A stretch of DNA of 64,000 bases from Alphaproteobacteria bacterium (GCA_964291675.2 OZ219865.1:288001-352000), one strand, 5' to 3'. Positions 1 to 64,000 are shown, counted from the first letter of the stretch. A program made the numbers and translations. The notes: generated from the letters alone by a model not told the origin.

Positions 1-1
1 G

Positions 2-370
2 GCCGACATCCGGGTGCTGGACTACGGCCCCGGGCAGCTCGCCGCCCTGCTCGACCGGGTGGGGTTCTACCGCCCGGCGCGGGTCAGCGCGGGCGCGCTG
101 CGCGGCCACGACCGCGACAGCCCGCAGATCGGCGTGCTGAACGTGATCGCCACCCATGCGAACACACCGGACGACACGGTGGGCCGGCTCGCCCGGCTGA
201 TGGCGTCGGGGCACGCGCGCCTCGCCGAACTGAACCCGCTGTTCGACGGTCTGGGCGCCCTGTTCGATCCGCTGCGCGAGGCGGGCGAGGCGGGGCTCGC
301 GATCGACGGCGTCCCCCTCCACCCCGGCGCCGCGGCTTCCTACCGCGCGCTCGGGCTGGTCGGGTCCTGA
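2..370 (+). CDS. TAXI-family TRAP transporter solute receptor, C-terminal part (truncated by window edge)
   Basis: C-terminal 'GVPLHPGAAASY' resembles TAXI termini, including the TAXI at 59820-60788. Confidence 0.7.
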   Translation, partial: ADIRVLDYGPGQLAALLDRVGFYRPARVSAGALRGHDRDSPQIGVLNVIATHANTPDDTVGRLARLMASGHARLAELNPLFDGLGALFDPLREAGEAGLAIDGVPLHPGAAASYRALGLVGS

Positions 371-1359
371 GCGCCGGCGAACTCGCGCACGAGGTCGAGC
401 GCCAGCGCCTTGTTCTCCGGGGTGCCGCTGATCTGCAGAATCGGCTCCTCGATCCCGGCATCGAGATAGCGGGCGAGGGACCTGCGGCAGTCGGAAGGGG
501 TGCCGCCGGCGCAGAACGCCTCGATCGCCTCGTCGGGGATCATCGCCGCCGCCTGGGCGAGGTCGCGGCGTCCGACCGCGTCCATGATCGCCGCGTGGTC
601 GATGGGGAGCCCCGAACTCGCGATGTTGTCGGCGTGGCCGGCGCTGCGGAACAGATAGGCGAGCTTGGTCTTCAGGTCGTCCACCGCCGCCCGGCCGTCG
701 GGCGATACCGAGAAGTAGATCAGGCTCGCCCGGCGGAGCGAGTGGCGGTCCCGTCCCGCCGCCGCCGCGCCCTCGTCGGCGAAGGCGAGGCAGCGCCGGG
801 TCGATTCGAGGGTGAGCCCGCCCGACAGCAGCACCCCGTCGGCGATCCGCCCGGACAGGCGCAGCACCTGCGGGCCGGTCGAGGCGACGTAGATCGGCAG
901 CGGCGCCGGCGGGGCGAAGTTCATGTAGGCGCCGTCGAGGCGGTAGGCCGGCCCGTCGCGCATCACCCGCTCGCCGGTCCAGAGCGCGCGGAGGTCGGCC
1001 ACCATGTCGCCGATGGCGGCGACCGGGCGCACCGGCTCGTGGCCCGATTCCTTGAGGTTGAGCAGATTGCCGACCGATACCGCGACGGCGACGCGCCCCG
1101 GCGCCAGCTCCGCCAGCGTCGCCAGCGCCATCGCGGTCGGCGTCGGGTGCCAGAGATAGGGGCTGATCGCGGTCGGCACCAGCCGCACCGTCTCCGTCGC
1201 CCCGGCGATCGCCGCGCAGGCGGTCACCGCCTCGCGCCAGCCCATGTGCTCGGCGACCCAGACGCTCGCGGCGCCCGCGGCCTCCGCGCCCCGGGCGAGG
1301 CGGATCATCTCGCGCGCGTCGTCGAATCCGTCGAAGACGACGCCCATCTCGACCGTCAT
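340..1359 (-). CDS. LLM-class (luciferase-like) flavin/F420-dependent oxidoreductase
   Basis: 'SVWVAEH', 'PIYVASTGPQVLRLSGRIADGVLL'; ATG at 1359 with GGAGGA RBS. Confidence 0.85.
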   Translation of the reverse strand: MTVEMGVVFDGFDDAREMIRLARGAEAAGAASVWVAEHMGWREAVTACAAIAGATETVRLVPTAISPYLWHPTPTAMALATLAELAPGRVAVAVSVGNLLNLKESGHEPVRPVAAIGDMVADLRALWTGERVMRDGPAYRLDGAYMNFAPPAPLPIYVASTGPQVLRLSGRIADGVLLSGGLTLESTRRCLAFADEGAAAAGRDRHSLRRASLIYFSVSPDGRAAVDDLKTKLAYLFRSAGHADNIASSGLPIDHAAIMDAVGRRDLAQAAAMIPDEAIEAFCAGGTPSDCRRSLARYLDAGIEEPILQISGTPENKALALDLVREFAGAQDPTSPSAR

Positions 1360-1436
1360 TGCTGTCCTCCGGCGCTCCACGCTTGATGGCGGCCGCCCCG
1401 CCTGTGATCCTGCCGCCGTAACGGAAGGGCGGGGCC

Positions 1437-1751
1437 ATGCTCTACATCATCTACCAGATCGACAAGCCCGGTTCGGAAGACATCCGGGCGCGAACCCGGG
1501 AAGACCACTTCGCCTATCTCGACGCGCATGAGGATATCCTGGTGCTCGGCGGCGCGCTGCTCGGCGAGGACGGCAGGACCCGCACCGGCAGCGTGCTGAT
1601 CGTCAACGTGCCCTCGCGCGAGGCGGCCGAGGCGTTCTCCAACGACGAGCCCTTCCGCAAGGCCGGCCTGTTCGAGCGGGTCGAGATCAACCGCATGCGC
1701 CGGGGGCAGTGGAACCCGGAGGCGGCGCCCAAGACCGCCGAGGGGAACTGA
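1437..1751 (+). CDS. YciI family protein
   Basis: 104 aa; 'R..HFAYL', 'GSVLIV', 'DEPFRKAGLF' YciI pattern. Confidence 0.85.
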   Translation: MLYIIYQIDKPGSEDIRARTREDHFAYLDAHEDILVLGGALLGEDGRTRTGSVLIVNVPSREAAEAFSNDEPFRKAGLFERVEINRMRRGQWNPEAAPKTAEGN

Positions 1752-1758
1752 GGCCGGG

Positions 1759-2517
1759 TCAGGCGGCGATCCCCTCGGGCAGCGGGTCGCGCTCGCCGAG
1801 CACCGCCGTGCGCCAGATCTCGTTCATGCAGGCCCAGCGCGTCTTGACCGCGACGGTGGCGATCTCGACCGCGCGGGCGGCCATCTCCTCGGTGCTGATC
1901 AGCCGCTCGACGAGCTGGATCTGGCGGCTCGAATGGTCGGCGTCGGCGATGTAGTGCTCGGCGAAGAACCCGATCGCCGGGTGGTCGATCTCCATCCCGT
2001 GGAACTTCCTGAAGGCGGGCAGGGTGCGTTCGCCGTTGATCGCCGGCTGCTGCCCCTCCTGGGTCGACTGCATGGCGACGATCACCGGAAACGCCTCGTC
2101 GCGCACCGTCGCGAGGTAGAAATAGGACCGCGCCCGCCAGGCCGGTAGCTGCTCGGTCGCGCGCACCTCGTCGTCGGTCATGCCGGCATGGCGGCAATAG
2201 CGGAAGATCAGCTCCATGTGGTCGTGCGGCGCGCGGTCCTCGCCCGGGCCGGCGACCAGCCCCTCCTCCTCGGCCAGGTTCTCCAGGATGAAGCGCCGCC
2301 CCTCGGGCGGCGCCTTGGCGTAGATCAGCCCGAAGCTCGGCAGGGCGCGGACGACATGCTGACAGTGCTGCGCCATCAGCTTTCCCATCGCCTCCAGCCC
2401 GACGCTCCCGTCGTGGAAGCCGAGATAGAACGGGTGGTCCTTGGTATGCCAGGTCTCGCGCAGGGCGACGATCTCGGCCGCCGTCCGCCTTCCGATCGGG
2501 TTCGCCGCGCCGTCCAT
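1759..2517 (-). CDS. Heme-oxygenase-like diiron enzyme (PqqC/CADD-like)
   Basis: 'HPFY', 'ENLAEEEG', 'HDHMEL', 'QEGQQP', 'FFAEHYIADADHS' metal-ligand pattern; RBS before ATG 2517. Confidence 0.75.
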   Translation of the reverse strand: MDGAANPIGRRTAAEIVALRETWHTKDHPFYLGFHDGSVGLEAMGKLMAQHCQHVVRALPSFGLIYAKAPPEGRRFILENLAEEEGLVAGPGEDRAPHDHMELIFRYCRHAGMTDDEVRATEQLPAWRARSYFYLATVRDEAFPVIVAMQSTQEGQQPAINGERTLPAFRKFHGMEIDHPAIGFFAEHYIADADHSSRQIQLVERLISTEEMAARAVEIATVAVKTRWACMNEIWRTAVLGERDPLPEGIAA

Positions 2518-2653
2518 ATTCTTCCTCCCGGGCCTCGTCCGCCGCCCAGCGTGATAGCCAACCGGGCGGGGCCGTTCAACCGGCCGCGGCTGGACAAAGC
2601 GGCCCCGATATGGGCGTCTAGCGCGCACCGGCAGCGACGGAGGCGGACAGGCG

Positions 2654-4105
2654 ATGAGCTATGACGGGCTGAGGCCCTATCTCCAGGTCCTGGAGCAGCG
2701 GGGCATGATGCGCTGGGTCGACAAGGAGGTCGACAAGGACTGGGAGATCTCGGCCGTGCTGCGGATGATCTTCCGCGCGATGTCGGAACAGAATCGCTAC
2801 GGCATCGGCTTCCGCAACATCAAGAACTATCCCGGCGGGCGCGTCGTCGCCGGCGTGGTGGCGTCCTCGCGCGAGATGATCGCCACCGCGATCGGCTGCG
2901 AGCCCGACTTCGCGGCCATCCACCGCAAGGTGATCGAGGGCATCGCCAACCCGATCGAGCCGGTGATCGTCGACGACGGACCGTGCAAGGAGGTCGTGGT
3001 GTCGGGCGGCGACGTGGATCTCAACGCGCTGCCCATCCCGGTATGGACGCCGGAGAAGGACGCGGGCCCCTATCTCACGCCCCTCTGGGTGACCAAGGAC
3101 CCGGACGACGGGCGGCGCAATATCGGCATCCGGCGCTGCCAGATAAAGGGCCGGGACAAGACCGGCATATTGTTCGGCGCGCCCGACCGCGGCGGCGCCA
3201 TCCACTGGGAGAAGTGGAAGGCCCGCGGCAGGAGCATGCCGGCGGCGATCTTCATCGGCGGCGACCCGGTGCAGTACGTGGTGGCGCCGGCGCGCTACGG
3301 CGCCGACGAGCTCGCGGTCGCCGGCGGCATCCGCGGCGAGGCGATCCCGATGGTGCGCTGCGAGACCGTCGATCTCGAAGTGCCGGCGCATGCCGAGATC
3401 GTCATCGAGGGCGAGGTGCTGACCGATTCGCTCGAACCCGAGGGCCCGTTCGGCGAGTTCACCGGCTACATGGCGGGCGGCCGCCACGCGCCGGTGTTCA
3501 AGGTCAACTGCATCACCCACCGCAAGGACCCCATCCTGCTCGGCATCATCAGCCAGCTCCCGCCGTCGGAGAGCAGCATGATCAAGCGCTCGCTGCTGGA
3601 GGCCGGGCTGAAGAAGCACCTCAGCGAGGATCTGCGCATCCCGGGCATCGCCGACGTGCACGCGCTGGAGGCCGGCGGCTGCACGGCGACGCTGTGGATC
3701 TCGCTGAAGAAGATGTATGCCGGGCATGTCGACCAGGCGGTGTTCGGCAGCTTCGGCCATATGGGGATGAGCTATTTCAAGTGGATCGTCGTCACCGACG
3801 ACGACATCGACATCGAGGACCCGTTCATGCGCGACTGGATCCTCGCCTGGCGGGTCCGCCCGGAGCATGACGTGCGGGTGATCGAGACCCCGGCGGCGGT
3901 CGAGCTCGACCCGTCCTCGTTCGGCCCCGACGCGCCCGAGGGCGGGCAGGCGCCGGGCGCCAAGGTGGTGATCGACGCCACCCGCAAATGGGACTATCCG
4001 GGGATCTCGCTGCCGCCGCTGGAGAAGCTGCGCGAGGTCGCGGCGGGCTGGGAGAGCTACGGCCTGCCGCCGCTCGAGGACCTCAAGCTGCCGCGCGGCG
4101 AGTAG
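2654..4105 (+). CDS. UbiD-family (prFMN-dependent) decarboxylase
   Basis: 'EGPFGEFTGY', 'NIGIRR', 'VVTDDDIDI', 'KVVIDAT'. Confidence 0.9.
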   Translation: MSYDGLRPYLQVLEQRGMMRWVDKEVDKDWEISAVLRMIFRAMSEQNRYGIGFRNIKNYPGGRVVAGVVASSREMIATAIGCEPDFAAIHRKVIEGIANPIEPVIVDDGPCKEVVVSGGDVDLNALPIPVWTPEKDAGPYLTPLWVTKDPDDGRRNIGIRRCQIKGRDKTGILFGAPDRGGAIHWEKWKARGRSMPAAIFIGGDPVQYVVAPARYGADELAVAGGIRGEAIPMVRCETVDLEVPAHAEIVIEGEVLTDSLEPEGPFGEFTGYMAGGRHAPVFKVNCITHRKDPILLGIISQLPPSESSMIKRSLLEAGLKKHLSEDLRIPGIADVHALEAGGCTATLWISLKKMYAGHVDQAVFGSFGHMGMSYFKWIVVTDDDIDIEDPFMRDWILAWRVRPEHDVRVIETPAAVELDPSSFGPDAPEGGQAPGAKVVIDATRKWDYPGISLPPLEKLREVAAGWESYGLPPLEDLKLPRGE

Positions 4106-4108
4106 CGG

Positions 4109-4888
4109 TCAGGGCGCCGGGTCGATCTCGCACCAGACGGGGGTGTGGTCGGACGCCTTGGGCCTGCCGCGCGGCTTGCGGTCGATGCCCGACGCGGACA
4201 GCCGGTCGGCGGCCTGCGGCGACAGCAGCAGGTGGTCGATCAAGAGGCCGAAATCCTTCTGCCAGGCGCCGCCCTGGTAGTCCCAGAAGCTGTAGGAATG
4301 CGGCGCGCGGTTGAAGGCGCGGAAGGCGTCGGTCAGCCCGAGATGGACCAACGCGCGGTAGCGCGAGCGCGACTCCGGCCGGCACAGCGCATCGCCGGCC
4401 CAGCCCTCGGGGTCGTAGCAGTCGCCGTCCGTCGGCACCACGTTGTAGTCGCCGCCCAGCACCAGCGCCTCCTCGTGGCGCAGCAGGTCGCCGACATGCG
4501 CCTTGAGCCGGTCCATCCAGCGCAGCTTGTAGTCGAACTTCTCGCCCGGCGCCGGATTGCCGTTGGGCAGGTAGATCGAAGCCACCCTGAGATCGCCGAC
4601 GAAGGCCTCGATATAGCGCGCCTGATCGTCCTCGGGGTCGCCCGGGAGGCCCGTGCGCACGTCCTCGATCGGCTGTCTGGCGAAGATGCCGACGCCGTTA
4701 AAATTCTTCTGCCCGCGGATCGCGACGTTGTAGCCCGCGTCCTCGATCGCCTCGCGCGGGAAGGTCTCGTCGGTCGCCTTGAGCTCCTGGGCGAGCACGA
4801 TGTCGGGCGAGAACTCGCCCAGCCATTCGAGCACGCGCGGCAGCCGGGCGCGGATCGAGTTGACGTTCCAGGTCGCGATCCGGGTCAT
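4109..4888 (-). CDS. xth: Exodeoxyribonuclease III
   Basis: 'IATWNVNSIRAR', 'QELK', 'YLPNG', 'GDYN', 'SDHTPV'; ATG overlaps erpA stop. Confidence 0.95.
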   Translation of the reverse strand: MTRIATWNVNSIRARLPRVLEWLGEFSPDIVLAQELKATDETFPREAIEDAGYNVAIRGQKNFNGVGIFARQPIEDVRTGLPGDPEDDQARYIEAFVGDLRVASIYLPNGNPAPGEKFDYKLRWMDRLKAHVGDLLRHEEALVLGGDYNVVPTDGDCYDPEGWAGDALCRPESRSRYRALVHLGLTDAFRAFNRAPHSYSFWDYQGGAWQKDFGLLIDHLLLSPQAADRLSASGIDRKPRGRPKASDHTPVWCEIDPAP

Positions 4889-5235
4889 CCGACCGCGAAC
4901 GAGACCCCGCAGCCGCAGGTCGACGCCGCGTTCGGGTTGCGGACGGTGAAATAGGCGCCGACCAGCTCCTCGACATAGTGGATCTCGGCACCGGCCAGGA
5001 ATTCGAGCGAGATGTCGTCGATCACCACCCGCACGCCGTCGCGCGCGAACACGCTGTCGTCGCCGTTGCGGCAATCGTCGAAGTCGAAGCTGTACTGGAA
5101 GCCGGAGCAGCCGCCGCCGCCCACCGCCACCCGGAGCATCTGGCCGGAAGCCTCCCCGGCCGCTTCCAGCTCGCGGATCCGGCGCACCGCCGAATCGCTG
5201 ATCGTGACCGCCGCCGTTTCCGCGCCCTCCGTCAT
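4885..5235 (-). CDS. erpA: Fe-S cluster insertion protein ErpA/IscA (HesB family)
   Basis: 'GGGCSGFQY', 'NPNAASTCGCGVSF'. Confidence 0.9.
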   Translation of the reverse strand: MTEGAETAAVTISDSAVRRIRELEAAGEASGQMLRVAVGGGGCSGFQYSFDFDDCRNGDDSVFARDGVRVVIDDISLEFLAGAEIHYVEELVGAYFTVRNPNAASTCGCGVSFAVG

Positions 5236-5308
5236 GGCTGAATATCTAGGCTTGGGACGACAGGCGGTCAAGTTGGATGCCCGGAACGCGTTCGCTGTCG
5301 TGCCCCCC

Positions 5309-5527
5309 CGTCATGCCCGGACTTGATCCGGGCACCCATGCGGCCTCTCGGCGCGCACGGCGATCGGCCGGGAGGGGCGGTGGCGCCAGTGGGTGCCCGG
5401 AACACCCCCGGACTTGATCCGGGGGCCGGGCATGACGAGAGAGGGGCGGAGATGTTGATGCTCATGGGCGCGCACCCCGGGTCGACAATCTAAACCGGAC
5501 AGCAGTGGAACAAGTCCGGACATGACG
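5309..5527. repeat. CGTC-type REP cluster with an orphan MITE right end (5491-5507)
   Basis: CGTCATGCCCGGACTTGATCCGGGCA hairpins; TAAACCGGACAGCAGTG followed by half-REP GAACAAGTCCGGACATGACG. Confidence 0.9.
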
Positions 5528-5585
5528 AGAAGGCGTTGGCGGGCGCGGAGCGGGAACACGGGTGCGAAAGCGCGAATTCCCAAAA

Positions 5586-5971
5586 CAGGACGCCAAGAAT
5601 TGGCCATATTGGCCAATTTCCGCAACTATCAGGACGCTAGGAATTGGCCATATTGGCCACGACCGATGCGGCCTGGCGTCTCTCGGTACGGCCCACATGG
5701 GAGCGTATCGACGGACGCCCTGCGCCGCGTCGGCGGTTCCATCCGAAAGGGACGGGCTCCGACCCCGGGGTGGACATAACCGTTTTCCGCAACTATCAGG
5801 ACGCTAGGAATTGGCCATATTGGCCACGACCGATGCGGCCTGGCATCGTTAGGTCGGGCCCGCATCGGAGCGTAACGGCGGACGGCCTCCGCCGCGTCGG
5901 CGGTTCCATCCACAGCGGACAGGCGCCGGCCCCGGGGTGGAGATGAACGTTTACGGCAATATCAGGACGCT
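5586..5971. repeat. Tandem ~167-bp duplications including degenerate argS 5' end; three TGGCCATATTGGCCA near-palindromes
   Basis: CGCAACTATCAGGACGCTAGGAATTGGCCATATTGGCCACGACC starts at 5621 and 5788; last unit runs into argS codons 1-10. Confidence 0.85.
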
Positions 5972-7691
5972 TTTCAGGGGGGCGGTCGACGACATCGCCG
6001 CGGAACGCGGCATCTCCGCGCCCGACGCGGATTTCTCGGTCGAGCCGCCGCGCGATGCGCGCCACGGCGAAGTCTCGAGCAATGCCGCCCTGGTGTTCGC
6101 CGGCACGTTGGGCATGAAGCCGCGCGATCTCGCCGATCGCCTGGTCGCGCGGCTCGAAGAGAAGGACGAGATATTCGAGATTTCGGTGGCAGGGCCGGGT
6201 TTCGTCAATCTCGTGCTCGAAGGCGATGTCTGGCGCGATCGGCTGCGCGACATCCTGGCCGCCGGGATCTCCTACGGCGATTCGGAGCTCGGCGCCGGGC
6301 GGCGGGTCAATGTCGAATACGTCTCGGTGAACCCGACCGGGCCGATGCATGTCGGCCACGGACGGGGCGCGGTGGTCGGCGACGCGCTGGCCGCCCTGCT
6401 GGCGAAGGCGGGGTATTCGGTGACCCGCGAGTACTACGTCAACGACGCCGGGGTGCAGGTCGATTTGCTGGCGCGCTCGCTCCATCACCGCTACCGCGAG
6501 GCCGCGGGCGAGGCGCCGGGCGCCATGAGGGAGGATTTCTATCCCGGCGACTATCTCGCCGAGACCGGCGCGGCGCTGCTCGCGCAAGACGGAAAGAAAT
6601 GGCTGGGCGCGGCGGAATCAGACTGGCTGCCGCCGGTCCGCGACTTCGCCATCGAGGCGATGATGGCGCTGATCCGCGACGACCTCGCGGCGCTCGGCGT
6701 CGAGCACGACGTGTTCTCCTCGGAACGGGAGCTCGCGGCCTCCGGCGCGGTGGAACGCACGCTGTCCGAGCTCGACGGGCGCGGGCTGCTGCATGTCGGC
6801 GTGCTCGATCCGCCCAAGGGCAAGGCCGACGAGGACTGGGAGCCCAGGCCGCAGACCCTGTTCCGCTCGACCGCCTTCGGCGACGATTCGGACCGGGCGA
6901 TTCGCAAATCCGACGGCAGCTGGACCTATTTTGCTACCGACATGGCCTATCACCGCGACAAGCTCGAACGCGGCTTCCCGGTGCTGATCGACGTGTGGGG
7001 CGCCGACCACAAGGGCTACGTCAAGCGCATGGAGGCGGCCGTCGAGGCGCTGAGCGCGGGCGAGGCCCGGTTCTCGGTGCTGATCTGCAACCTGGTCAAC
7101 CTGTCCGAGGCGGGCCGGCCGGTAAAGATGTCCAAGCGCGCCGGAACCTATGTGACGCTGCGCGAGGTGGTCGACCGCGTGGGCAAGGACGTGGTCCGCT
7201 TCATCATGCTGACCCGGGGCAACGAGGCCTCGCTCGACTTCGACCTCGCCCGGGCGGTCGAGCAATCGAAGGACAACCCGGTCTTCTACGTGCAATACGC
7301 CCACGCCCGGGCCTGTTCGGCGCTCAGGAACGCGGCCGAGGCGTTCCCGGGCGAGGATTTTTCCGACGCGGCGCTCGGCCGCGCGGCGCTCGACCTGCTG
7401 GAGGACGAAGAGGAGCTTGCGCTGATCCGCAGGCTGGCGGGGTGGCCGCGCACGGTGGAAGCCGCGGCGGAGGCCGCCGAGCCGCACCGCATCGCCTATG
7501 CGCTGTCCGACATCGCCGCTGCGTTCCACGGGCTGTGGAATCTGGGCAATGTCGATGAGTCCCGCCGCTTCGTGGTCGCCGGCGACCCGGCGCTCAGCCG
7601 CGCGCGCCTCGCCTTGGTCCGCGCCACCGCAATCGTCATCGCCTCCGGCCTCGACATCATGGGGGTCGCGCCGGTCGAGGAGATGCGCTGA
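5943..7691 (+). CDS. argS: Arginine--tRNA ligase
   Basis: 'VEYVSVNPTGPMHVGH' (HIGH), 'KMSKR', 'YVQYAHAR'. Confidence 0.97.
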   Translation: MNVYGNIRTLFRGAVDDIAAERGISAPDADFSVEPPRDARHGEVSSNAALVFAGTLGMKPRDLADRLVARLEEKDEIFEISVAGPGFVNLVLEGDVWRDRLRDILAAGISYGDSELGAGRRVNVEYVSVNPTGPMHVGHGRGAVVGDALAALLAKAGYSVTREYYVNDAGVQVDLLARSLHHRYREAAGEAPGAMREDFYPGDYLAETGAALLAQDGKKWLGAAESDWLPPVRDFAIEAMMALIRDDLAALGVEHDVFSSERELAASGAVERTLSELDGRGLLHVGVLDPPKGKADEDWEPRPQTLFRSTAFGDDSDRAIRKSDGSWTYFATDMAYHRDKLERGFPVLIDVWGADHKGYVKRMEAAVEALSAGEARFSVLICNLVNLSEAGRPVKMSKRAGTYVTLREVVDRVGKDVVRFIMLTRGNEASLDFDLARAVEQSKDNPVFYVQYAHARACSALRNAAEAFPGEDFSDAALGRAALDLLEDEEELALIRRLAGWPRTVEAAAEAAEPHRIAYALSDIAAAFHGLWNLGNVDESRRFVVAGDPALSRARLALVRATAIVIASGLDIMGVAPVEEMR

Positions 7692-8428
7692 TGGCGAAGG
7701 CCCCCGCATCGGTCGGCCGCGAGAAACCGGACGGCGGGAGCGGACGGCGGCGGCTGCGCGGGTTGGTTTCCGGCACGGTCGGAGTCGCGGCGCTCGTCGC
7801 CTCGGCCGGATTGCTGCTGCACGCCTACGGCGAGGCGCGGTCGTCGGCGGCCGGGCGGGCCGAATTGCTCATCAGGGCCGAGCCCGGCCCGTTCAAGGTC
7901 AAGCCCGAATCGCCGGGCGGGCGCACCGTTCCCGATCGCGACAAGAAGATCTACGACCGCATCGGGGCGGCGCCCGCCGGCGAGCCCGTCGAACGCCTGC
8001 TGCCCGAACCCGAGGTGCCGCTGCCGCCGGAGCAGGTCCTGGCGGCGAAGACGGACCCTCCGCCCGCGGAGGCGGTGCCGGAGGTCCCGACGCCGATTGC
8101 GCCGGCCGAGACGGCAGCGACGCCGGCACAGCCCAGGGCCGCACCGGCCGAGGCGCCGCCCGCGCCGGCGGTCGAACGGAAATATCGGCTCCAGCTCGCC
8201 GCGCTGCGCTCCAGAGCCGCCGCCGGCAAGGCCTGGAACCGGCTTCGCAGCCAGAACCGCAAGCTCCTCGGGCAACGCGAGCTGGAGATAGAGCGCAAGG
8301 ACCTCGGCCCGCCCAAGGGCGTCTATTACAGGCTTCTCGTCGGGCCGGCGACGGACCGGGAGACGGCGCGGCTGCTATGCGCGGCGCTCGCCAAGCGCAA
8401 GGTCGGCTGCCTTGTCGTGCAGCGCTGA
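7691..8428 (+). CDS. SPOR domain cell-division protein
   Basis: TM helix, Pro/Ala linker, C-terminal 'YRLQLAAL...YYRLLVGP...C..L' SPOR; typical position after argS. Confidence 0.88.
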   Translation: MAKAPASVGREKPDGGSGRRRLRGLVSGTVGVAALVASAGLLLHAYGEARSSAAGRAELLIRAEPGPFKVKPESPGGRTVPDRDKKIYDRIGAAPAGEPVERLLPEPEVPLPPEQVLAAKTDPPPAEAVPEVPTPIAPAETAATPAQPRAAPAEAPPAPAVERKYRLQLAALRSRAAAGKAWNRLRSQNRKLLGQRELEIERKDLGPPKGVYYRLLVGPATDRETARLLCAALAKRKVGCLVVQR

Positions 8429-9419
8429 GCGGGCGCATCCCGCGGCGATCGTGTTCGGCTGCGCCGGCGAGGAGCTGGGGCGCGACGAGCGCGCGCTGTT
8501 CGCCGAGGCCGATCCTCTGGGCTTCATCCTGTTCGCGCGCAATTGCCGCGAGCCCGGGCAGGTGCGGGAGCTGGTCGCGGCGCTGCGCGACAGCGTCGGC
8601 CGGCGGGACGCGCCCGTCCTGATCGACCAGGAAGGCGGCAGGGTGCAGCGCCTCGCGCCGCCGCATTGGCGGCGCCGGCCGCCCTGGCGCGGCTTCGGCG
8701 AGATGGCGGCGGCGAAGGGAATCGGCCGCGCGGTCGCGGCCGCCCGGGCCGCCGCGCGGGAGATCGCCGGCGAGCTCGCCGAGCTCGGGATCGACGTGAA
8801 CTGCCTGCCGCTGCTGGACGTGCCGGCGCCCGGCGGGCACGCGGTGATCGGCGACCGCGCGTTCTCCTCGGATCCGGCGGCGGTCGCCGCGCTCGGGCGC
8901 GCGGTCTGCGAGGGTCTGCTCGCGGGCGGCGTCGTTCCGGTGGTCAAGCACATCCCGGGGCACGGGCGGGCGGCGGTCGACAGCCACCGCGCCCTTCCCG
9001 TGGTCGATGCCTCGGCGGAGGCGCTCGCGGTCGACTTCGCCCCGTTCCGGGCGCTGCGCGACATGCCCTGGGCGATGACCGCCCATGTCGTCTACACCGC
9101 CTTCGACGCGAGCGCGCCGGCGACCCAGTCCCGCGTCGTGGTGGCGCGGGCGGTCCGCGGCGCGATCGGCTTCGACGGTCTGCTGATCTCGGACGATCTC
9201 TGCATGGACGCCCTGTCGGGCGGCCCGGCGGGCCGGGCGCGGGCGGCGCTGGCGGCGGGCTGCGACGCGGTTCTCCACTGCAACGGCGAGCTTGCCGCGA
9301 TGCGCGAGGCGATGGAGGGGGTGGACGCCATGACCGGCCGCGCCATGGCGCGCTTCCGGCGCGGCCGCGCGATGGCAAGCGGCGAAATGCCGCAGGCGGC
9401 ACAAGGCGCGGGCGCATGA
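8412..9419 (+). CDS. nagZ: Beta-N-acetylhexosaminidase (start approximate)
   Basis: 'GFILFARN', 'DQEGGRVQR', 'KHIPGHG...DSH'. Confidence 0.93.
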   Translation: MSCSAERAHPAAIVFGCAGEELGRDERALFAEADPLGFILFARNCREPGQVRELVAALRDSVGRRDAPVLIDQEGGRVQRLAPPHWRRRPPWRGFGEMAAAKGIGRAVAAARAAAREIAGELAELGIDVNCLPLLDVPAPGGHAVIGDRAFSSDPAAVAALGRAVCEGLLAGGVVPVVKHIPGHGRAAVDSHRALPVVDASAEALAVDFAPFRALRDMPWAMTAHVVYTAFDASAPATQSRVVVARAVRGAIGFDGLLISDDLCMDALSGGPAGRARAALAAGCDAVLHCNGELAAMREAMEGVDAMTGRAMARFRRGRAMASGEMPQAAQGAGA

Positions 9420-10096
9420 CGGAGCTGGTATACACCGCCTCGACCTGGGTCCTTCCGGTGCTGATCGCGATCACCCTGCACGAGGCCGCGCACGGCTATG
9501 TCGCCTGGAAGCTCGGCGACGACACCGCGAAGCGGCTGGGCCGGGTGACCTTCAACCCGCTGCGCCATGTCGATCCCTGGGGCACGATCGTCGTGCCGGG
9601 GCTGCTGCTGTCGTTCAGCAATTTCGTCTTCGGCTGGGCGAAGCCGGTACCGGTCGATTTCAGCCGGCTGGAAAGCCCCAGGCGGGACATGGTCTGGGTC
9701 GCCGCGGCGGGACCCGCGGTCAACATCGCGCTGGCGACGGCTTCGGCCGCGCTGCTGCATCTGGTCCCGCTGCTGCCCGGCGCGGTCCAGCTCTGGGTGC
9801 TGGAGAACTTGCAGCACTCGATCCTGATCAACCTGGTGCTCGCGGTGTTCAACCTGCTGCCGCTGCCGCCGCTCGACGGCGGGCGCATCGCGGTCGGGCT
9901 GCTGCCGCTCGGGCTCGCCCGGCCGCTCGCCCGGATGGAGCGATTCGGGCTGTTCGTGATAATAGGCGTCCTGTTCATCCTGCCTTACGCGGGGCGGGAG
10001 CTCGGGGTCGACCTCAACGTCTTCCCCTGGCTGATCGGGACGCCGGTTCGGTTCCTGATGGACGTGATCGCGGGATTCACGGGGCTGGCACCCTGA
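9416..10096 (+). CDS. Site-2 protease (M50 family)
   Basis: 'HEAAH' and 'NLLPLPPLDGG'. Confidence 0.92.
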   Translation: MTELVYTASTWVLPVLIAITLHEAAHGYVAWKLGDDTAKRLGRVTFNPLRHVDPWGTIVVPGLLLSFSNFVFGWAKPVPVDFSRLESPRRDMVWVAAAGPAVNIALATASAALLHLVPLLPGAVQLWVLENLQHSILINLVLAVFNLLPLPPLDGGRIAVGLLPLGLARPLARMERFGLFVIIGVLFILPYAGRELGVDLNVFPWLIGTPVRFLMDVIAGFTGLAP

Positions 10097-10134
10097 TCGA
10101 AGACGCAAATCGGGCGGAGGAGCGGTTTCAGCCG

Positions 10135-10899
10135 ATGCGGCGCGGCGAAACCCTCGTGCTCGATCTCGACGGCTACGAAGGGCCGATCGACGTGCTGCTG
10201 GCCCTGGCGCGTCAGCAGAAGGTGGACCTCGCCCGGATATCGATCCTCGATCTCGCCGAGCAGTATCTCGCCTTCATCGCCGCCGCGCGCCGGCTCGACC
10301 TGGAGATCGCCGCCGACTACCTGGTGATGGCGGCCTGGCTGGTCTACCTCAAGTCGCGGCTGCTGCTGCCCGAAGCGGAGGACGACGAGGCGCCGAGCGG
10401 ACCGGAGCTCGCCGAGGCGCTCGCCTTCCAGCTCCGCCGCCTCGAAGCCATGCAGGAGCGGGGCCGGCAGATGATGGCCCGGCCGCTGCTCGGGCGCGAC
10501 GTCTTCGCCCGCGGCGACCCGCAGGAGACCGAGGTGGTGCGCTGCCCGGTATACGAGGTTTCTCTGTTCGACCTGTTGTCCGCCTATGGCGAGAACCGCC
10601 GGCGGCGCGTCGACGCGGTGCTGGAGATCGAGCCGAGCGCGCTCCATTCGGTCGCCGATGCGATCGAGCGGCTGGGCGGGCTCGGCAGCGTCGACTGGCA
10701 GACGCTGTTCGAGTTCCTGCCGCCCGACGCCGGCGGCGGGATCCGGCTGCGCTCGGCGGTCGCCTCCACCTTCGTGGCCGGGCTGGAGCTTGCACGCATG
10801 GGGCGAATCGAGTTCCGGCAATTGAACCCGTTCGGCCCTATATACATACGGGGACGGAATGGCACCGCTCCCGTCCGGGAGGCCGGAAATGAAGCATGA
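10135..10899 (+). CDS. scpA: Segregation/condensation protein A
   Basis: 'YEGPIDVLL', 'AADYLVMAAWL..LKSRLLLP'. Confidence 0.93.
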   Translation: MRRGETLVLDLDGYEGPIDVLLALARQQKVDLARISILDLAEQYLAFIAAARRLDLEIAADYLVMAAWLVYLKSRLLLPEAEDDEAPSGPELAEALAFQLRRLEAMQERGRQMMARPLLGRDVFARGDPQETEVVRCPVYEVSLFDLLSAYGENRRRRVDAVLEIEPSALHSVADAIERLGGLGSVDWQTLFEFLPPDAGGGIRLRSAVASTFVAGLELARMGRIEFRQLNPFGPIYIRGRNGTAPVREAGNEA

Positions 10900-11545
10900 T
10901 CTGCGCCTTATGGAAGCGATCCTGTTCGCCGCTTCCGAGCCGGTGGACGAGGCCGCGCTTGCCGGCCGGTTCGCCGAGGACACCGATATCGCGGCCCTGA
11001 TCGATGCGCTCGTGGCCGATTACGCGCCGCGCGGCGTCAACCTCGTGCGCGTCGGCGGCGGCTGGTGCTTCCGCACCGCGGAGGATCTCGCCGGGCACAT
11101 GCGGGTGGAACGCAAGGTGACCCGCAAGCCCTCGCGCGCCGCGGTGGAGACGCTCGCCGTCATCGCCTATCACCAGCCGGTGACGCGCAGCGAGGTCGAG
11201 CACATCCGCGGCGTCGCGGCGAGCCGCGGCACCTTCGACTTCCTGCTCGAAGCCGGCTGGATCCGCCCCGTCGGCAAGCGCCGCACCCCGGGGCGCCCGG
11301 TGACCTGGGGAACGACGGACGGGTTCCTGGTCCATTTCGGGCTGTCGGGCCTCGACGACCTGCCCGGGATGGACGAGCTCAAGGCGACCGGGCTGCTGGA
11401 TGTCCGCCCGGCGAGCACCGTCATCGGCGCCGCGCTGCCGCCCGGGGAAGACGCGCGCGACGACGGCGTCGTGCACCTGCCCATCGATCCCGTGGGCGAG
11501 TCCGACGAGATTCCGGCGTTCGCCCCGGCCGCCGCCGCCGAGTAG
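10889..11545 (+). CDS. scpB: SMC-Scp complex subunit ScpB
   Basis: 'EAILFAA', '[14 protein letters not shown]', '[16 protein letters not shown]'. Confidence 0.95.
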
Positions 11546-11660
11546 ACCGGAACGGCCTGCCGCAAAGGCGAGTGCACGACCTCGCGGTTTCTTGTATATA
11601 CGCGGTCTGCCATCGCCGTCGGCGGCGGAAATGGCGGAACGGAAGGCAGGAGCACCCGCG

Positions 11661-11894
11661 ATGGGATCGTTTAGCATCTGGCACTGGCTCGTCGTCCTCG
11701 TAGTGGTTCTTGTCCTGTTCGGAGGCGGCGGGAAGCTGTCGCGCCTGATGGGCGATGCGGCGCGCGGCATCAACGCTTTCAAGAAGGGCCTGAAGGACAG
11801 CGATCCGGCGGGCACGGTGTCGGCGGAGGCGAAGGACCCGGCGAAGGAGATCCCGGCGGAAGCCAGGGAACGGGACGAGACCGCCAAGAGCTGA
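11661..11894 (+). CDS. tatA: Twin-arginine translocase TatA
   Basis: '[21 protein letters not shown]...FKKGL'. Confidence 0.95.
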
Positions 11895-11981
11895 GGAGCT
11901 GGACCGAGGGTGCGGCGGCGCGCGCGAGCGGAAGCCGGACGCCCCGCTTGAGCGGCAACCCAATGACGGATCGGCCGGCCG

Positions 11982-12461
11982 ATGCTTGACATCGGCAGTT
12001 GGGAATTCCTGATCGTTATCGTGATCGCGTTGATCGTGATCGGTCCCAAGGACCTGCCCGCGCTGGTCCGCACGGTGAGCTACTGGGTGCGCCGCGCGCG
12101 CGAGCTGGCGCGCGAGTTCCAGGGCGGGCTGGAGGACATGGCGCGCGAGGCCGAGCTCGACAAGGTCAAGGATTCGCTGACCGCCGAGATCGACCCCGAC
12201 GGCATGGTCAACACGATCAAGCGCGAGATCGAGGACGAGATCGAGGACGAGTGGCCCGACGAGGTGACGGCGCTCGACTATCTCGACCAGGAACCGGCCA
12301 AGCCCGAGGACGGGGCCGAACCGGAAGCCGCGGAAGCGGTCGAGGCCGCGCCAGCCGCCGAGGCCACGCAAGCCGCCGAGGCCACGCAAGCGGACGACGC
12401 CCCTCCCGAAGCGGTCGATGAGGAAGAGGCGGTCGCCGCCAAGGCGGGGTCGGGCACGTGA
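11982..12461 (+). CDS. tatB: Twin-arginine translocase TatB
   Basis: 'MLDIGSWEFLIV...IGPKDLP'. Confidence 0.95.
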   Translation: MLDIGSWEFLIVIVIALIVIGPKDLPALVRTVSYWVRRARELAREFQGGLEDMAREAELDKVKDSLTAEIDPDGMVNTIKREIEDEIEDEWPDEVTALDYLDQEPAKPEDGAEPEAAEAVEAAPAAEATQAAEATQADDAPPEAVDEEEAVAAKAGSGT

Positions 12462-13270
12462 ACGACACGGTGAACGAAACGGCCGACGAGAACCCGCGCG
12501 ACAAGGCGATGCCGCTGCTCGACCACCTGATCGAGCTGCGCACCCGGCTGATCTACTGCGCCATCGGCTTCATCGTCACCTTCTTCGCCTGTTTCTTCGT
12601 CGCCGAGGAGATCTTCTCCTTCCTGGTCCGGCCGCTGGCCGCCGCGCTCGACGAGCGCGAGGGCAGCCGGATGATCTTCACCGCCCTGCACGAGGCGTTC
12701 TTCACCTATGTCAAGGTGGCGTTCTGGACCGCCGCGCTGATCGCCTTCCCGCTGATCTCGATGCAGGTCTGGCTGTTCGTCGCCCCCGGCCTCTACAAGA
12801 ACGAGCGCCGGGCCTTCCTGCCCTTCCTGATGGCCACTCCGATCCTGTTCTGCATGGGCGCCGCGCTGGTCTATTACGGCGTGATGCCGGTGGCGTGGGA
12901 GTTCTTCCTCGACTTCCAGCGGCCCGCCGATCCCGGCGACCTGCCGATCGAGGTCGAGCCCAAGGTCGACCAGTATCTGTCGCTGGTGATGCGGCTGATC
13001 TTCGCCTTCGGGATCGGCTTCGAGCTGCCGGTCTTCCTGATGCTGCTGGCGCGCGCCGGGATCGTCACCGCCGACGGGCTCGCCGCCAAGCGGCGCTACG
13101 CCATCGTCGCGGTGTTCGTCGCCGCGGCGATCCTGACCCCGCCCGACGTTTTCAGCCAGATCGGGCTCGCATTGCCGATCATCCTGCTGTACGAAGCCTC
13201 GATTTTCGGGGCCCGCGTGATGGAGCGCAAACGCGCCGAGCGCGAAGCCGCCGAGGACGCGTCCGCATAG
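12458..13270 (+). CDS. tatC: Twin-arginine translocase TatC
   Basis: 'PLLDHLIELR.RL', 'FVAPGLY', 'TPPD..SQ'. Confidence 0.96.
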   Translation: MNDTVNETADENPRDKAMPLLDHLIELRTRLIYCAIGFIVTFFACFFVAEEIFSFLVRPLAAALDEREGSRMIFTALHEAFFTYVKVAFWTAALIAFPLISMQVWLFVAPGLYKNERRAFLPFLMATPILFCMGAALVYYGVMPVAWEFFLDFQRPADPGDLPIEVEPKVDQYLSLVMRLIFAFGIGFELPVFLMLLARAGIVTADGLAAKRRYAIVAVFVAAAILTPPDVFSQIGLALPIILLYEASIFGARVMERKRAEREAAEDASA

Positions 13271-13297
13271 CCGGGCTTTTGCGACGGCGGAGTAGGC

Positions 13298-14581
13298 ATG
13301 CTCGATCTGCGTTGGATCAGGGAGAACCCCCGCGACCTCGATCGCGGGCTGGAACGGCGCGGCCTCGCGCCGATGAGCGAGGACGTCCTCGCGCTCGATT
13401 CCCGCCGCCGCGCGCGCCAGACCGAGCTCCAGACCCACCAGACAAGGCGCAACGAGGCTTCGCGCGAGATCGGCGCGGCGAAGAAGGAGGGGGCGGACGC
13501 GACCGCGCTGATCGACGAGGTCGCGGCGATCAAGACCCGCATGCAGGCGCTGGAGGACGAGTGCGCCGGCATCGACGCCGAGATCGAGGCGCTGCTGGCG
13601 GACGTCCCCAACCCGCCTGCCGGAGACGTTCCCGACGGTCCCGACGAGAGCGCCAATGTCGAGCTCCGCCGCGTCGGCGCGCCGGCCGAATTCGCGTTCG
13701 AGGCGAAGGACCACGTCGCGATCGGCGAGGCGCTCGGCATGATGGATTTCGCCGCCGCCTCCAAGCTCTCGGGCGCGCGCTTCGTGGTGCTCAACGATGC
13801 GCTCGCCCGGCTGGAGCGCGCGCTGGCGGCCTTCATGCTCGACCTGCACACGTCCGAGTTCGGCTACACCGAGACCAGCACGCCCTTCCTGGTGCGCGAT
13901 GCCGCGCTGTTCGGCACCGGGCAGCTTCCCAAGTTCGCCGAGGACCTGTTCCGCACCGACACCGACCACTGGCTGATCCCGACCGCCGAGGTGCCGTTGA
14001 CCAATCTGGTGGCGGGCGAGATCCTCGACGCCGCCGAGCTCCCGCTCCGCTTCGTCGCGCTCACGCCGTGCTTCCGGTCCGAGGCGGGCGCCGCCGGGCG
14101 CGATACCCGCGGCATGCTGCGCCAGCACCAATTCCACAAGGTGGAGCTGGTCAGCGTCACCCGGCCGGAGGACTCGCCCGGGGAGCACGAGCGCATGACC
14201 GCGGCCGCGGAAGAGGTGCTGAAGCGCCTCGAAATCCCCTACCGGGTGGTCGTGCTGTCGACCGGCGACATGGGCTTCGCGGCTGAGAAGACCTACGACA
14301 TCGAGGTCTGGCTGCCGGGGCAGAACGCCTATCGCGAGGTCTCCAGCTGCTCGAATTGCGGCGCCTTCCAGGCGCGGCGGATGCGCGCGCGCTACCGCCC
14401 GGAAGACCGCCGGGGAACCGCCTTCGTGCACACGCTCAACGGTTCCGGCGTCGCCGTCGGCCGGCTGCTGATCGCGGTGCTGGAGAACGGCCAGCAGGAA
14501 GACGGGTCGGTCGCCCTGCCGGCGGCGCTCGGCCCGTATATGGGCGGACTCGCGGCGATCCGGCCGGCGCGCCGGGGGTAG
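13298..14581 (+). CDS. serS: Serine--tRNA ligase
   Basis: 'LIPTAEVP', 'CFRSEAG', 'RQHQF.KVE', 'HTLNGSG'. Confidence 0.97.
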
Positions 14582-14604
14582 CCGGGCTGCGCGGGAGCTC
14601 TTCC

Positions 14605-15252
14605 GTGATCGAATACGAGTCGAGGATCCGGCTGATCGCGGAGCTCCGCAGCCACGGCATCACCGACCGCGACGTGCTGGCGGCGATCGAGCGGGTGCCG
14701 CGCGAGATGTTCGTGCCGCCGGCCTTTCGCGCCCGGGCGCACGACAACTCGGCGCTGCCCATCGGCCACGGCCAGACCATCTCCCAGCCCGCGGTGGTCG
14801 CCTACATGACGCGGGAGCTCGAGCTGGAGAAGCGCATGAAGGTGCTGGAGATCGGCACCGGGTCGGGCTACCAGGCGGCGGTGCTCGCCGGGCTGTGCCG
14901 CCGCGTCTATACCGTCGAGCGCCTGCGGCCCCTGCTGCGCGAGGCCGAGCGGCGCTTCGAGGCGTTGCGTCTCGCCAACGTCACCACCAGGTGGGACGAC
15001 GGCTCCCGGGGCTGGCCCGAGGTGGCGCCGTTCGAGCGGATCATCGTGACCGCCGCCGCGATCGACGTCCCGCCGGTCCTGCTCGACCAGCTCGCGCCGG
15101 ACGGCATCATGATCCTTCCGGTGGGCGGCGAGGAGGAGGATCAACAGCTCCTCAAGTGCCGTCGGCACGGCGATTCGGTGGACTACGAGACGCTGTGGCC
15201 GGTGCGTTTCGTCCCGCTGCTGCCCGACGCGGTGGACGAGTCCCCGCCCTGA
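14605..15252 (+). CDS. pcm: Protein-L-isoaspartate O-methyltransferase
   Basis: 'GQTISQP', 'VLEIGTGSGYQAAVL', 'VRFVPL'; GTG start inferred. Confidence 0.93.
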   Translation: MIEYESRIRLIAELRSHGITDRDVLAAIERVPREMFVPPAFRARAHDNSALPIGHGQTISQPAVVAYMTRELELEKRMKVLEIGTGSGYQAAVLAGLCRRVYTVERLRPLLREAERRFEALRLANVTTRWDDGSRGWPEVAPFERIIVTAAAIDVPPVLLDQLAPDGIMILPVGGEEEDQQLLKCRRHGDSVDYETLWPVRFVPLLPDAVDESPP

Positions 15253-15334
15253 CTCCCGATTCGGTCTCGCGGATTGTATTCCGTATCGGTTGAGGTTAGG
15301 CTGGGAACAAGTTGATTTAACGGACTCTTTTGAA

Positions 15335-16291
15335 ATGCTTCGGAGCGTCGTCCTGGTCGTGGCGTTGCTTGCCGTCTCCGCCTGCGGCGGCGGCCGCGAC
15401 TATTCGGGCTACGGCACGGCCCGGAACCCCGGCCCGGCGGCGAGCGCGGGCGGGTCGGCGGCGGGCGTCGCGGTGGTGCGGCGCGGCGATACGCTCTACC
15501 GGATCGCGCGCCGCAACGGGGTCCCGCTGCGCGAGCTGATCACCCTCAACCGGCTCGGCCCGCCCTACCGCATCCATCCCGGCCAAAAGCTTCGGCTGCC
15601 CGGCGAGAAGCAGCACGTGGTGCGGCGCGGCGACACGCTGGAGCGCATCGCCCGGCGCCGCGGCGTGTCCGCCAGGCGTCTGGCCGCGGCCAACGGCATC
15701 CATCCGCCCTACCGCATCTATCCGGGCCAGGCGCTGCGCCTGCCCGGGTCCGGGCGGGTCGCGAAACGCCCGGCGCCGCCGCCCCGGCGGGCGAAGTCCG
15801 GATCGCCGCGGACGGTCTCGCTCGCTCCGCCGCCGCCGCGCGCCGGCAAGCGCTTCCTGTGGCCGGTCCAGGGGCCGGTCGCGGTCGGCTTCGGCAACCG
15901 CGGCAAGGGGGTGCGCAATGACGGGATCAACATCCTGGCGCGGCGCGGAACCGGCGTGCGGGCGGCGGAGAACGGGGTGGTCGCCTATTCCGGCAACGCG
16001 GTGCGCGGGTTCGGCAATCTGGTGCTGATCAAGCACGCCGGCGGCTGGATGAGCGCCTATGCCCATAACGAGGTGCTGCTGGTCCGCACCGGGCAGAAGG
16101 TACGCCGCGGCCAGACCATCTCGCGGGTCGGCTCGACCGGCAGCGTGAACCGGCCGCAGCTCCATTTCGAGCTGAGGCGGGGGCGCCGCGCGGTCGACCC
16201 GCTGCGCTATCTGGGGCCGCCGAGCCGGTCGATCAGCGCGCTTCCGGCCGATCCAGCCGCACCCCGGCCCGGCCGGCCAGGTCCTGTATGA
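15335..16291 (+). CDS. nlpD: LysM + M23 peptidase lipoprotein (NlpD-like)
   Basis: Lipobox 'AVSAC', two LysM repeats ('VRRGDTL'), M23 'NDGINI...YAHN...QLHFELR'. Confidence 0.85.
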   Translation: MLRSVVLVVALLAVSACGGGRDYSGYGTARNPGPAASAGGSAAGVAVVRRGDTLYRIARRNGVPLRELITLNRLGPPYRIHPGQKLRLPGEKQHVVRRGDTLERIARRRGVSARRLAAANGIHPPYRIYPGQALRLPGSGRVAKRPAPPPRRAKSGSPRTVSLAPPPPRAGKRFLWPVQGPVAVGFGNRGKGVRNDGINILARRGTGVRAAENGVVAYSGNAVRGFGNLVLIKHAGGWMSAYAHNEVLLVRTGQKVRRGQTISRVGSTGSVNRPQLHFELRRGRRAVDPLRYLGPPSRSISALPADPAAPRPGRPGPV

Positions 16292-17129
16292 ACTGCCAGG
16301 CGACCCGGCCCGACCGGGCGCCTCTGGTCACCGACCATTCCTTCGCCTCGCCGCGCAGCCGCTCGCGCGCAAGCGCGAGGCCGTAGCGGTCGGCATAGCC
16401 CTCGACGATTCGGAAATAGGTCTCCTGGTCGCAGTTGTGGAAGCCCAGCCAGAGGCCGAACCGGTCCGACAGCGAGACCTTCTCGTCGACCGTCTCGGCC
16501 GGGGCGATCGCGGTGGATTGCTCGTTCTCGATTATCTCGCGCGGCATCAGGTGGCGGCGGTTCGAGGTCGCGTAGAAGATCACGTTGGCGGGCCTGCCCT
16601 CTATGCCGCCTTCCAGCAGCGCCTTGAGCGACTTGAACGTGGTGTCCTCGGCCTCGAAGGAGAGGTCGTCGCAGAACAGGATGAAGCGGCGCGCGACCCC
16701 GCGCAGCGTCGCCAGCAGCACCGGCAGGCTGGAGAGGTCCTCGCGATGCACCTCGACCAGCCCGAGCCCGCCGCCGATCTCCGCGTTGACCGCCCCGTGC
16801 ACCGACTTGACCAGCGAGCTCTTGCCCATGCCCCTGGCGCCCCACAGGAGCGCGTTGTTGGCCGGCAGGCCCTGCGCGAAGCGCCGCGTGTTCTCCATCA
16901 GCGTCGCCGCCGGCCGGTCGATGCCCACCAGCAGCTCGAGATCGAGCCGGTTCACGTCGGGTACCGGGACCAGGCGGCTGTCCTCGGGATGCCAGACGAA
17001 GGCCTCGCCGTCGTGCAGATCCGCCGGCTCTGCCGGCAGCGGCGCCGCGCGCTCCAGCGCATCCGCGATTCGCGCCAGGAGGGCCCTGAGCGCCGCGCCG
17101 TCCGCCTCGCCGTTTCCGTCCCGCGCCAT
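16233..17129 (-). CDS. DUF815-type AAA+ ATPase
   Basis: 'NNALLWGARGMGKSS', 'FCDDLSF', 'YATSNRRHL', 'SLSDRFGL'. Confidence 0.88.
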   Translation of the reverse strand: MARDGNGEADGAALRALLARIADALERAAPLPAEPADLHDGEAFVWHPEDSRLVPVPDVNRLDLELLVGIDRPAATLMENTRRFAQGLPANNALLWGARGMGKSSLVKSVHGAVNAEIGGGLGLVEVHREDLSSLPVLLATLRGVARRFILFCDDLSFEAEDTTFKSLKALLEGGIEGRPANVIFYATSNRRHLMPREIIENEQSTAIAPAETVDEKVSLSDRFGLWLGFHNCDQETYFRIVEGYADRYGLALARERLRGEAKEWSVTRGARSGRVAWQFIQDLAGRAGVRLDRPEAR

Positions 17130-17319
17130 TCGCTCTTCCTCTTTTCCCGGCCGGCGCGAGACCCTAATACAACGCGCTTGCCAGTCAAGGGCGCGGCCGG
17201 GGAACCGGTTGCATGTGCGAGGGCGGGCGCTATAGTCCGTGCGGTCGCGAAGCCCGGTGCCCGCGGTTTGTCGAGGCGGTCCCTCGCGCAGCCCAGCGAA
17301 TTGGACGGAGGGTCGCCCC

Positions 17320-17811
17320 ATGTTGATTGCACCGGCGTTCGCCCAGGATGGGGGAGGGGGGATGGGTGGTCTCGAACCGCTGATACCGCTGGTTCTGATT
17401 TTCGTGGTGTTCTACTTCCTGCTCATTCGCCCGCAGCAGAAGAAGGCCAAGGCGCATCGCGAGATGATCGCCGGGCTCAGGCGCGGCGACCGGGTGGTCA
17501 CGTCGGGCGGAATCATCGGCCAGGTCCAGCGCGTGCTCGGCGACAACGAGCTCAGCGTCCAGATCGCCGAGGGCGTGCGGGTCCGGGTGATGCGCACGAT
17601 GATCGCCGAGCTGGTCGCCAAGCCCGAGCCGAGCCGTGCCCGGGACGCCGATTACGACGACGATGACGACGAAGAATACGACGAGGATGACGAGGAAGAG
17701 GAGCGCCGCCCGCGGCGAAGCCGGGCGCGCAGGCGGCGCAGCGAGCGCGCCCGCGACGACGGCGACGATGGCGATGACGAGGCGGACGACCCGGATGAGG
17801 ACAGGCGTTAG
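17320..17811 (+). CDS. yajC: Preprotein translocase subunit YajC with long charged tail
   Basis: 'FYFLLIRPQQK', 'GDRVVTSGGIIG'; upstream of secD. Confidence 0.93.
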   Translation: MLIAPAFAQDGGGGMGGLEPLIPLVLIFVVFYFLLIRPQQKKAKAHREMIAGLRRGDRVVTSGGIIGQVQRVLGDNELSVQIAEGVRVRVMRTMIAELVAKPEPSRARDADYDDDDDEEYDEDDEEEERRPRRSRARRRRSERARDDGDDGDDEADDPDEDRR

Positions 17812-17868
17812 CCGCCGCGTTCGGGCTGTGGACGACAGGGGTAGGCGGAGCGTCGATCGGCCGGTCCG

Positions 17869-19443
17869 ATGATTTATTTCGCCAAGTGGAAGATCGTCCT
17901 CGTCGCGGTCGTTTGCGTGCTCGGCATCTTCTATGCCGCGCCCAACGTGGTCGACCGCAGCCTGCTCGAAGGCATCCCGGACGGGCTTCCGAACAAGCAG
18001 ATCAGCCTCGGCCTCGATCTCCAGGGCGGGTCCCACCTGCTGCTCGAGGTCGAGGTCGACGCGGTGATCCGCGAGCGGCTGATCGCCCTGGTCGATGCCG
18101 CGCGGACCGAGCTCAGACGGGCCCGGATCGGCTATCGCGGGCTCGGCATCCAGGGCCAGGCCATCTCATTCACGGTGCGCGAGCCCGGCAAGATCGACGA
18201 GGCGCACCGCATCGCCCAGCGCCTCGAGACCGGCACCGAGATCGACGAGAGCGGCGGGCGTTTCACCATCTCGCTGACCGAGCAGACGGTGCGCGACGTC
18301 AAGACCTCGGCGGTCAACCAGTCGATCGAGATCGTGCGCCGGCGGATCGACGAGACCGGGGTGCGCGAGCCGGCGATCCAGCGCCAGGGCGCCGACCGGA
18401 TCCTGGTCCAGCTGCCGGGCGTCAAGGACCCCGAGCGCATCAAGCGCCTGCTCGGCAAGACCGCGAAGATGAATTTCCGCCTGGTCGACCAGTCCATGTC
18501 GGCCGAGCAGGCGCGCCGCGGCCGCCCGCCGCCGGGCTCCGAGCTGGTGCCCGCCGACAACGAGATCGGCCCGGACGGCGAGCCGGTGCAGTACCTCGTC
18601 CGCAAGCGGGTGATGGTGGGCGGCGACACGCTGGTCGACGCCCAGCCGACGGTGCAGGACGCCCAGCCGGTCGTGAGCTTCCGCTTCGATGCGGTCGGCG
18701 CCAGGCGCTTCGGCGACACCACGCGGCGCAATGTCGGGCGGCCCTTCGCCATCGTGCTCGACGGCAAGGTGATCTCGGCGCCGGTGATCCGCGAGCCGAT
18801 CCTCGGCGGCTCCGGTATCATCTCCGGCAACTTCACCGTCCAGTCGGCGCGCGACCTCGCGCTGCTGCTGCGCGCGGGCGCGCTGCCGGCACCGCTCACC
18901 GTGCTGGAGGAGCGCACCGTCGGCCCCGGCATGGGCGCCGATTCGATCCGCGCCGGCAAGATCGCGAGCGTGCTCGCCATCGCCATCGTGATCGTCTTCA
19001 TGGCGGCGACCTACGGCATGTTCGGCGTCATGGCCGATATCGCGCTGACGCTCAACATGATCCTGATCGGCGCCGCGCTGTCGCTCTTGCAGGCGACGCT
19101 CACCCTGCCCGGGATCGCCGGGATCGTGCTCACCATCGGCATGGCGGTCGATGCGAACGTGCTGATCTTCGAGCGAATACGCGAGGAGCAGCGCAACGGT
19201 CGAACGCCGATCTCGGCGATCGATGCGGGCTATCAGCGCGCGCTGACCACGATCATCGACGCCAACCTGACCACCTTCATCGCCGCCGTGCTGCTGTTCC
19301 AGTTCGGCTCGGGGCCGATCAAGGGGTTCGCGGTGACGCTGGCGATCGGGCTGCTCACGTCTATGTTCACCGCGATCATGGTCACCCGGCTGATGGTCAT
19401 CACCTGGCTGCGGCGCCGTCGGCCGCAAGTCCTGCCCCTTTGA
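17869..19443 (+). CDS. secD: Protein translocase subunit SecD
   Basis: 'LGLDLQGG', 'LRAGALPA', 'GMAVDANVLIFERIREE'. Confidence 0.97.
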   Translation: MIYFAKWKIVLVAVVCVLGIFYAAPNVVDRSLLEGIPDGLPNKQISLGLDLQGGSHLLLEVEVDAVIRERLIALVDAARTELRRARIGYRGLGIQGQAISFTVREPGKIDEAHRIAQRLETGTEIDESGGRFTISLTEQTVRDVKTSAVNQSIEIVRRRIDETGVREPAIQRQGADRILVQLPGVKDPERIKRLLGKTAKMNFRLVDQSMSAEQARRGRPPPGSELVPADNEIGPDGEPVQYLVRKRVMVGGDTLVDAQPTVQDAQPVVSFRFDAVGARRFGDTTRRNVGRPFAIVLDGKVISAPVIREPILGGSGIISGNFTVQSARDLALLLRAGALPAPLTVLEERTVGPGMGADSIRAGKIASVLAIAIVIVFMAATYGMFGVMADIALTLNMILIGAALSLLQATLTLPGIAGIVLTIGMAVDANVLIFERIREEQRNGRTPISAIDAGYQRALTTIIDANLTTFIAAVLLFQFGSGPIKGFAVTLAIGLLTSMFTAIMVTRLMVITWLRRRRPQVLPL

Positions 19444-19459
19444 ACGGCGGAACGGCGCG

Positions 19460-20395
19460 ATGCGACTCGTCAGCTTCATCCCGACCGGCACCAGGATCGA
19501 CTTCATGCGCTGGCGCCGGACCGCCGGCATGGCGTCGATCGCGCTCACGGTGCTGTCGGCGGCGCTGTTCCTCGCCGTCGGGCTCAACTACGGCATCGAT
19601 TTCCGCGGCGGAATCCTGGTCGAGATCCGCACCGAGGGGCCGGCGGATATCGGCGCGCTGCGCTCCCAGCTCTCCACTCTCGATCTCGGCGAGGTCGAGC
19701 TCCAGGAATTCGGCGAGCCGACCGACGTGCTGATCCGCATCGAGCGCCAGTCGGGCGCGGAGCGCGAGCAGCTCAAGGCGGTCGAGGTGGTCAAGCAGGC
19801 GCTCGGCCCCGGGGTCGACTATCGACGGGTGGAGTTCGTCGGCCCCAAGGTGGGGGCGGAGCTGATCGAGGCCGGGATCACCGCGGTGCTGCTCGCCCTC
19901 GGGGCGATGCTGATCTATATCTGGTTCCGCTTCGAATGGCAGTTCGGCGTCGGCGCGGTGGTCGCATTGATGCACGACGTGATCCTGACCATCGGCATCT
20001 TCTCGCTGCTCGGGCTCGAATTCAACCTGTCGACCGTGGCCGCGGTGCTGACCATCGCCGGCTACTCGATCAACGACACGGTGGTGATCTACGACCGCGT
20101 GCGCGAGAACCTGCGCAAGTACAAGACCCTGCCGATCGACGACCTGTTGAACCTCAGCGTCAACGACACCCTGTCGCGGACCATCCTGACCAGCGTGACC
20201 ACCCTGCTCGCGCTGTTCTGCCTGTTCTTCTTCGGCGGGCAGGTGATCAAGGGGTTCAGCTTCGCGATGATCTGGGGGGTGGTCGTCGGCACCTATTCCT
20301 CGATCTGGGTCGCGGTGCCGCTGCTGGTCTACATGAAGCTCAAGCGCGGCGGTCTCATCGTCGGCGAGGTCGACGACGAGGGCGCCGCGGGCTGA
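19460..20395 (+). CDS. secF: Protein translocase subunit SecF
   Basis: 'GIDFRGG', 'GYSINDTVVIYDRVRE', 'GTYSSI'. Confidence 0.97.
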   Translation: MRLVSFIPTGTRIDFMRWRRTAGMASIALTVLSAALFLAVGLNYGIDFRGGILVEIRTEGPADIGALRSQLSTLDLGEVELQEFGEPTDVLIRIERQSGAEREQLKAVEVVKQALGPGVDYRRVEFVGPKVGAELIEAGITAVLLALGAMLIYIWFRFEWQFGVGAVVALMHDVILTIGIFSLLGLEFNLSTVAAVLTIAGYSINDTVVIYDRVRENLRKYKTLPIDDLLNLSVNDTLSRTILTSVTTLLALFCLFFFGGQVIKGFSFAMIWGVVVGTYSSIWVAVPLLVYMKLKRGGLIVGEVDDEGAAG

Positions 20396-20399
20396 GCCG

Positions 20400-20780
20400 A
20401 TGACCGGGATCGCGCCGGTCGACCCGCGGGACCGGAGCGTCATCCAGTCCTACGGCGACGGCCGGTTCCGCATCTCCGGGACGACCTTCGAGGGCTCGGT
20501 GATCGTCCTCGTCGACGCGGTCCTGCCCTGGCCGGAGGGCGACGCGGGGGAGGTGTCGCCGGAGGGCCTCGCCCCGGTCGTCGACGCCGATCCCGCGGTG
20601 GAGATCCTGCTGATCGGCACCGGCGGCGCGATGCGGCCGCTCGACCGCGATCTGACGGCGGCGCTCAGGCGGTGCGGCATCGTCGCCGACGCGATGGATA
20701 CCGGCGCCGCCTGCCGCACCTTCAACGTGCTCGCCGGCGAGGAACGCCGGGTCGCCGCCGCGCTGTCGGCGGCGGGCTGA
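20400..20780 (+). CDS. Mth938-like (DUF498) protein
   Basis: 'IQSYG', 'EILLIGTG', 'MDTGAACRTFNVL..E.R.VAAAL'. Confidence 0.9.
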   Translation: MTGIAPVDPRDRSVIQSYGDGRFRISGTTFEGSVIVLVDAVLPWPEGDAGEVSPEGLAPVVDADPAVEILLIGTGGAMRPLDRDLTAALRRCGIVADAMDTGAACRTFNVLAGEERRVAAALSAAG

Positions 20781-20791
20781 GCCGGAATCGA

Positions 20792-20816
20792 AACGGGGGC
20801 CGCCGCGGCCCCCGTT
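20792..20816. terminator. Hairpin between convergent genes (possible bidirectional terminator)
   Basis: AACGGGGGCC-GCCGC-GGCCCCCGTT; no strong U-tract. Confidence 0.5.
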
Positions 20817-20832
20817 CCAGCTATGGCTCGGC

Positions 20833-21438
20833 CTAGAACAGGTTCTGGGCCGATGTCATCGCGTACAGCATCGGGATCGACAGCATCGTGTTGGTCCGCG
20901 AGAACAGCATCGCGCGGCGTCCGGCCGCGGCCTTCGCGTCGTCCGCCGCATCGACCATGCCGAGCGCGATCTTCTGCGCCGGCCAGATGATGAACCAGAC
21001 GTTGAACCACATGATGGTGCCGAGCCACATGCCGATGCCGATCTGGGTGTGCTTGGCGACGCCGTCGGTCAGCCCGATCAGGACCGCCTCGACGAAATAG
21101 CCGTTCAGCAGCGCCAGGATCAGCCCGGTGACGATCGTCCACATCGCTCCCCAGCGGAACCAGAACAGCGCCGCGGGCGCGATCACGCCGGTGATCGCCG
21201 GCCGCTTGTCGGCGTCGATCTTGGGCATGTTCGGGATCTGGACGAAGTTGAAGTAGTACAGGATGCCGATCCACATGATCCCGCCCAGCACGTGCAGCCA
21301 GCGGAACAGGAACGACCACCAGGCCAGGTCGAGCGCCAGGCCTTCGCCGTGCCACCACAGCACGGCAATGACCAATACGACCGCGAGCACGAAACCCGCG
21401 ATGATCGTATTGTTGAGGTCCGTCAGGATCTTCGCCAT
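20833..21438 (-). CDS. PuuD/urate-oxidase N-terminal-like membrane protein (no cytochrome c domain)
   Basis: 'RWLHVLGGIMWIGILYYFNF', 'LFWFRWGA', 'FNVWFIIWPAQK', 'SRTNT.LSIPML'. Confidence 0.75.
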   Translation of the reverse strand: MAKILTDLNNTIIAGFVLAVVLVIAVLWWHGEGLALDLAWWSFLFRWLHVLGGIMWIGILYYFNFVQIPNMPKIDADKRPAITGVIAPAALFWFRWGAMWTIVTGLILALLNGYFVEAVLIGLTDGVAKHTQIGIGMWLGTIMWFNVWFIIWPAQKIALGMVDAADDAKAAAGRRAMLFSRTNTMLSIPMLYAMTSAQNLF

Positions 21439-21528
21439 CTTTCCCCCCGGTTAACGAGGCTGCGCCGGACGCAGCCCGACTCCAAGTCGTTAGCGTAGCG
21501 GCAAGTTTCGGCGCCTACCCGAGTCGCG

Positions 21529-22806
21529 TCAAGCCGCGCGCGCTCCGTCGGGGATGCAACCGGCGACCTCGGCGGCGCGAAACCCGGACAGGATGCTGCC
21601 CTCGATGGTCGCCGGCAGCCCGGTCGCGGTCCAGTCGCCGGCCAGCAGGACGTTGCGGAAGGCGGTGCGGGTCGCCGGCCGGCGCGCGATCCCGTCCGGG
21701 GTCTGGGCGATGGTCGCGCGGTGCTCCTTGACGATCCGCGAGGGCGGCGGCGGGTCCGCTTGACGGCCGAGCACGGGCGCGATCTCCCGCCACAGCAGCT
21801 CGGCGAGCTCCTTGCCCGGCCGGTCGATCAGCCGGCCGGCGGCGCTCACCGTGACCGAGACCGCCTCGCGGCGGGCGAACAGCCATTGCGACTCGCTGCC
21901 CGTCAGGCCGAGAAAGGGCAGGCCGCCCGGCAGCTCCACCTCGCGGTCGGTGCGGAAATGCGCGTTCAGGATCGGGTTCGAGCGCCGCGGCGTCGGGATG
22001 TCCGGCAGCAGGGCGGCGCAGGCGTCCGGCGGGACCGCGAGCACCACGGCCTCGTCGTCCGCGACATCGACGCTGCGGTCCGCGAAGCCGAGCGCCGCGG
22101 CGCGGCCGCCGTCGAGCGCGATGGAGCGCAGCCGCGCGTGGAACCGAACGGCGGCGCCGTCTTCGGCCAGCCGGCGCAGCGCCGGATCGACCAGCGCCGC
22201 CGACAGCCCGTCGGGGAAGAAGAACGGGCGGCTCGCGCGCTCGCCGCGCAGGAAGCCGGCCCGCAGGGCGGACCAGAGCAGTAGCGCCGAGCCTTCGCTC
22301 GCGTCGGTGTTGAGCGCCGCCCGGCAGAGCGGCTGCCAGAAACGCGCGTACAACGCTCCCGTCTCGCCGACGCGGTCCCGCACGGTGTCGCCCGGCGCGG
22401 CGCGGGCGAGGCGGGCGATCCCGAGATACTCCGCGAGCCGCGAGCCGGCGACCCGGCGGCGCCGGTCGAGCAGCCAGAACGGGACCGGCCCCCTGCCGGG
22501 CGCGACCCGCCAGCTCTCGCCGCTCGCGACATCGACGAAGGGAAAGGCGGCGGGGGCGATCTCCTCGATCGCATCCGCCGCGCCGGCCTCCGCGAGATAG
22601 GCCAGCGTCGCCCGGTTGGCGCCGAGCACCATGTGGCTGCCGTTGTCGATGACGCAGCCGAGCGTGTCGTCGAAGAACGACCGGCAGCGCCCGCCGGCGT
22701 GGCCCGCGGCCTCGTAGACCGCCACCCGCGTCCCTTCCCGCGCGAGCCGGAGCGCGCAGGCGAGCCCGGAAAGCCCGGCGCCGACGACATGCACCCTAGC
22801 CGGCAT
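21529..22806 (-). CDS. hpnE: Hydroxysqualene dehydroxylase HpnE
   Basis: 'VVGAGLSGL', 'GGRCRSF.D', 'IDNGSH', 'LAGDWTATGLPATIEG'. Confidence 0.85.
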   Translation of the reverse strand: MPARVHVVGAGLSGLACALRLAREGTRVAVYEAAGHAGGRCRSFFDDTLGCVIDNGSHMVLGANRATLAYLAEAGAADAIEEIAPAAFPFVDVASGESWRVAPGRGPVPFWLLDRRRRVAGSRLAEYLGIARLARAAPGDTVRDRVGETGALYARFWQPLCRAALNTDASEGSALLLWSALRAGFLRGERASRPFFFPDGLSAALVDPALRRLAEDGAAVRFHARLRSIALDGGRAAALGFADRSVDVADDEAVVLAVPPDACAALLPDIPTPRRSNPILNAHFRTDREVELPGGLPFLGLTGSESQWLFARREAVSVTVSAAGRLIDRPGKELAELLWREIAPVLGRQADPPPPSRIVKEHRATIAQTPDGIARRPATRTAFRNVLLAGDWTATGLPATIEGSILSGFRAAEVAGCIPDGARAA

Positions 22807-22879
22807 TTCCCGCCAATGGCTGCCGGCGAGCCCACGCCGCCCGTGAGATACGCCGGCCCTCATCCCGAGTAGGCGCCGG

Positions 22880-23593
22880 TCACCCGCCTTGCTTTCGCCG
22901 GAAGCGGACCCGGAAGCGCACCGCCCAGCGGTCGAGCGCGGTGAGCCCGACCGGCCCGGCCAGCGGGTCGCGCCGCCGGAGCCGGCGGGCGAGCCGGCTG
23001 CGCCCGGCGATCTCCGTCATCGCCGCCTCGCGCAGGACCGGATCGGAGATCGAGGCCGCGGCGGCGAACCCGTCCGCCATCATCGGCTCGATGCGGTCGA
23101 GCAGCCGGACGAGCACCGAGCGCAGGCCGCGCCCGGTCCTGCGCCCGGCGAATTCCTCGGGCGCGACCTCGGCCGACCGCAGCCAGTCGCCCGGCAGGTA
23201 GATCCTGTCATGGGCGCGGAACGCCGCGCCGCAATCGAGCGCGAGGTCGAGCAGATGGGCCGCCACGCAGTAGCTCCCGAGCTTCTGCCGCCCGGCCTCG
23301 TCCAACCCGGACGCCGCGGCGAATCTTTCGGCGAACGGGGCGACCGCGAAGCCGGCATAGGAGACCAACTCGCTCCAGCTGCGGAAGCGCCGCGCGACGA
23401 GGGCCTTCTCCTGCGCCTGGCAGGCCCGTTTCATCGCCGCGTCCTCGGCGGCGCCGGCGAGGCTGGCGAGCGCGTCGCGGCGCTCGTCCACCGGCCGCGC
23501 CGAATCGTCGGCGAGCGCGCGCGCGTCTTCCAGCGCGGCGGCGCAGGCGACGATCTCCGGCCAGGCTTCCAGCCGCCGCGTATCCAATGGCAT
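22880..23593 (-). CDS. Degenerate squalene synthase HpnC-like protein
   Basis: C-terminal part of long ORF: 'RFRSWSELVSY', 'LDCG..FR.HDRIYLP.DWL' resemble HpnC; Asp-rich motifs eroded; start 23593 or 23605. Confidence 0.6.
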   Translation of the reverse strand: MPLDTRRLEAWPEIVACAAALEDARALADDSARPVDERRDALASLAGAAEDAAMKRACQAQEKALVARRFRSWSELVSYAGFAVAPFAERFAAASGLDEAGRQKLGSYCVAAHLLDLALDCGAAFRAHDRIYLPGDWLRSAEVAPEEFAGRRTGRGLRSVLVRLLDRIEPMMADGFAAAASISDPVLREAAMTEIAGRSRLARRLRRRDPLAGPVGLTALDRWAVRFRVRFRRKQGG

Positions 23594-23638
23594 CGTCGGG
23601 CGCATGCGCCCAATATACGCGGGTTTGAGGACGGCGCG

Positions 23639-24544
23639 ATGTCGGCAAAGCCCCGATCCTACTGCGCGGCGGAGGTCCGCCGCCTCGACCGCGAGCGCTA
23701 CCTGGCGGCGCTGTTCGCCCCTTCCGGGCGGCGCGAGGCGCTGTTCGCGCTCTACGCCTTCAACCTGGAGGTGGCGAAGACCGCGGAGGTGGTCTCCGAG
23801 CCGATGCTGGGCCAGATCCGGCTGCAATGGTGGCGCGAGGCGCTCGACGGGATCTATGCCGGCGCGGTGCGCGAGCACCCCGTCGTCGCCGCGCTGGCCG
23901 AGGCGGTCGAGGCCCACGACCTCGACCGCGCCCGCTTCGAGACCATCGTCGACGGCCGCGCCGCCGACCTCGACCCCGCACCGCCGCCCGACCTGGACGC
24001 GCTGGAGGGCTATGCCGCCGCCACCGCCGTGCCGCTGGTCGAGCTTGCCTGCCAAATCCTCGGGGCGGGGGAGGGGGAGGCGATGGCGGCGGCCCGGGCG
24101 GCGGGGCTCGGGCTCGGCCTCGCCGGGGTGCTGCGCGCGGTGCCCTTCCACGCCCGCCAGCGCCGGCTCTACGTCCCGCTGGCGCTGCTGGACGATGCCG
24201 GGATCGCCGCCGCCACGCTGTTCGACCGGGCGCCGCCGGCGGCCTTCGCCGAGGCGGTCGCGCCGATCGCCGGGCGGGCGCGCGCCCATATCGCCGCCGC
24301 GCGCCGGGCGCGGCGCGGCGTTCCGCGGACGGCGCGTGCGGCGCTTCTGCCGCTTGCCGTCGCCGAGGCCTATCTCGATCGTCTGGCGCGCAACGGGCAC
24401 GATGTGTTCGATACGGGATTGGAATTTTCGCCGCTGGCAGCCCAGCTCCGCATCGCGCGCGCGGCGCTGGGCGGGCGCTACTCGGCGGCGTCCGCCGCGC
24501 CGCCGGACCAGGCTTCGAGATCGGCCAGCGCGCGGCTGCAATAG
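23639..24544 (+). CDS. Phytoene/squalene synthase family protein (NDUFAF6-like)
   Basis: 'YC...[16 protein letters not shown]', '[15 protein letters not shown]'; overlaps trmFO 3' end by 67 bp. Confidence 0.85.
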
Positions 24545-25820
24545 GCCCGCTTGCGCTCGCGCCCGCGCCGGCGTTCGGCGAGCGGCGGCAGCAGGCCGAA
24601 ATTGACGTTCATCGGCTGGAACAGCGCCTGCTCGGCGCCGCCGGTGATGTGGGCGAGCAGCGCGCCCAGCGCGGTGGTCGGCGGCGGCGGCGCGAAGCTC
24701 CGCCCGATTGCGTCGGCGGCGGCGAAGCGGCCCGCCAGCAGGCCGATGGCGGCGCTCTCGACATAGCCCTCGACCCCGGTGATCTGCCCGGCGAAGCGGA
24801 GCCTCGGCGCGGCGCGCAGCCGGAGCGAGGAGTCGAGCAGCCTGGGCGCGTTGATAAAGGTGTTGCGGTGGAGCCCGCCGAGCCGGGCGAACTCGGCGCG
24901 CTCCAGCCCGGGGATGGTGCGGAACACGCGGACCTGCTCGGCGTGGCGCAGCTTGGTCTGGAACCCGACCAGGTTGTAGAGCGTGCCGAGCGCGTTGTCC
25001 TGGCGGAGCTGGACCACCGCGTGCGGGCGCCGGCCGGTGCGCGGGTCGGTGAGCCCGACCGGCTTCATCGGGCCGAAGCGCAGCGTCTCGCGCCCGCGCC
25101 CGGCCATCACCTCGATCGGCAGGCAGCCCTCGAAATAGGGGGTGTCGCGCTCCCAGTCCTTGAATTCGGTCTTCTCGGCCGCCTCCAGCGCGTCGATGAA
25201 GGCTTCGTATTGCGCCTCGTCCATCGGGCAGTTGATGTAGTCCGACCCGGTGCCGGCGGGGCCGGTCTTGTCGTAGCGGCTCTGCAACCAGGCGGTGTCG
25301 AAATCGATGGTCTCGCGGTAGACGATCGGCGCGATGGCATCGAAGAAGGCGAGCGAGTCCTCGCCGGTCAGCGCGCGAATCGCCTCGGCCAGCGGCGGCG
25401 AGGTGAGCGGCCCGGTGGCGACGATGGCGCTTTGCCAGTCCTCGGGCGGCAGGCCGGCGATCTCGCCGCGCTCGACGGCGATCAGGGGCTCGGCCTCGAT
25501 CGCCGCCTCGACCGCTTGCGAGAAGCCGTCGCGGTCGACCGCCAGCGCGCCGCCGGCCGGCACCTTGCTGGCATCGGCGGCGGCGAGGATCAGCGAATCC
25601 AGGCGCCGCATCTCCTCGTGCAGCAGGCCGATCGCCGAGCTTTCGGCGTCGTCCGAGCGGAACGAATTCGAGCAGACCAGCTCGGCGAGCCCCGCGGTCA
25701 GGTGCACCTCCGTCGCGCGGACGGGGCGCATCTCGTGGAGGATCGCGCGGGCGCCGGCGCGGGCGACCTGCCACGCCGCCTCGCAGCCGGCGAGCCCGCC
25801 GCCGACGATGTGGACCGCAA

Positions 25821-25824
<4 letters not shown>
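24478..25824 (-). CDS. trmFO: tRNA (uracil-5)-methyltransferase TrmFO/Gid
   Basis: '[13 protein letters not shown]', 'ELVCSNS', '[14 protein letters not shown]', 'FQPMNVNFG'. Confidence 0.96.
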
Positions 25825-28682
<2,858 letters not shown>

Positions 28683-28815
28683 GCCGATTCGTGTCAGGGG
28701 CCGGGCCGCCCGGCCATAACTACATCCGCCTTGGCCGGGCCGCAATGGTGGTGTCCCCACCTGTCCCCAGCATGTCACGCCCCCCCTCGCCCTCCCGTCA
28801 TGCCCGGACTTGTTC

Positions 28816-29851
28816 CACTGCTGTCCAGTTTATGTGAGCTGGACCGGGCGCAAAGCCTTGTTCCGGGCGGGATATCGGCGCATCCGCCGGATCGGGACAC
28901 GGATCGCCGCACGCCCGCACTTGCCGTCCCTGCCCCTCCGTTGTCACCCCGGCCTCGTTCCGGGCACCCACGGGCGGGGCGGGCCGCACCCGGCTCCCGT
29001 ACTCCTCCACCGCCACCACCACCCCGTCATGGCCGGACTTGATCCGGCCACCCATGCGCGGACTTGATCCGCGCAACCACTGGCGCCACCGGTACAACGC
29101 CCCGTCGGGAGAGGCGGCGGCGCCAGTAGATGCCCGGATCGAGTCCACTGCTGTCCGGTTTATGTGAGCTGGACCGGGCGCAAAGCCTTGTTCCGGGCGG
29201 GATATCGGCGCGTCCGCCGGATCGGGACACGGATCGCCGCACGCCCGCACTTGCCGTCCGTGCCCCTCCGTTGTCACCCCGGCCTCGTTCCGGGCACCCA
29301 CGGGCGGGGCGGGCCGCACCCGGCTCCCGTGCTCCTCCACCGCCACCCCCACCCCGTCATGGCCGGACTTGATCCGGCCACCCATGCGCGGACTTGATCC
29401 GCGCAACCACTGGCACCACCGATACAACGCCCCGTCGGGAGAGGCGGCGGCGACAGTGGATGCCCGGATCAAGTCCGGGCATGACGATGGGGGGAGGCAT
29501 GGTGATGGGGCGGGAAACGCCGGGCGCGACGCGGGTCGAAGGCTAAACCGGACAGCAGTGGACTCGATCCGGGCATCCATGGGCGCCGCCGCCCCTCTCG
29601 TCGGACCGTCGTGCGGGCGGAGAGGCCGCGTGGATGGCCGGATCACCCCCGGACTTGATCCGGGGGCCGGCCATGACGTAGGGGTAACAGCGGGAGCGGA
29701 GATGCAGATGCTCACGGGCGCGGAGCCCGCGTCGAAAATCTAAACCGGACAGCAGTGGATCAAGTCCGGGCATGACGATGGGGGGAGGCATGGTGATGGG
29801 GCGGGAAACGCCGGGCGCGACCCGCGTCGAAGGCTAAACCGGACAGCAGTG
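28816..29851 (+). mobile_element. REP-carrying MITE, outer copy interrupted by a second copy; 9-bp duplication GACTTGTTC
   Basis: TIR CACTGCTGTCCAGTTTA at 28816 and TAAACCGGACAGCAGTG ending 29851; GACTTGTTC at 28807-28815 and 29852-29860 inside a split REP. Confidence 0.8.
29146..29757 (+). mobile_element. Nested MITE (29146-29560) plus flank ending at a second right TIR
   Basis: Left TIR at 29146, right TIRs ending 29560 and 29757; flanks GATCGAGTC/GATCAAGTC; near-identical to 41432-42041. Confidence 0.75.
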
Positions 29852-29937
29852 GACTTGTTCCGGGCATCCACTGGCGCCACCATCGCGCCCGGCGGGCCGA
29901 TGTGCCGGCGGCGGGGACGGGACGAGCGGAGGGAGGC

Positions 29938-30891
29938 ATGAAACGCTGCGCGATCATCGACGACTACCAGGGCTGCGCGCTCGACATGGCGGACTGGGGG
30001 GCGCTCGCGCCGGACGTGGAGGTCGAGGCGTTCGGCGACCACATGGCCTGCGAGGAGGCGCTGGCCGGCCGTCTCGCCGGCTTCGAGATCGTCTGCGCGA
30101 TGCGCGAGCGCACCCCGTTCCCGCGCTCGCTGTTCGAGAAGCTGCCGAAGCTCGAGCTGCTGCTGACCAGCGGGATGCGCAACCTCTCGATCGACGGGGC
30201 GGCGGCCGCCGACCACGGCGTCACGGTGTGCGGCACGCCGTCGGTCGGCACGCCCACGGCCGAGCTCGCCTGGGGCCTCATCCTCGCGCTCGCGCGCAAC
30301 ATCCCGGCCGAGGACCGGGCGACCCGGGCGGGCGGCTGGCAGCATACGCTCGGCGTCGGGCTGGAGGGCAGGACGCTCGGCGTCATCGGGCTCGGGCGGC
30401 TCGGCGCCCGGGTGGCGCGGATCGGCAAGGCGTTCGGCATGGAGGTGATCGCCTGGAGCGAGAACCTGACCGCGGAGCGCTGCCGCGAAATCGGCGTCGC
30501 GCTGGCCGACAAGCAGACCCTGCTCGGGACCGCCGACGTGGTGACCGTCCACCTGTTGCTGAGCGCGCGCACGCGCGGGCTGCTCGGCGCCGCCGACCTG
30601 GCGCTGATGAAGCCCGGCGCCTTCCTGGTCAACACCTCGCGCGGGCCGATCGTCGACGAGGCGGCGCTGATCGACGCGCTCGAACGGCGCGCCATCGCGG
30701 GCGCCGGGCTCGACGTGTTCGACATCGAGCCGCTGCCCGCCGACCATCCGTTGCGCCGGCTCGACAACACCGTGATCACGCCGCATCTGGGCTACGTCTC
30801 GCTGGACAACTACCGCTGCTACTTCCCCGCCATGGTCGAGGACATCAGGGCCTGGCTCGCCGGCGCACCGGTCCGGGTGCTGGAGTTCTGA
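29938..30891 (+). CDS. D-2-hydroxyacid dehydrogenase family protein
   Basis: 'AMRERT', 'GLGRLG', 'VNTSRG', 'DVFDIEP', 'TPHLGY'. Confidence 0.92.
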   Translation: MKRCAIIDDYQGCALDMADWGALAPDVEVEAFGDHMACEEALAGRLAGFEIVCAMRERTPFPRSLFEKLPKLELLLTSGMRNLSIDGAAAADHGVTVCGTPSVGTPTAELAWGLILALARNIPAEDRATRAGGWQHTLGVGLEGRTLGVIGLGRLGARVARIGKAFGMEVIAWSENLTAERCREIGVALADKQTLLGTADVVTVHLLLSARTRGLLGAADLALMKPGAFLVNTSRGPIVDEAALIDALERRAIAGAGLDVFDIEPLPADHPLRRLDNTVITPHLGYVSLDNYRCYFPAMVEDIRAWLAGAPVRVLEF

Positions 30892-31156
30892 GGCGAGGCG
30901 GGGACCTCGATACGCCCGGCTACACGATCGCCCGCCCGTCGACGGCCCTTTGCGCCAACTCGCCCGCGACCGACCGGACGGCGCGTCGGCAAAGCGCGGG
31001 GCTCCCACCCGGGCATCCGCGCAGCATGGGCCGCTCGGTAACGGATCGGCTTTCCAGCGGGGGCAGGTCGTCAGGGTCGGACGTTCGGAGCCGAACGGCG
31101 GCGAGATTCGTTCACGACAAACGGCAGGAAATCGACGGCGCCGCGTGGGTTTCCGT

Positions 31157-31579
31157 TCAGCCCTCGCCGCCGCCGAAGCCACCGCCCATGTCGCCGCCTC
31201 CGAATCCGCCGCCCATCCCGTCATGGCTGCCGTCCATGCCCACGCCATGGTCCATCGGCACGGGATCGCTGGCCGCGGCCCCCAGGAAGAAGCCGCTCAT
31301 CAGGGTCATGTCGGAGGCATGCATCATGCGGCGCTCGCGCAAGACCCGTTCGGCGCGTTCGACCTCTTTCGGATCGTCGGACAGCTTCGCCGCCTCCGCC
31401 TCGGCCAGCTCGCGAAGCAGCCCCCGGTACTTTCGCCATAGCCGATGAATGCGCCAGACGGTCCAGACAATGACCGCCGCGATGGCCAGTCCGAGCACCG
31501 CCTGACCGGCGTCGAGCCGCGCGATCAAGAACCAGGCCAGAGCGATCAACACCGCTCCATCGATCAAACGACGCAGCAT
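31157..31579 (-). CDS. Small membrane protein with Gly-rich tail, function unknown
   Basis: GGAGG RBS, two TM segments, tail 'GMGGGFGGGDMGGGFGGGEG'. Confidence 0.6.
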   Translation of the reverse strand: MLRRLIDGAVLIALAWFLIARLDAGQAVLGLAIAAVIVWTVWRIHRLWRKYRGLLRELAEAEAAKLSDDPKEVERAERVLRERRMMHASDMTLMSGFFLGAAASDPVPMDHGVGMDGSHDGMGGGFGGGDMGGGFGGGEG

Positions 31580-31793
31580 GCATTCCTCCCGACTTCGGCC
31601 GCTCTTGTCGATACTTCCCGGACAGCTTCCGACTCGCAAACAATCGTATGCAAATCCTTCCACCGGCGGAAGGATTTTTCTCTTCCGGGACCGGCCCACC
31701 GACTGGCCCAAAATCCAGCCGCCGTCGACAAATGCCCGGAAGACGACGGCGCGGGCACTTCCGGGCGAACCGGAAAGTCTCTAGTCTCGCGCC

Positions 31794-32723
31794 ATGGCGA
31801 GCGAGCCCGTCGTGCTCTACGAGAACCTGCGCAGCTGCGGCTACACGCCGTTCTACCTGGCACAGCGGGCCGGTCTGTTCGAGGCCCAGGGTCTGGAGGT
31901 GGATTTCCGGCTGTCCCCCGCCCCGCCGGAGACCGCGCAGGGGCTGATCGACGGGCGCGCCGATGTCTCCTTCGGCGGGCCGATGCGGGTGATGATGCAC
32001 CACGACGCCGCCCGCGCCCGCGGCGAGCGGAGCCCGCTGGTCTGTTTCGCGCAGATCGTGGCCCGCGACCCGTTCGTCCTGGTCGGTCGCGCGCCCAACC
32101 CGGATTTCCGCTTCGCGGACCTGGTGGGCCCGCGCGTCGGCGTCGCCACCGACGTTCCCACGCCGTGGATGCTGCTCTACGACGACCTCGACCGGGCCGG
32201 CATCGATCCCGCCGCCCTGACCCGCGCGCCGGACGCCCCGATGGCGGAGAACGCCGCGGCGCTCGAGCGCGGCGAGATCGACGTGGCGCAGCTCTACGAA
32301 CCCCACGCCGAGGCCCTCGTCTCGGGCGGGCACGGGCATGTCTGGCATCGCTTCTCGGCGCGCGGCGACATCGCCTACACGACCTTCTACACGACAAGGC
32401 GTTTCGCCGCCGAGCGCCGCGCTGCGTGCCTGGCGCTGGCCCGCGCGATGGCGGCGGCGCTGGCGCGGCTGCACGCGGCGCCGCCCGCCGAGACCGCCGC
32501 GCTGGTCGGCCCGGCATTCTTCCCCGAGCTCGCCCCGGCGAGCCTCGCGCGGATCGTATCGGGATACCGCGAGGCCGGGCTCTGGCCGCGCGGGATCGCG
32601 CTGCCCGCCGCCGCCTTTGCCCGCCTCAAGGCGGCGCTGCTGGCGGGCGGCCTGATCGGTTGCGACGTGCCCTATGACGAGGCGGTCGATGCCGCGCTGT
32701 CGCAGCCGGGAGCGGCGGCGTGA
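31794..32723 (+). CDS. SsuA/NMT1-like substrate-binding protein
   Basis: 'YTPFYLA...GLFEAQGLEV', 'GEIDVAQLYEP'; no obvious signal peptide. Confidence 0.8.
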   Translation: MASEPVVLYENLRSCGYTPFYLAQRAGLFEAQGLEVDFRLSPAPPETAQGLIDGRADVSFGGPMRVMMHHDAARARGERSPLVCFAQIVARDPFVLVGRAPNPDFRFADLVGPRVGVATDVPTPWMLLYDDLDRAGIDPAALTRAPDAPMAENAAALERGEIDVAQLYEPHAEALVSGGHGHVWHRFSARGDIAYTTFYTTRRFAAERRAACLALARAMAAALARLHAAPPAETAALVGPAFFPELAPASLARIVSGYREAGLWPRGIALPAAAFARLKAALLAGGLIGCDVPYDEAVDAALSQPGAAA

Positions 32724-33724
32724 GCGGCGGCATCCCGGCCATCGACATCGCGCCGTTCCTCGACGGCAGCGCCAAGCAGGCGGTCGCCCGGGAGGTGGCC
32801 GAGGCGTGCGAGCGGATCGGCTTCCTCGTGGTGTCCGGCCACGGCATCGAGCCCGGGGTCTTCGAGCGCGCGTTCGAACGGTCGCGCGCCTTCTTCGACC
32901 GGCCGCGCGCCGACAAGGACCGCTGCCACCCGCGCGGCCCGTCGCGCCAGCGCGGGTTTCACGGCTTCGCTACGCGGGGGCTCGCCTACACGCTGGGCGA
33001 GGAGACGCCGCCGGATTTGCGCGAGACCTATTTCCTCGGCCCGGTCGACGACCACCGCGCCCATTTCGCGGACCTGCCGGAGGCGGCGGATGCCTACGCG
33101 CCCAACATCTACCCGGACCGCCCGGCCGGCGCCGCCGAGGCGTTGATCGCGGTCTACCGCGCCTATGAACGCCTGTCGGCGGACATGCTGCGCATCTTCG
33201 CGGTGGCGCTGCGCCAGCCCGAGGACTATTTCGCGGGGTTCGTCGGGCGCCATTTCAGCATCCTGTCGAGCCACCACTACCCGCCGCTCCGCGAGCCGCC
33301 GAAACCGGGCCAGCTGCGGACCGGCGCGCATACCGACTACGGCGCGCTGACCATCCTGGCGATGACCCGGGCGGATGGCGCGCTGGAGGTCCGCATGCCC
33401 GACGGCGCCTGGCAGCCGGTGCGGCCGGCGAGCGGCGCGCTGGTGGTCAATCTCGGCGACATGATGGCGCGCTGGACCAACGGGCGCTGGACCTCGACCC
33501 TGCACCGGGTCGCCAACCCGCGCGACCTCGACAGCGCCCGGTCGCGGCGCCAGACCATCGGCTATTTCTTGCATCCCGACTACGATGCGCCGATCGCCGC
33601 GATCCCGTCCTGCGTGCCGGATGGCGAGGCGCCGCGGTTCCCCACGATCTCGGCCGGCGAGCACATCGCGGTGAAGATCGCGGCCAGCCACGACGGCGCC
33701 GCGGCCGCCCGGGACGCGGGGTAG
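32720..33724 (+). CDS. 2OG-Fe(II) oxygenase, isopenicillin N synthase family
   Basis: 'IPAIDI', 'GFLVVSGHG', 'HTD', 'VNLGDMMARWTN..W.STLHRV'. Confidence 0.9.
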   Translation: MSGGIPAIDIAPFLDGSAKQAVAREVAEACERIGFLVVSGHGIEPGVFERAFERSRAFFDRPRADKDRCHPRGPSRQRGFHGFATRGLAYTLGEETPPDLRETYFLGPVDDHRAHFADLPEAADAYAPNIYPDRPAGAAEALIAVYRAYERLSADMLRIFAVALRQPEDYFAGFVGRHFSILSSHHYPPLREPPKPGQLRTGAHTDYGALTILAMTRADGALEVRMPDGAWQPVRPASGALVVNLGDMMARWTNGRWTSTLHRVANPRDLDSARSRRQTIGYFLHPDYDAPIAAIPSCVPDGEAPRFPTISAGEHIAVKIAASHDGAAAARDAG

Positions 33725-33960
33725 CCCGGAACTCTCGCCGGGATCGCTGCCCGTATCGCGTCCAGGCGTTCGCTCCGCCACGGAAGGTGGCCGTCAAACG
33801 CAAGACCGTGCAATATGTCGCGTTGCAGCGGACCGATCGCGGCGCACGGAAATCGGTCCCGGGTCGGGCAGGGCGGCGGTTCGCCCGACCTGAACCAATG
33901 AATCGAGGGCTGGCCCGCCGTCCTGCCGACATCCTGCCCTTGGACAATGGGGAGAGGAAT

Positions 33961-34995
33961 ATGATCAATTCCGCGCAGAAATGTATCGGTGCGCTTGCCG
34001 TGGTGCTGGTTGCGTGCGGCATCTCGCTGGGTGCCGCTGGCGCGCAGACGACCAAGGTCAAGTTCGTGCTCGACTGGACCTGGCAGGGACAGCACGGGAT
34101 CTGGACCCTGGCGCAGGATAACGGCCACTTCGCCGCCGAGGGCCTGGACGTCACCATCGACCGCGGCTTCGGTTCCGGCGACACGATCGCCAAGGTGGCT
34201 GCCAAGACTTACGACATCGGATTTGCCGAGGGCAACTTGCTGTTGAAATTCAATGCAGCGAACCCGAACGATCAACTGATAACGGTGATGATCATCTTCG
34301 ACGCCTCGCCGAACGCGGTCATCTTCCTCAAGAAGAGCGGCATAAAGGGGCCGAAGGATATGGAGGGCAAGGTGTTCTCCACGACGAAGAACGACGCGAC
34401 GAACCTGATTTTCCCGATCTTCGGCAAGGCCAACGATCTCGACCTCGGCAAGATCGGTCTCAAACACGTTGCGTCCAATCTGCGCGATACGCTGGTCCTG
34501 AAAGGCCAGGCCGACGGGACGCTGGGCTGGGCGACCACGGCGGTGATGAACATGATGGCCGCCGGCGTGAAGCGAGAGGATATCGGCTACCTGGCATTCA
34601 GGGATTACGGCGTGCGGATGTTCAGCAGCGGATTGCAGGTGCGCAAGGACTTTGCCGACCAGCATCCCGAGGTCGTGCGCGGCTTCGTCCGTGCGACCAT
34701 GAAGGGCATCAAGGACCTGGTGGCCAACCCCAAGGCGGCGATCGCGTCGGTCAAGAAGCGCGACCGCCTGCTGGACGAGCGGATCGAGCTGATCCGTTAC
34801 AATTTGATCCGCGACGTCGCCCTGGCCACGCCTCATGTCAAGGCGAACGGGATCAGCACCGTGGGTCGCGAGAGGTTCGAGCTTGCCGCGCGCCAGGTTG
34901 CCGAAGCCTTCAACCTGAGCGGAACCGTCAAGATGGAAAACACCTACACCGACCGGTTCCTGCCCGCGAAATCGGAGCGAATGCTTCCGCGCTAG
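33961..34995 (+). CDS. ABC transporter substrate-binding protein (NMT1/THI5-like)
   Basis: Signal peptide, 'LDW..QGQH', 'EGLDVTIDRGFGS'. Confidence 0.85.
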   Translation: MINSAQKCIGALAVVLVACGISLGAAGAQTTKVKFVLDWTWQGQHGIWTLAQDNGHFAAEGLDVTIDRGFGSGDTIAKVAAKTYDIGFAEGNLLLKFNAANPNDQLITVMIIFDASPNAVIFLKKSGIKGPKDMEGKVFSTTKNDATNLIFPIFGKANDLDLGKIGLKHVASNLRDTLVLKGQADGTLGWATTAVMNMMAAGVKREDIGYLAFRDYGVRMFSSGLQVRKDFADQHPEVVRGFVRATMKGIKDLVANPKAAIASVKKRDRLLDERIELIRYNLIRDVALATPHVKANGISTVGRERFELAARQVAEAFNLSGTVKMENTYTDRFLPAKSERMLPR

Positions 34996-35033
34996 TCGAG
35001 GATGCGAGCGGCCGCTGACTCCGGCCCGAGGAG

Positions 35034-36440
35034 TCAGCGGCCGCCGGCGGCGCGGGGCCAGCGCTTGAGCAATCCGCGCGCCGCCGCGATCGACCACAGC
35101 TTTTCGAGGGCGCGGCCGGCGCGGTCCATGATGTCGTCCGCGTCGCCGCGCAGGAACCTCCCGTCCCGCACCAGGATCTCCCCGTCCACCATGACGGCCG
35201 AGACATCGGCGCCCGAGCCGTTCCAGACCAGCGCGCGCAGCGGGTCCCACACCGGAAAGAGATGGGGCCGGCGCATGTCGACGACGATGAGATCGGCCTT
35301 GGCCCCGGGGGCGATGACGCCGAGGTCTTCGCGCCCCAGCGCGGCGGCGCCGCCCGCGGTGGCGGCCGAGATCAGATCGAAGGCCGAGCCGGCGTCGCCG
35401 CGACCGGAATGGGTCTTGGCGAGAAGCCCGGAGGTGCGGAACTCCGACAGCATGTCCAGGCAATAGCCGTCGGTGCCGATGCCGAGCCCGACGCCGCTCG
35501 CGCGGAAGCGATGATAGGGCGCGGTCACCCCGACCCGGGCATAGGTGAGCGGACAGGTGGCCACCGTGGTGCCGGCGTCGCGCAGGATCGCGAGATCGGC
35601 GTCGGTCGCGTAGATGCAGTGCCCGGCCACCACGTCGGGGCCGAGAAAGCCGAGATCGCGGAGGTGCTCGACCGAGGTCTTGCCGTGACGGGCGCGGATG
35701 GTATCGACCTCCAGCGGGCTCTGGGAGACGTGGATCGAAATCGGACAGCCCAGATCGGTGGCGGCGGCGCGCACTTCGCGCAGCAGGTCCGGCGCGCAGG
35801 TGTCCACGCCGTGCGGGGCGAGCCCGACCCGGAGGCGGCCGTCCGGGCCCTCGTCGTAGCGCTGGAACATCTCGATCGCCCGCGCCAGGCCCGTATCGGC
35901 TCCGGTCCCGCCATAGACGGGGCGGCCATCGGCATCGACGCCGGGGCTGGCGGACGACCATTGATAGGGGCAGCCATAGGCGCGAATGCCCATCCGGCGG
36001 GCCACGTCGAAGAAGAAATCCTGGTTGATGCGCCACATGTCGAGGATCGTCGTCGAGCCGGTCATGATCAGCTCGAGGATCGCGATCTCGACGATCGCGC
36101 GCTGCTCGTCCCGGTCCAGCACGTCGACCGCCATCTCGCCCATCGGCAGCAGGAAGCTGTAGACGTAGTTGCCGCCGAGCGTCGCTTCGCTCACGTCTTC
36201 GATGAGCCCGCGGAACACCGGCGCGCTAAAGCTGTGGTTGTGGATGTTGACGAACCCCGGCAGCACCAGGGCCTGAGCGAACCCGATCGCATCGTCGGCG
36301 TCGGCCGGGCGCTCGCCGGTGACCGCCACGATGGTGGAACCCTCCACGACGACGTACCGGTCTTCGACGATCTCGGGCCCGTCATCGGTGCCCGCCAGGA
36401 TCCAGCGCCCGGCAATAACGGTGCGCTTGTCAGGTTTCAT
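35034..36440 (-). CDS. Amidohydrolase family deaminase/chlorohydrolase (Atz/Trz-like)
   Basis: 'PGFVNIHNH', 'HVSQ', 'GHC', 'GTD', 'GAKADL'. Confidence 0.85.
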   Translation of the reverse strand: MKPDKRTVIAGRWILAGTDDGPEIVEDRYVVVEGSTIVAVTGERPADADDAIGFAQALVLPGFVNIHNHSFSAPVFRGLIEDVSEATLGGNYVYSFLLPMGEMAVDVLDRDEQRAIVEIAILELIMTGSTTILDMWRINQDFFFDVARRMGIRAYGCPYQWSSASPGVDADGRPVYGGTGADTGLARAIEMFQRYDEGPDGRLRVGLAPHGVDTCAPDLLREVRAAATDLGCPISIHVSQSPLEVDTIRARHGKTSVEHLRDLGFLGPDVVAGHCIYATDADLAILRDAGTTVATCPLTYARVGVTAPYHRFRASGVGLGIGTDGYCLDMLSEFRTSGLLAKTHSGRGDAGSAFDLISAATAGGAAALGREDLGVIAPGAKADLIVVDMRRPHLFPVWDPLRALVWNGSGADVSAVMVDGEILVRDGRFLRGDADDIMDRAGRALEKLWSIAAARGLLKRWPRAAGGR

Positions 36441-36479
36441 GCCATCCGCTCCATTGCGCTCAAGGTGAGGCGGGGCCGG

Positions 36480-37262
36480 TCAGGCCCCGGCCGCGGGGAT
36501 GTCCAGCTTCCGCGTGGCCCATCCGGTGAACCGCCGCTCCAGATGCGCGAAGACGGCATAGATCCCCACCCCCATGAGGGCGACCACGACGAGCCCGGCG
36601 AACACCAGGGCCACATCGAATCTCGAGCTGGCCGAGATCATCAGGAAACCGATGCCGGAGTTCGACGCAATCGTTTCCGAGACCACCGAGCCGACCAGGG
36701 CCAGCGTTATCGCAACCTTCAGCGATGCAAAAAAATAGGGCAGCGTTCCGGGGATGCCGATCTTCAGCAGGATGTCCGACCGTCGGGCCCCGAGCGAGCG
36801 GAGCACATCCTCCAGCTCCGGCTCGATTGTCGCCAGGCCGGTGGCGACGTTCACCAGGATGGGAAAAAACGCCAACATGAACGCGGTGATGATCGCAGGG
36901 ATTTCTCCGATCCCGAACCAGATCACGAGCACCGGAACGATGGCCACCTTCGGTATCGAATTGAACGCGATCAGCAGGGGATACAGACCGCTATAGACGA
37001 CCCGCGACGCGCCGATGGCGATCCCGAGAAGCATGCCGCCCGCCACCGCGAGGCCGAACCCGACCAGGGTGGTGAGCAGGGTCCAACCCGCATGGTACCC
37101 GATCTCGGCATGCCATTTCGCCAGACTCTCGCCGATCGCGCTCGGCGAGGGCAGGATGAACTTGGGAATGCCGAACGCGAAAGAGGCGAGCTCCCACAAT
37201 CCCAACGACACGATCGTCACCACCCAGGGCATGGCCTTTTCCAACCGGCGGCGGTCGGTCAT
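36480..37262 (-). CDS. ABC transporter permease (SsuC/TauC-like)
   Basis: 'FILPSPS', 'SIPKVAIVP', EAA-like loop 'LRSLGA'. Confidence 0.88.
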   Translation of the reverse strand: MTDRRRLEKAMPWVVTIVSLGLWELASFAFGIPKFILPSPSAIGESLAKWHAEIGYHAGWTLLTTLVGFGLAVAGGMLLGIAIGASRVVYSGLYPLLIAFNSIPKVAIVPVLVIWFGIGEIPAIITAFMLAFFPILVNVATGLATIEPELEDVLRSLGARRSDILLKIGIPGTLPYFFASLKVAITLALVGSVVSETIASNSGIGFLMISASSRFDVALVFAGLVVVALMGVGIYAVFAHLERRFTGWATRKLDIPAAGA

Positions 37263-37408
37263 GATGCACGCTCGGGGCTGCCATGATTTCGCACGCCCGA
37301 ACGGTAGCGCCGGCCGGGGACGCGAACAAGCTCGCGGAATTTGCCGGCCGCCGGCACGCCGGCAGGCGTTCCCGGCGGCGCACCGGCCGCCCGCATCCGA
37401 GGAGAGGC

Positions 37409-38848
37409 ATGACGCCAGGGGACCCGGTCCTGGAGCGGTCGGACGGCGAGGCGGTGGCCGACGGCGTGACCTCTCTCTGCCGATGGGCGGCCGGGGTCGA
37501 TTTCGCCGCCCTGCCGGACGCGGTATGGCGCCGCGCCGCGCTGGTTGCAACGGACGATCTCGCCGCGGTCGTCGCGGCCCGCGACGAGCCCGAGCTGCGC
37601 CCGCTCCACGACCAGCTCCTGCGCCGCGCCGCGCCGCCCGAGGCGACGGTGTTCCGCGGCGGCCGGCCGCGCGCCGACCGCTACTCGGCCGCCGTCGCCA
37701 ACGGCGCGGCGGCCGGCTGGTGCGAGCTCGACGAGGGCTATCGCGAGGTGCCCTGCCATGGCGGGCTGTGCGTCCTGCCCGCGCTGTGGGCCGAGGCGGA
37801 AGCCGAGGGACGCACGGTGCGCGAGATGCTGCGGGCGCTGGCGATCGGCTACGAGGTGGTCACCCGCTTCGCCCGGGGGTTCCGGTTTCCCGACCAGCGG
37901 CTGCATCCCCACGCGGCGCTGCCGGCCATCGGGGCCGCGGCCGGCGTTGCCGCGATTCGCCGGCTGCCGGCCGAGACCTTTCTCGATGCGATCGCCGGCG
38001 CGTCCACCATGGTGGCGCCGGGTCCGTTCGACCACGCGGTGAAAGGGGCGCTGGTGCGAAACGTGTGGGCCGGCGTGGGCGCCTGGACCGGCCTCCGTGC
38101 GGTCGACTGGGCGGGCTTCGGCATCGGCGGCGCGGCTTGCTCGCCGCACGACGTGTTCGTGGGCGGCCTGGGCGCGCAGGCCCGGCCCGGCGAGCTTGCC
38201 GGGGCTCTCGGCCGGTCCTGGGGCATCGCCGACGGTTTCCACAAGATCTACGCCTGCTGCCAGTACGCGCACGCCGCCGTGGAGTCCCTGGAGGCGCTGC
38301 TGGCGCGGAGGCCGGACATCGAGGCCGCGAGCGACATCGAGCGCATTGTCGTGGAGACCCATCGGCGCGCGCTGGCCCTGGAGAACAGGCGGCCGGCGAC
38401 CGGCCTTGCCGCGAAGTTCTCGCTGCCGCATATCGTGGCCAGCGTCAGCCATCTCCGCCATGCCGGCGCCGCGGCGTTCTCCGCCGCCACGCTGGACGAT
38501 CCGGCGATCGCCGCGCTGCGCGAGCGTGTCGCGCTCGCGCCCTACGAGCCGGAGCGCCCGTGGCCCGAGGACCGGCCGGCCCGGGTCACCTGGCATCTGC
38601 GCACCGGCGAGCGTCTCCAGGCGGAGTGCCGGAGCGCGCGAGGCGGTCCGGACCGCCCGTTCGCGCCGTCGCAGATCCTCGACAAGCTGCGCGGCATCGC
38701 CGCCCCGGTCTACCCGCGCATGGCCGAAATCTGCCGGACCCTGGTCGACCTCGACGGCGCTCTGCTGGAGACGCCGTGGACCGAAGCGGTCGCCCTGATG
38801 ACCGGCGGCGCGCCGCCCGGTCCGCCGCCGGGACCGGGACCCGGCTGA
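37409..38848 (+). CDS. MmgE/PrpD family protein
   Basis: 'AANG..ELDEG...CH', 'GYEV', 'KIYACCQYAH', 'AKFSLP'. Confidence 0.85.
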   Translation: MTPGDPVLERSDGEAVADGVTSLCRWAAGVDFAALPDAVWRRAALVATDDLAAVVAARDEPELRPLHDQLLRRAAPPEATVFRGGRPRADRYSAAVANGAAAGWCELDEGYREVPCHGGLCVLPALWAEAEAEGRTVREMLRALAIGYEVVTRFARGFRFPDQRLHPHAALPAIGAAAGVAAIRRLPAETFLDAIAGASTMVAPGPFDHAVKGALVRNVWAGVGAWTGLRAVDWAGFGIGGAACSPHDVFVGGLGAQARPGELAGALGRSWGIADGFHKIYACCQYAHAAVESLEALLARRPDIEAASDIERIVVETHRRALALENRRPATGLAAKFSLPHIVASVSHLRHAGAAAFSAATLDDPAIAALRERVALAPYEPERPWPEDRPARVTWHLRTGERLQAECRSARGGPDRPFAPSQILDKLRGIAAPVYPRMAEICRTLVDLDGALLETPWTEAVALMTGGAPPGPPPGPGPG

Positions 38849-38899
38849 ACGTCCGGATCCCGGCCCCTCGGGCGAGCGCGAGCGTGCCGGGCGGTCGGG

Positions 38900-39928
38900 C
38901 TACTTCTCGTTCCGCTTTATCGAGGCCTTCAGGAGCGCGTACATCTCGCGCACCTGCGCGTTGTCGTGCTTGCCCAGGAAGTCGTCGCCGAGGGTGCGGA
39001 CCCGGTTCATGAAATCGGCCTGGTCGGCCGCCGACAGGCGTATCACCTCGGCGCCGTTGTCCTTCCAGAGCTTCTCGGCCCGCGCGCCGAATTCGAGGCC
39101 GATCTTCGTGCACTCCTCCGCCATTTCGCCCGTCGTGTCCAGCACGAGCTTGAGCAGGTCCGGCGAGAGCTTCTTCAGCCATGCCTCGCTGGCGAAGATG
39201 GCGCTCGGGATCTGGCCGCTCTCGACGACCGTGATGTACTTGGTCACGGTAAAGAACTTCGACCCGCCCATGACGATGATGCTCGACCGCACGCCGTCGA
39301 TGGTCTTGCGCGACAGGCCGGGCAGCACCTCGATATAGGACATGGGAACGCCGGTCGCGCCCAGCTTGCCGACCAGCGCGGTCTCCATCTTGGACGCTAG
39401 GACCCGGATCTTCTTGCCCCTGAAGTCGTCCATCGTGCGGATCGGGCGCAGGCTGGCGAACGACGTGGGCCCGTAGACGTAGAGCGAGAGCACCCGGATG
39501 CCGGTGCCGAGGGCGAGCTTGGAGTAGGGCTCCCTGAACGCCGGATCGTTGAGCGCCCGGTGGGCATGCCAGACGTCCTTGAACACGCCCGGCGCGTCCG
39601 GCACCTGGAATGCCGCGTTGTGTCCGACCAGGAACCCGGGCGGGGCGATCAGCAGCTCCTGCGTCCCGAGCTGGATGCCCTCGATCATCCGGGCGATCTT
39701 GCCGAGCTGGCCGGCGGGGAAGATGCGCGCGGCGAGCTTGCCGCCGGAACGCTCGTTCAACCGCTCGGCCAGAATCTCGCCGATACGATGCTGCGGATCC
39801 TGGACGGTCGCGAATCCGATCTTGACCGCCATCCCCTCGCCCAGCGCCCCGCCGGACAGGCCGAGAAGCGCGACGGCCGCGCCGAATGCCGAAATCGCGC
39901 TGGTGCCGCGCCGTGCTTTACCGATCAT
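38900..39928 (-). CDS. TRAP transporter substrate-binding protein DctP family
   Basis: 'IFPAGQLG', 'QLGT', 'DFRGKKIRV', 'LGATGVPM'. Confidence 0.88.
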   Translation of the reverse strand: MIGKARRGTSAISAFGAAVALLGLSGGALGEGMAVKIGFATVQDPQHRIGEILAERLNERSGGKLAARIFPAGQLGKIARMIEGIQLGTQELLIAPPGFLVGHNAAFQVPDAPGVFKDVWHAHRALNDPAFREPYSKLALGTGIRVLSLYVYGPTSFASLRPIRTMDDFRGKKIRVLASKMETALVGKLGATGVPMSYIEVLPGLSRKTIDGVRSSIIVMGGSKFFTVTKYITVVESGQIPSAIFASEAWLKKLSPDLLKLVLDTTGEMAEECTKIGLEFGARAEKLWKDNGAEVIRLSAADQADFMNRVRTLGDDFLGKHDNAQVREMYALLKASIKRNEK

Positions 39929-40147
39929 GTTCCTGCTTCTCCCTCGGGTTGGTGCATGGATTGTCGCGTTGCCCCGGGCTTGCCGCACGACCGCCCCGAG
40001 GTAACGAGACAGTAGCCGAGCCCCGCGGCGCCGGCAAACGCGCCGCCCGGCTGGCCGGTGCAAGGGGGGCGGGGTATGGTCGGCGACGGTGGGCGCGCAG
40101 CGCCGGTCCCCCGGCGGGCATGCGGCGCCGACGTCACGGAGACGCGG

Positions 40148-40816
40148 ATGAAGTCCTCGCACGCCCATCCCCCGGAGTCGCTCGACCGGCCGCTGGAGCA
40201 CGACCCGTCGGACTGGCCGGCGCAGGAGAACTACCGCCTGCTGACGGCGCTCGTCATACCGCGGCCGATCGCCTGGATCTCCAGCCTGTCCGCGGACGGC
40301 GTGCGCAACATCGCGCCGCACTCCTTCTTCAACGCGGTGTCGACCGACCCGCCGCATGTCATGGTCAGCTCCACCGGGGTCAAGGACTCGGTGCGCAACA
40401 TTCGCGCGACCGGGGAGTTCGTGCTCAATATCGTGACCATGGACGTCATCGAGGACATGGTCTTCACCTCGACCGACTTTCCGCCCGAGGAGGACGAGTT
40501 CGACTGGAGCGGGCTGACCGCAATGCCCGCGGCGAAGGTGGCGCCGCCGCGGATCGGGCAGGCCAGGGCGCATCTGGAATGCGTGTCGGTCGACGAGATG
40601 ACGCTCGGCGACGCGACGCTGATCTTCGGCCGGGTGGTCCACATGCATATCGATCCCCGGGTGTGGCGCAACGGGCGGGTGGACCCGGCGCTGCTCGACC
40701 CGGTGTGCCGCCTGTCCGGCAGCCTCTACGCCGCGCTCGGCGAACGGTCCAGCCTGGCGATCCCCAGATGGGAGGACGTGGCCGGCTCGGGGCATCGCTG
40801 CCCGCGCCCCGGCTGA
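40148..40816 (+). CDS. Flavin reductase family protein
   Basis: 'PRPIAWIS', 'NIAPHSFFN', 'KDSVRNI..TGEFV.N', 'LEC'. Confidence 0.88.
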   Translation: MKSSHAHPPESLDRPLEHDPSDWPAQENYRLLTALVIPRPIAWISSLSADGVRNIAPHSFFNAVSTDPPHVMVSSTGVKDSVRNIRATGEFVLNIVTMDVIEDMVFTSTDFPPEEDEFDWSGLTAMPAAKVAPPRIGQARAHLECVSVDEMTLGDATLIFGRVVHMHIDPRVWRNGRVDPALLDPVCRLSGSLYAALGERSSLAIPRWEDVAGSGHRCPRPG

Positions 40817-40910
40817 CCCGCGTCCGGGCGGCCCGTCCCGCGGCTGCGATTCTCCTGTGGGAAACCCGCCTTTGACGGTGCCGTCGGCCGGCCGATTCGC
40901 TATGATGGGG

Positions 40911-40925
40911 GAACAAACCGGGAAT
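40911..40925 (+). promoter_or_regulatory. Probable alphaproteobacterial LexA (SOS) box upstream of ssb
   Basis: GAAC-AAACCGG-GAAT (1 mismatch to GAAC-N7-GAAC), just after a TATGAT -10-like hexamer. Confidence 0.55.
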
Positions 40926-40936
40926 AGGAGGATTCG

Positions 40937-41398
40937 GTGGCCGGAAGCGTCAACAAGGTCATTCTCGTCGGCAATCTCGGAGCCGATCCGGAGGTCCGTC
41001 ACACCAATGACGGCAACCCGATCGTCAACCTGCGTGTCGCCACCTCCGAGCGGTGGCGCGACCGCACCAGCGGCGAACGGCGCGAGCGCACCGAATGGCA
41101 TCGCGTCGTCATCTTCAACGACCGCCTCGGCGAGGTGGCGCAGAAATACCTGCACAAGGGCTCGAAGGTCTATCTGGAAGGCCAGCTCCAGACCCGCAAA
41201 TGGACCGGCCAGGACGGCCAGGAGCGCTACACCACCGAGGTCGTGCTGCAACGCTTCCGCGGCGAGCTCACCATGCTCGACAGCCGCGGCGAGGGCGGCG
41301 GCGGGTACGATGCGCCGGGCGGCGCGCCGGGCGGCGAAATCGACCGCGGCGGCCCGGCCCGGGGCGGCGCCGACCTGGACGACGAGATCCCGTTCTAG
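40937..41398 (+). CDS. ssb: Single-stranded DNA-binding protein
   Basis: '[15 protein letters not shown]', 'TEWHRV', C-terminal 'DDEIPF'. Confidence 0.97.
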
Positions 41399-41431
41399 CG
41401 TCCCGCCCCCCCGTCATGGCCGGACTCGCTC

Positions 41432-42041
41432 CACTGCTGTCCGGTTTATGTAGCTGGACCGGGCGCAAAGCCTTGTTCCGGGCGGGATATCGGCGCGTCC
41501 GCCGGATCGGGACACGGATCGCCGCACGCCCGCACTTGCCGTCCGTGCCCCTCTGTTGTCACCCCGGCCTCGTTCCGGGCACCCACGGGCGGGGCGGGCC
41601 GCCCCCGGCTCCCGTGCTCCTCCACCGCCACCCCCACCCCGTCATGGCCGGACTTGATCCGGCCACCCATGCGCGGACTTGATCCGCGCAACCACTGGCA
41701 CCACCGATACAACGCCCCGTCGGGAGAGGCGGCGGCGACAGTGGATGCCCGGATCAAGTCCGGGCATGACGATGGGGGGAGGCATGGTGATGGGGCGGGA
41801 AACGCCGGGCGCGACGCGGGTCGAAGGCTAAACCGGACAGCAGTGGACTCGATCCGGGCATCCATGGGCGCCGCCGCCCCTCTCGTCGGACCGTCGTGCG
41901 GGCGGAGAGGCCGCGTGGATGGCCGGATCACCCCCGGACTTGATCCGGGGGCCGGCCATGACGTAGGGGTAACAGCGGGAGCGGAGATGCAGATGCTCAC
42001 GGGCGCGGAGCCCGCGTCGAAGGCTAAACCGGACAGCAGTG
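41432..42041 (+). mobile_element. REP-carrying MITE (41432-41845) plus REP flank and orphan right TIR (ends 42041)
   Basis: TIRs CACTGCTGTCCGGTTTA / TAAACCGGACAGCAGTG; flanks GACTCGCTC/GACTCGATC within a split REP. Confidence 0.8.
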
Positions 42042-42336
42042 GAACAAGTCCGGGCATGACGGGAGAGGGGGCATGGCATCGCGTGGTGAGGAACCCGGGA
42101 AACACCGAAATGGATGGAAATAACTTCGTTTGATATCAGATAATTAAGAAACAATATTCATATAGAAAATCAAAAATCCAACCGTACTCTCCGCGGCCCC
42201 CGAACGCCCCGCCGAGATTGAGCGCGCGGGGCGATTCTGCTACACTCCGCGAACGGGTTTTGCGGCGTCTCCGAACCGGTCGGGGGGCCGCGTCTGAACC
42301 GGTCCCGAACGTCCCGAACCGGACAAGCGAAGCGCC

Positions 42337-45045
42337 TTGACCGACACGCTGGCCCCGCCGCCGCCGCCCGAATTCGACATCGTGCCGGTGAGCCTCGAGG
42401 AGGAGATGGAACGCTCCTACCTCGACTACGCGATGAGCGTGATCGTCTCGCGCGCGCTGCCCGATGCGCGCGACGGGCTCAAGCCGGTGCACCGGCGCAT
42501 CCTCTACGCCATGCACGAGGAGGGCTATGCGTGGAACCGGCCCTACCGCAAGTCGGCGCGCATCGTCGGCGACGTGATGGGCAAGTACCACCCGCATGGC
42601 GACCAGGCGATCTACGACGCCATGGTGCGCATGGCGCAGGACTTCTCGATGCGCCTGCCGCTGATCGACGGGCAGGGCAATTTCGGCTCGATGGACGGCG
42701 ACCCGCCGGCGGCGATGCGCTACACCGAGGTGCGGCTGACCCGCGCGGCGCACGAGATGCTCGACGACATCGAGCGCGACACCGTGGCCTTCCGCGCCAA
42801 CTACGACGACAGCGCGCACGAGCCGGAAGTCCTGCCGGCGCGCATCCCCAATTTGCTGGTCAACGGCGCCGGCGGCATCGCCGTCGGCATGGCGACCAAC
42901 GTGCCGCCGCACAATCTGGGCGAAATCGTCGATGCCTGCCTCGCCATGCTCGACGAGCCCGGCATCTCCATCGACCGGCTGATCGAGATCGTGCCCGGGC
43001 CCGACTTCCCGACCGGCGGGTTCGTGCTCGGCCGCCATGGCATCAGGGAGGCCTATCGTTCCGGGCGCGGCTCGGTCGTCATGCGCGGGCGCACCCATGT
43101 CGAGGAGATCCGCAAGAACCGCGAGGCGATCGTCGTCACCGAGATCCCCTACCAGGTGAACAAGGCGCGGATGATCGAGAAGATCGCCGAGCTGGTGCGC
43201 GAGAAGCGGATCGAGGGCATATCGGACCTGCGCGACGAGTCCGACCGCACCGGGGTCCGCGTGGTGATCGAGCTGCGCCGCGACGCGATGGCCGACATCG
43301 TGCTCAACCAGCTGTTTCGCTACTCGCCGCTGCAGACCAGCTTCGGCGTCAACACGCTGGCGCTCGACCGCGGCAGGCCCGAGACGATGGATTTGCGGGC
43401 GCTGCTGCGCGCCTTCCTCGACTTTCGCGAGGAGGTGGTGCGCCGGCGCACCGCCTACGAGCTCGGCAAGGCGCGCGAACGCGCCCACGTGCTCGCCGGG
43501 CTCGCCGTCGCGGTGGCCAATATCGACGACATGATCGCGCTGATCCGCGCCGCCCCCGACCCGGTCGCCGCGCGCAGCCGGCTGATGGAGCGGCAATGGC
43601 CGGCGGACGACGTGGCGCCGATCATCGCGCTGCTCGACGAGCCGGGGCGCGCGGTGGTCGAGGGGCGCTACGCCCTGTCGGAAGCCCAGGCGCGGGCCAT
43701 CCTCGAGCTCCGCCTGCAACGCCTGACCGCGCTGGAGCGCGACAAGATCGGCGAGGAGCTGGAGGCGCTGTCCGAAAAGATCGTCGAGTATCTGGCGATT
43801 CTCGATTCGCGCGAGCGGGTGATCGAGGTGCTGCGCGGCGAACTGCGGGCGGTCAAGGAGGCGTTCGCGACGCCGCGGCGCACCGAGATCCTCGATTCGG
43901 AGGCCGACCAGGACATCGAGGATCTGATCCAGCGCGAGGCGATGGTCGTCACCGTGACCCATGCCGGCTACATCAAGCGGGTCGCGCTCTCCACCTACCG
44001 GGCGCAGAAGCGGGGCGGCAAGGGGCGCGCCGGCATGACGACCAAGGACGGGGATTTCTTGCAAAAACTGTTCGTCTGCGACACCCATACGCCGGTGCTG
44101 TTCTTCTCCTCGCGCGGCATGGCCTACCGGCTAAAGGTCTACCGCCTGCCGGAGACGCCGCCGCGGTCGCGCGGCAAGGCGCTGGTCAACCTGCTGCCGC
44201 TGGAGAAGGACGAGACCATCACCACGGTCATGCCGATGCCGGAAGACGAGGCCGAGTGGCAAGACCTCGACATCATGTTCGCCACCGCGAGCGGCCGGGT
44301 CCGGCGCAACCGGCTGAGCGACTTCGCCAGCGTCAAGGCGAACGGCAAGATCGCGATGAAGCTGGACAACGGCGACCGGCTGGTCGGCGTCGAGACCTGC
44401 GCGGCGGGCGACAACGTGCTGCTGGCCGCGCGGAGCGGCAAGTGCATCCGCTTCCCGGTCGACGACGTGCGGGTGTTCTCGGGCCGCACCTCGACCGGGG
44501 TGCGCGGCATGAGGCTCGCGAAGACGGACCGCATCGTCTCGATGACGATCTTGCGCCACCGCGCCATCGACACCGCCTCGCGCGACGCCTATCTGCGCTA
44601 CGCCAACGCCAGGCGGCGCACCGACGGCAACGGGGAGGGTGCGGAGAACGGGCTCGCGCCGGAGACCATCGCCCGCATGGCGGCGGAGGAGGAGTTCATC
44701 CTCTCGATCACCGAGAACGGCTACGGCAAGCGGACCTCCGCCTACGAGTACCGCACCGCCGGCCGCGGCGGGCAGGGGATCGTCAATATCGAGACCTCGA
44801 AGCGCAACGGCCCGGTGGTGGCGACCTTCCCGGTCGCGGAGTCCGACGAGATCATGCTGGTGAGCGACGGCGGCACGCTGATCCGCTCGCCGGTCGCCGA
44901 TATCCGCATCGCCGGGCGCAACACCCAGGGGGTGACGCTGTTCGACACCGCCGAGGGCGAGCGCGTGGTCTCGGCCGCACGCTTCGCCGCCGGGTTCGAC
45001 GAGATCGGCAACGGCAACGGCAACGGAAACGGGGGGCCGGCATGA
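42337..45045 (+). CDS. gyrA: DNA gyrase subunit A
   Basis: 'DGLKPVHRR', 'GKYHPHGD', 'AAMRYTE', GyrA-box 'QKRGGKG'. Confidence 0.97.
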
Positions 45046-45089
45046 CGCTTGAGAGAGGCCCGGCCTGACCGCCGGCGAAGGGGAGGGGC

Positions 45090-45596
45090 ATGGCGAGCGA
45101 ACGCATCGGGGTCTATCCCGGGACTTTCGACCCGATCACCAACGGGCATCTCGACATCATCCGGCGCGCCGCGACGGTGATGGACCGGCTCGTCGTCGGC
45201 GTCGCGGTCAACGCCGGCAAGGGGCCGCTGTTCTCGGTCGGGGAGCGCGTCGACATGGTGCGCGCCGAGGTCGCCGCGCTCAACCGCGGCAACGGCGAGC
45301 GGGTGCAGGTGGCCGCCTTCGACAATTTGCTGATGGACTTCGCCGTCGAGCACGGCGCCTGCATGATCGTCCGCGGGCTGCGCGCGGTGTCGGATTTCGA
45401 CTACGAGTTCCAGATGGCGAGCATGAACGCCAAGCTCAACGGCGACGTCGAGACGGTCTGCCTGATGGCCTCCGACAAGCACCAGTTCATCGCCTCGCGG
45501 CTGGTCAAGGAGATCGCCATGCTGGGCGGCGACATCTCCGCCTTCGTCTCCCCCCGCGTCGCCGACCTCCTGACCGCCCGCCGCGACGGTCGCTAG
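45090..45596 (+). CDS. coaD: Pantetheine-phosphate adenylyltransferase
   Basis: 'YPGTFDPITNGH', 'RGLRAVSDFDYEFQMA'. Confidence 0.97.
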   Translation: MASERIGVYPGTFDPITNGHLDIIRRAATVMDRLVVGVAVNAGKGPLFSVGERVDMVRAEVAALNRGNGERVQVAAFDNLLMDFAVEHGACMIVRGLRAVSDFDYEFQMASMNAKLNGDVETVCLMASDKHQFIASRLVKEIAMLGGDISAFVSPRVADLLTARRDGR

Positions 45597-45634
45597 GGTC
45601 CCCCCCGCGTCGGCCTTCGCCCCCCTTTCCCCCC

Positions 45635-46221
45635 CGTCATGCGCGGACTTGATCCGCGCACCCATGCCCGGACTTGATCCGGGCAACCACTGCCGCCACC
45701 GCCCCTCCCCACGGGGCGTTGTGCCGGTAGCGCCAGTGGGTGCCCGGATCAAGTCCGGGCATGACGGGGGGGTGGAGCAGCGGGGGGAAGGACCGGGGCC
45801 GGGCATCGCGTTTGCGGCGGCGCGGCCGGAAGGTCCGACGGCCCCCACGCCCCACGCCTCGCCCCCTCATCATTCCCCCCCCTCGTCATGCCCGGACTTG
45901 ATCCGGGCAACCACTGCCGCCGCCGCGCACGGCGAACGGGCGGGAGAGGCGGTGGTGCCAGTGCGTGCCCCCCGGCCCCCGGCCCCCGGCCCCCCGTCAT
46001 GCGCGGACTTGATCCGCGCACCCATGCCCGGACTTGATCCGGGCAACCACTGCCGCCACCGCCCCTCCCCACAGGGCGTTGTGCCGGCGGCGCCAGTTGG
46101 TGCGCGGATCAAGTCCGCGCATGACGGGGGGGAATGGCGGGCGGACCGCGCCCGGCTCTCCCTGCTCCTCCACCGCCACCACGCCGTCATGGCCGGCCCC
46201 GGATCAAGTCCGCGCATGACG
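45635..46221. repeat. REP cluster with a ~135-bp block repeated at 360-bp period
   Basis: CGTCATGCGCGGACTTGATCCGCGCACCCATGCCCGGACTTGATCCGGGC at 45635 and 45995. Confidence 0.9.
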
Positions 46222-46313
46222 AGAGCGGAACGAGGCGGGGGGGCAGGGAGGTTTCTCCGCTACGGCGCGCGCCGCGCGGCTCCGGTCGAGACGACGAAGG
46301 GGCTGGCGGGGCG

Positions 46314-47630
46314 ATGCCCGTGGGTATATCGATAGCACCGGCGCCGGCCGGCAACGCCACTGGTCCGCCGCAGAGAACGCTGGAGCACGCCTTGCCGTCC
46401 GAGCGCGACCGCGAAGCCCGGGTCGTCGACCCGCGCTATGCCGCCTTCCGCCTCGCCGTCACCCTGGTGCTGGCGACGATCGGCAGCATCGGGCTGTGGT
46501 CCTATGTGATCGTGATGCCGGCGGTGCAGGCCGAGTTCGGCGTCGACCGGGCGACCGCCTCGATCCCCTACACCACCTCGATGGTGTTCTTCGCGCTCGG
46601 CAACATCGTGGTCGGGCGGCTGATCGACCGGATCGGCATGATGCTGCCGGCGCTCGCCGCCGGCGTCGCGCTCGGGGCCGGCTTCGCCGCCGCGTCGGCG
46701 GTGGAGGCGATGTGGCAGCTCTCCATCGTCCACGGCGTGCTGATCGGCATCGGCACCGGCTCGATGTTCGGGCCGCTGATGGCCAATATCTCGCACTGGT
46801 TCGTGCGCCGCCGCGGCATCGCCGTCGCCACCGTGGCCTGCGGCAACTACTTCGCCGGCATGCTGCTGCCGCTGGTCCTCCAGGATGCGGTGACGGTCGA
46901 GGGCTGGCGGCCGATCTACCTCGCGATCGGCCTGTTCAGCGCGGCCACCATCCTGCCGCTCGCCTTCCTGCTGCGCCGCGAGGGGCCCAAGCGCGACCAT
47001 GTCGACCGGGTAACCGGCATCGCCGGCACCGAGCAGCTGCGCATGGCCGCCTTCACGCCGCGCACCATGCAGACCCTGCTCGCCGTCGCCGGCTTCGGCT
47101 GCTGCGTCGCCATGTCGATGCCGCAGGTCCACATCGTCGCCTACTGCGTCGATCTCGGCTACGGCATCGCGCGCGGGGCGGAGATGCTGTCCCTGATGCT
47201 GGCCGCCGGCGTGGTCAGCCGGCTCGCCTCCGGCGTGCTCGCCGACTATATCGGCGGGGTGCGGACGCTGCTGCTCGGATCGGTGCTGCAATGCGTCGCG
47301 CTCGCGCTCTACCTGCCGTTCGACGGGCTGGTCGCGCTCTACGTCATCTCCTTCGTGTTCGGCCTGTTCCAGGGCGGTATCGTGCCGTCCTACGCGATCA
47401 TCATCCGCGAGTACCTGCCGGCGCGCGAGGCGGGGCAGCGCATCGGGCTGGTGATCTTCGCCACCATCGGCGGCATGGCCTTCGGCGGCTGGGTGTGCGG
47501 CTGGATCTACGACCTGACGGCGTCCTACCGGGTGGCGCTGCTCAACGGCATGGCGTGGAACTTCGTCAACATGGCGGTCATGACGCTGATCCTCTGGCGC
47601 ACCATGCGCCCGCGGGAGGCGGCGGCGTGA
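46314..47630 (+). CDS. MFS transporter (start uncertain)
   Basis: Multiple TM segments, 'GRLIDRIG', 'SHWFVRRRGIA', 'GVLADYIGG'. Confidence 0.88.
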   Translation: MPVGISIAPAPAGNATGPPQRTLEHALPSERDREARVVDPRYAAFRLAVTLVLATIGSIGLWSYVIVMPAVQAEFGVDRATASIPYTTSMVFFALGNIVVGRLIDRIGMMLPALAAGVALGAGFAAASAVEAMWQLSIVHGVLIGIGTGSMFGPLMANISHWFVRRRGIAVATVACGNYFAGMLLPLVLQDAVTVEGWRPIYLAIGLFSAATILPLAFLLRREGPKRDHVDRVTGIAGTEQLRMAAFTPRTMQTLLAVAGFGCCVAMSMPQVHIVAYCVDLGYGIARGAEMLSLMLAAGVVSRLASGVLADYIGGVRTLLLGSVLQCVALALYLPFDGLVALYVISFVFGLFQGGIVPSYAIIIREYLPAREAGQRIGLVIFATIGGMAFGGWVCGWIYDLTASYRVALLNGMAWNFVNMAVMTLILWRTMRPREAAA

Positions 47631-47690
47631 GCCCTGCGATAGGGGCTTATACCGAATACTTGACCGGCGGGACGCCAACGACACTTCTTC

Positions 47691-47826
47691 CGTCATGCCC
47701 GGACTTGATCCGGGCACCCATGGCCGGACTCGATCCGGCCACCCACCGGCGCCGCCACCCCTCCTCACGGCCCGCCGTGCGCGCCGATGGGCCGCATGGG
47801 TGCCCGGATCAAGTCCGGGCATGACG
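47691..47826. repeat. REP doublet (REPIN-like)
   Basis: Inverted CGTCATGCCCGGACTTGATCCGGGCACCCA copies around a spacer. Confidence 0.9.
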
Positions 47827-47998
47827 AGGTGGGGAGGCATGGCGAGCGTTCCGACGTTCGGCCGCGACGCCCCGTCGCCGCGCGGCCGGGTCCGACCCCC
47901 GCTGTCAGGTCTCGCGGCGATCGGAGACCATGACGGGCGCCCCTTGCGTCGGGTAGCGGGTCCGTCGCCGGCATCGTGTTCGACCGGGAGGCGGAGGG

Positions 47999-48508
47999 CT
48001 AGAGCGTGAGTTGCTCGAAGGTCCGAAGCGGGAGGTACAGGCGCAGCGGTTGCGACTGGAAGGGCACGAAGCCGTACCGCTCGTAGAACGCGCTGGCGCG
48101 CTCGTGCAGCGCATCGACCGCGACGGCGTAGACGCCGATGGCGTCGCCCGCGCGGACCACCCGACGGATCGCGTCGAGCAGCAGAACCTCGCCGAGCCCG
48201 CCCCCCTGGCTGCGAAGATCGACGGCCAGCCGCCCGATCACGGCCGCCGGCACGGGATAGTGCGGCAGGCGCCTTGCGAGCTCTGTCGGCAGGTTGTCCT
48301 TCTCGAAGCTCGCCGCGCTCAGCGTGTAGTAGCCGGCGACCCGTTCGGGCGGGTCGCCCGACGCGACGAAGACCCGTGCAACGCGCCGCCTTGCGTCCTG
48401 GGACGCCTGCCGGCGGATGTAGCGGTCGAGGGACGGTTCCCCGCAGGAGAAGGACGCGCGGTCGCGATGCGCTCCGAGCGGCTCGATCGTCGGCGGCGGT
48501 TCATCCAC
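47999..48508 (-). CDS. GNAT acetyltransferase toxin (TacT/AtaT-like)
   Basis: 'FSCGEPSLDRY', 'GYYTL', 'IGRLAVD...QGGGLG', 'FYERYGF'. Confidence 0.9.
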   Translation of the reverse strand: MDEPPPTIEPLGAHRDRASFSCGEPSLDRYIRRQASQDARRRVARVFVASGDPPERVAGYYTLSAASFEKDNLPTELARRLPHYPVPAAVIGRLAVDLRSQGGGLGEVLLLDAIRRVVRAGDAIGVYAVAVDALHERASAFYERYGFVPFQSQPLRLYLPLRTFEQLTL

Positions 48509-48785
48509 CGATGCGCTCGCGGTAACGGCGCGCGGCCCGCTTCAGCGCCGCGTTCGGCGCGGGCGGGTCGAGCAGCGCGTCATGGAAGGCGTCCCAATCC
48601 GTCGCCGGGAGCACGACCCGCTCGCGCGCCTCGATCACCCGCTCGGCCGCGGCGACGGCGCTGTGCAGCACGAAACGGCTGACCGTGGTTTCCTCGTAGG
48701 CCGCCGCGCGTTCGAGCTTGCGCTTGCTCCGGGCGTCGAGACGCAGATGGACGCGCGCGTGCTTCGTCTCGGCTGTTTCGGCCAT
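48501..48785 (-). CDS. DUF1778 ribbon-helix-helix antitoxin (TacA/AtaR-like)
   Basis: 'RVHLRL....KRKLERAA', 'F.DAL..PP.PN.AL'; overlaps toxin start. Confidence 0.88.
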   Translation of the reverse strand: MAETAETKHARVHLRLDARSKRKLERAAAYEETTVSRFVLHSAVAAAERVIEARERVVLPATDWDAFHDALLDPPAPNAALKRAARRYRERIGG

Positions 48786-49061
48786 TGCGATGTCTCCCGC
48801 GTGAGAGGGCGATGAATATATGCACCAAAACGGCGTACATCGCAAGCGTGCCGGCGGACGGAGCCGGCGCGGGAAAGCAGACCCGGGACCATGACCCTGC
48901 GGGCTGCGCTCCATGCCCGCTACCCGTGCGACCGGCAGGGGGCGGCTTCCATCGGGGACCGGCTCCCGGTGTGCCGGGAAATCGGCTAATTTAATACCTT
49001 AGACTATCACCATATAACGTTGTTAATAAATAATTATATGATTTCCGTCCCCCGGGGGCAA

Positions 49062-49077
49062 TGTTTCACGTGAAACA
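49062..49077. promoter_or_regulatory. parS site (ParB-binding)
   Basis: Perfect TGTTTCACGTGAAACA next to an AT-rich tract. Confidence 0.85.
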
Positions 49078-49087
49078 TTAGGCCGGC

Positions 49088-49549
49088 TCACACCGTCCAG
49101 TAGCGGCCGGACGCGCCGATGGCGGCGTTGATCAGCCCGAGCGCGAGGTTGACGGTCACGGTCTGGCGGATGCGTTCCAGCGCCGCCGCCGCAACCGGCG
49201 GGTCGCCGGCGGCGAGCCCGGCCCTGAAGCGGCGATAGGGGCCGAACCAGAGATAGAGGAAGATGGCGATCATGATCCAGCCGAGCCCCTGCATCAGGTG
49301 GGCGTGCAGCGGCATGCCGGCGAGCCCGCCCCACTGGCCCCACACCATGACATAGCCGGTGAGCGGGAGCAGCACGGCGGCGGCCCAGACCCAGGCGAAG
49401 AAGCGCCCGAACACGCGCTGCCAGAGCGCCAGGCGAACCGGGCCGTCGAGCGGGAAGGCGGCGGGCCGGAGCGCGTAGAGCGCGAACCCCATCCCGCCGA
49501 CCCAGACGATGGCGGCGAGCGCGTGCAGCGCGACAGACAGAGCGAGCAA
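49088..49549 (-). CDS. CopD/DUF2269-like membrane protein
   Basis: 'LHALAAIVWVGGM', about four TM helices; TTG start with GGAGG RBS. Confidence 0.7.
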   Translation of the reverse strand: MLALSVALHALAAIVWVGGMGFALYALRPAAFPLDGPVRLALWQRVFGRFFAWVWAAAVLLPLTGYVMVWGQWGGLAGMPLHAHLMQGLGWIMIAIFLYLWFGPYRRFRAGLAAGDPPVAAAALERIRQTVTVNLALGLINAAIGASGRYWTV

Positions 49550-49637
49550 TTGGTCCTCCCCGGCGGCGCCCGGCTTGATCGGCCGGGGGGGCTCGACTAC
49601 CGTGCCCCGCCTTCCCGACAGCGAGCGCCGCGCGCCC

Positions 49638-51667
<2,030 letters not shown>

Positions 51668-51674
51668 GGCCTAA

Positions 51675-51727
51675 TGTTTCACGTGAAACAATGGTCAACC
51701 ATGCTGACCTATGTTTCACGTGAAACA
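51675..51727. promoter_or_regulatory. Two parS sites (51675-51690, 51712-51727)
   Basis: Two perfect TGTTTCACGTGAAACA palindromes. Confidence 0.85.
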
Positions 51728-51817
51728 TTAGCCTGAAACGGTCAATTGCCTGTCCCCAGGGGACGCGCCGTGCGCGCCTCAAGGGCTTGGCCGGCGATGC
51801 TGAGAGACCGCTCGAGG

Positions 51818-53206
51818 TCAGCCGCGCGCGGCGATCCCGCGCACCGCATGCACCAGCCAGTGCGCCGTGGCGACGATGCGGGCGTCGGCGCGGAAGAAGC
51901 CCATCAGCTGCACCCCGAGCGGCAGGCCGGCGACCGCGAGCAGCGGCAGGTTCAGCGCCGGGCAGCCGAGCACCGAGGACGGCTCGCCATAGACCATGTC
52001 GCCGACCGCCATGCCGACCGGCGCCGGGTCGACCTGGTTGAGGGTGACGAACCCGTCCGCCCTTGCGGCGAACGCCGCGTGCCGCGCGCGGAACGCGATG
52101 CACCATTCGAGCGCCTCCGCGTAGTCCTCCGGCGCGAGCTCGCGCCCGGCCACGACGCGGTCCCGCACCCGCTGGCTCAGCCTGTCCCATTCGCGCTCGG
52201 CGTACATCGCGAGCGGCCAGCGCCCCTCATATGTCAGGATCAGCGCGATCACCTCGCGCAGCGTCACTAGGTCGCGCTCATAGGCCTCGATCTCGGGGTC
52301 GTCGGCGCGCCCGGCGATCTCGATCCCGGAATCGGCGAGGGTGCCGAGCCAGGCCTCGAAGGCGGCCTTGGTCTCTTCGGTGGTGGCGGCCCAGCCGGCG
52401 GTCTCCAGCCGGATCAGCCGCCGGGGCTTCTCGGGCCGGGGCAGCGTCGCCGGCCCGGCGAGGCTCGGATGTCCCGGGTCGCCGCCGGCGATGCGCGAGA
52501 CGGCGTGCGAGGCGGTCCACAAATCGGCCAGCGTGCCGGTTATGAAGCCGACATGGACCAGGCTCGGCGCCGAGGGAAACCCGCCGAGCGAGTTGATCGC
52601 GCCGTAGGACGCCTTGAGCGTGTAGGCGCCGCAATAGGCGGCGGGCCGGAGGATCGACCCGCGCACCTGCGAGCCGGTGGCGGCCGGCAGCATGCGGGCG
52701 CCGATTGCAGCCCCGCTGCCGCTCGACGAGCCGCCGGGGGTGCGGCTCTCGTCCCACGGGTTGCGCGACGGGCCGGGCGTGGCGAAGGCGAACTCGGTGG
52801 TGACCGTCTTGCCGACGATCGCCGCGCCCGCCTTGCGCAGCGCGAACACGCAGGCGCCGTCCCAGCCCGACGACCAGTTCTCGAAGATCGGGCTGCCCAC
52901 CTGCATCGGCATGTCCGCGGTCTCGTGCACGTCCTTGATGCCGACCGGCATGCCGTCGAGCGCCGACAGCGCCCGCCCGGCCCGGTAGCGTTCCGTGGAG
53001 GCGTCCGCCGCCGCGCGCGCGGCGTCGAGATTGAGGGTGACGAAGGCGCGGATGCGGGGCTCCAGCGCCTCGACGGTCTCGATGCAGCGCTCCAGATAGG
53101 CGCGCGGCGTATCGCTGCCGTCGAGGAAGCCGGGGACGGCATCGCCGAACGAGAGCAGCGTCGTCGTCTTCGGATCGTAGGATTCGCTCGTTGCTGGGTC
53201 GTTCAT
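51818..53206 (-). CDS. Amidase signature family enzyme
   Basis: 'GIKD', 'GKTVTTEF', 'TPGGSSSGS', 'GSILRPAAYCG'. Confidence 0.9.
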   Translation of the reverse strand: MNDPATSESYDPKTTTLLSFGDAVPGFLDGSDTPRAYLERCIETVEALEPRIRAFVTLNLDAARAAADASTERYRAGRALSALDGMPVGIKDVHETADMPMQVGSPIFENWSSGWDGACVFALRKAGAAIVGKTVTTEFAFATPGPSRNPWDESRTPGGSSSGSGAAIGARMLPAATGSQVRGSILRPAAYCGAYTLKASYGAINSLGGFPSAPSLVHVGFITGTLADLWTASHAVSRIAGGDPGHPSLAGPATLPRPEKPRRLIRLETAGWAATTEETKAAFEAWLGTLADSGIEIAGRADDPEIEAYERDLVTLREVIALILTYEGRWPLAMYAEREWDRLSQRVRDRVVAGRELAPEDYAEALEWCIAFRARHAAFAARADGFVTLNQVDPAPVGMAVGDMVYGEPSSVLGCPALNLPLLAVAGLPLGVQLMGFFRADARIVATAHWLVHAVRGIAARG

Positions 53207-53409
53207 CGACGCCTCCCGGTCATGCATCGGTGCGGTTTCCGAGCCGTCGCGGCCCGCCCCGGCATCCTATACGCTCGGCCGGACACATGGGCGGTTCATG
53301 CAGGCCCGCGACCGGGGTGGGCGAACCTGCGCGCCGAAGGGCGACCGCGCCGGCCACCCATGCGGCCTCGCCGCATGCACGGCGACCCGGCGGGAGGGGC
53401 GGTGGCGCC

Positions 53410-53851
53410 AGTGGGTGCCCGGATCAAGTCCGGGCATGACGGGAGGAGGCATGGCGACGGGGCGGGCCGCACCCGGCTCTCCACGCTCTCTCACCGCCAC
53501 CCCCACCACGTCATGGCTGGCCCCCGGATCACAGTCCGGGGGTGATCCGGCCATCCATGCGGCCTCGCCGCATGCATGGCGGCCGGCAGGGAGGGGCGGT
53601 GGCGCCAGTGGGTGCCGGCCGGCCCCGGCCCCCCCACGTCATGCCCGGCCCCCGGATCAAGTCCGGGGGTGATCCGGGCACCCATGCGGCCTCGCGGCGC
53701 GCACGGCGACCCGGCGGGAGGGGCGGTGGCGCCAGTGGGTGCCCGGATCAAGTCCGGGCATGACGGGAGGGGAGGCATGGCGACCGGGCGGGCCGCGCCC
53801 AGCTTTTCCCATACCGCCAATGGATGCCCGGATCACCCCCGGACTTGATCC
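53410..53851. repeat. REP cluster (continues at 59612-59800 beyond the IS)
   Basis: Multiple GGATCAAGTCC-cored hairpins including hairpin-in-hairpin forms. Confidence 0.85.
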
Positions 53852-54028
53852 CATAAGCGCTAACTTGTCTACATGAAGTATGTGTCTCGCTGCGGTCTGC
53901 GTCGGCGCGGCGGTTCGGCGAGGTCTCTTGAGATGTCGTTCCACTGCGCGATCGTGCGGGCGAGGCCACAGGGCGGCTCGATGGCCCTTTGCACCTCGTT
54001 GAGGACGAAGCGGAACTCGCGCCACGGG

Positions 54029-54547
54029 CTATGCGGCCTGCGGCGCCGCCAGCCGGTATCCCCAGGGGGAAACGGCGCGGGCGTGGTCGACCAGCTTGTC
54101 GACCAGAAGCGCGACGAAGAGCTTTCCGTACAGCCAGGCGCGGGCGCTGTCGTCGTCGCGCTTGGGCAGATGGCCGAGCCGGGCGAGCGACTTGAGGCGC
54201 TTGAAGACCAGCTCGACCTGCCAGCGCAGGCGGTACCATTCGAGAACCTCGCTTGCGCTGAAGCGCTGTTCGCAGAACGTGGTAAAGACGATGACGTAAT
54301 CGGCGAAGGCAAGGGTTGCGGGCTTGACCTCGCCGCCCTGGCGCCTGGCCTCGCGGCGCGCCCTCTTGCGCGCCCGCCGGGCGGCCTGGGCCGACTTGCG
54401 CACCGCGCAGACGCGCCCGTGCACCCCGCCCGCCGCCGCCGGCCAGCACCCCACGGCCCCGGCGCGGTCCAGCCCGGACAGCGCCGCAAGCAGATCGAAG
54501 CGCGCCCCGTCCGGGGTCCAGAGCGGCAACGCCCCGGTGTTCACCCG
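54029..54547 (-). pseudogene. IS4 transposase, C-terminal half (interrupted)
   Basis: YREK motif 'YRLRWQVELVFKRLKS'; joins the N-terminal half in frame at R-V-N-T. Confidence 0.9.
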
Positions 54548-54692
54548 TGAGCAGGCGCAGGCTTTCAGCGGGGATTGGGGGCTGATCCGCTTGGATTAAT
54601 CGAGGTTTTGGGGAAGGTGCCCCCCGGCGATCTTGCAAGAAGGCCGCCGGAGGGCTTGTCTCGGTGACAGCTACATCAACTGAGACGCCCCA

Positions 54693-55307
54693 ATGTCGCA
54701 CAAGCTGTTCCGTCACTCCATCCTCTGCAACGCCCGGGTTTGGGACTTTCTGAAGCAGGTCGACGCAGCCGAGGCGGAGGCCTGCCGTGCGGTGGGCTGT
54801 CCTCACTGCGGCGGGACGCTTCACAGCGCGGCCTACCCTCGCAAGCCGTACGGTCTGGCGGCGGATCTTCGGGACGATGTGCGGCGCTTCAGCCTGTGCT
54901 GTTCGGTGTGCAGGCGCCGGGTGCGTCCTGCCTCGGTGCGTTTCTTCGGTCGGAGGTTCTACGTCGGTGCGCTGTTCCTGCTGGTGAGCGCACTGGCGCT
55001 GACCGGCGGGGTGCGGTTGCAGACGATCGCGCGGCGCTGTGGGGTTCCGGTCTCGACGCTGAAGCGCTGGCGTCGCTGGTGGCTGGACGCCTTCCCGGCG
55101 ACCCCGGAGTGGGCGGCGAAGCGGGGCGAGCTGGCGACACCGGCCGGGGAAGCGCCTGTGCGCCGGCTGCTGCGCCTGATGCGGGGCCGGGGCCTGCGGG
55201 CGCGGCTGCTGCGGAGCCTGGTCTGGCTGATGCCGTGGACCGGTTCTTGCGCGCTCGGCGCCGGGCCGGCTTCGCCCGCAGAAAGCGTTTCTGTCATGAA
55301 CGGATAG
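54693..55307 (+). CDS. Zn-ribbon + HTH protein, transposon accessory
   Basis: 'CPHCGG', 'CCSVC', HTH-like 'LQTIARRCGVPVSTLKRW'. Confidence 0.7.
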   Translation: MSHKLFRHSILCNARVWDFLKQVDAAEAEACRAVGCPHCGGTLHSAAYPRKPYGLAADLRDDVRRFSLCCSVCRRRVRPASVRFFGRRFYVGALFLLVSALALTGGVRLQTIARRCGVPVSTLKRWRRWWLDAFPATPEWAAKRGELATPAGEAPVRRLLRLMRGRGLRARLLRSLVWLMPWTGSCALGAGPASPAESVSVMNG

Positions 55308-55356
55308 GGGCTCTTACACCGGCATCTCCCCAACAGGGCGAGGGAGGGATGCCGGG

Positions 55357-56811
55357 ATGGACAGCAACGACGGGAGCGAGCGTCGCGACCGGTGGGCGCG
55401 GCTGCGCTTCGCGGTGGTCGGGCCGCTTCTGGCCTCGCCGCCGCCGAAGGGGAAGCTGCGGGCCGAGCTGGAGCGGCTGGCCGGACGCGAGTGGGAACAT
55501 CCGTCCGGCAAGGGGCCGGTGCGCTTCTCGGCCTCCACGATCGAGCGCTGGTACTACCAGGCGCGGGCGCAGGAGCAGGACCCGGTCAAGGCGCTTCGCC
55601 GAAAGCCACGGGCCGACATCGGCCGCGAACGGGCGATATCGGCGGCACTGATCGAGGTGTTGCGCGATCAGTACCGGGCGCATCCGTCGTGGTCGGCACA
55701 GCTGCACCATGAGAACCTGGCGGCGCTGGTCGCGGCCGATCCGGCGCTCGGCCCGATGCCGTCCTATGCGACGCTCACCCGGGCGATGCGGGCTCGCGGG
55801 CTGGTGCGCAAGCGCCGGCGCAAGTGGCACGAGAGCGAGGCGCGGCCGCCTGTCCAGGCCCGCGAGGTACTGAGCTACGAGGTCACGCGCAGCCACGCCC
55901 TGTGGCACAGCGATATGCATACCGCCAAGTGTCGTGTGCTGACGGCCTCGGGCGAGTGGAAGACGCCGATCCTTCTGGGCTTTCTCGACGACCACTCCCG
56001 GCTCGGCTGCCACCTTCAGTGGTATCTCGCCGAGACCGCAGAGGTCTTCGTCCATGGGCTGTGCCAGGCGTTGATGAAGCGGGGCCTGCCGCGGTCCCTG
56101 CTGACCGACAACGGCTCGGCGATGACCGCCGGCGAGGTCGAGGAAGGGTTGCTCCGGCTCGGCATCGCGGGGGTCACGACGCTCGCGTACAGCCCGCATC
56201 AAAATGGAAAGATCGAGACTTTCTGGGGCACGGTCGAATCACGCCTGATGGCCCAGCTCGAAGGCGTCGACGCGCTCACCCTGAAGATGCTCAACGACGC
56301 CACCGTCGCCTGGCTGGAGCAGGACTATCACCGCCGCGAGCACCGCGAACTCGGCATGTCGCCGCATCGGCGCCTCGCCGGGAGCGTCGACGCATCGCGG
56401 CCCTGCCCCGGCGCGGCCGAGCTCAAGGCGGCCTTCCGCATCACGAGGAAGCGCATGCTCCGGCGCTCGGACGGCACCGTCTCGGTCGAGAACATCCGCT
56501 ACCAGATACCGCCGCCGTGGCGCCACCTGCGCGAGGCCTGGGTCCGCTATGCGCGCTGGGACCTCAGCAGCGTCGATCTGGTCGACGGCCGGGGCGGCGA
56601 ACGGCTGTGCACGCTCTATCCCCTCGACAAGCGCGGCAACGCCGATGGTGTGCGCCGTCCCATCGGCCCCGGCGACGACGATGGCAAGGGCGGCGAGGGG
56701 ACAGGCGGACTGCCGCCGCTGCTCAAGAGCATGCTCGACGCGCAGGCTGCAACCGGCCTGCCGCCGGCATGGCTTGCCTTCGATGACACCCGCGATGATG
56801 GAGAACGCTGA
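55357..56811 (+). CDS. DDE transposase (rve core, Mu/TnsB-like C-terminus)
   Basis: 'LWHSD', 'LDDHSR', 'LTDNGS', 'NGKIETF'; N-terminal 'STIERW...RKPRAD'. Confidence 0.92.
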   Translation: MDSNDGSERRDRWARLRFAVVGPLLASPPPKGKLRAELERLAGREWEHPSGKGPVRFSASTIERWYYQARAQEQDPVKALRRKPRADIGRERAISAALIEVLRDQYRAHPSWSAQLHHENLAALVAADPALGPMPSYATLTRAMRARGLVRKRRRKWHESEARPPVQAREVLSYEVTRSHALWHSDMHTAKCRVLTASGEWKTPILLGFLDDHSRLGCHLQWYLAETAEVFVHGLCQALMKRGLPRSLLTDNGSAMTAGEVEEGLLRLGIAGVTTLAYSPHQNGKIETFWGTVESRLMAQLEGVDALTLKMLNDATVAWLEQDYHRREHRELGMSPHRRLAGSVDASRPCPGAAELKAAFRITRKRMLRRSDGTVSVENIRYQIPPPWRHLREAWVRYARWDLSSVDLVDGRGGERLCTLYPLDKRGNADGVRRPIGPGDDDGKGGEGTGGLPPLLKSMLDAQAATGLPPAWLAFDDTRDDGER

Positions 56812-57644
56812 TGAACCGCGAACACCTCACCCTGTACGGGCTCAAGTGGAACCCGTTCGCCCCTGACCTCCCGGTCGACAGCCTGATGGCGACTGGCGCC
56901 GTCGACAGCTTCTGCCTCAGGATCGAACGCCATCTCGTGCGCCACGGCGGCTTCGCACTGATCGCCGGAGAGCCCGGAACCGGAAAGAGCGTTGCCCTGC
57001 GCCTGCTCGCCCACCGGCTCGGGCGATGCGACGGGCTCAGGGTCGCCGCCATCACCCACCCGTCCTCGAGACTGTCGGACTTCTACCGCGAGATCGGCGA
57101 GCTGTTTGGCGTCGACCTGCTGTACAACAATCGCTGGGCCAGCTTCAAAAACCTGCGCCAGCGCTGGCTCGCGCATCTCGATGACACCCGCATGCGCCCG
57201 GTGTTGCTCATCGACGAGGCCCAGGAACTGCTGCCCTCGGTGTTCTCCGAGATCCGCCTGCTCGCGTCGACCGACTTCGACTCGCGCGCCATCCTCTCCG
57301 TCGTCTTCGCCGGTGACAACCGCCTGCTCGACCGGCTCCGCCAGCCCGACCTGCAGCCCATCGCCTCGCGTATCCGACAGCGTCTGCTGATGACCCGGAC
57401 CGAGGACGCCGACCTGGCCGGCCTGCTCGACCATCTGCTCGAAGAGGCCGGCAATCCGGCGCTGATGACCGCCGGGCTCAGGGACACCCTCGTCACCCAT
57501 GCCGCAGGAAACCCCAGGGCACTCACCGTCATGGCTGATGCCGTGCTCGCAGCCGGTGCCGAGAAGGATCGCGAGGTGCTCGACGAGAAGCTCTTCATCG
57601 AGACCCTCGGCGAGGCACCGCCAGCCAGGCGGGCCCGGCGATGA
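56811..57644 (+). CDS. ExeA/TnsC-like AAA+ ATPase
   Basis: 'LYGLKWNPF', 'GEPGTGKS', 'LLIDEAQ', 'GNPR'; TGATG coupling. Confidence 0.9.
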   Translation: MNREHLTLYGLKWNPFAPDLPVDSLMATGAVDSFCLRIERHLVRHGGFALIAGEPGTGKSVALRLLAHRLGRCDGLRVAAITHPSSRLSDFYREIGELFGVDLLYNNRWASFKNLRQRWLAHLDDTRMRPVLLIDEAQELLPSVFSEIRLLASTDFDSRAILSVVFAGDNRLLDRLRQPDLQPIASRIRQRLLMTRTEDADLAGLLDHLLEEAGNPALMTAGLRDTLVTHAAGNPRALTVMADAVLAAGAEKDREVLDEKLFIETLGEAPPARRARR

Positions 57645-58630
57645 CCGGCTTCCCGACACGGCCACCGGCCGAACTCGAGGAGCGGCCGCGGGAGCGGCAG
57701 TGGCTGGTCGATGCCCTGTGGAGCGAACAGGGGGTCGGCATCGTCGGCGGCGAGCCCAAGTGCGGCAAGTCCTTCCTCGCGCTGGACCTCGCCGTCGCGG
57801 TGGCTGCAGGAGTGCCCTGCCTGCGCCACTTCCGCCCCGCGGCAAGCGGCACCGTGTTGCTCTTCGCCGCCGAGGACGCCGGTCACATCGTGCGCGACCG
57901 CCTCAAGGGCATCGCCCGGGCCGCCGGCGCCGACTTCGAGGCCCTCGACATCGCCGTCATCGACGTGCCCACGCTCCGCCTCGATCATCGCCTCGACCGG
58001 CAGCGGCTGCTGGAGACCGTCGAACGGATCGGACCGCGCCTCCTCGTCCTCGATCCCCTGGTCCGCCTGCATGGCGTCGACGAGAACGCGGTTGCGGAAG
58101 TCGCTCCCATCCTCGGCTTCCTGCGCGACCTGCAGCGCCGCTTCGGGACCGCTGTGCTGCTCGTCCACCACGCTCGCAAGAGTGGCGCCAGCCGCCCCGG
58201 CCAGGCGCTGCGCGGCAGCAGCGAGCTGCATGCCTGGGGCGACAGCAATCTCTACCTGCGCCGGCGCGACGGGCAGATCGTCATGACCGCCGAGCATCGC
58301 GCCGCACCCGGCCTCAACAATATCGAGATCGAGCTTGCCGATGACGGCGAAGGACCAGCGCTGCAGCTCCGGCGGACAGGACCTCACCAGGCTCCGCCGC
58401 AGCCGGACAGCGCCGAACAGCGGATCGCCCAGGTGCTCGCGACAGCCGAATCCCCACTCGTGCAGTCCGAGATCCGAAAACGCGCCGGGGTACGCAACGC
58501 GACTGTCTCCGCGGCACTGCACGGGCTTGTGCGCGAGGGACGGGTCGAGCGCGGGACGGGAGGTCGCTACCGCTTCCTCGGAACCGCGGCGAACCAAGCC
58601 GACAACCCGACGGACAGCCACAACCCGTAG
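57641..58630 (+). CDS. RecA-fold AAA_25/RepA-like helicase with C-terminal winged HTH
   Basis: 'GEPKCGKS', 'AAED', 'LVLDP', 'LVHHARK', 'LRGSS'; ATGA coupling. Confidence 0.82.
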   Translation: MTGFPTRPPAELEERPRERQWLVDALWSEQGVGIVGGEPKCGKSFLALDLAVAVAAGVPCLRHFRPAASGTVLLFAAEDAGHIVRDRLKGIARAAGADFEALDIAVIDVPTLRLDHRLDRQRLLETVERIGPRLLVLDPLVRLHGVDENAVAEVAPILGFLRDLQRRFGTAVLLVHHARKSGASRPGQALRGSSELHAWGDSNLYLRRRDGQIVMTAEHRAAPGLNNIEIELADDGEGPALQLRRTGPHQAPPQPDSAEQRIAQVLATAESPLVQSEIRKRAGVRNATVSAALHGLVREGRVERGTGGRYRFLGTAANQADNPTDSHNP

Positions 58631-58645
58631 GCGAAGCAGCCCCTC

Positions 58646-58699
58646 TTCCCGTTCCCGTTCCGGCGAACCCTTAAGCGTTGCAGGGAACGGGAACGGGAA
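58646..58699. repeat. Perfect 16-bp inverted repeat built from hexamer iterations
   Basis: TTCCCGTTCCCGTTCC-N22-GGAACGGGAACGGGAA. Confidence 0.85.
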
Positions 58700-58956
58700 C
58701 ACCAGCGCACAATGCCCCACGAAACTGCCTGAAGCGATCGGCCAATGGCCGAAAGCTCTGCTTACGGCCATGGCAGCCCTCTGGCGCGGGGACGGCGGCG
58801 GGTCACCCGAAGGGCCGTAGCGGAGCGAAGGAGCCGCGAAGCGGCTTGAAGCGCCGACGGCCTCGCGACACTCCCCGCCCGGCCTTCCTGCAAACGGCAG
58901 ACGATCCCCATCGAATAACGCGAAATCCGCACCATCAAACAACGTGCGCGCGCTCA

Positions 58957-59540
58957 ACCCGCACCGCGATGCGACCGCCCGCCGCCGCCACATGGCCAAT
59001 CCCGGCCGCCGTCGCATACCCCCGGTCGGCCAGGATGTGGTCGCCCGCGCGCACCGGAAACCGCGCCAGATACTCCGCGCTGCCCGCCCCGCGCGTCGGC
59101 GTCACCGCGAAGTAATCGCAGCGCAGCGAGGACAGGCACAGGCTGTAATGCACCCGCCACACAGAGCCCGTCCGCCCCGGCTCGCGCACCGTGGTGGCGT
59201 CGAACGCGCGCACCCGCAAGCCCGAACCCGGTCGCGAACCCGGCGGGCGCGCCAGGCCGCGCTCGCGAAACAGCGCAACGCACAGCCCGTGCAGCCAGTC
59301 CGACGATTTGCGAAGCCGCTTGAGCAGCGCAACGTCCGACAGATCCGCCAGACCCGCCTGGCGCGCCCGAACCGCCGTCTCGCGCAGCGAATGCCCGCAG
59401 CCCAGATGCAGCAGCAGAACCCGCAGCGCCGCCTGTGCCGACTTGTCCTTGCGCAGACCCTTCAACGCCCCGCTGGAACGGCCCAAATCCTCCCAGCCGG
59501 CCGGCAGAAACGACCGCAGAACCGCCCAGTCCTCGTCCAT
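58957..59540 (-). pseudogene. IS4 transposase, N-terminal half (interrupted)
   Basis: 'SLRE', 'LSDVALLKRL', 'FDAT', 'ADRGY' as in IS186-type enzymes. Confidence 0.9.
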
Positions 59541-59819
59541 CGCAGGTCTCCGAGCCCAAACACTCGGGAACCCTAGCCAAAATGACCGATCGAAACAAGT
59601 TAGCGCTTATGGGACTTGATCCGGGGGCCGCGCATGACGGGAGGAGGCATGGCGATGGGGCGGGCCGCGCCCGGCTCTCCACGCTCTCTCACCGCCACCC
59701 CCACCACGTCATGGCCGGACTTGATCCGGCCATCCATGCGGCGGCTCCGCCTGCACGGCGGTCCCACGAGAGGGGCGGCGCCGCCGGTGGATGCCCGGAT
59801 CGCCCCCCGGCCCCGGCGG

Positions 59820-60788
59820 TCAGCTCTTGGGCGGCCAGAGGCCGGCCTCCTTGTAGAACTTGATCGCGCCCGGGTGGTAGGGGTTCGAGTGCCGGGCCGC
59901 CATCTCGTCCGGCACCATGCGGTTGAACGGCCCGAAGGCGAGCGCCAGCGCCTTCTTGTTGTTGTAGAGCGTCTTGGTGGTCAGATAGACCACCTCGTCC
60001 GACACGTGCGCGCCGGTCACCAGGTAGAACTGCACCCGCATCATCGCCGTCGGCTCGACCACCCCGGTATTGGTCTTTTTGGGCGACACCACGTTGGGCT
60101 CGGCATAGGGCAGCACGCCGTGCATGCGCTTGGCGCCCTCGGGCGTCACGTCGAAGGTGATGTAGCGCCAGCCGTTGCTCATGGTGGCCATCGCCTTCTT
60201 GCCGGCGCCCGCATTCAGCGGGATATAGGCGGTGTCCACCTTGCCCTGGACCAGCGCGTCGATGCCGCGGATGAAGGTCGGCACCGGGAAGCGGCGCACG
60301 TCGTCGAAGCTCATCTCCCGGGTCGCCAGGATTCCGCCGGTGATGTAGTGGAAGATGCGCCCGCTGGTGTAGTCGGACGGCACCCGCTTGCCCTTCAGAT
60401 CGTCGATCTTGCGGATCGCCGAGTCCTTGGGCACGGCGAAGGTGCCGTTGATGCGGTACATCACGCCGAGATTGCGCAGCCCCGTGTTGGGCCTTCCGTC
60501 GAAGATCTGCGTCCCGTCATAGGCGAAGGCGATCTCGCCCTGGTTGGCGAAGCCGAAATCGAGCTTCTTGGCGTGGATCAGCGGCAGATAGGTCGAGGAG
60601 CCGCCATAGGGGGCGACCCGGAACTGCAGCTTGCCCTTCTGGGCCATCACCTTGGCCACGGCGGTCCCCGAGGCGAAGGCGAGCGAGCCCTGCGGGTTGG
60701 TGCCGACGCTGTAGGTCTGGCCGTGGGAAGCGGTGGCGGCGGCGAGCGCGGCGAGCCCCGCGACCGCCGCTGTGGTGAGCTTGTGCAT
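59820..60788 (-). CDS. TAXI-family TRAP solute receptor
   Basis: Signal peptide, 'GTNPQGS', 'DLKGKRV', 'PYHPGAIKFYKE'. Confidence 0.9.
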   Translation of the reverse strand: MHKLTTAAVAGLAALAAATASHGQTYSVGTNPQGSLAFASGTAVAKVMAQKGKLQFRVAPYGGSSTYLPLIHAKKLDFGFANQGEIAFAYDGTQIFDGRPNTGLRNLGVMYRINGTFAVPKDSAIRKIDDLKGKRVPSDYTSGRIFHYITGGILATREMSFDDVRRFPVPTFIRGIDALVQGKVDTAYIPLNAGAGKKAMATMSNGWRYITFDVTPEGAKRMHGVLPYAEPNVVSPKKTNTGVVEPTAMMRVQFYLVTGAHVSDEVVYLTTKTLYNNKKALALAFGPFNRMVPDEMAARHSNPYHPGAIKFYKEAGLWPPKS

Positions 60789-60827
60789 GGTTGTCCTCCC
60801 GTTTCGGTTATGCGTTGCGGAAATATC

Positions 60828-62762
60828 TCACTCGCCGGCCCCGGCCGCCGGGGTGTCCCGGAGCCGCGCGCGGCGCGACGCGAAAAGCTCGTGCGCGACG
60901 ATCGCCAGCCCCACCCCGGAGCCGGCGATGGCGGCGGTGCCTTCGAGCCCGAGCGCGGTGTCGGGCGTCATCGCGACCAGGCCGACGATGGCGAGCGCGA
61001 TGCGGCGCGCCGGGTCGAGCGGGCGCATGAAGTACCCCTCGACGGCGATCGCGACGAGGTAGACGCCGATCGTCGCCGTCGCCACGTTGATCGCGATCTG
61101 CCCCGCCTCGCCCTGCATGATCAGGGTGGGCGACAGCACGAACAGGAACGGCACCACATAGGCGACCCAGCCCAGCTTCATGGCCATGAACCCGGTGCGG
61201 GTCGGGCTCTCTCGTGAAAGTGTCGCCGCGGCGAAGGCGGCCAGCGCGATCGGCGGGGTGATCATCGACATCATGCCGAAATAGAGGATGAACACATGCG
61301 CGGCGAGCGGCAGCACCCCGGCCTCGACCAGCGACGGCGCGACCAGGGCGGCGAGCAGCACGTAGACCCCGGTGGTCGGCATCCCCATCCCCAGCAGGAT
61401 GCAGATGCCGGCCGCGATCAGCAGCAGCACCGCGAGCTGGTCGCCGCCGAGCTCGATCAGGAACAGGGTGAGCGCGAACCCGCCGCCGCTCAGATTGAGG
61501 ATGCCGATCACGAAGCCCGCGGCGGCGACGATGATGTTGAGCTCCACCATCGCGATGCCGGTGTCCCAGAACGTGGCGAAGAACTCGCGCAGGCGCAGCC
61601 GCTTGCCCTTGTAGGAGCGCAGCGCGCCGCCCACGGCGATGGTCGCCGCGGCGTAGAGCGCGGCGATCTCCGGCTCGGCGTTGAGCTCGAACAGCGCGTA
61701 GATCAGCACCGCGAAGGGGACGATGAAATGCCAGCCCTCCTTCAGCACGGTCCGCGCCCTGGGCAGCGATTCGGCGGCCGACGTGATGTCGTCGCGCGCC
61801 GCCACCAGGTCGACCTGGACGAACACCGCGAAGTAGTAGAGCAGCGCCGGTATCAGCCCGGCGACGATCACGTCGGTATAGGGCAGCTCCAGGAACTCGG
61901 CCATCAGGAAGGCCGCCGCGCCCATGATCGGCGGCATGAACTGGCCCCCGGTCGAGGCGATCGCCTCGATGGCGCCGGCCTGGACGCCGGTATAGCCCGA
62001 GCGCTGCATCAGCGGGATGGTGATCACCCCGGTGGTGGCGACGTTGGAGACCGCGCTGCCCGAGATCGAGCCGAACATCGCCGATGCGACGACCGAGATC
62101 TTCGCCGCCCCGCCCCGCCTGCGCCCCATGGTGGCCATCGCCAGGTCGGTGAAGAACTCGCCGCCGCCGGTCTTGAACAGGAGCTGGCCGAGGAAGATGA
62201 ACAGGATCACGATGGTGACCGAGACGCTCAGCGCCGCGCCGAGCAGCGCGCTCGGGTCGAAGCCGAGATAGATCGGCAGCTCGTCGATGCCGATCGAGCG
62301 GCCGGTCAGCGGCGCCGGCACCAGATGGCCGACCATCGCGTAGGCGATGAAGCCGAGCACGATGAAGAACAGGAAGAGGCCGGCGGTCCGCCTCAACGCC
62401 TCCATGACCAGCAACACGATGACGCTGCCCATGATCAGCATCTCCGGCGGGCCGAAGGGCTGCTCGCGCAGGAAATAGGCGTACCAGACGGCGATCGAGA
62501 ACAGCACGGCCGGCGCGATCAGCGCGAGGATCCAGTCGTACCAGGGCACCCGCCGGGACTTGCTCCGGTTGGCGCGGTTGAGCAGGAAGACCGTCGTGAG
62601 CGTGAGCCCGGCGGCCACCGCCAGGAACTGCTCCTTGTAGAGCGCGATGCCCAGATAGGACGGTATCTGCAAGGCGAGCACCAGGGAGAACAGGGTCATC
62701 ACCCCGGCGCATGCGCGCGCTGAGTAGAGCGCTAGCAAGCCATGTCCCTTCGCCCCCCGCAC
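60828..62762 (-). CDS. TRAP fused 4TM/12TM permease (start uncertain)
   Basis: 'GSISGSAVSNV..TG', 'ASTGGQFMPPIMGAAAF', 'LGMGMPT', 'ITPP'. Confidence 0.92.
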   Translation of the reverse strand: MRGAKGHGLLALYSARACAGVMTLFSLVLALQIPSYLGIALYKEQFLAVAAGLTLTTVFLLNRANRSKSRRVPWYDWILALIAPAVLFSIAVWYAYFLREQPFGPPEMLIMGSVIVLLVMEALRRTAGLFLFFIVLGFIAYAMVGHLVPAPLTGRSIGIDELPIYLGFDPSALLGAALSVSVTIVILFIFLGQLLFKTGGGEFFTDLAMATMGRRRGGAAKISVVASAMFGSISGSAVSNVATTGVITIPLMQRSGYTGVQAGAIEAIASTGGQFMPPIMGAAAFLMAEFLELPYTDVIVAGLIPALLYYFAVFVQVDLVAARDDITSAAESLPRARTVLKEGWHFIVPFAVLIYALFELNAEPEIAALYAAATIAVGGALRSYKGKRLRLREFFATFWDTGIAMVELNIIVAAAGFVIGILNLSGGGFALTLFLIELGGDQLAVLLLIAAGICILLGMGMPTTGVYVLLAALVAPSLVEAGVLPLAAHVFILYFGMMSMITPPIALAAFAAATLSRESPTRTGFMAMKLGWVAYVVPFLFVLSPTLIMQGEAGQIAINVATATIGVYLVAIAVEGYFMRPLDPARRIALAIVGLVAMTPDTALGLEGTAAIAGSGVGLAIVAHELFASRRARLRDTPAAGAGE

Positions 62763-62880
62763 GGGGAAGGCGGCCGCCGCGCCGCCCAGGGGTTCAGCCT
62801 AGCGGAACCCGCCCGGCGCCGCCAATCCCGGCGGCGGGGCGGGATTTTGCGCTTCGTCACGGTCGGGCCTGCCCCCCCTT

Positions 62881-63400
62881 CGTCATGCCCGCCCCCGGAT
62901 CGAGTCCGGGGGTGATCCGGGCACCCACTGGCGCCGCCGCTCCTTCCGACGGGGCGTTGTACCGGTGGCGCCAGTGGTTGCGCGGATCAAGTCCGCGCAT
63001 GGGTGGCCGGATCAAGTCCGGCCATGACGGGGTGGGGGTGGCGGTGGAGAAGCACGGGAGCCGGGGGCGGACCGCCCCGCCCGTGGGTGCCCGGAACGAG
63101 GCCGGGGTGACAACGGAGGGGCAGGGACGGCAAGCGCGGGCGTGCGGCGATCCGTGTCCCGATCCGGCGGATGCGCCGATATCCCGCCCGGAACAAGGCT
63201 TTGCGCCCGGTCCAGCTCATATAAGCCGGACAGCAGTGGATCAAGTCCGGGCATGACGGGGAGGGGGCACCCACTGGCGCCGCCGCCTCTCCCACCCGGT
63301 CGCTGTGCGCGCGGAGAGGCCGCATGGGTGGCCGGATCACCCCCGGATCAAGTCCGGGGGCCGGGCATGACGGGGTGGGGCGATCCGGGCACCCATGGGC
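62881..63400. repeat. REP cluster with an inverted, truncated MITE copy (left TIR ends 63238)
   Basis: Reverse complement of the 28816-type left end, followed by GATCAAGTC half-REP. Confidence 0.85.
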
Positions 63401-63406
63401 GCCGGC

Positions 63407-64000
63407 TCAGCCCCATTCCGCCAGCGCCGCCGCGCCGGTGCCGGCGATGCGGCCGGAGACGAAGCACTCGGCGATGTTGCCGCCCGACATGTAGAGATGG
63501 CCGAAGGCGCTGCCGAGCTCGCCCGCGGCATACAGCCTCGGGATCGGCGCGCCGAACACGTCGACGATCCGCTGGCGGCGGTCGTGCACCGGCCCGCCCT
63601 GGGTGTTGGACACCACCGGCCACACCGGGGCGCCGTAGAACGGCGGCTCGGCGACCGGCATCATGGTGCCCGGCGGGCGGCCGAAATCCTCGTCGCGCCC
63701 GGCCGCGCAGAGGGCGTTCCAGCGCGCGACGCTGCGCTCCACCGCATCGGGGTCGAGCCCGAGCGCCGCGGCGAGCCCGGCGAGCGTGCCGGCGCGGGCG
63801 AGAATGCCGGATTCGACCTCCGCCAGGTTGTCGGCGCTCCAGTCGAGGCGCAGCCCCCGGTCGTTCGATGTCGGCCGGCCGAGCGGGTAGAGCTTGCGCC
63901 CCGCCTCGTCGCAGACCAGGTAGCTCGGGATGCGCGGAAAATCCTGGCGCACGGTGTCGAAGAGCTGCATCTGGCGGTGGCCGGTGTCGTGGGTGTAGGG
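63407..64000 (-). CDS. FAD-dependent oxidoreductase (FAD_binding_2/KstD-like), C-terminal part
   Basis: 'DEDFGR', 'PPFYG', 'NTQGG', 'IPRLYAAGE', 'GRIAG'. Confidence 0.8.
   Translation of the reverse strand, partial: PYTHDTGHRQMQLFDTVRQDFPRIPSYLVCDEAGRKLYPLGRPTSNDRGLRLDWSADNLAEVESGILARAGTLAGLAAALGLDPDAVERSVARWNALCAAGRDEDFGRPPGTMMPVAEPPFYGAPVWPVVSNTQGGPVHDRRQRIVDVFGAPIPRLYAAGELGSAFGHLYMSGGNIAECFVSGRIAGTGAAALAEWG

Follow-up and report, generated by a model that had tools for sequence, protein, structure and literature searches.

The transposon and its insertion site

The window, a stretch of 64,000 nucleotides from an alphaproteobacterial genome (GCA_964291675.2 OZ219865.1:288001-352000), contains a transposon with TG...CA ends that has split an IS4-type transposase gene (Table 1). 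The element contains four co-oriented open reading frames only. As proposed in an earlier note based on the sequence, these encode a zinc/HTH protein, a DDE transposase, an AAA_22 ATPase, and an AAA_25 protein with a winged helix, according to Pfam. The last three frames overlap, by one base between orf2 and orf3 and by four bases (ATGA) between orf3 and orf4, the latter suggesting translational coupling.

Table 1 Features of the transposon and of its insertion site
Feature	Position	Strand	Description
IS4-type transposase gene, 3' part	54029..54547	-	split by the insertion
Target-site duplication, left copy	54543..54547	.	ACCCG; empty site in the intact IS4-type copy
Whole transposon	54548..58956	+	4409 bp, TG...CA ends; 4 identical genome copies match bases 1-4409
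Left terminal inverted repeat	54548..54561	+	TGAGCAGGCGCAGG
Imperfect palindrome/hairpin	54619..54655	+	upstream of orf1; conserved centre CTTGCAAGAAG; encloses the left motif of the earlier note
orf1	54693..55307	+	204 aa; zinc ribbon (C36, C39, C69/C70, C73) and HTH_23
orf2	55357..56811	+	484 aa; DDE transposase (D186, D251, E287), N-terminal HTH
orf3	56811..57644	+	277 aa; AAA_22 (ExeA/GspA-like) ATPase
orf4	57641..58630	+	329 aa; RepA(RSF1010)-type RecA-fold NTPase (~1-245) and winged helix (~257-312)
Inverted repeat after orf4	58646..58699	.	27-nt arms GGGAACGGGAACGGGAA, 81% complementary, no spacer
Conserved non-coding block	58700..58900	.	lies between orf4 and the right end; conserved here and in lineages A-D
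Right terminal inverted repeat	58943..58956	+	...CGTGCGCGCGCTCA
Target-site duplication, right copy	58957..58961	.	ACCCG
IS4-type transposase gene, 5' part	58957..59540	-	split by the insertion

The boundaries had been drawn from the in-frame split of the IS4-type gene, the terminal TG and CA, and the 5-bp ACCCG duplication, and they are exact. Removal in silico of the element together with one ACCCG restored a single open minus-strand frame of the IS4-type transposase. The same genome has another IS4-type copy that is uninterrupted (...gttcACCCGcaccgcg...); it contains ACCCG once and represents the empty site. The genome holds four copies of the element, with 100% identity across bases 1-4409 and differing flanks. 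Each is bordered by its own direct repeat: CCGGA, CCGGT, ACCCG, or, for one copy, the 4-bp CTGT. Among 76 full copies from five genomes, the duplication measured 5 bp in 43, 4 bp in 25, 6 bp in two and 3 bp in one, and was absent from five, so that 68 of the 76 have 4-5 bp. Relatives of the element are 4383-4429 bp long. Positions 54548-58956 are a real, recently active 4.4-kb transposon.

Ends and non-coding regions

The terminal inverted repeats are short and imperfect, as had been noted, with 11 of the first 14 bases matching. The sequence TGAG(C/A)GGGCGCA starts the element in four other lineages. A subterminal inverted motif, reported with 13 of 14 positions identical (54633-54646 and 58880-58893), is present but does not rise above chance, since a repeat scan of 4.7 kb returned 174 inverted pairs of at least 11 nt (the best 20 nt at 95%) and the right-hand copy is not conserved among the relatives compared. 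The left copy lies within a block, at element bases ~70-120, that is identical in five lineages with proteins 74-87% identical. The arms of the surrounding palindrome vary by lineage with complementarity partly kept, and RNAalifold gave the hairpin weak support (6 pairs, 5 with double changes, energy -1.9).

The inverted repeat that follows orf4 is partly kept in relatives, and a terminator scan found no terminator-like site there. An nhmmer search of 42 further loci detected the adjoining non-coding block in just three (L102, L029, and L028). It matched no Rfam family, and its folding z-scores are -2.5 (plus strand) and -0.5 (minus strand).

Transposase, ATPase, and orf1

The catalytic triad of orf2 is of the DD(35)E type, with spacings of 65 and 36 residues; among 47 sequences, invariance is complete for D186 and nearly complete for D251 and E287. 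The protein matched HTH_32 and rve (E 2.7e-6), the latter with 28.0 bits, under the Pfam gathering cut-off of 32.6. It also matched PHROG 310, "transposase" (E 2e-38). The AAA_22 match of orf3 reached 76.8 bits (E 2.4e-21), and that to PHROG 296, "DNA transposition protein", had an E-value of 2.6e-20. The TniB profile gave 16.5 bits, under its cut-off of 22.4, and ShTnsC an E-value of 0.13 only. Residues G56-G58-K59-S60 of the Walker A motif and D135-E136 are invariant. The orf3 protein is the counterpart of the "gspA" protein of Tn6049 and of regulators of the MuB/TnsC/TniB/IstB type.

In orf1, a CxxC...CCxxC zinc ribbon, the cysteines of which are invariant in 33 sequences, accompanies an HTH_23 domain (E 2.5e-6). 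Its structure model (pLDDT 68) found no fold match in the PDB. A weak hhalign match (E 2e-4, probability 44%) links it to a DUF6431 protein at the equivalent position of a C. necator relative. A DNA-binding accessory or regulatory function is probable for orf1.

Relationship to Tn6049 and other families

The earlier note placed the element in the Mu/Tn7/Tn5053/IS21 clan, which agrees with the rve-fold triad, albeit with an rve hit below the gathering score, and with the AAA_22 ATPase encoded directly downstream. A DDE (rve) gene followed by an overlapping AAA+ gene is likewise found in Mu (MuA/MuB), Tn552, Tn5053/Tn402 (TniA/TniB), Tn7 (TnsB/TnsC), and IS21 (IstA/IstB). Further common points are the TG..CA ends, the 4-5-bp duplication, the matches to PHROG transposition families, and the weak resemblance of orf3 to TniB and TnsC.

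The closest named relative is Tn6049. Published accounts give it a length of 3.5 kb, 12 copies, and a "gspA" ATPase (PMC2864759), as well as 12-bp imperfect inverted repeats starting with TG and 4-bp direct repeats (PMC4739549). Over residues 8-433, orf2 is 52% identical to the Tn6049 transposase carried by Cupriavidus metallidurans CH34 plasmids and by Pseudomonas aeruginosa pHS87a. The gene order on pMOL30 is a small "transposase", a DDE transposase, an AAA ATPase, and a 71-aa ORF, and a relative on plasmid pBPHYT01 of PsJN has the matching order. Both Tn6049 and the window element have a small Zn/HTH-type protein, a DDE transposase, an AAA_22 "gspA" protein, and a fourth gene, between TG...CA ends with short imperfect inverted repeats. 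Both occur in several copies without passenger genes, and the duplications are of 4 bp in the Tn6049 description and 4-5 bp here. In the transposase tree they fall into one 53-row ingroup with 100% SH-aLRT, apart from four to five more distant transposase/ATPase elements. Tn6049 differs in its shorter length, in its terminal sequences (TGTGCATAAGCA versus TGAGCAGGCGCA), and in its fourth gene, which encodes an acidic protein rather than a helicase with a winged helix.

Other assignments were rejected. Searched against Pfam and NCBIfam, the four proteins gave no TnsA, TniQ (PF06527), or TnsD target selector, and the orf1 model gave no lead in the PDB, which sets aside a Tn7-like element. Tn5053/Tn402 and Tn552 were discarded for want of a recombinase gene (TniR/BinL) and a res site and with TniB below threshold, Tn552 being set apart by gene content. 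For IS21, the transpos_IS21 profile scored 40.1 bits against a cut-off of 160, and orf3 had no IstB_IS21 hit. IS481 is the top NCBIfam profile for orf2, covering the HTH and rve regions, and PGAP names the Tn6049 protein an "IS481 family transposase"; the score, 114 bits, is half of the cut-off (224). An IS481 element is an insertion sequence with a single gene, whereas the present one has four genes and the Tn6049-type family always has an ATPase partner. A tblastn search of 50,697 phage records gave no match at E 1e-5.

The element very probably belongs to the little-studied Tn6049 family, as an autonomous member without passenger genes that has a DDE transposase and an AAA+ ATPase. The earlier note knew of no described member of the clan with this helicase as a core gene, and had named a match to a described family as a ground for refutation. 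Such a match exists for the backbone. Tn6049 itself has no helicase gene. A literature search found no published description of a helicase form of a Tn6049-type element. No Mu, Tn552, Tn5053/Tn402, Tn7, or IS21 family is known to have a RepA-type helicase as a standard gene.

A RepA-type helicase in the fourth gene

The orf4 gene lies inside the duplication-bounded unit, as had been stated. Its product matched AAA_25 with 130 bits (E 1e-37), and the winged-helix matches were weak (GntR/MarR/IclR-type). Among PDB sequences the sole match was RSF1010 RepA (1g8y; E 3e-11). The predicted fold superimposes onto 1g8y_A with a TM-score of 0.71 and an r.m.s.d. of 2.8 over 243 columns. RAD51, RadA, KaiC, and DnaB also matched the fold, and RepA had the best target-normalised TM-score (0.71). 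Nine residues are invariant in 35 sequences (K43, E78, D79, D138, H176, H177, K180, Q188, and R191); following RepA, we take the motifs to be Walker A and B, the sensor histidine, and the arginine finger.

The Walker A and B motifs, the HHxxK motif, and the RGSS motif are common to orf4 and RSF1010 RepA (1g8y, 1nlf, 1olo), with which the NTPase core is homologous in sequence. The identity is just ~20-23%, and orf4 is extended by the winged helix at its C-terminus and has a conserved W-x4-LW segment at the N-terminus. The gene is also located in a transposon, instead of adjoining RepB/RepC and oriV. From sequence and modelled fold, orf4 has a RepA/DnaB-type (AAA_25) NTPase core with all NTPase motifs kept, and is a predicted helicase. 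Its dN/dS of 0.15-0.49, similar to that of orf2 and orf3, indicates purifying selection. The PHROG matches of orf4 with an assigned function are primase/helicase families, and its phage relatives are annotated as "RecA-like DNA recombinase". A search of 72,556 plasmid records at E 1e-15 found no match to orf4, nor did the PADLOC defence models give one.

The fourth gene among relatives

The earlier note had asked whether the helicase stays between the ATPase gene and the right end across genomes or is sporadic cargo. With relatives sampled in order of likeness to the window, the helicase was directly 3' of orf3 in all 80 loci with a transposase identity of 72-88%, counting one with a displaced helicase (L061) and one cut by a contig end (L087). 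It was present in 52 of 60 further loci, and 3' of the ATPase gene in 26 of the 33 relatives with transposases 51-54% identical. The end of orf3 and the start of orf4 coincide across relatives, and the helicase tree recovers both main transposase clades (clade I, 15/15, 99%; clade II, 18/18, 99%). The helicase is an integral gene and not sporadic cargo. Its form of the element is common in metagenome-assembled genomes (MAGs) labelled with several phyla; short contigs in these may be misbinned.

The family as a whole does not share the helicase as a core gene; Tn6049 and others have a small protein or a DnaA-C protein at this position. In one locus (L120) the slot holds a Bac_DnaA_C (DnaA-domain-IV) protein (40.4 bits, cut-off 31.5). 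In PsJN, C. necator, and L119 the small proteins are mutually homologous (E 1e-5 to 1e-16) and showed no significant likeness to orf4 (best E 0.007 over 15 residues). They have acidic tails ending in ...D-x-P-F, like the host SSB end ...DLDDEIPF, a likeness that covers 3-5 residues and draws on background knowledge of SSB partners. Because the small protein also occurs in outgroup lineages, the helicase is probably a replacement and not ancestral. A distant Magnetococcales lineage encodes, between TG..CA inverted ends, a transposase, an ATPase, a helicase with an HMM score of 372-374, and a CHC2-Toprim (DnaG-type) primase.

In one Paracoccaceae MAG, orf4 is split at one point in all 7-8 copies by a three-integrase (RIT-like) element, and a whole-genome search found half-length orf4 matches only, with no intact helicase gene. 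Three of these 8082-bp composites are 100% identical, occupy different sites, and are each flanked by a 4-5-bp duplication of their own. Together with Tn6049, the split copies indicate that, in some settings at least, movement does not need the helicase.

Possible role of the helicase

By analogy with Mu, Tn552/Tn5053, and IS21, orf2 would act at the terminal CA, cutting the 3' ends there and joining them to target DNA with a 4-5-bp stagger. By the same kind of analogy, orf3 would be an ATP-dependent target-DNA regulator of orf2, and orf1 a Zn/HTH DNA-binding accessory. As the four ORFs include neither a TnsA-like second-strand nuclease nor a resolvase, strand transfer would leave a forked intermediate that needs replication. 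The fourth slot may be a replication-coupling module. The helicase carried by the element would be placed at the element end or at the fork by its winged helix or by orf2/orf3. The host pathway of helicase loading and restart would then matter less for replication of the element, whether this is target-primed (Mu) or proceeds by copy-out (IS3/IS481). Such a helicase, not strictly required, would improve transposition or broaden the host range. Without a resolvase, the cointegrates that replicative transposition produces would have to be resolved by host recombination.

That the optional slot couples transposition to replication, and is filled here by the element's own helicase, is put forward tentatively as the most likely role, at a little under even chances; for the Tn6049-family identity and the replication-coupling role taken jointly, the chances are judged even.

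It is unlikely that orf4 is instead an ATPase for remodelling or regulation. As such, its RecA-fold ring or filament, bearing a winged helix, would bind the element ends or the strand-transfer complex and disassemble it (ClpX in Mu), choose targets (TnsE/TniQ in Tn7), or control transposase expression. By Foldseek E-value RAD51, RadA, and KaiC match the fold about equally to RepA, and the "RecA-like DNA recombinase" naming of the phage relatives and the GntR/MarR/IclR-type character of the winged helix point the same way. The slot elsewhere holds pure DNA-binding or small adaptor proteins, and the split copies insert without a helicase. Against this, the RepA helicase is the sole solved sequence relative and has the top target-normalised TM-score, and the functional PHROG matches are to primase/helicase families. 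The Magnetococcales lineage moreover pairs the same helicase with a DnaG-type primase, which speaks for priming and unwinding rather than regulation.

Replication of an excised form, which the earlier note had also considered, is improbable. An excised or copied-out circle would be replicated like a plasmid by orf4, with the winged helix as origin binder, and then reinserted. Members of the IS481/IS3 families, to which the transposase has profile-level likeness, move through circles; the helicase resembles that of RSF1010, the Magnetococcales form also carries a primase, and next to orf4 lie an inverted repeat and the conserved non-coding block. This block is however absent from most relatives, domain and repeat scans found no initiator or iteron array in the element, and the plasmid records gave no orf4 match. 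Circle junctions were sought in the contigs of two element-bearing DNA data sets (88% and 86% of sampled words), and no contig joined the right to the left end, a weak counter-argument because contigs drop rare forms. Unitigs end exactly at 54548 and 58956.

A helicase that is passenger cargo, serving the host or countering its defences without relation to movement, would fit the variable fourth slot and the dispensability for insertion, but is highly improbable given the ATGA overlap with the ATPase gene, the recovery of both main transposase clades in its tree, purifying selection as strong as on the core genes, the lack of a PADLOC match, and the absence of any other extra gene.

The replication-coupling reading can be extended to the whole family, in a form held to be rather doubtful. 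Tn6049-type elements would be minimal replicative DDE transposons with an interchangeable "replisome-coupling" slot and four alternative solutions. The small protein would mimic the SSB C-terminus with its acidic ...D-x-P-F tail and borrow the host restart primosome; the second solution would be the DnaA-domain-IV DNA binder, the third a self-supplied RepA-type helicase, and the fourth a helicase with a DnaG-type primase. If this is true, the helicase forms would be the first case of a bacterial DDE transposon with its own replicative helicase or primosome. Their presence in MAGs of many phyla, and at 20-30 or more copies per genome, would then have an explanation. The widespread helicase form hints at how Tn6049-type elements may link insertion to DNA copying.

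A transposon present in four identical copies

The element interrupts an IS4-type transposase gene, whose frame is open throughout once the element and one ACCCG are taken away. An uninterrupted second copy of the IS4-type element, elsewhere in the genome, shows the empty site with ACCCG present once. When the window's own assembly (4.8 Mb, two contigs) was searched at the DNA level, four places matched element bases 1–4409 at 100% identity, bounded by unrelated flanks and the direct repeats CCGGA, CCGGT, ACCCG and CTGT. These copies, their repeats and the empty site confirm the discrete, duplication-bounded transposon that an earlier note had proposed. The check for further copies suggested there thus gave four identical places and a partial relative. 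The latter, a second family member of 77% identity at a contig end, has its transposase frame in three pieces and looks decayed. The termini of the element read TG...CA, and the repeat that they carry is short and imperfect. A 13/14 subterminal inverted motif, also noted earlier, is present, but it was rejected as a transposase site: the G+C-rich stretch of the element contains 174 inverted pairs, the motif is no better than these chance matches, and its right copy is not conserved in relatives.

Features of the element, its relatives and their surroundings (L numbers, loci of the family and its relatives; G000, the window's own genome; fourth slot, gene position after orf3)
Feature	Position or carrier	Description
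Whole element	window 54548–58956	4409 bp
Right conserved non-coding block	window 58700–58900	200 nt, downstream of orf4, G+C-rich, in a subset of relatives
Stretches flanking the split IS4-type element	window 53548–53760 and 59540–59750	word depth 4050 and 1713, respectively
Host SSB	window 40937–41398	acidic C-terminus ...DLDDEIPF
Partial family member	G000:C1:13–2889 (L005)	77% identical, at contig end
Slot form (a)	the window's element	RepA-type helicase with winged helix
Slot form (b)	Tn6049, PsJN, L119, C. necator	small protein, about 65–71 aa
Slot form (c)	L120:4491–4775	Bac_DnaA_C (DnaA-domain-IV) protein, 94 aa; 40.4 bits, cut-off 31.5
Slot form (d)	Magnetococcales MAGs	helicase, then CHC2-zinc-finger and Toprim (DnaG-type) primase
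Magnetococcales element	L182:1–5495, L183:5930–11206	251-aa protein, DDE, AAA_22, helicase, DnaG-type primase
3.7-kb interrupting element	L103:8757–12478; also L104, L111; inverted in L105, L118	inserted in orf4

The backbone is that of the Tn6049 family

The product of orf1 (204 aa) contains an invariant CxxC...CCxxC zinc ribbon followed by a HTH_23 helix-turn-helix. A likeness to TniQ is not demonstrable, since Foldseek comparison of its AlphaFold model (pLDDT 68) with the PDB returned nothing below E 0.4. Profile comparison linked it weakly (E 2e-4) to a DUF6431 protein encoded at the corresponding place in a relative from Cupriavidus necator; a literature search on DUF6431 found nothing relevant. 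The orf2 product (484 aa) is a DDE transposase whose residues D186, D251 and E287 are conserved across 47 diverse relatives. Its rve match falls slightly under the Pfam cut-off, its best NCBIfam profiles, IS481 (114 bits for a cut-off of 224), IS3 and IS21, are all sub-threshold, and PHROG 310 'transposase' is matched at E 2e-38. The orf3 product (277 aa) is an AAA_22 ATPase that matches PHROG 296 'DNA transposition protein' at E 2.6e-20; its matches to TniB and TnsC are weak, and PADLOC gave one weak P-loop match. The profile matches of orf2 and orf3 agree with the previous assignment to a Mu/Tn7-clan style of transposon, in which a DDE transposase has an AAA+ partner. The coupling described for the last three genes also holds, with overlaps of 1 base (orf2/orf3) and 4 bases (orf3/orf4) and the same abutment in relatives.

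A tblastn search with orf2 of 72,556 plasmid records matched 125, the best at 49–52% identity. Among these best matches are pMOL28, pMOL30 and the chromid of Cupriavidus metallidurans CH34, and Pseudomonas aeruginosa pHS87a. Four genes are annotated at the pMOL30 locus, 'transposase' (181 aa), 'IS481 family transposase' (479 aa), 'AAA family ATPase' (277 aa) and 'hypothetical protein' (71 aa), and pBPHYT01 of Paraburkholderia phytofirmans PsJN has the same gene plan. The CH34 plasmid element is Tn6049, which PMC2864759 introduces as a novel 3.5-kb transposon in 12 copies, all with the ATPase gene 'gspA'. According to PMC4739549 its inverted repeats are imperfect and 12 bp long, TGTGCaTaAGCA, and its direct repeats measure 4 bp. 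Locus L151 starts with exactly this inverted repeat and encodes the identical 71-aa protein. Transposase relatives at 25–32% identity retain the plan; plasmids of C. necator and Sporosarcina carry DDE, ATPase and small ORF, and a Mycobacterium intracellulare plasmid carries DDE and ATPase, the small ORF not being annotated. By its plasmid matches and gene plan the backbone belongs to the known Tn6049 family; a match to a described family was one of the refuting conditions named in the earlier note. Tn6049 measures 3.5 kb with a fourth protein of 71 aa, whereas the element measures 4409 bp with a helicase of 329 aa. No mention of a helicase in the Tn6049 family was found in the searchable literature; ISfinder and TnCentral, the supplements of papers and the primary account of Tn6049 from 2009 lay outside it. 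Two candidates were set aside: that in PMC9679502 is a different element, and the telomeric Tn7-like elements with a TtrA helicase (bioRxiv 10.1101/2024.11.13.623437) are unrelated.

Distribution of the helicase-bearing form

Searching one genome per prokaryote species with orf2 yielded 80 loci at 72–88% identity in about ten assemblies, several long-read Alphaproteobacteria MAGs holding from 10 to more than 30 loci each. The order orf1-orf2-orf3-orf4 was found in 80/80, a count that includes L061, where ~3 kb separates the second half of orf4 from the first, and L087, which the end of its contig truncates. Copies in four genomes are 4383–4429 bp long and have the ends TGAG(C/A)GGGCGCA...GC(G/A)C(G/A)CTCA. 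Target duplications of 76 complete copies in five genomes measure 5 bp (43 copies), 4 bp (25), 6 bp (2) or 3 bp (1), and are absent from five. Two loci of one MAG, L013 and L024, have no matching duplications and show reciprocal flanks (CGACC left and ACGG right; ACGG left and CGACC right), a pattern that fits copy-to-copy homologous recombination and intramolecular replicative transposition equally.

A second scan, with a 12-sequence alignment as query, reached relatives at 51–66% identity. By record title these belong to Acidobacteriota, Planctomycetota, Verrucomicrobiota, Nitrospinota, Actinomycetota, Myxococcota and several classes of Pseudomonadota. Short contigs may have been binned wrongly, but the relatives also include long contigs, of Isosphaeraceae (890 kb) and Terriglobia (402 kb). 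The gene orf4 follows orf3 in 52 of these 60 loci, so that in both scans the helicase was found to keep its place after the ATPase gene, as the earlier note had asked. At 51–54% identity the count is 26/33; four of the helicase-less rows (L127, L132, L135, L140) reach the contig end 233–365 bases past orf3, L126 is truncated inside orf3, and L119 and L120 have a different gene in the fourth slot. Of 401 genomes sampled evenly from the window's phylum, 15 gave a transposase-family match at E 1e-25 or better. No match was obtained by megablast of the element against plasmids, by tblastn of orf2 against phages at E 1e-5, or by tblastn of orf4 against plasmid records at E 1e-15.

The helicase and other occupants of the fourth slot

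The 329-aa product of orf4 belongs to the AAA_25 proteins and carries a winged helix at its C-terminus. Among solved structures its sole relative by sequence is RepA, the hexameric helicase of RSF1010 (E 3e-11); the orf4 model (pLDDT 77) superimposes on RepA with a TM score of 0.71 and an r.m.s.d. of 2.8 Å; the fold is also like those of RAD51, KaiC and DnaB. Invariant in 35 sequences, down to 42% identity, are Walker A K43, E78/D79 and Walker B D138, as well as HH-x2-K (176–180), Q188 and R191-G-S-S. A RepA-type helicase within the mobile unit, as read from the sequence before, is thus supported by both sequence and fold homology. PADLOC returned no match for orf4. Complex prediction for the orf3 and orf4 products gave a score of 0.00 and no verdict, which speaks neither for nor against an interaction.

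The fourth slot of the family is variable (table). Homology (E 1e-5 to 1e-16) links the small proteins of PsJN, L119 and C. necator to one another; that of Tn6049 gave no match. All four are acidic, with the last residues ...NDF, ...DEPF, ...SPPF or ...DLPF. These tails resemble that of the host SSB in a few residues, a likeness that may be taken as a lead, not as a finding. PriA and other replisome proteins dock on the SSB tail. The window's own genome has nine SSB-family matches above the Pfam cut-off (one in the window, eight elsewhere), an unusually high number. The locus encoding the DnaA-domain-IV protein is labelled Polyangiaceae. In the Magnetococcales form the transposase and ATPase are much more divergent and the helicase is close to orf4 (family HMM score 372–374); the first protein has no Pfam match. 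This element is bounded by TG..CA inverted ends ~5.5 kb apart and is known from three loci, the right end being cut in the longer contig.

A long-kept gene that is not indispensable

In a transposase tree of 58 rows, the window's element, Tn6049 and all relatives at 51–88% identity form one clade (53 rows, 100% SH-aLRT), throughout which the helicase forms (44 rows) are scattered. The small-ORF forms are a single nested clade (5 rows, 98%). The helicase tree (39 rows) recovers both large transposase clades intact (15/15 and 18/18, each 99%), with some reshuffling within them. Pairwise dN/dS was 0.15–0.49 for orf4 (eight pairs), the same range as for orf2 (0.25–0.36) and orf3 (0.16–0.46). As outgroup lineages also carry a small protein in the fourth slot, this protein probably represents the ancestral state, which the helicase later replaced; alternatively, the slot was exchanged by recombination.

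In a Paracoccaceae MAG, orf4 is interrupted at the same position in all 7–8 copies by a 3.7-kb element with three tandem tyrosine recombinases (329, 307 and 519 aa, all Phage_integrase), surrounded by inverted repeats of about 100 nt. Both orientations were found, and the 3.7-kb element therefore probably inverts. A whole-genome profile search of this MAG detected half-length matches to orf4 and no intact gene. Three composites of 8082 bp show 100% identity and occupy different sites, each with a duplication of its own (GCGGC, GCCTT and GCCC). The composite therefore moved although the assembled genome has no intact helicase gene, provided that none was missed in assembly. The proposal that the helicase is a core gene is hence upheld in part: it has long been retained under selection as a module of one large branch, and it is not indispensable, as the small-gene replacement and the split-orf4 composites indicate. 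It is a branch-specific, non-essential replacement of the small fourth gene.

Non-coding blocks and sequencing data

The left non-coding block is identical in five lineages whose proteins differ by 13–26%. At its centre lies an imperfect palindrome with a CTTGCAAGAAG core, the arms of which vary by lineage and remain largely complementary, weakly suggesting covariation. The right block has a modest plus-strand folding signal (z −2.5) and matched no Rfam family; it was rejected as a universal origin, as most relatives are without it. Against Rfam the whole element gave a chance miRNA match only (E 0.79), and a promoter and terminator scan of the element found none.

Two Logan-contig runs contain 88% and 86% of the sampled words. 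The contig joints seen connect 53765–53784 to 59646–59707, outside the element. The check for circle junctions proposed earlier came out negative: neither run has a joint of right end to left end, although rare circles may go unseen in contigs. A single read came from the Hi-C raw-read run. Sponge metatranscriptome contigs cover 17/30 bins at 95–99+% likeness, which does not demonstrate that this element is transcribed. Rows for sponge and coral-reef metagenomes with a small share do not serve as evidence of habitat. On either side of the split IS4-type element the sequence is very high-copy by word depth (table; about 50–400 elsewhere) in the stretches listed, and the same peptide is repeated at several places in their ORF translations. 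They look like a REP/MITE-like repeat entered by the IS4-type element, which would make three nested layers.

A proposed link between transposition and replication

By analogy with Mu, Tn552/Tn5053 and IS21, the transposase would cleave the 3' ends and transfer the strands into a 4–5-bp stagger under control of the ATPase. No second-strand nuclease or resolvase was found among the four genes. By the same kind of analogy, a branched intermediate requiring replication would follow, or a copy-out step as in IS3/IS481 relatives. It is proposed that the fourth slot links the transposition intermediate to replication, the main support being three replication-flavoured occupants of one slot. In the helicase branch the slot would supply a helicase independent of the host loader, and RSF1010 RepA functions without DnaB/DnaC. 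In the Magnetococcales branch it would supply helicase and primase, and in Tn6049-like forms its product may recruit host factors. Given the dispensability data, the claim is held to a helicase that helps, not one that is required.

The foremost competing reading, that orf4 encodes a remodelling or regulatory ATPase, is considered unlikely. Replication of an excised circle by the helicase is less probable still, the joint expected of such a circle being absent from both Logan-contig runs, where rare circles could escape. That the helicase is unrelated cargo is the least credible.

Handover of the phage Mu strand-transfer complex to replication needs ClpX and the host PriA-DnaB-DnaC restart pathway; to our knowledge, Mu is the only case in which the handover of a finished strand-transfer complex is understood in detail. 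Genes of the present family are labelled merely 'IS481 family transposase', 'AAA family ATPase' and 'hypothetical', while some long-read MAGs hold dozens of copies and assemblies are broken into element-sized contigs of ~4.3 kb. The family offers a natural series of four-gene elements differing almost solely in the candidate handover gene, and its steps, from no helicase to helicase to helicase with primase, make the question testable with small constructs.
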